The translations under genes were made by a program, and so were the position numbers. A DNA stretch of 20,000 nt from an uncultured virus (IMG/VR IMGVR_UViG_3300042014_000090) (Duplodnaviria; Heunggongvirae; Uroviricota; Caudoviricetes): the IMG/VR virus record IMGVR_UViG_3300042014_000090; one strand, given 5' to 3'. Each line of letters begins with the position of its first letter. The stretch's first letter is position 1. This document shows positions 1-20,000 of the stretch, piece by piece. The notes below the pieces were generated by a model. The model saw nothing but the letters and a program-made list of their open reading frames with translations, had not been told where the DNA came from and ran no database searches.

Positions 1-94
1 CCGGACGCCAGTGCGTCGAGATCGGCGAGACGATCTGGAACGTCCGGTACGCCGAGGCGGGCAGGTTGGGTGTGATGCGGTTGATGGGACGCAT
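1..94 (-). CDS. 5' part of the tail-region protein downstream of the major tail protein (MRPINRITPNLPASAYRTFQIVSPISTHWRP...), truncated by the window edge
   Basis: ATG at 94-92 with a GGAGAGG RBS just upstream; open frame to the window edge; synteny after the major tail gene. Translated by hand. Confidence 0.7.
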   Translation of the reverse strand, partial: MRPINRITPNLPASAYRTFQIVSPISTHWRP

Positions 95-114
95 GGCCTC
101 TCCCCGAGGACGTG

Positions 115-870
115 TCAGAAGACGGTGGCGGTCACGTTGCGGCAGACCATGACCGCGAAGGTCAGCTCGGAGAACCCGCCGGTGGTGGCGGTGATGACCC
201 GCAGGTATCGCTCGACGGTCTGATCGTTGGCCGTGGCGATCCGCTCGACGGTGGGTCCGGCGGTCACGGCGGTGAAGGCCCCCCCGGTGACGTTGGCGAA
301 CGCATCACCCGCGCCGTTGTCGGAGGACTCCTGGAGCCGGATCGTCACGTCAGTGCCGGTGAAGGAGAACACCTGGAGGTAGGCCTGGAGGCCGAAGGCC
401 GTCGAGCCGGTGCCGAAGTCCACCGACGTGCCGTTGGCGGCACCGGTGTCGGTGCGCTTCCCGGCAGTCATCTGACGGCCCCACTCCAGACCGAAGCTGT
501 TGCACTGGGCCTGGACGGAGAACTTGAAGTCGCCGTCGTCGCCCCTCGTACCGTCGTAGTTGATCTGCTTGCCGACCATGCAGGCGGCAGGGTTACCGAG
601 AGTGGTGCCGCGTGCGTAGTAGAAGTGGACGTCGCTGGACGGCAGCGTCGACAGCCGCAGGTGGGAGCGGTCGGTGGCGGGGTTGAAGTACGAGGTGAAC
701 TCGATGTTCCCGTCGCGCTTCCCGCCGATCCGCTCATACGCCGACTTGTCGATGCCGGTGACGTCGAAGGGCGCGTTACCGCCGGATATGGTGCCGAGGG
801 AATTGATGTCTCCACTCAGGTCATATCCGTGTACATAGAAATTATCTCCGAGTCCGGACTGCTTGGCCAT
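115..870 (-). CDS. Major tail (tube) protein with a C-terminal beta-sandwich extension, 251 aa
   Basis: Start moved to MAKQSG (870) because of a GAGGAG RBS. Tail-tube-like N-terminus (FYVHGYDLSGDINSL...FDVTGIDKSAYERIGGKRDGNIEF); lies after the tail terminator. Confidence 0.75.
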   Translation of the reverse strand: MAKQSGLGDNFYVHGYDLSGDINSLGTISGGNAPFDVTGIDKSAYERIGGKRDGNIEFTSYFNPATDRSHLRLSTLPSSDVHFYYARGTTLGNPAACMVGKQINYDGTRGDDGDFKFSVQAQCNSFGLEWGRQMTAGKRTDTGAANGTSVDFGTGSTAFGLQAYLQVFSFTGTDVTIRLQESSDNGAGDAFANVTGGAFTAVTAGPTVERIATANDQTVERYLRVITATTGGFSELTFAVMVCRNVTATVF

Positions 871-898
871 GCGTGCTGTCCTCCTCGGGACATGAGGA

Positions 899-926
899 AG
901 GGCCACCCAAAAAACTGGATGGCCCT
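899..926 (-). terminator. Intergenic hairpin (terminator or stabiliser) upstream of the major tail gene
   Basis: Minus-strand RNA AGGGCCAUCCA-GUUUUU-UGGGUGGCCCU: 11-bp stem with one G-U pair, weak U-tail. Confidence 0.5.
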
Positions 927-942
927 CACGAAGAACTGGGGT

Positions 943-1398
943 TTACGCGACCTGATCCCACACGTCGTCAATGACGATCGGAATGAGGATCTGGAAGACG
1001 CGGAATTCTTTACCGTCCAAATTCATATACCCACTCTTGACCCTCAACGGCTGCCCCCAGGCACCGAAGACGTCGACGTTGCGGGCCTCACCGCCGAGAT
1101 CGAAGTCCCCGATGAGACTCGTGAACATCGCATCCACGGCCAGCGACAGGTTGGTGTCGATGTCGTCGTACGGTTCCTGGTAGGTGGAGGAGTAGACCTG
1201 CATCTCCAGCTCCAGCCGCACCGACGTGGACGCGAGCCCCGAAGTACGGATGGCCCGCATGTCCTCGATGTAGATCGCGGCAGTGATCCCATTGGTCGCC
1301 GCCTGCTTGGAGACATAGCCCAGGACGGCGTCGAAGTACCCGGTGGCCATGGCCAGCGACGCGATGTTGCCGAGGATGTTCCGCGTGTCCAGAGCCAC
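943..1398 (-). CDS. Putative tail terminator / tail completion protein
   Basis: 151 aa, GTG start with GAGGAGG RBS; size and position between the neck and major tail genes; DFDLGG motif near the C-terminus. Confidence 0.65.
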   Translation of the reverse strand: MALDTRNILGNIASLAMATGYFDAVLGYVSKQAATNGITAAIYIEDMRAIRTSGLASTSVRLELEMQVYSSTYQEPYDDIDTNLSLAVDAMFTSLIGDFDLGGEARNVDVFGAWGQPLRVKSGYMNLDGKEFRVFQILIPIVIDDVWDQVA

Positions 1399-1408
1399 CG
1401 GGACCTCC

Positions 1409-1825
1409 TCAGATCAGACGGCCACGGGCCTGGTGCTGGGACAGCACCCTTTCGGCGATGGCGTAACGCTGCCCGCCCCGGCCGAACTCGGCCTTGGTGT
1501 CACGCATCGACCAGTAGCCGGGGAAGATGGTGGCCGGGGCATTGCGGGAACCGGTGCCCTCCAGCCAGTGACCGTAGATCACGCCGTTGTCGTGGATCTT
1601 CCACCGGTTCCAAGCGACCTGGCGCTTGTCGACCTGCGTGGTGTAGTACGGCGTCTGGTGCCGCAGACGTGAGTTCAGCTTGTCCAGCCACGCATCGTGA
1701 GCGCCCTCGCCGAGTTCCCTGGCGACGTCCTTCTCGTAGTCCCGCACATGCCGGTGAATCGCGCCGGACTCGATCGGACCCGACGCACGGGAACGGAAGC
1801 TGATGTGGTATCCGACCTGAGCCAT
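1409..1825 (-). CDS. Putative neck/tail-completion protein (HK97 gp10-like), 138 aa
   Basis: Start reassigned to MAQVGY (1825). VIYGHWLEGTGSRN...FPGYW resembles the Y-x2-(W/Y)-(L/V)-E-x-GT motif of gp10-like proteins; synteny. Confidence 0.6.
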   Translation of the reverse strand: MAQVGYHISFRSRASGPIESGAIHRHVRDYEKDVARELGEGAHDAWLDKLNSRLRHQTPYYTTQVDKRQVAWNRWKIHDNGVIYGHWLEGTGSRNAPATIFPGYWSMRDTKAEFGRGGQRYAIAERVLSQHQARGRLI

Positions 1826-1842
1826 CGCCAGCACCTTTCTCG

Positions 1843-2919
1843 TCAGATCGTGCGAGTCCGGGCCTTGCGCCCGTACGTGCGGTACATCTGCTCGCGGAAG
1901 TCGACCAGAGCCTCCACGGTCGCCGCACGCCGCGCCGTGCCACCGAAGATCGACGACGCCGACATCGTGCGGAACCAGCCGGTCTGTTCCTGCATCAGCT
2001 GGTGGATCGCTTCGGCCGTCACGTACTGACGCACCGCCGCAGGCACCTGCCACACCTCAACCGTCGCCCCGCTGTTGTGCGTGGCCGCCGTCGAGCCGAG
2101 CGCGCCCCGCGACACGGTCAGGGTGCGGGGGGCGTAGATGTCGACACCGGCCGCGTGCGCGGCGATCGTCGACCCCTCAAACGCCCGCTCCACGCTCAGG
2201 ACGTTGCCGGAGATCTCCTCGATCAGCATCCGCTCGGACTCGACCAGGATGACCTCGTCCACCGAGAACTGCGTGCCGTCGGCCACCGTCAGCGACTGCG
2301 CGTTCTTGTTCGCGGTCAGCCCGGCGCCACCGACGTTCTGACCGGTGTCGATCTGCGCCCGGTCCGTCACCAGCATCCGCTCCGAATCGATCTTCAGGAT
2401 CGACCCGACACCGACCTCCGCCGACACCGCCGCCGACACATCGACACCCGTCTCCGAGGCGTCCAGCGCCTCCGACGTCACTCCGGCGCTGAGGTGGTCG
2501 TCGGTGTACCCCCACACACCAGTGATCGTGATGTCCCGCTGATGCGTCGACCCGCCACCGAACGTCGCACTGGAGGAGATGTCGATCTCCACCCGGTTGT
2601 ACGGCGGGCCGGTCCGGTTCGGCTCCAGATTGAAGTCGGCCGCCGAAATCGCCGTCCCCCCAGACGACATCGACGACACCGAGATCAGATCCGCATCGTC
2701 CAGCCACAGCCGCCACGCGACCGCGTCCTGCGCGTTGGGCCAGTCGAAATACTTCGTCGCCACCCTCGGATACAGCACCCGGTGCACCATCGCCTCCGCA
2801 TTCCGCGAAGCCGACGCAATGCACCGGTCGATGTTCCTGTTGTTCTTGGGCACTTCACCCTGATCCAGAGCCCGCTTCAAGATCTCACGGGTGGTGTAGA
2901 CAGGAACCGAGATAGCCAT
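1843..2919 (-). CDS. Head-tail adaptor/connector with inserted beta-repeat domains
   Basis: Adaptor-like N-terminus (YTTREILKRAL...IDRCIASASRNAEAMVHR), ITITGVWGY and C-terminal VPAAVRQ; GGAGGG RBS; synteny. Confidence 0.7.
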   Translation of the reverse strand: MAISVPVYTTREILKRALDQGEVPKNNRNIDRCIASASRNAEAMVHRVLYPRVATKYFDWPNAQDAVAWRLWLDDADLISVSSMSSGGTAISAADFNLEPNRTGPPYNRVEIDISSSATFGGGSTHQRDITITGVWGYTDDHLSAGVTSEALDASETGVDVSAAVSAEVGVGSILKIDSERMLVTDRAQIDTGQNVGGAGLTANKNAQSLTVADGTQFSVDEVILVESERMLIEEISGNVLSVERAFEGSTIAAHAAGVDIYAPRTLTVSRGALGSTAATHNSGATVEVWQVPAAVRQYVTAEAIHQLMQEQTGWFRTMSASSIFGGTARRAATVEALVDFREQMYRTYGRKARTRTI

Positions 2920-2938
2920 CTACACCCTCCACAAGTGA

Positions 2939-3112
2939 TCAAGTCCGGTCGCGCGGCCATTCCCAGCCGTCGAACGGGCAATGCAGAACCCCGTTGCGCC
3001 CCGCATCCAGCGGCTCACCGTCATTCGGGCACGCCACCGGCGGATACGTCAGCTCATCCCGCTTGTAGGCCATCGCCTCATCACGGATACTCAGCAGCTG
3101 CTCCCACGCCAC
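2939..3112 (-). CDS. Small Zn-ribbon-like protein, 57 aa (MAWEQLLSIRDEAMAYKRDELTYPPVACPNDGEPLDAGRNGVLHCPFDGWEWPRDRT)
   Basis: Not in the ORF track. Fills the gap between two genes, starting 3 nt after the upstream stop; CPND...HCPFD motif. Confidence 0.7.
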   Translation of the reverse strand: MAWEQLLSIRDEAMAYKRDELTYPPVACPNDGEPLDAGRNGVLHCPFDGWEWPRDRT

Positions 3113-3115
3113 GGC

Positions 3116-3742
3116 TTACTCGCCGTCGTCCTCGGCACCATCGGCCTTGGCGGCTTCATCCGCCGCACGCAGCCGGTCGGCGATCTGCGCCTTCGACCCG
3201 TACGAGGCCACGCCTCGCTTGTCGGCCTCGTCGCGCAGCTCGGCGAGCGTCTTGCCCGCGTACGGGTCCGGCTCGACCGGCTCCGGCGCAGCCTCAGCCT
3301 CGGGCTCGGCGTCGGGGGACACCGTCTCCGGCCCCGCCTCGGCAACATAGGTGGGGTGCCCCTGACCGGCCTCGGCTCCGGCCAGGGGCAGGCTCGCGAC
3401 GGCGTCCGGGGAGGATTCCGCCTGCTCGCGAGCGTTCGTAGCACCGCCATGCACGGTGATCTTCGGGGACACATCATCCTCCACAGGGGGCCAGGGAACC
3501 TGCACCTGAGACCCGCACGAGGCGCAGAAGAGATCAGGAAGCTGCACCAGACCAGGCAGCGGCCCGGACAACCGGATCGTCCACGGGCCGCGCCCACAGG
3601 TGCAGAAGACAGTGGTGAAGGAAGGGAGCCGCCGCGACACGACGACCCCCTCCTCCACATACTCGGCGCCACCGCAGTGCGGACAGGCGTCGAGGCCGAC
3701 AGCGAAACGCGTCGTACACCCGACGCACGTCAACATGCTCAT
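3116..3742 (-). CDS. Double Zn-ribbon protein with a C-terminal SAP/HeH/Rho-N-like helical domain
   Basis: CVGC..CPHC and CTC..CASC pairs, an acidic Pro/Ala linker, then YAGKTLAELRDEADKRGVASYGSKAQIADRL. Confidence 0.7.
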   Translation of the reverse strand: MSMLTCVGCTTRFAVGLDACPHCGGAEYVEEGVVVSRRLPSFTTVFCTCGRGPWTIRLSGPLPGLVQLPDLFCASCGSQVQVPWPPVEDDVSPKITVHGGATNAREQAESSPDAVASLPLAGAEAGQGHPTYVAEAGPETVSPDAEPEAEAAPEPVEPDPYAGKTLAELRDEADKRGVASYGSKAQIADRLRAADEAAKADGAEDDGE

Positions 3743-3761
3743 GGCATCTCCGAGGGAAAAG

Positions 3762-4220
3762 TCAGGCCGCAGCCACGGAAGCGCCCGTGTCCAGCGGCCA
3801 GTAGCACAAGGTCCACTTCACGGACCCCGTATTGGAAGCGGCGCAGTCCAGCAGGATCGAGCCCGGCTTCAGGATCAGCGGCTGCGCCAGCACCTTGCTC
3901 GACGGCAGGAAGTTCAGCGCGTCCTGCATCGCCGTCGCCGGAGTACCGGTGATCGAGTACATCGTGCCGACCGCGTCGGCCGTGATGTCCAGCACCGCGC
4001 ACAGATCCTGCGTGGCCCCGGCCGCTGTCGGATCGAACGTGAGCTTCGTGTTGTTCGCCTGAGTCTGAATGACCGTGGTCACCTCGCCGATGATCGACGT
4101 CACGATGACCCGGCCCGTCGCCACAGTGAACAGGGCGCTGGCGGCGGTCTGCGGCAGAGCAGCCGTAGCACGCTCCACCACCCGGCCGAAATCGCCAGCG
4201 CCCTTCAGGATCACGGACAC
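3762..4220 (-). CDS. Putative virion decoration/cement protein (paralog of 4222-4686)
   Basis: Thr/Ala/Gly-rich beta-type 152 aa protein downstream of the capsid gene; aligns by eye with its neighbour. Confidence 0.6.
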   Translation of the reverse strand: MSVILKGAGDFGRVVERATAALPQTAASALFTVATGRVIVTSIIGEVTTVIQTQANNTKLTFDPTAAGATQDLCAVLDITADAVGTMYSITGTPATAMQDALNFLPSSKVLAQPLILKPGSILLDCAASNTGSVKWTLCYWPLDTGASVAAA

Positions 4221-4221
4221 G

Positions 4222-4686
4222 TCAGGAAGCCACCAGCGTCGCGCCCGTGGTGAGCGGAACCCAGGTGCAGTAGAAGGTCAGCGCACCGTCGATGGTGCCC
4301 GTACCGGTCTGCACCAGCTCGACCGTGCCGGTGGTGACCACCAGGTTGGTCAGCGGACGCCCGCCCTTGCGGAAGTCCGGCGTGGTCGTGGACTCGTCGA
4401 CGACACCGATCGTGGTGCCCGCCGCCGTGTCCGTCGTACCCAGGTCGGTGGCCGCGACCACGGTGACGGTGTCACCGGTGGTCGGGTTCGTCTGGAGAGC
4501 CAGCGTGTTCGCGCCCGCCATGGTCGTGGTACACACCGCCCACAGAGCGGTGATCATCACCTCGCCACCGGCCACGGTGAACAGCGAGTCGGTTGTGGCG
4601 TCGGTGAGCGTACCGGTCGCCTTGGAAACAGGACCGTTCCCCAGCGTCAGCTGACGCAGCTGGGTGCCCTGAAGGATGGTCGACAT
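4222..4686 (-). CDS. Putative virion decoration/cement protein (paralog of 3762-4220)
   Basis: 154 aa, Thr-rich; shares LFTVAxG-x-V-x2-T and the C-terminal PL-x-TGA-x2-(V/A)-A with its neighbour. Confidence 0.6.
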   Translation of the reverse strand: MSTILQGTQLRQLTLGNGPVSKATGTLTDATTDSLFTVAGGEVMITALWAVCTTTMAGANTLALQTNPTTGDTVTVVAATDLGTTDTAAGTTIGVVDESTTTPDFRKGGRPLTNLVVTTGTVELVQTGTGTIDGALTFYCTWVPLTTGATLVAS

Positions 4687-4699
4687 CAGTCAGGACCCC

Positions 4700-5212
4700 T
4701 TACGAGTTCAGGTTTGCCAGGTTGGTCGGCTTGCGCATGACCATCAGGTCGTGCGCAACGTTGAGGATCGCGACGTGCTTGGTGCCGTTCGTGCCCAGGT
4801 CGGGCACGTTCAGCGACACCCACTCGAAGCCGTCCGAGAGCTGCTCGGCGCGGACCTCGACGACCACGAGGGTCTCCTCGGACGCCGCACCGACGTTGGT
4901 GATCTCGGACGCCGCCGACTGCGAGCCCTCGGTCCAGGTCTCGTCACCGTCGAGCGTGGTCTCGCTCTGGTAGTAGTACTTGGTGATGATGTCGAGATCC
5001 TGCGAGGTGCCGCCGGAAGCCGCGTTGTGCTCCTGGAGGTCCAGGTCGAGGATGTCGGTGGACGCACCCGTCGCGACGACGATGAACGACACGCCGCCGC
5101 AGTCCTTGAGGTGGATGCGGTTGCCGGTGATGGCGCCCGCCACCGCGTCCGTCGGCACTGCGCCGACGGAGACGTTGAACAGGCGACCGAGCGCGCTTGC
5201 GCCAGTGGCCAT
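4700..5212 (-). CDS. Putative capsid decoration/cement protein, 170 aa
   Basis: Strong AAAGGAG RBS; strongly GC3-biased codons; first structural gene after the capsid gene once the nuclease cassette is set aside. Confidence 0.6.
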   Translation of the reverse strand: MATGASALGRLFNVSVGAVPTDAVAGAITGNRIHLKDCGGVSFIVVATGASTDILDLDLQEHNAASGGTSQDLDIITKYYYQSETTLDGDETWTEGSQSAASEITNVGAASEETLVVVEVRAEQLSDGFEWVSLNVPDLGTNGTKHVAILNVAHDLMVMRKPTNLANLNS

Positions 5213-5233
5213 GGTTCTCTCCTTTGAGATGCC

Positions 5234-5300
5234 GGGAACGACGGGGTGTGAATGCCGTCGTCCCCACGGCTCCGGCTTGGGTGTGAATGCGCACCGGAGC
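5234..5300 (-). promoter_or_regulatory. Twin RNA hairpins with the identical loop CAUUCACACC (candidate cis-regulatory RNA)
   Basis: 12-bp direct repeat GGGTGTGAATGC at 5244-5255 and 5279-5290, each copy enclosed by a different stem. Confidence 0.65.
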
Positions 5301-5328
5301 TGTGCGGGCCGCCACGCAAAGCGGCATG

Positions 5329-5365
5329 AAAAAGACCCCCAGGGACCGGAGTCCCAGGGGGTCTT
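5329..5365 (-). terminator. Rho-independent terminator after the endonuclease VII pair
   Basis: Plus-strand AAGACCCCC-A-GGGAC-CGGA-GTCCC-A-GGGGGTCTT; the minus-strand RNA ends in a UUUUU tract. Confidence 0.75.
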
Positions 5366-5378
5366 GCTTGGGGGTTAT

Positions 5379-5852
5379 TCAGTTGTTCGAACGGAGCCGG
5401 AGCTGAGCAGCTCTCAGGTTCTCCGCCACGCGGCGGATGCGGTCGGGATCATCCTTGAATCTCCCGATTCCCCTGTTGCAGGACCAGCAGGCCAGCCCTC
5501 TCACGCATTGCCCGCAGGTTTTCTCGCCAGGGCAGCACGTGTGGTCATGGTCTACGTGTATCGACCGACGATTCGCCTCAACGTCGAACGGCTTAAGGCA
5601 CAAGTAGCAGCATCCATTCTGGGAGTCCAGGAGGGACTGCCATGCCTCGTTCGTCAGCCTGTACTTGGCATACAGACGATTACGCAGACCCCACTGTCGA
5701 GAGGCGGTGCGGGCGGCTTCAGGATCTGCTGCGTATCTCTGTCGGGAACGCTCACGCTGGTACGCCCTCACTGCATCCGCGTCCGTCCAGTCGATCTTGC
5801 TGGGACGGCTATGCCTGCGACAGGTGCAGCCTTCGGCGCACGACGGGCTCAT
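5379..5852 (-). CDS. Endonuclease VII-like (His-Me finger) nuclease with one CxxGCxCxxH unit
   Basis: QNGCCYLC...IHVDHDHTCCPGEKTCGQCVRGLACWSCNRGIGRFKDDP; ATGA overlap with the upstream paralog. Confidence 0.88.
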   Translation of the reverse strand: MSPSCAEGCTCRRHSRPSKIDWTDADAVRAYQRERSRQRYAADPEAARTASRQWGLRNRLYAKYRLTNEAWQSLLDSQNGCCYLCLKPFDVEANRRSIHVDHDHTCCPGEKTCGQCVRGLACWSCNRGIGRFKDDPDRIRRVAENLRAAQLRLRSNN

Positions 5853-6514
5853 CGTGCCTCCATGGCGCGGATCGCAGATTCCAGGCGCGCAGCGACCAGG
5901 AGCATCAGTTCGGGATCTTCTCCGAAATCTCCTATTCCGCTGTTGCAGTCACTACATGTCAGACCTCGAATGCACTTTCCGCACGTCTTCTCCGTGGGGC
6001 AGCAGCGATGGTCGTGATCCACATGAATGGCCCGGCTGTCACCTCGGCGCAGTTGGTCTCCGCAGAGATAACAGAGGCCCTCCTGCTGAGTGAAGGCGTG
6101 TTCCCACTGACGCACGGTCATTCGGTACTTGGACCAGTACGGGTTCTTGACATACCAGTTCCGGCAGGCTTCCCGATTCTTCTCCGGGTCGGCCGCTACC
6201 TGCTGACGCCTGCGCTCTCGGTCAACTGCTAGTTGCTCTTCGCGTGTTCGCTTCGGTCGTTTCGGGGGAGTGTGGCGCTTGCACGTGCAGCCATCAGGGC
6301 ACTTCGCCCCCTTGTTGACAGAGGCACCATGCCGCCCACACGTACACCCCGGCGCGCACGCTTTTGACTTGTGCCGCCCACACGTGCAGCCATCAGGGCA
6401 CTTCCCGAATTTGAAGGGGAGGCTATGACGACTGCACGCGCAGCCCGGCTCGCAAGGCCGTGAACGATGCTTACCGCAGGTGCATCCTGGGGCGCATCCC
6501 TTGATCTGAGTCAC
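5849..6514 (-). CDS. Endonuclease VII-like (His-Me finger) nuclease with five CxxGCxCxxH repeats
   Basis: QEGLCYLC...IHVDHDHRCCPTEKTCGKCIRGLTCSDCNSGIGDFGEDP; repetitive Cys/His-rich N-terminus. Confidence 0.88.
   Translation of the reverse strand: MTQIKGCAPGCTCGKHRSRPCEPGCACSRHSLPFKFGKCPDGCTCGRHKSKACAPGCTCGRHGASVNKGAKCPDGCTCKRHTPPKRPKRTREEQLAVDRERRRQQVAADPEKNREACRNWYVKNPYWSKYRMTVRQWEHAFTQQEGLCYLCGDQLRRGDSRAIHVDHDHRCCPTEKTCGKCIRGLTCSDCNSGIGDFGEDPELMLLVAARLESAIRAMEAR
6282..6404. repeat. 24-bp direct repeat CACGTGCAGCCATCAGGGCACTTC underlying two of the Cys/His repeats
   Basis: Identical copies at 6282-6305 and 6381-6404; also TGCCGCCCACACGT at 6330-6343 and 6372-6385. Confidence 0.9.
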
Positions 6515-6520
6515 ATTCAG

Positions 6521-6550
6521 ATCTTATCCAGTGGATCGAGGAAGATCCAA
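6521..6550 (-). promoter_or_regulatory. Putative leaderless sigma70/HrdB-type promoter for the endonuclease VII pair
   Basis: TTGGAT-N18-TAAGAT, with the -10 box 6 nt upstream of the GTG start; no SD sequence. Confidence 0.6.
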
Positions 6551-6569
6551 ATGTGACTACATAGAGCGA

Positions 6570-7925
6570 TCAGGCTCGTGCCGCGAGCTGGACAAACGGG
6601 CTCAAGGTGTTGCTTCCCGTCTGCGGAGTGATAGCACTCTGCAACCACGGGCGGCCGTCCACCCTCTCAATGAATCGCATCGAGGTCATGTCGGTCTGGA
6701 AGCGGTAGTGCGGGCTGGTGTCCGCCTGAATGGCCTGGCGGTCACCGATGAGGTAGTGCGACAGGTCGGCGAGCACAATGTCGCCCGCGTCGCCGAGGGT
6801 CGGCATCTTCTCGGTGAACAGCACCGGACGGCCCAGGATCCGCATGGGCGGGCCGGAGACGCCGTCGGTGAGCCAGATCGCCGAGCCGCCGGTGCCGACG
6901 GACAGGGACATGGTCGCCAGCTCCGGGAACGTGTCCAGGTTGGCGATCCAGACCGCACTGTTGAGCGAGGACGGCAGCATCCGCGCGTACATCTTGACCA
7001 GGTTTTCCCAGACGATGGTGTCCGCTGCCTGGCCCGATTCCTTGGTCACGGAGACCATGGCGGGGGAGTTGAGGAAGCCGAGCGGCTCGCCGACGCCGGA
7101 GCCGCCGATGAAGGCGATGTCCTCGAACCAGGCGATGGCCTCGGGGAAGATCTCGTTGATCAGCATCTGGAGGCTGATCAGGGAGTCCGCGAACAATTCA
7201 TTCGGGACTTCCGAGTAGGCGGTGAGCTTCTTCGCCTCCAGCTTGACCCGGCCGAAGGTCGGGGAGCTGTCGGTGAGGGTTCCGGCCTCTTCGGTCCAGT
7301 ACGCCGCGACGCCGCCGTAGATGTTCGAGGCGTTGGACGTGGAGTCGATCATCGGGAACGGCAGGGTCAGCGTCTCCATCGGGATGACGCGGGCCCGCGA
7401 GCGGACCACGGCCTTCTCCAGCGCGATGCGCAGCAGCTCAGCCCGCAGGTACTCGGGGATGAGGAAGCCACCGTCGGCGGGGACGTTGGAGCCGAGGCTG
7501 TTCATGATGGAGCGGATCTTGTGCTGCGCGGCGGTCGCCTCGGAGGTGCGGGTGCCGTGCCAGATCGCCTTCATGAAGTCGCGGACGTCGGGGAACTCGT
7601 CGTCGAGCTTCGCGCCGGGGGCGCCGGGGTTGTAGCGGTCGCCGAGGCGGCCCTTGTCCTGCGCCTTCATGGCGAGGTTGAGGCGCTTGGCGTCGCCCTT
7701 GACGTCGATGGAACCGGAGTCCCGGACGTACTTGGTGATGCCTTCCTGGATGCGGGCGTCGAGCTGCTCGTCCAGGTCGCCGCCGGAGGCCTTGTTGAAC
7801 TGGGCGGCATAGTCCTTGACGAAGGACAGGGCGCCGTCGCGGGTGGCGAAGACTTCCTTGACTACCGAACCGTCGTTGAACATCTCTTCGAGTTCGGAGT
7901 CATTGCGCGGGATGACAGGTGCCAT
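6570..7925 (-). CDS. Major capsid protein, HK97 fold
   Basis: DGGFLIP, WTEEAG, FGRVKLEAKKL, VPNELFADS, GSGVGEPLG, ILGRPV, RVDGRP motifs; N-terminal scaffold-like region of about 140 aa; TAATG coupling to the protease gene. Confidence 0.95.
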   Translation of the reverse strand: MAPVIPRNDSELEEMFNDGSVVKEVFATRDGALSFVKDYAAQFNKASGGDLDEQLDARIQEGITKYVRDSGSIDVKGDAKRLNLAMKAQDKGRLGDRYNPGAPGAKLDDEFPDVRDFMKAIWHGTRTSEATAAQHKIRSIMNSLGSNVPADGGFLIPEYLRAELLRIALEKAVVRSRARVIPMETLTLPFPMIDSTSNASNIYGGVAAYWTEEAGTLTDSSPTFGRVKLEAKKLTAYSEVPNELFADSLISLQMLINEIFPEAIAWFEDIAFIGGSGVGEPLGFLNSPAMVSVTKESGQAADTIVWENLVKMYARMLPSSLNSAVWIANLDTFPELATMSLSVGTGGSAIWLTDGVSGPPMRILGRPVLFTEKMPTLGDAGDIVLADLSHYLIGDRQAIQADTSPHYRFQTDMTSMRFIERVDGRPWLQSAITPQTGSNTLSPFVQLAARA

Positions 7926-9115
7926 TAGATCCAGCCCTCCTTGAGCTGAGCGAACACGTCATCCGCGCTGGGCGACGTGGCATGAAGAAGGCCGACCATG
8001 GAGTCCCATGTGTCGGCCTGGTCGGTGGGGGCGTCCCCCTCCTCGTCGGGAGGGGCGTCCTCGTCGTCTTCCTCTTCGTCCTCGTCGGGCGGAGGGAAGG
8101 CGTCCTCGGGTGCGGGGGTTTCCGCAGCCGGGGAGTCGTCCGGCTGCGGAGTCTCAGCGACCGGATCCAGCCCGCTGACGACGAGTTCCGTCGGCGCGAA
8201 GTGGTCGGCGATCTCCTCGCGGACCGCGCTGCGCACCAGTTCCCGAAGCGTGTTCAGGAGGGTGTCGTCGACGCCGGTGGCGGCATCGGCCAGCGGCTCG
8301 GGCGTGGTGGCGAGGTTGGTGAGGGTCTCGGTGCTGAGCTGGTGGGTGCCGAGCGTCTGCGCGGTGATCACCTGCCCGGCCATGGCCACGGGGGCGGGGA
8401 CCTTCGGTGCGGGGGCCTGCTCGCGTCCGGCGTAGCGGTACATCGACAGGTCCCAGGACTGGTGCATGCGCGCGTCGGCGGAGGCCGGTTCGGCGTCCTG
8501 CTTGGGCTTCATGGGCATCGCCTCGTCGGCGAGACCCATGGCGACGGCTTCCTTGGCGGTGAACCACGTCTCGGCGGCCATCAGGTCGAGGAACTCGTCG
8601 ACGGACCGGCCGGTGCGTTCCGCGTAGGCTTCGGCGATGTTCCGGGTCTGGAACTCCAGAACCTCGGCCATCTTGATCATGTCGGTGGAGTCGCCGTAGC
8701 AGCCGCCGGACGCCGCGTGGATCATGACCTGGCTCTGGGGCCGCATGACCACCCGGTCACCGGCGAGCATGATGACCGAGGCGATCGATGCGGCCAGGCC
8801 GTCGACGTAGACGGTGACGTTGGCGGGGTGGGCACGAAGCGCGTTGGCGATCGTGATGCCTTCGAAGACGCTGCCCCCAGGAGAATTAAGACGGAGGTTA
8901 ATCTTCGAAGTGGTGACACCGCTCAGCTGCTCGATAAACTCGTCAGCATAGAGGCCAAACCAACCGCCGATGCTGTCGAATACGAATACATCCGTACTGT
9001 CTGAGTCTTCGACAGAGTTCTGAATTCTGAACCAGTCGGATGCGTTTTCAGGAGGCTGCATCCCTGGGGGGACCTGCCTCTGTCGACGCTCCGCCGCCAG
9101 CTTGATCAGCGGCAT
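7925..9115 (-). CDS. Prohead (head maturation) protease, ClpP-type, with an acidic Pro-rich C-terminal extension
   Basis: NSPGGSVFEG, VDGLAASIAS (catalytic Ser), MIH, ETWFTAKEAVAMGLAD; start moved to MPLIKL (9115) on an AAAGGAGG RBS. Confidence 0.92.
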   Translation of the reverse strand: MPLIKLAAERRQRQVPPGMQPPENASDWFRIQNSVEDSDSTDVFVFDSIGGWFGLYADEFIEQLSGVTTSKINLRLNSPGGSVFEGITIANALRAHPANVTVYVDGLAASIASVIMLAGDRVVMRPQSQVMIHAASGGCYGDSTDMIKMAEVLEFQTRNIAEAYAERTGRSVDEFLDLMAAETWFTAKEAVAMGLADEAMPMKPKQDAEPASADARMHQSWDLSMYRYAGREQAPAPKVPAPVAMAGQVITAQTLGTHQLSTETLTNLATTPEPLADAATGVDDTLLNTLRELVRSAVREEIADHFAPTELVVSGLDPVAETPQPDDSPAAETPAPEDAFPPPDEDEEEDDEDAPPDEEGDAPTDQADTWDSMVGLLHATSPSADDVFAQLKEGWI

Positions 9116-9713
9116 CTGCGGTCGCCTCCTTTCGGCGTCTGAGTCGCTGTTGATGTGTGCGTTCGGCGTGACAATTCGCACACACCACGTCGCACTTGGC
9201 TATTTCCGCCAGCAGTGCATCGACAGACCGTCCAGCTCCTCGCGGTCCGATTCCGAACAGCTTGGTGGCAGGGTCCCTGTGGTCGAACTGCATGACGTAG
9301 CTGGGGTACTTGACGCCGCAATCCATGCACGGCTTGTCTTTCGCCTCGTCAATCACCGCACGTCTGCGCTTGTATTTGTCATGAGCCTTTACCGGGTCAT
9401 AAGACTCACGCCTGTAAGCACGGCGTTGGTCAGCAGTGTCTGCATACCACTCCCGCTGATAATCTCGGCGGAACTCCCGGAATGCTTCTATCTCCTCTTG
9501 CGACCGAGATGCATCTCGCTTACGGCGAAGCTCCCTGATGTGCTCTCGGTTATTTTCGCGAAAAGGGCGCTGACGTGCGTTTACGGCGTCAAGGCATGCT
9601 CGACATGCGGGCTCACCTGCGGCTCGGTGGGCCTGGTAGCCAGGATCAGTTCCTGTGCGCCCTTCGGGGTACTTCCTCGTAGGCTTCGCGCAGGCAGGGG
9701 TATGCTGAGACAC
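9048..9713 (-). CDS. HNH endonuclease with an N-terminal Cys/His Zn-binding motif (probable free-standing homing endonuclease)
   Basis: CMDC...MQFDHRDP...KCDVVCANCHAERT; N-terminal GTDPGYQAH...GEPACRAC; lower GC; 3' end overlaps the protease start by 68 nt. Confidence 0.88.
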   Translation of the reverse strand: MSQHTPACAKPTRKYPEGRTGTDPGYQAHRAAGEPACRACLDAVNARQRPFRENNREHIRELRRKRDASRSQEEIEAFREFRRDYQREWYADTADQRRAYRRESYDPVKAHDKYKRRRAVIDEAKDKPCMDCGVKYPSYVMQFDHRDPATKLFGIGPRGAGRSVDALLAEIAKCDVVCANCHAERTHQQRLRRRKEATADAADQAGGGASTEAGPPRDAAS

Positions 9714-9715
9714 AT

Positions 9716-9787
9716 CGACTCCATCCAGTCGGTCATGCCCCCGGAGTGTTGACGCACTCGCGGGGGTTCAGTGTTGCGACGATCTTA
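9716..9787 (-). promoter_or_regulatory. Structured leader and putative -10 box of the HNH gene
   Basis: TAAGAT at 9787-9782; hairpin 9738-9766; small hairpin 9716-9731 covering the GGAG RBS. Confidence 0.5.
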
Positions 9788-9844
9788 CTGTTCGGCGGGC
9801 GGGGTCCATCCGAGGTGGACGAGAAGGTTGCAGGTGCCGTCTGG

Positions 9845-11215
9845 TCACAGCAGCATCCTTTGCAGCCAGTCGTCGGGGTCTTCCTTCGGGACCGGCTTGG
9901 CCTTCTTGGCGGGCTGGTCGTTGGGGCCCTCGCGGGGTGCCGGTTCGTCCGGGTTCTGCTGCTCGGGCGGACCGCCCTGAGCGACCGGAAGGCGCGGCTC
10001 GGGCAGTTCGGCCATGTCGGGCAGGCCGCAGGTGGTGAGGATGTCGGCGGCTTCCCACAGTCCGGTGTCGGCGAGGAACTTCGCCGCCTGAGCCTTGTTC
10101 AGCAGCACCTGGGCGGCGATCTCGTCGTCCTCGGGAACAGGGTTGACGAAGTCGAATTCCAGGCCAGCGGCCGTGGGGCCGAACATGGGCAGCAGCTGGG
10201 TGTTGAGTACCTCGCGTACCCGCATCAGGCGTGGCTTGATGAGCCAGCGGGCGAGCATGACCTCACCGGCGTAGGCGTTGGCCTTGTTGACGTCGTCGGT
10301 GGCGCCGAGCATCGCCTTGGGGAACCCGAACGCTTCACGGATGGTTTCGCGGCTCGCCGACTTCATCTCGACGAACTGCATCTCGTCCATGGTGTAGCGG
10401 CGGTCGACCCACTTCATGCCTGCTTCGAGGATCGCGACGCGGTGCGCGTTCGACACGCCCCGGTGGGTCTCCGCCCAGCGGGCCTGGAACTGGTCGAAGT
10501 CCTCGTCCGAGATGTTCTGTTCGGCTTCGATGATCCCGCCGGGGGTGGCGGAGTTCAGGAAGAAGTTCCGGTTCCATTCGGCCGACAGGTAGGAGGCGTC
10601 CAGCTCTCCCATGATCGACTGCACCGCGCCCATGCCCCGGTACGGGTCGAGGGGGTGCGGGCGGCGCAGGAAGATGACCTCGTCCGTGCGCAGCGGGATC
10701 TCCTCCCCGTCGGGGGAGGTGTACACGTAGCCGATGAGGTACTTCGTGGGGTGCGGCACCGGACGCATCCGGTCGGGGCGCACGAACCACAGCTCGACGG
10801 GCAGCGTGCCCTGCTTGACGATCACCCAGTACTGCTCGCCGGTGAGTTCCTCGTGCTGCTGCGCCGACTCGCGGAAGGCGTAGCCGGAGAAGAACTCGTT
10901 CGGGCGGCGCCACAGGTTCAGCGCCGGATGGCGGGTGACCTCGATGCGGTCGTCCTGCGCGGAGGTGGTGCCGTGGTCGTAGCGGCGCCGTCCGTCCTTG
11001 GGGACCCGGTACAGCTTCCACTCCACCTGGGAGTAGGAGCCGATGATCCGGTCGACGATCGCGAAGAGGGTGCCGACCTGGCCGATCGCCCGCATCTGCG
11101 CTTCCATCCCCGTCGTGGGGGTGGTCGGGGGGATGCGGCTGTAGCGGGTCACCCCGCGCGGAACGTATGGGACGGGCGCCTTGTTGAAGAGGGACCCCAG
11201 GATCGTGCGAGCCAT
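9845..11215 (-). CDS. Phage portal protein, HK97 family
   Basis: HPALNLWRRPN, PVELWFVRPDRM, PYRGMGAV, FFLNSATPGGII, EMQFVE, AFGFPKAMLG; GAGGTGGAGG RBS; located between terminase and protease. Confidence 0.95.
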   Translation of the reverse strand: MARTILGSLFNKAPVPYVPRGVTRYSRIPPTTPTTGMEAQMRAIGQVGTLFAIVDRIIGSYSQVEWKLYRVPKDGRRRYDHGTTSAQDDRIEVTRHPALNLWRRPNEFFSGYAFRESAQQHEELTGEQYWVIVKQGTLPVELWFVRPDRMRPVPHPTKYLIGYVYTSPDGEEIPLRTDEVIFLRRPHPLDPYRGMGAVQSIMGELDASYLSAEWNRNFFLNSATPGGIIEAEQNISDEDFDQFQARWAETHRGVSNAHRVAILEAGMKWVDRRYTMDEMQFVEMKSASRETIREAFGFPKAMLGATDDVNKANAYAGEVMLARWLIKPRLMRVREVLNTQLLPMFGPTAAGLEFDFVNPVPEDDEIAAQVLLNKAQAAKFLADTGLWEAADILTTCGLPDMAELPEPRLPVAQGGPPEQQNPDEPAPREGPNDQPAKKAKPVPKEDPDDWLQRMLL

Positions 11216-11341
11216 CGGGCCTCCACCTCTTCACTTTGAAAGTAACCAACCGAGCCGCGTCTTCAGATCGAAGGCGACACTTGACAGTGATCCATAATGA
11301 AAGGCAGACCATCTATGACCGTCACCGCCGGAGGCTGCGCC

Positions 11342-11707
11342 ATGACCGAGCCACTGCACGACCCCCTTGACGAGGCCGGGACGCCATCCGCTCCCACGGC
11401 GCGCCGTACCCTCGCTGACCTGCGCAAAGCGGCAGGCATCACGCAGACAGAGGTCGGCCGCCGCCTCGGTGTCCACCGGTCCCAGGTCAGCCGCATCGAA
11501 GCCGAGTACCCGGATCTGAAGTTCACCCAGCTCCGGGACTACCTACAGGCGATCGGCACTCACATCGTCTTCAGCGAGCCGGACCTCGGCGACGTCTTCG
11601 CCACCGACGTCATCGCCGACCCGGAACGCCAGGAAGCGACGCAAAAGCGCCGCGAAGACCCCACCCGCATCCACAAGGACAGAGTTCAGCGCCCGCCGAA
11701 GAACTGA
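11342..11707 (+). CDS. XRE/Cro-family HTH regulator (HigA antitoxin-like), 121 aa
   Basis: TLADLRKAAGITQTEVGRRLGVHRSQVSRIE...DLKFTQLRDYLQAIG; GGAGG RBS at 11330-11334. Confidence 0.85.
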   Translation: MTEPLHDPLDEAGTPSAPTARRTLADLRKAAGITQTEVGRRLGVHRSQVSRIEAEYPDLKFTQLRDYLQAIGTHIVFSEPDLGDVFATDVIADPERQEATQKRREDPTRIHKDRVQRPPKN

Positions 11708-11886
11708 TACTGCAAGGCCACACACCCCAGCCCCGCGACGATGAACCCGGCCGGATGGAAGATCAGCCACGCCCCGTAGGAGACGAGGGCGACACAGACC
11801 AGGGCCAGCAGCCCTGACCCCAGCGACGCGAACGCCCCGGCCGACAACCGGGGCAGCAGGGTCCTGTTCGTGGTGTTGTCTCTCAT
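11686..11886 (-). CDS. Small two-TM membrane protein between terminase and portal
   Basis: 66 aa, hydrophobic, YGAWLIFHPAGFIVAG; such a gene is common at this position in HK97-like modules; AAGGGA RBS. Confidence 0.75.
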   Translation of the reverse strand: MRDNTTNRTLLPRLSAGAFASLGSGLLALVCVALVSYGAWLIFHPAGFIVAGLGCVALQYQFFGGR

Positions 11887-11973
11887 GCTGTTCCCTTATC
11901 TGATAGCGTCAGCGCTGCTGGTTCATCACCCGTTCGCGTTCCACTCTTCTCGGCGGGTGCTGAACTGCCTTCA

Positions 11974-12024
11974 GCAGGGCCTCCGAGTCAAGGAAACAGG
12001 CGTACCTCTCCTCGGAGGCCCTGC
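11974..12024. repeat. Perfect 14-bp inverted repeat directly after the terL stop
   Basis: GCAGGGCCTCCGAG (11974-11987) / CTCGGAGGCCCTGC (12011-12024), flanked by CTTCA on both sides. Confidence 0.8.
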
Positions 12025-12026
12025 CT

Positions 12027-13538
12027 TCATCCCAGCACCCGAATCCGGGGCTTGGCCCCATTGAAGAACGCCAGCAGCAGCGCGTCCGCATGGTCGGGGC
12101 TCTTACCGATCCGCTCACGGATCTTGTCCTTGGGCTCGATGATGATGCGGCCCTTGGTGTCCAGCTCCCACCGGGGGACCAGCAGCTCGGCCGCCGTGAC
12201 GTCCCCGTTCTCCATCCGCGACAGGTCCCAGGCGCCCTGAGCGGACATCTCGCGGGCGACCGTCCACCACATCTCCGCGCGGAGGTTGGCGAACTTCTTT
12301 TTGTCGCGGGGGTTCTCCGACACGTTCACACCGATGACCCGCGCCGTGTGCTCACCACGCTTGGCCGCGTTACGCAGCTCACCGATCACGCCGAAGCCGA
12401 CACCGATCGAGTCGATCTTCACGACCGTCGCCCCGGACTCCCGCAGCGCCCGCAGGACCAGCGGCGCGATCTTCTCCGGCCGGTCCGTGCGGATCCGCCA
12501 CTCACGACCCGCCAGCACACCCCGGCGCTCACGCACCACGGTCTCGTCCAGGCCGCCACCGACGTCGACACCCAGCTCGACGGGGCTCAGATCCGCCGGT
12601 GAGTACACCGCCTCCGTGTCCAGTCGGCACGTCGCCACATCCGAGGCACGCACCACCGTGTCGGCAGCGTCGAGGGTGAACTCTCCCAGAACTTTGGAGT
12701 TGTACAGGGCGTTGCCGTCGCCCCACTCCAGCTTCTTCTCCTCGGCCCACTCACGTGAGACCAGGGAGACGGCGACCTTCTCCGGCACCGTCTCGCCGGT
12801 GAAGTTCGGCGTGTCGAAAGCCGAGATACGGATCGCGTTCCAGCCCGAGCCGGGCTGCGACACCTTATAGAACTGGGTGGCCGAGTTGTCCGGGTTGCCG
12901 ATCGCGAGGATCCGGCACCACGGCCCCGTCGTGATGGCCTCCGCACCGACCCACAGCGACTCCGGAATACCACCGGCCTCATCCAGCACACACAGCACAT
13001 ACGGGGCGTGAATACCCTGGAACGCCGACTCATCGGCATCCGCAGGCTTCCGGCCGAACGCCACCAGCTCCTCATCGATCAACCACTCCACCTGGTTGAC
13101 CCGGCCCGGCAGCGCGTTCTCCTTGTGCATGCGCCGGATGTACCGCCACAGAATCGCGCGGACCTGCGCCGACGTCGGCGCCGAGGTGACCACGAACGCC
13201 TCACCCGGAGGATGCGCGTCCAGCCACCAGCTCACCGTCAGCGCCGCCACATGGCTCTTGCCCGCACCGTGACAACTACGCACCACCGTCTTGCGGTTGT
13301 CCCGCACCGACTCCATGATCTCGCGCTGCTTCGACCACACCAGCTGACCCAGCCGGTCCGACACCCACGACGACGGATCCTGCGCCCACCGGTCCGCACG
13401 CTCAGCCGCCTGCTTACGGTCCACCGCCGCCTTCAGCTGCGCATACACCAGCTTCAGCCGCTTGGTGTCGCCCGTGCGGACCAGCCGCTCCACCTGTTCC
13501 TTCAGGTGAGCGATGTCCAGATCAGGCGACGTCGACAA
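12027..13538 (-). CDS. terL: Terminase large subunit
   Basis: Walker A SCHGAGKS, Walker B CVLDEAGG, coupling motif AIGNP, RNase H-like LGVDVGGG.D and SPDHADAL; TTG start with GGAGAAG RBS. Confidence 0.95.
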   Translation of the reverse strand: MSTSPDLDIAHLKEQVERLVRTGDTKRLKLVYAQLKAAVDRKQAAERADRWAQDPSSWVSDRLGQLVWSKQREIMESVRDNRKTVVRSCHGAGKSHVAALTVSWWLDAHPPGEAFVVTSAPTSAQVRAILWRYIRRMHKENALPGRVNQVEWLIDEELVAFGRKPADADESAFQGIHAPYVLCVLDEAGGIPESLWVGAEAITTGPWCRILAIGNPDNSATQFYKVSQPGSGWNAIRISAFDTPNFTGETVPEKVAVSLVSREWAEEKKLEWGDGNALYNSKVLGEFTLDAADTVVRASDVATCRLDTEAVYSPADLSPVELGVDVGGGLDETVVRERRGVLAGREWRIRTDRPEKIAPLVLRALRESGATVVKIDSIGVGFGVIGELRNAAKRGEHTARVIGVNVSENPRDKKKFANLRAEMWWTVAREMSAQGAWDLSRMENGDVTAAELLVPRWELDTKGRIIIEPKDKIRERIGKSPDHADALLLAFFNGAKPRIRVLG

Positions 13539-13740
13539 CCGGCTTCTCCGTACGCACGATCCGCGTCACACACTCCGTCTTGAACGCCTCCACCACCGAG
13601 TGGTCGGTGTCCTTGAACACCGTGTACACACCCGACTCCTGAAAGTACGACGCCGTGATCGCGGCCTTCTGGGTCAGGCCGTCCAGACCGGTCCAATGGA
13701 CGGTGTACGCGTACAGAGGCAGGACAGGAAGCTTCGACAT
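13522..13740 (-). CDS. Hypothetical protein, 72 aa (MSKLPVLPLYAYTVHW...)
   Basis: GGAG RBS; overlaps the terL start; GC3-biased codons. Confidence 0.7.
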   Translation of the reverse strand: MSKLPVLPLYAYTVHWTGLDGLTQKAAITASYFQESGVYTVFKDTDHSVVEAFKTECVTRIVRTEKPVVDVA

Positions 13741-13762
13741 GATGATCTCCATCGTGATGTGA

Positions 13763-13791
13763 CCTGCGATCCGAAGACACGGACCCGCAGG
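13763..13791. terminator. Intergenic hairpin
   Basis: Minus strand CCTGCGGGTCCG-TGTCTT-CGGATCGCAGG; no clear U-tail. Confidence 0.35.
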
Positions 13792-13813
13792 CATGGTTGA
13801 GATTCGAAGGCAC

Positions 13814-14110
13814 TCAGCGCTCAGGGGAGGGGGCCGTCTGCGTCAGCCACCACATCGGCGGGTCATACGCCAACGGCGCCCGGCACTCGACGTACTCGAA
13901 CGTCTCCGTCGCCAGGTCGTACTTCAGCCGCCCGGACCCCGACCGCGCATACGCCTCATACCGGATGACCCACTCCGCACCATCCTCCGTCTCCACGAAG
14001 ATCCGAGACGGATACGGCACATCACCGGGAAGCACCCCGTTGAAGCCCAGCCACGCCACCAGCTCGCTCGAACGCGGCGCCTTCACCATGTACTGGACCG
14101 GACCGTCCAT
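13814..14110 (-). CDS. Hypothetical protein, 98 aa
   Basis: ORF tiles between its neighbours on the same strand; ordinary protein composition. Confidence 0.7.
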   Translation of the reverse strand: MDGPVQYMVKAPRSSELVAWLGFNGVLPGDVPYPSRIFVETEDGAEWVIRYEAYARSGSGRLKYDLATETFEYVECRAPLAYDPPMWWLTQTAPSPER

Positions 14111-14119
14111 CGGGTCGGC

Positions 14120-14380
14120 CTACAGATCCAGCGCAGCACGCACCGCGCAGTCCTTGGCCTCGATCAGCTTGCGCATGCAGGCCGTCTTCTCCGGACCGGC
14201 AGGCACCGTGCTCACCACGATCTCCGCCACGGTGTAGAAGTGCCGCGAGATACGCTGCAACTCCACCGGCAGATGCAGGAAACTGAAGTACCTCAGCATC
14301 TGCTCGGCCGGATCAGGACGACAGGCATGCTGCGCCATGTCATCGATCCCGCCCTGGCGACACCTGGCACACACACTCAT
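14120..14380 (-). CDS. Small helical-hairpin phage protein, candidate Acb2/Tad1-hairpin-like anti-defence sponge
   Basis: GAGGGG RBS; LRYFSFLHLP...PAGPEKTACMRKLIEAKDCAVRA. The CDS is solid; the function is inferred from recalled motif similarity only. Confidence 0.55.
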   Translation of the reverse strand: MSVCARCRQGGIDDMAQHACRPDPAEQMLRYFSFLHLPVELQRISRHFYTVAEIVVSTVPAGPEKTACMRKLIEAKDCAVRAALDL

Positions 14381-14408
14381 GATGGTTACCCCTCGATAGG
14401 ATCAAGCG

Positions 14409-14516
14409 CGCACGCGGCGGGATTCGAACCCGCAAGCCGCAGCGATTTCACGGCCACCGCATGGCCCCGAAGGGCAGTCACCTAAGGCAGTGTCATTCCA
14501 CTTGCACCACACGTGC
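14409..14516 (-). tRNA. Atypical or pseudo tRNA-like RNA (108 nt), most like tRNA-Leu(UAG) with an extra hairpin
   Basis: Acceptor GCACGTG/CGCGTGC, U8, D-arm GTG-CAAGTGGAATGA-CAC, perfect T-arm GCGGG-TTCGAAT-CCCGC; central region irregular; no encoded CCA. Confidence 0.65.
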
Positions 14517-14528
14517 GCACGTTTTGGT

Positions 14529-14549
14529 GCGTACCAGAAGTGGTACGCT
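14529..14549. promoter_or_regulatory. Palindromic operator overlapping a leaderless -10 box of the GntR gene
   Basis: GCGTACCA-GAAG-TGGTACGC (14529-14548); TACGCT (14544-14549) lies 6 nt before ATG 14556. Confidence 0.6.
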
Positions 14550-14555
14550 GGCCGG

Positions 14556-14774
14556 ATGGGGCCCAAGACAACCAAGGCTTACGAGACGATCCACGCCCGT
14601 CTGAGCAGCGGCGAATACCCGGCAGGCGAACGCATCCCCTCCGAGCGCGCCCTCGTCGAGCAGCTCGACATCGGCCGGACTGCGCTGCGCCAGGTGCTCA
14701 CCCGGCTCGTGTACGAGGGGCACCTCGAAGTGCACGATCGCAGCTGCTACCGAGCAGCCAAGGAGATGCCATGA
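14556..14774 (+). CDS. Stand-alone GntR-family winged-HTH regulator, 72 aa
   Basis: SGEYPAGERIPSERALVEQLDIGRTALRQVLTRLVYEGHL. Confidence 0.88.
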   Translation: MGPKTTKAYETIHARLSSGEYPAGERIPSERALVEQLDIGRTALRQVLTRLVYEGHLEVHDRSCYRAAKEMP

Positions 14775-14932
14775 GCAGCCACTGGAAGTTCGAGGTCCAC
14801 GTCAAGACGCCCGGCGAGAAGGACGACGAGCAGGCAACGGTCGAGCAGTTCGCCGACCTCGTCCAGTCGATCGCGCGCATCCTCGACCGCGACGATCTTG
14901 AGGTCACAGTCTCCGAGGTCGAGCGGAACTAG
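14771..14932 (+). CDS. Hypothetical protein, 53 aa (MSSHWKFEVHVK...)
   Basis: AGGAG RBS; ATGA coupling to the GntR gene. Confidence 0.7.
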   Translation: MSSHWKFEVHVKTPGEKDDEQATVEQFADLVQSIARILDRDDLEVTVSEVERN

Positions 14933-14997
14933 CGCCGCCAGCCACTCAGCGCGATGAGGCCGACCTCGATCAGCAGGATGATCTGAAACAGGGACAT
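14929..14997 (-). CDS. 22-aa hydrophobic peptide MSLFQIILLIEVGLIALSGWRR
   Basis: AAGGGA RBS; single-TM-like with a basic C-terminus; shares the CTAG stop with the convergent gene. Translated by hand. Confidence 0.55.
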   Translation of the reverse strand: MSLFQIILLIEVGLIALSGWRR

Positions 14998-15044
14998 GGC
15001 GATGTTCCCTTCAACTCTTCGTCGAGAAAGGAATGTGATCGTTT

Positions 15045-15431
15045 ATGCGTCCGCTGGAGTACCGCGACTATCTGGTCAGCGTGCTGAAGGATGTGTCAGG
15101 CGTACAGCATGTGAAGGCAGTTGAGAACGGCCCGTACCCTTTCGCGGTGATCGCGACAGTGGCTGGCCGGGATCTGCGTTGGCAGGTGATCGGTCAGCTG
15201 GCTGATGGGGCGAAACAGGGCGTTTCTCCCGTACGCGGTGCCCCACCCGGATTCACGGTCGCCCCGGTGACTGGCCCGCCGGATGCATGGCTGGCCAGTG
15301 TGATCGGCGGAGCGGAACCCACGGACACCGAACGGATCGATGTGTGGTCCTCCCGCGAGCCGCAGCCCCCGAGTCAGGGGCTGACTGTGTCCTTCTTCAA
15401 CGGCGAGCGAGTGTTCGTGCGTCTGGTGTGA
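15045..15431 (+). CDS. Hypothetical protein, 128 aa
   Basis: AAAGGA upstream; ordinary protein composition; less GC3-biased than the structural genes. Confidence 0.7.
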   Translation: MRPLEYRDYLVSVLKDVSGVQHVKAVENGPYPFAVIATVAGRDLRWQVIGQLADGAKQGVSPVRGAPPGFTVAPVTGPPDAWLASVIGGAEPTDTERIDVWSSREPQPPSQGLTVSFFNGERVFVRLV

Positions 15432-15506
15432 GTAGTTGTCAACCTTTGGTGACTGAGGTAGTGGTAACCTGCGTTACTACGATCTCTGTCAACCCGAGGT
15501 GGACGC

Positions 15507-15818
15507 GTGGCAAACGATCTTCAAGAGGCGGACGAGTTCGACGGGCGGCTGTACGTCCTGACCTACACCCGTTCCGACGGCACAAAGCAGACCGTGAACC
15601 CGGTCGGAGCGAAGAGCATCGCCGCGCTGGGCGCTGAGTGCGCCTTCATGGAGCTGGGGATCATGCTGATGTCCCGGCAGCACCGGCGCAACCTCATCGA
15701 AAGTCTGAAACGGGCCCCGCTGGGGACTGATGTCGACGACCCCGTTACTCGGTGCACGTTCCGCATCGACGTAGTGGGGCAACTGCCCGGCTACACCGCT
15801 GAGGGGGCCACATCGTGA
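15507..15818 (+). CDS. Hypothetical protein, 103 aa, coupled to the recombinase gene
   Basis: GAGGTGG RBS, GTG start, GTGA overlap with the recombinase. Confidence 0.7.
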   Translation: MANDLQEADEFDGRLYVLTYTRSDGTKQTVNPVGAKSIAALGAECAFMELGIMLMSRQHRRNLIESLKRAPLGTDVDDPVTRCTFRIDVVGQLPGYTAEGATS

Positions 15819-16852
15819 CCGCTCTCGTTAGAATCGCTCCTGACGAAGAATCTGACGGTCCGTCATATCTTCCGGAGCGGCGGACTCAGCTCACGAGCAC
15901 GGCCAAGGAGTGGCTGCACCGGTCCGTGCCGGTGCAGACGTTCCAGGCGTACCAGCGCGAGTGGTTCAAGTTCATCGCCTGGTGTCGGCTCCACGACATC
16001 AACCCGGTGCCGGTGACGTCCGATCACCTGACGAACTGGGTCGCGGACCGCTGCGACAACGAGAACTCGCAGAGCGCCATCAAGCAGGGCATCGCCGCCG
16101 TGGTGTTCTTCCTGAAGAACCAGTACAACGTGCCCAAGCGGCACATGCCGGACCGGGGAGATGCCTGGCGGATCCTGGCCGCCTACCGGCGGGCGCTCAT
16201 CGACTCCGGCTGGCGGCCGGACGAGGCCGCCACCTACACGGTGCCGCAGCTCCGCGCGATGGTGAACACGATCCCGGACTGGGGAGCGCTCGGCATCCGT
16301 GACCGGGCCGGACTTCTGCTGGCCACAGGGGCGTTCGCCCGACGCTCCCAGCTGGTGGGCCTCGACATCGGCGATGTCCGCTTCGCTCAGGGCAGGGTCG
16401 TCATGCACATCGCCCGCAGCAAGGAAGACCAGCAGGCACGTGGGCGTGACCTCGTCATCGACCCCGGTCCGCACCCGCTGTCCGACCCGGTCGGCGCGCT
16501 GCGGGACTGGGTCGACAACCTCAGTTCCAGGGGGATTCGGCAGGGACCGCTGTTCCGTCAGGTCCGCCGGAACACCACGCCGCTCGGCTATGGGATCCTC
16601 GACTACCGGCTCGACGGCGAGTGGCTGGGCCGGGTCGTGAAGAACGCCACCAGGGACGCGGGTATCACGGCGCCGTCCGGACGACGGTACCGGGGTCACT
16701 CTCCCCGTGCCTCCGGGGCCACGATCGCGTGGCGGGCGGGCAAGCCGTCGGTGGCCATCGCCGACCACGGCGGCTGGTCACGGAACGGCACCCAGCATCA
16801 CATGTACAACAGGCCGGAAGACCAGGAGAGCGTGACGGAGGGACTGTGGTGA
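15815..16852 (+). CDS. Tyrosine recombinase, Cre-like / phage integrase superfamily
   Basis: N-terminal core-binding domain (TFQAYQREWFKFIAWC); catalytic R (RDRAGLL...ARRSQL), K (RSKEDQ), HxxR (GHSPR), GGW, Y (HHMYNR). Confidence 0.92.
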   Translation: MTALVRIAPDEESDGPSYLPERRTQLTSTAKEWLHRSVPVQTFQAYQREWFKFIAWCRLHDINPVPVTSDHLTNWVADRCDNENSQSAIKQGIAAVVFFLKNQYNVPKRHMPDRGDAWRILAAYRRALIDSGWRPDEAATYTVPQLRAMVNTIPDWGALGIRDRAGLLLATGAFARRSQLVGLDIGDVRFAQGRVVMHIARSKEDQQARGRDLVIDPGPHPLSDPVGALRDWVDNLSSRGIRQGPLFRQVRRNTTPLGYGILDYRLDGEWLGRVVKNATRDAGITAPSGRRYRGHSPRASGATIAWRAGKPSVAIADHGGWSRNGTQHHMYNRPEDQESVTEGLW

Positions 16853-17115
16853 GCGAGTTCGTTGCGAGGACGGCCCGTGTCGAGATCGAGGAGAACGGGG
16901 ACTGGGTCCTCACCGTCCAGGGAGGCGATGTCCATGAAGTGCTGTGGAACAGTCGGGAGTTGTCGGGGGATGTGTTCCCCGGTCACTCGATGGGTCACCG
17001 GCTGATCAATCACGGCTTCATGCCGGACCGGCGCGATACACGCTGGTATGCCAGCGGGTGGCGGCCGGTGGGGAAGGATGCGTGGGTGATCCCGTGCTAC
17101 CGTGAGGACAGCTGA
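16849..17115 (+). CDS. Hypothetical protein, 88 aa (MSEFVARTARVEIEENG...)
   Basis: GTGA overlap with the recombinase stop; GGAGGG RBS. Confidence 0.7.
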   Translation: MSEFVARTARVEIEENGDWVLTVQGGDVHEVLWNSRELSGDVFPGHSMGHRLINHGFMPDRRDTRWYASGWRPVGKDAWVIPCYREDS

Positions 17116-17146
17116 TCGCTTCTCCAGGTGGATGACGGTAGCGGAG

Positions 17147-17184
17147 AGAGGTCCCTCCCCTTGTATCAGGGGGGAGGGGCCTTT
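17147..17184. terminator. Terminator hairpin between convergent operons
   Basis: AGGTCCCTCCCCTTG-TAT-CAGGGGGGAGGGGCCT followed by TT. Confidence 0.7.
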
Positions 17185-17191
17185 CGCGTGT

Positions 17192-17302
17192 TCAGAGGGC
17201 GTACTCGCGGTGCCGGAAGATGCGGTCGCCGAGCTGCCACCAGGTGGTGTACATGAGGCGGCCGGTCGGGGAGACGTAGGTGGTGCGGTGGAAGCGCAGC
17301 AT
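17192..17302 (-). CDS. Small hypothetical protein, 36 aa (MLRFHRTTYVSPTGRLMYTTWWQLGDRIFRHREYAL)
   Basis: TGATG coupling, AAGGAG RBS, all sense codons G/C-ending. Translated by hand. Confidence 0.65.
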   Translation of the reverse strand: MLRFHRTTYVSPTGRLMYTTWWQLGDRIFRHREYAL

Positions 17303-17430
17303 CACTTGGCTCCTTGTTCCTTCGCGAGATGGGTCTTGGCTTCGCGTAGGCAGTCCATGTACTTGCGTCCCGTGGCGGCCTGGATCTCGCGGGCGAGTTT
17401 CTGCTCGGGTGTGCGTGTCTTCTTGGGCAT
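17302..17430 (-). CDS. Small basic protein, 42 aa (MPKKTRTPEQKLAREIQAATGRKYMDCLREAK...)
   Basis: TGATG coupling to the upstream gene. Confidence 0.65.
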   Translation of the reverse strand: MPKKTRTPEQKLAREIQAATGRKYMDCLREAKTHLAKEQGAK

Positions 17431-17711
17431 CAGGCGACCCACTGACCAGCGGCTTTGATCCGTGTGGCGTGGTCGACGCGCTGGTACTTGATCTCGGTGG
17501 TGTGTCCGTCCCAGGTGTCGCCGCCGTTGGCGACGTGGGGGAACAGGTCGAGGTCGTCGGGGTTGATGTGCCAGCAGCACTGGCCGGTGGGAAAGCTGAT
17601 GAACAGTACCGGCCAGTCGGGCTCTGCGGGATCCGGCTGGAAGTGCGAGGGATAGCACGCGGCGAGGTGCGCCAGCAGATGGGCCCGCCCGCGGTAGACG
17701 CTGTCGCTCAT
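17430..17711 (-). CDS. WDGH-motif phage protein, 93 aa
   Basis: WPVLFISFPTGQCCWHI...LFPH...WDGHTTEIKYQR. Confidence 0.75.
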   Translation of the reverse strand: MSDSVYRGRAHLLAHLAACYPSHFQPDPAEPDWPVLFISFPTGQCCWHINPDDLDLFPHVANGGDTWDGHTTEIKYQRVDHATRIKAAGQWVA

Positions 17712-17872
17712 CAGTCGGTTTCCAGGTAGTGCAGCAGGACGATGGTGACCAGCTCGAAGGCCCGGTGCTCGGGGAATCCTGCCTCCATGTAGGCGCTGTA
17801 CATCTCGTGGAGCTGGATGGCTCTTTCGTCGAGGTTGGTCAGCGGCCGGGGGTCGGGGATCTCATTGCTCAT
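17711..17872 (-). CDS. Small helical protein, 53 aa (MSNEIPDPRPLTNLDERAIQLHEMYSAYMEAGFPEHRAFELVTIVLLHYLETD)
   Basis: GGAGAG RBS; TGATG coupling downstream; LHE.Y.A...AGF motif. Translated by hand. Confidence 0.7.
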   Translation of the reverse strand: MSNEIPDPRPLTNLDERAIQLHEMYSAYMEAGFPEHRAFELVTIVLLHYLETD

Positions 17873-18113
17873 GGGTGCTCTCCGTGGTGGTTTCCTCGTG
17901 TCGCAGGCGCGTGAGGAGGGGCTTGATCTCGTCCCAGGCTTCGTCGGCAGTCATGCCGTCGAGGACGTGTCCGGCGGCGGTCAGGCCGAGGAGGACGCCT
18001 GCCTGGAGAGCGCGTGGCTGCTGGCGTTCGCCGAGCTGGACGAGCGTCTCGCGGGCGTCGGAGATCATCAGAGCGACGTTGATACAGGCCAGGCCGTACT
18101 TGGAGGTGACCAT
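17862..18113 (-). CDS. Hypothetical protein, 83 aa (MVTSKYGLACINVALM...)
   Basis: C-terminal part of the 392-aa track ORF; start overlaps the terS stop (TGATG). Confidence 0.65.
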   Translation of the reverse strand: MVTSKYGLACINVALMISDARETLVQLGERQQPRALQAGVLLGLTAAGHVLDGMTADEAWDEIKPLLTRLRHEETTTESTHEQ

Positions 18114-18721
18114 CACTCGTCTCCCGGCTCGATGGCCGGTTTGTCGAGGCGTTCGACGGTGGCCTGGATGGTGTCGTCGGTGTTGATCAGCGCGATGAGC
18201 TGGCTGATCTCGGTGCCGATCTGGTCGGCCTCGACGGAGAAGCGTTGCGCCGCGTGGGTGCCGAGCAGTTTGGAGATCGATTCCTCGATCCGGTTGAGGC
18301 GGTCGAAGGCTTCGAGGGCGAAGCGGCGGTCCTCGACGGGGACGCCGTCCTGGAAGACGACTTTGCCCTGCTGGACCAGCACGTGCTCTTTGTTGATGGA
18401 GCCCCAGATGTGGCGCTTCATCATCTCGTAGGCCTGGAGCTGCTCCAGTCGCTTCTCGTCGACGGCGACGGTGTGGAGCAGGGCGGTGCCGCGCTGGACG
18501 GCGGCGATGGCGCGGCGGGGGTCGGGTTCGCCGGTGCGGCGGTCGATGAGGCCGAGTTCTTCGGCGATGTCCTCGGGGTCCCAGCCCATGGCCTTGAGGC
18601 GGACGGCTTCCCGGTCCCGCTTGTAGTTGTGGTACTGCGGGTAGCCGTCGGGTTTCTCTTCGGGGAGGAAGTCCTCGTCGGTGATGAGGGGGCGCTCGTC
18701 GAAGGGGATGTCGGTGCTCAT
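18113..18721 (-). CDS. terS: Putative terminase small subunit (HTH), 202 aa
   Basis: RDREAVRLKAMGWDPEDIAEELG HTH and DRLNRIEESISKLLG helix, as in actinophage small terminases; first gene of the packaging operon; GGGAG RBS. Confidence 0.65.
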   Translation of the reverse strand: MSTDIPFDERPLITDEDFLPEEKPDGYPQYHNYKRDREAVRLKAMGWDPEDIAEELGLIDRRTGEPDPRRAIAAVQRGTALLHTVAVDEKRLEQLQAYEMMKRHIWGSINKEHVLVQQGKVVFQDGVPVEDRRFALEAFDRLNRIEESISKLLGTHAAQRFSVEADQIGTEISQLIALINTDDTIQATVERLDKPAIEPGDE

Positions 18722-18754
18722 GGTGGGGTCTCCCTGCCGAGGAGAGGACAACAC

Positions 18755-18786
18755 AAAAGCCCCGCCTCAGGATTGAGACGGGGCTT
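18755..18786 (-). terminator. Rho-independent terminator in the leader of terS
   Basis: AAGCCCCGUCUCA-AUCC-UGAGGCGGGGCUUUU; the G-U pair and U-tail both give minus orientation. Confidence 0.75.
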
Positions 18787-18935
18787 GGCGTGGAGACAGC
18801 TCCAATGATGGAGCAGCTGCTTCCAGTGTACGGATGTATTATGAGAAGCAAATAGCATGTGACGCACGTCACTCTCGGCGTGTAGAGTGACGCCCGTTGC
18901 GCGGGGGTCAGCAGCCCTGCCTCCGCCAACACCCC

Positions 18936-18977
18936 GCCCCGGTGCCTGAGTTCCCCCTTCAGGCGCCGGGGCTTTTT
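18936..18977 (+). terminator. Rho-independent terminator with no upstream CDS
   Basis: GCCCCGGUGCCUGA-N9-UCAGGCGCCGGGGC-UUUUU. Confidence 0.75.
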
Positions 18978-19063
18978 GTCATGGGCCGGTCCAACCAGGC
19001 CTTGACGTTCACTACACGAACAAGCCAGTGTGTAAGACACATCTGCCAGATATGGAGACAGAC

Positions 19064-19567
19064 ATGACTGAACGACCCGCAGGATTCGACGAGTTGCTCG
19101 ACTACCTGGTGGAGCACATGCCCGACCCCGTACCCGTCCCGCAGGCCCTCGTACGGATGCTCCCCTACGGCAAGACCGCTGAACTCGCGGCGAAGGTGCT
19201 CGCCGAGGCGGACACCCTCATGGCCGCGCTGGGCACGGTGGCGCACACCGAGGACTGCGGCGGCATGGACCGTACCGAAGTCATCCGGGTCCTGGGGATC
19301 GTGTCCAGCTTCCGCCACCTCCTCGCCGAGACCGCCGCGCAGACTGCCGATCACCCCGCCCACGCGCCGCTCACCGGGACCTCCGGCCGCTCTCTCGTCC
19401 ACACCCTCGCCGACTCCATCAGCACCATGGCCGAACCGAAGGACGGCAACTGGCGGGAGGCCGCACGCAAGCAGGTCGAGAGGACCGGCTCCCGCTACGT
19501 CCAGGTGTGGAAGGCCGACGCCACTTTCTGGAACTACACCCAGCCCGCCCCGCAGGAGCAGGCGTGA
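19064..19567 (+). CDS. Hypothetical protein, 167 aa (MTERPAGFDELL...)
   Basis: GGAGA RBS; GC3-biased codons; GTGA coupling to the next gene. Confidence 0.75.
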   Translation: MTERPAGFDELLDYLVEHMPDPVPVPQALVRMLPYGKTAELAAKVLAEADTLMAALGTVAHTEDCGGMDRTEVIRVLGIVSSFRHLLAETAAQTADHPAHAPLTGTSGRSLVHTLADSISTMAEPKDGNWREAARKQVERTGSRYVQVWKADATFWNYTQPAPQEQA

Positions 19568-19995
19568 CAGCACCACGCAACCACTACAAGACCATCGCCG
19601 CCGCCCTGAGGAAGAAGATCGAGACAGGGCAGATCGCGACGAAACTGCCCTCGATGGCACAACTCGCCACTGAGTACGGCGTCTGCCTCAGCACCATCGC
19701 GCACGCTCTGAGCGTCCTCAAGGACGAAGGGCTCATCAAGACCCGCCAGGGCGCGGGAGCCTACGTCGCCACGTCCAGGGACGCACGCCCGGCCGCCGAC
19801 CGATTCGCCGACCTCATCCTCACCCGCAAGCCCGGCCAGATGCTCCCCACCGAGATCGAGATGACAGAGATCATCGGGGTCTCCCGCACCGCCCTGCGCT
19901 CAGCCATCGCCTACTTCGAGGGACGAGGACACCTCCGCCGAGGCGTCCAGCGCAGGCTCGTCGTCCGCGAACTGCCCACCCGCGAGGACCCCTGA
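19564..19995 (+). CDS. Regulator with two tandem GntR winged-HTH domains, 143 aa
   Basis: KLPSMAQLATEYGVCLSTIAHALSVLKDEGLI and PGQMLPTEIEMTEIIGVSRTALRSAIAYFEGRGHL; AGGAG RBS. Confidence 0.85.
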   Translation: MTAPRNHYKTIAAALRKKIETGQIATKLPSMAQLATEYGVCLSTIAHALSVLKDEGLIKTRQGAGAYVATSRDARPAADRFADLILTRKPGQMLPTEIEMTEIIGVSRTALRSAIAYFEGRGHLRRGVQRRLVVRELPTREDP

Positions 19996-20000
19996 ATGAC

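What the first reader, a model, noticed from the sequence alone, without database searches (positions are those of the whole stretch)
5234..5300. Twin RNA hairpins with different stems but the identical 10-nt loop CAUUCACACC
Seen on the transcribed (minus) strand: GCUCCGGU-GC-G[CAUUCACACC]C-AA-GCCGGAGC, then 3 nt later GGGGACGACGG[CAUUCACACC]CCGUCGUUCCC. Both loops are closed by G-C, and the G-U pairs work only in this orientation. The pair lies downstream of a terminator and ends about 20 nt before the start of the first decoration gene. Unrelated stems with a conserved loop suggest selection on RNA structure. Inference: a two-site protein-binding RNA element (translational operator, nut/put-like antitermination signal or processing site). 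I do not recognise it as a named family.
Basis: partly seen in the sequence, partly recalled or inferred. Interest (0 to 1): 0.75.

Follow-up and report, generated by a model that had tools for sequence, protein, structure and literature searches.

The report
Twin-hairpin RNA before phage cement gene
Two neighbouring RNA hairpins with near-identical 10-base loops, sitting between the capsid gene and the next head gene of a Streptomyces-type phage, belong to a conserved and so far unnamed RNA element found at the same spot in dozens of related phages and prophages; what it does is not yet known.

Summary
On the minus strand, hairpin 1 (5300-5269) and hairpin 2 (5265-5234) both carry the loop CAUUCACACC. 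They lie after an intrinsic terminator and 21 nt before the ATG at 5212.

The element is real and conserved. I collected 49 distinct copies from viral contigs, actinobacterial prophages and the cultured Streptomyces phage Dagobah. The stems differ but stay complementary: 82% of cells are paired against 56% in shuffles, and 20 of 22 pairs show double changes. The loops keep G|CAnUnAnnCC|C.

There is one copy per genome, always in the sense orientation. It always sits between an HK97-type major capsid gene and a jelly-roll gene that probably encodes a cement or decoration protein. Any inserted DNA lies upstream of it. No Rfam family matches, and five literature searches found no description.

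- Identical loops occur in only 7 of 49 copies.
- G-U pairs favour the sense strand only modestly (16 G-U against 6 A-C), and the antisense strand folds more stably.

Function is unresolved. My best guess (about 0.4) is a cis-acting 5'-UTR element in which a host factor binds the loops and tunes translation of the downstream gene. The rivals are put-like antitermination, RNA processing or stability, and a DNA-level role.

The parts
5231..5303 (-). Whole twin-hairpin element, as matched by covariance model R1
   Evidence: 79.1 bits, E = 1.5e-12, full-length 1-73/73. The model was built from 26 distinct copies.
5269..5300 (-). Hairpin 1: 8-bp stem including one U-G pair. Its loop region GCG[CAUUCACACC]CAA has a possible inner G-C pair. 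Loop at 5289-5280.
   Evidence: Helix cells are 90-93% paired across 49 copies, and 10 of its 11 pairs show double changes.
5234..5265 (-). Hairpin 2: 11-bp stem including one G-U pair, with the 10-nt loop CAUUCACACC at 5254-5245
   Evidence: The inner four pairs are paired in 45-49 of 49 copies, and 10 of 11 pairs show double changes.
5308..5325 (-). hp0: small upstream hairpin GCCGC-UUUGCGUG-GCGGC, present only in the 'long-form' subgroup
   Evidence: RNAalifold on 7 loci gives 5 pairs, one of which switches G-C to A-U in 3 of 7 sequences.
5329..5364 (-). Intrinsic terminator (GC-rich hairpin plus U5) after the second EndoVII gene
   Evidence: The six other long-form loci carry equivalent terminators with different stems.
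5218..5224 (-). Shine-Dalgarno sequence AAGGAGA of the downstream gene, 9 nt after hairpin 2
   Evidence: 5-nt spacer to the ATG.
4700..5212 (-). Downstream gene (170 aa): jelly-roll protein, probably a capsid cement or decoration protein
   Evidence: No Pfam, PHROG or NCBIfam hit. AF2 pLDDT 91.5. VIA Z-scores: 10.9 for YomS/XepA, 9.1 for phage 7-7-1 capsid chain G, 7.6 for BPP-1 cement protein, 6.3 for KHP40 cement protein.
6570..7925 (-). HK97-type major capsid protein gene; the element follows this module in every copy
   Evidence: PF05065 at 2.3e-54. An MCP homologue lies upstream in 27 of 27, 22 of 22 and 5 of 5 loci.
5379..6514 (-). Two tandem Endonuclease VII-family genes (6514-5849 and 5852-5379) inserted between the capsid gene and the terminator plus element
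   Evidence: PF02945 at 4.7e-16 and 6.8e-19; PHROG endonuclease VII. Absent from most relatives.

Best explanation
Shown, about 0.9: this is a conserved, single-copy structured element of a lineage of temperate actinophages, made as part of the late-operon mRNA. It has two hairpins of about one helical turn each, and each presents a 10-nt loop G|CAnUnAnnCC|C. Inferred, about 0.4: it acts in cis as a 5'-UTR element of the gene just downstream, a probable capsid cement protein. The two loops would be docking sites for a host-encoded factor (an RNA-binding protein, or the 30S subunit itself). Occupancy next to the Shine-Dalgarno sequence would set how much of that protein is translated relative to the major capsid protein. 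This works like two-hairpin translational operators such as the E. coli thrS operator (recalled, not tested). The factor, and whether the effect is repression or enhancement, are unknown.
For: Structure is under selection.
- In 26 distinct copies, 79.6% of cells are paired against 55.9% in shuffles (0 of 500 shuffles reach it), slid controls reach at most 55.9%, and 20 of 22 pairs show double changes.
- In 49 copies the figures are 82.2% against 56.4%.

The loops are conserved.
- C1, A2, C9, C10 and the closing G-C are invariant in both loops of all 26 copies; U4 is also invariant there.
- The consensus is met by 46 of 49 first loops and 45 of 49 second loops.

The position is fixed.
- There is one hit per phage record or host genome.
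- All hits are on the gene-sense strand.
- The element always lies between the MCP module and the cement-like gene.

The element is linked to the downstream gene.
- In 11 of 27 loci extra DNA (terminator plus hp0, EndoVII genes, small ORFs) separates the MCP gene from the element. No locus has a gene between the element and the downstream start.
- The four decayed 'single' forms keep the SD-proximal hairpin.
- Two loci have a grossly expanded first loop but a canonical second loop.
- In short-form copies the base of hairpin 2 reaches the 5' edge of the SD: pair 68-93 is formed in 45 of 49 copies, 8 with double changes.

A host factor is more likely than a phage one.
- No ORF is shared by the three element-bearing genomes and missing from the element-free one, apart from shadow frames.
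- Hosts span several actinobacterial families.

The sense strand is modestly favoured: 16 G-U against 6 A-C in 367 well-defined helix cells.
Against: - Predicted SD accessibility is the same with and without the element: mean P(unpaired) is 0.45 for long-form (n=7), 0.46 for short-form (n=22) and 0.51 for no element (n=11); Mann-Whitney p = 0.72 and 0.41.
- In the window itself the SD lies 9 nt beyond hairpin 2 and is free.
- The element has been lost several times. The tree needs 10 changes, at least 6 of them forced by well-supported branches. Relatives then simply join the MCP stop to the SD within 19-40 nt, so the element is dispensable.
- The element subtype tracks the MCP lineage rather than the cement lineage.
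- Adjacency to the SD may only reflect tight gene packing.
- No binding factor is identified, and no expression data could be obtained.
Confidence: 0.4

Rival explanations
1. Put-like processive antiterminator. The folded nascent RNA binds the host RNA polymerase without any phage protein and makes it resistant to pausing and termination across the long tail and lysis part of the late operon.
For: The size and shape resemble HK022 putRNA, which is about 70 nt (73 nt modelled) with two long stem-loops, needs no trans-acting protein and acts over at least 10 kb (passages of PMC9378689). Here the model has 73 positions and two hairpins. No phage-encoded partner was found. The element is sense-oriented, single-copy, and lies ahead of many kb of late genes. 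The window's closest full relative, G003, has 7 terminator-like hairpins downstream on the sense strand.
Against: The element lies deep inside the late operon after the capsid gene, not just after a promoter. Dagobah and G004 carry the element but have 0 strict terminator-like sites downstream, and none was found in the 5.2 kb downstream within the window. Decayed forms keep only the SD-proximal hairpin, whereas put uses both stems. No sequence comparison with put was possible.
Confidence: 0.2
2. RNA processing or stability determinant. The hairpins mark or protect an mRNA end (a 5' stabiliser of the downstream segment or a 3' stabiliser of the capsid segment), giving the capsid and later messages different lifetimes.
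For: Stable GC-rich hairpins without a U-tract start 4-11 nt after the MCP stop codon in 16 of 27 loci. The element lies between a very abundant structural gene and later genes.
Against: Simple stabilisers need neither 10-nt loops nor invariant loop bases. In the long form an intrinsic terminator lies upstream, so terminated capsid transcripts would not contain the element. Insertions always separate it from the capsid gene and never from the downstream gene.
Confidence: 0.15
3. DNA-level element. Hairpins or a cruciform form in single-stranded or supercoiled DNA, or the conserved 12-14-mers serve as a protein site or as recombination 'linker' sequences at a module boundary.
For: The antisense strand folds at least as well. 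A crude count of wobble pairs was symmetric, 27 against 25. The loop-to-loop spacing is nearly constant at 34-38 nt. The junction is a mosaic breakpoint and an insertion hot spot.
Against: A site read in duplex DNA would not need covarying stems. In cleanly defined helices G-U outnumbers A-C 16 to 6. The orientation is always that of transcription. The position is far from the terminase, replication and integration genes. No sigma-70-like promoter was found.
Confidence: 0.08
4. Trans-acting small RNA cut out of the operon transcript, acting like the actinobacterial 6C sRNA through its C-rich loops.
For: It has two hairpins with C/A-rich, G-poor loops. The Rfam 6C model aligns full-length at 5229-5303(-).
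Against: That match scores 15.8 bits against a gathering score of 47, with E = 9.3. No 6C match appears in 12 related loci at E up to 10. The loops have no C-run, and the element has no promoter or terminator of its own.
Confidence: 0.05

Closest known systems
HK022 put RNA (putL/putR)
   Same: About 70-nt phage cis-acting RNA made of two stem-loops with no dedicated phage protein partner (PMC9378689 passages). The element here has 73 model positions, two hairpins and no co-occurring phage gene.
   Different: Put sits just downstream of early promoters in a lambdoid coliphage. This element sits after the capsid gene in the late operon of actinophages and has twin 10-nt loops of one consensus. 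Antitermination was not tested, and downstream terminators are not consistently present.
E. coli thrS translational operator (recalled, not retrieved in any call)
   Same: Two similar hairpin loops just upstream of an SD. As I recall, they are read by a symmetric protein that competes with the ribosome.
   Different: No binding protein is known here. The loops do not look like anticodon loops. In the window the SD lies 9 nt beyond the hairpin.
6C RNA (Rfam RF01066)
   Same: Actinobacterial, two hairpins, C-rich loops. A weak full-length alignment falls at the same coordinates.
   Different: The score is far below threshold (15.8 against 47 bits). Relatives give no match. The element is embedded in a phage operon rather than being a free-standing sRNA gene.
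Guanidine-II (mini-ykkC) riboswitch architecture (recalled)
   Same: Two tandem hairpins with covarying stems and a shared conserved loop, placed directly before an SD.
   Different: Those loops are 4 nt and self-complementary. The loops here are 10 nt, G-poor and cannot kiss each other. There is no Rfam match.
Mu-gpT-DE RNA motif (recalled: a motif downstream of Mu-like major head genes)
   Same: A conserved RNA structure placed after a phage major head gene.
   Different: As I recall, Rfam holds this motif, and Rfam gave no hit here. The head-protein family also differs: HK97-type PF05065.

Membership tests
Any Rfam 15 family | Covariance-model score at or above the family's gathering threshold | tested here: not met
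   0 matches in the whole window at gathering score. At E up to 10 on 5150-5450 there were only 9 sub-threshold matches. No match at the element in 12 related loci.
6C RNA (RF01066) | Score of at least 47 bits against the Rfam model | tested here: not met
   15.8 bits, E = 9.3 in the window. No 6C match in 12 relatives.
6C RNA (RF01066) | Runs of about six C in each loop (recalled definition) | tested here: not met
   The loops are CAnUnAnnCC, and only C1, C9 and C10 are fixed.
HK022-type put RNA | About 70 nt, two stem-loops | tested here: met
   73 model positions and two hairpins. Put features are taken from PMC9378689 passages.
HK022-type put RNA | Located shortly downstream of an (early) promoter, upstream of the terminators it suppresses | tested here: not met
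   The element lies after the capsid gene, more than 8 kb into the late operon, and in the long form directly after a terminator. Strict terminator-like sites downstream number 0 in Dagobah, 0 in G004 and 7 in G003.
HK022-type put RNA | Binds the RNA polymerase beta' zinc-binding domain and suppresses pausing and termination | not testable with these tools
   Needs transcription assays.
Two-hairpin translational operator (thrS-like) | Hairpin abuts or overlaps the ribosome-binding site | tested here: inconclusive
   In short-form copies the base of hairpin 2 pairs with the first SD bases (pair 68-93 formed in 45 of 49 copies). However, predicted SD accessibility does not differ from element-free relatives, and in the window the SD is 9 nt away.
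Two-hairpin translational operator (thrS-like) | A trans-acting protein binds both loops and competes with the 30S subunit | not testable with these tools
   No phage candidate was found. The downstream protein is strongly acidic, pI 4.3, which argues against autoregulation by it.

The most novel reading that the evidence does not exclude
The element is a protein-independent, RNA-polymerase-binding antiterminator of the put type. It would be the first outside lambdoid coliphages and the first in Actinobacteria. Placed mid-operon, it would make only polymerases that have passed the capsid gene processive through the tail and lysis genes.
Probability: 0.2. Interest if true: 0.85.

Novelty: new variant of a known kind. 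Interest (0 to 1): 0.6.

Why it matters
Few conserved structured RNAs are known in actinophages. This one has unusually clean comparative support: 49 distinct copies, near-complete stem covariation and an invariant loop signature. It has a fixed genomic address between the two most abundant head proteins.

It occurs in a cultured, sequenced phage (Dagobah, host S. coelicolor M600), so its function can be tested directly. Whatever reads the twin loops, whether a host RNA-binding factor, the ribosome or RNA polymerase, would be a new handle on late-gene control in Streptomyces phages. It could also be useful as a compact regulatory part.

Covariance model R1 can serve as the seed for a new RNA family.

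Tried and rejected
- **Loops pairing with 16S rRNA.** A Streptomycetaceae 16S sequence (L101) has 1 site complementary to the loop consensus against 1.15 expected. The best duplex sites differ for each loop variant. Rejected.
- **SD sequestration by the element.** Predicted P(unpaired SD) is 0.45-0.46 with the element and 0.51 without, not significant (one search crashed part-way). Not supported.
- **A closing helix 'P0' pairing the stretch after the MCP stop with GGC after the SD.** It recurs in MFE folds. Cognate and non-cognate duplex energies are -5.72 and -5.28 kcal/mol, permutation p = 0.13. RNAalifold does not predict it in the long form. Left as unproven.
- **A phage-encoded partner.** No real ORF is shared by Dagobah, G003 and G004 and absent from G005. 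This covers only four genomes, by sequence similarity only.
- **Autoregulation by the downstream protein.** Its pI is 4.3. Net charge is about -11 with the element and -12.6 without. Only one alignment column is associated with element presence. Disfavoured.
- **Coding, leader peptide, read-through or frameshift fusion.** The two motif copies fall in different frames (spacing 34-38 nt). My own arithmetic on the MCP-stop positions and the start positions for four loci gives all three residues modulo 3. Rejected.
- **Promoter.** No sigma-70-like site on either strand near the element.
- **Expression data.** Three metatranscriptome runs share only 0.04 of the sampled words. The laid contigs cover parts of 4900-5169 only and are 90-99% alike, so they come from relatives. 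Nothing can be said about transcription.
- **Earlier scan notes.** None exist for this place, sequence or these words.
- **Literature.** Searches found nothing on this element. One search found only a mention of Mu-gpT-DE. Subscription journals are not covered.
- **Complex prediction** was not used, because it cannot take RNA.

Full report
**What is in the window.**
The minus strand carries a phage late operon:
- large terminase, 13538-12027
- portal, 11215-9845
- an HNH gene, 9713-9048
- ClpP-like prohead protease, 9181-7925
- HK97-type major capsid protein (MCP), 7925-6570 (PF05065, 2.3e-54)
- two Endonuclease VII-family genes, 6514-5849 and 5852-5379
- then the region in question

Reading the minus strand, the order after the second EndoVII stop is:
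- a GC-rich hairpin with a U5 tail, an intrinsic terminator (about 5364-5329)
- a small hairpin, hp0 (5325-5308)
- hairpin 1 (5300-5269)
- three bases
- hairpin 2 (5265-5234)
- the SD AAGGAGA (5224-5218)
- the ATG at 5212 of a 170-aa ORF

Both hairpins carry CAUUCACACC closed by G-C. The exact 12-mer occurs only at these two places in the window. The 73-nt stretch folds as drawn at -35.2 kcal/mol, z = -3.88.

**Is it conserved?**
I collected relatives by three routes.
- Using the downstream protein as bait, I fetched 29 viral loci and 23 prophage loci. The prophages are in Streptomyces, Nonomuraea, Catellatospora, Streptosporangiaceae, Sporichthyaceae and several MAGs.
- An exact two-loop DNA pattern gave three more loci with other stems, L023, L025 and L032.
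- A tblastn search of named phages found Streptomyces phage Dagobah (MT711977, host S. coelicolor M600).

The upstream regions show the same two hairpins with quite different stem sequences.

An alignment of 26 distinct copies (A2) gave these figures for my structure:
- 79.6% of 568 cells are paired, against 55.9 +/- 1.4% in shuffles (0 of 500 shuffles reach it).
- With the partners slid by one to three columns, at most 55.9% are paired.
- 20 of 22 pairs have changes on both sides.

I built covariance model R1 from A2.
- Over 44 sources (279 kb) it found 27 matches of 43.6-80.7 bits, one per source, all on the gene-sense strand. The other 17 sources had none.
- In whole records it found one strong hit each in Dagobah, G002, G003 and G004, and none in G005.
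- In three whole host genomes it found exactly the prophage copy (only 150 candidates per genome were scored).
- In 151 genomes of the family of G006 it found 3 carriers (stricter filters, 32 candidates scored per genome). The two new ones, L099 and L100, again lie between an MCP homologue and the start of an ORF of the same kind; the query protein matched it weakly in L099 (27% identity) and not at all in L100, which shares the N-terminal GLGR motif.
Of the 80 loci that were loaded, 22 carry a full element.
- All 22 follow an MCP homologue. The downstream ORF is a tblastn-detectable relative of the 170-aa protein in 17 of 22. The other 5 start with the same ...GLGR.F/I N... motif.

Aligning 49 distinct copies to the model (A4) gave 82.2% of 1070 cells paired against 56.4 +/- 1.0% in shuffles, and again 20 of 22 pairs with double changes. 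This alignment is fitted to the model and so leans towards it. In addition, 23 of the 49 copies were found through loop sequence, so loop statistics are best taken from A2.

**Anatomy of the family.**
- Loops: G|C A n U n A n n C C|C. In A2, C1, A2, U4, C9, C10 and the closing pair are invariant in both loops. A6 is present in 25 and 23 of 26 copies.
- In A4, 46 of 49 first loops and 45 of 49 second loops fit the consensus. Two first loops are expanded to 19-20 nt.
- The two loops of one phage are usually different. They are identical in 6 of 26 copies and 7 of 49.
- The distance between loop starts is 34-38 nt, most often 35.
- Hairpin 1 has 10-13 bp.
- Hairpin 2 is either a continuous 11-12 bp stem, or an inner 4-bp helix plus an internal loop plus an outer pair or two. 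The outer part reaches into the first bases of the SD (pair 68-93 formed in 45 of 49 copies).
- Seven loci, including the window, form a 'long form': terminator, hp0, a hairpin 1 with two fixed mismatches next to the loop, a long hairpin 2, and an SD moved about 10 nt downstream.

**Where it sits.**
- In 16 of 27 loci the element starts 4-11 nt after the MCP stop codon.
- In the other 11 loci something lies between them: terminator plus hp0 (73-110 nt), a small ORF (Dagobah), or one or more genes (up to 1752 nt; 1266 nt with the two EndoVII genes in the window).
- Nothing is ever inserted between the element and the downstream start. The distance from hairpin 2 to the protein match is 12-49 nt.
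- Relatives without the element join the MCP stop to the next start within 19-40 nt.
- Four loci keep only one hairpin, and it is the one next to the SD.

On a tree of the downstream protein (45 rows; L100 is missing because tblastn did not find it), element-bearing phages lie on both sides of the midpoint root. The label needs 10 changes, at least 6 of them forced by well-supported branches. The simplest reading is an old element that has been lost repeatedly. The root was placed for drawing only, so the direction of change is an inference.

The long form goes with MCPs 76-93% identical to the window's, even where the downstream protein is only 51-55% identical (L053, L054). Phages whose downstream protein is 78-81% identical (L046, L047, L066) have MCPs 55-57% identical and carry the short form. 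The junction between the element and the downstream gene is therefore a mosaic breakpoint.

**The downstream protein.**
It has no Pfam, PHROG or NCBIfam match. An AlphaFold model built from 20 homologues is confident (pLDDT 91.5, pTM 0.86) and all-beta.

Foldseek against the PDB gave nothing below E = 0.001. The exhaustive VIA search gave:
- YomS and the XepA C-terminal domain, Z 10.9
- a capsid chain of Agrobacterium phage 7-7-1, Z 9.1
- the jelly-roll cement protein of Bordetella phage BPP-1, Z 7.6
- Carin1 capsid chain B, Z 6.7
- the KHP40 cement protein, Z 6.3

GOLD domains and other jelly rolls score in the same range. 'Probable cement or decoration protein' is therefore a reasonable reading but not a proven one.

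**Which strand, RNA or DNA?**
A crude count over the family gave 27 G-U against 25 A-C.
- In the four cleanly defined helix sets there are 336 Watson-Crick, 16 G-U, 6 A-C and 9 other cells out of 367. This is a modest lean to the sense strand, and the cells are not phylogenetically independent.
- The antisense strand folds more stably in 26 of 26 copies (for the window, -44.0 against -35.2 kcal/mol). This is probably because it is G/U-rich.

The case for a sense-strand RNA therefore rests mainly on three things: the element lies inside a transcribed operon, it always has the operon's orientation, and complementarity without sequence conservation needs intramolecular pairing.

**What does it do?**
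Several specific ideas were tested and failed.
- The loops are not complementary to 16S rRNA beyond chance.
- The SD is not predicted to be less accessible than in element-free relatives.
- A closing helix linking the MCP stop region to the SD is not statistically supported.
- No phage gene co-occurs with the element in four genomes.
- The downstream protein is too acidic to be a likely RNA binder.
- The region is not coding (and my own frame arithmetic on the positions).
- No sigma-70-like promoter is present.
- Public RNA runs gave nothing usable.

What remains is the following:
- two helices of fixed length, each presenting a loop whose conserved bases alternate with free ones; this pattern suits recognition by a protein or a large machine better than base pairing with another RNA
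- physical attachment to the start of the downstream gene
- stronger conservation of the SD-proximal hairpin
- no phage-encoded partner

I therefore favour a cis-acting 5'-UTR element read by a host factor that tunes translation of the cement-like gene (about 0.4).

The put-type model is the strongest rival (about 0.2). It gains from the resemblance in size and shape and from needing no protein (passages of PMC9378689). It is weakened by the mid-operon position and by the lack of downstream terminators in two of three carriers. Processing or stability (0.15), a DNA-level role (0.08) and a trans-acting sRNA (0.05) follow.

**Comparison with known families.**
No Rfam 15 family matches at gathering score. 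The permissive scan lists a full-length 6C alignment at the right place, but at 15.8 bits against a threshold of 47 and E = 9.3, and it does not recur in 12 relatives. The element is therefore not 6C.

It resembles put RNA, the thrS operator and mini-ykkC in architecture only. The last two comparisons are recalled and were not tested here.

Five literature searches found no description. The library lacks most subscription journals, so an earlier report cannot be excluded.

**Verdict.**
This is a real, well-supported and apparently undescribed structured RNA motif of Dagobah-like actinophages. Its function is open, and it is directly testable in a cultured phage and host.

Noticed in passing
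window 5379-6514 (-): Two tandem Endonuclease VII-family genes sit between the capsid gene and the terminator. In relatives the same slot is empty or holds other inserts (Dagobah gene 11; 595-1752 nt in L061, L053 and L045). It looks like an insertion hot spot for homing-endonuclease-like genes.
   Followed up: partly
window 5308-5325 (-): hp0 is a small hairpin with the conserved loop nUUGCGyn directly after the terminator's U-run. It is present in all 7 long-form loci and shows a G-C to A-U compensatory switch in 3 of them. Its role is unknown.
   Followed up: partly
window 4700-7925 and loci L046, L047, L053, L054, L066: There is mosaicism at the junction. The element subtype follows the capsid-gene lineage, not the lineage of the downstream gene. 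This implies recombination between the element and the downstream ORF.
   Followed up: partly
window 9048-9713 (-): An HNH endonuclease gene (PHROG 3106, 4.9e-28) lies between the portal and protease genes. Its ORF overlaps the longest protease ORF (7925-9181) by about 130 nt, so the protease probably starts further downstream.
   Followed up: no
window 18757-18972: Two strong facing terminator-like hairpins (13 and 15 bp, each with a T-run) lie on opposite strands. They probably mark the boundary between divergent or convergent transcription units.
   Followed up: no
window 3116-3742 (-): A 208-aa ORF gives weak, sub-threshold hints of a zinc ribbon (Lar-like, CxxC) and a SAP domain. G003 and G005 have homologues.
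   Followed up: no
L086 / L087; L075; L085: L086 and L087 come from contigs of the same length (40,180 bp) with identical sequence in the part printed, yet are filed under MAGs of two different phyla (Acidimicrobiia and Rokubacteriota). Other carriers are filed under Dehalococcoidia and Paracoccaceae MAGs. These are probably binning artefacts, so host range beyond Actinomycetota should not be inferred.
   Followed up: no
L150/L188 and L134 (viral contigs): In these variant elements the first loop is expanded to 19-20 nt and loses the consensus, while the second loop stays canonical.
   Followed up: partly
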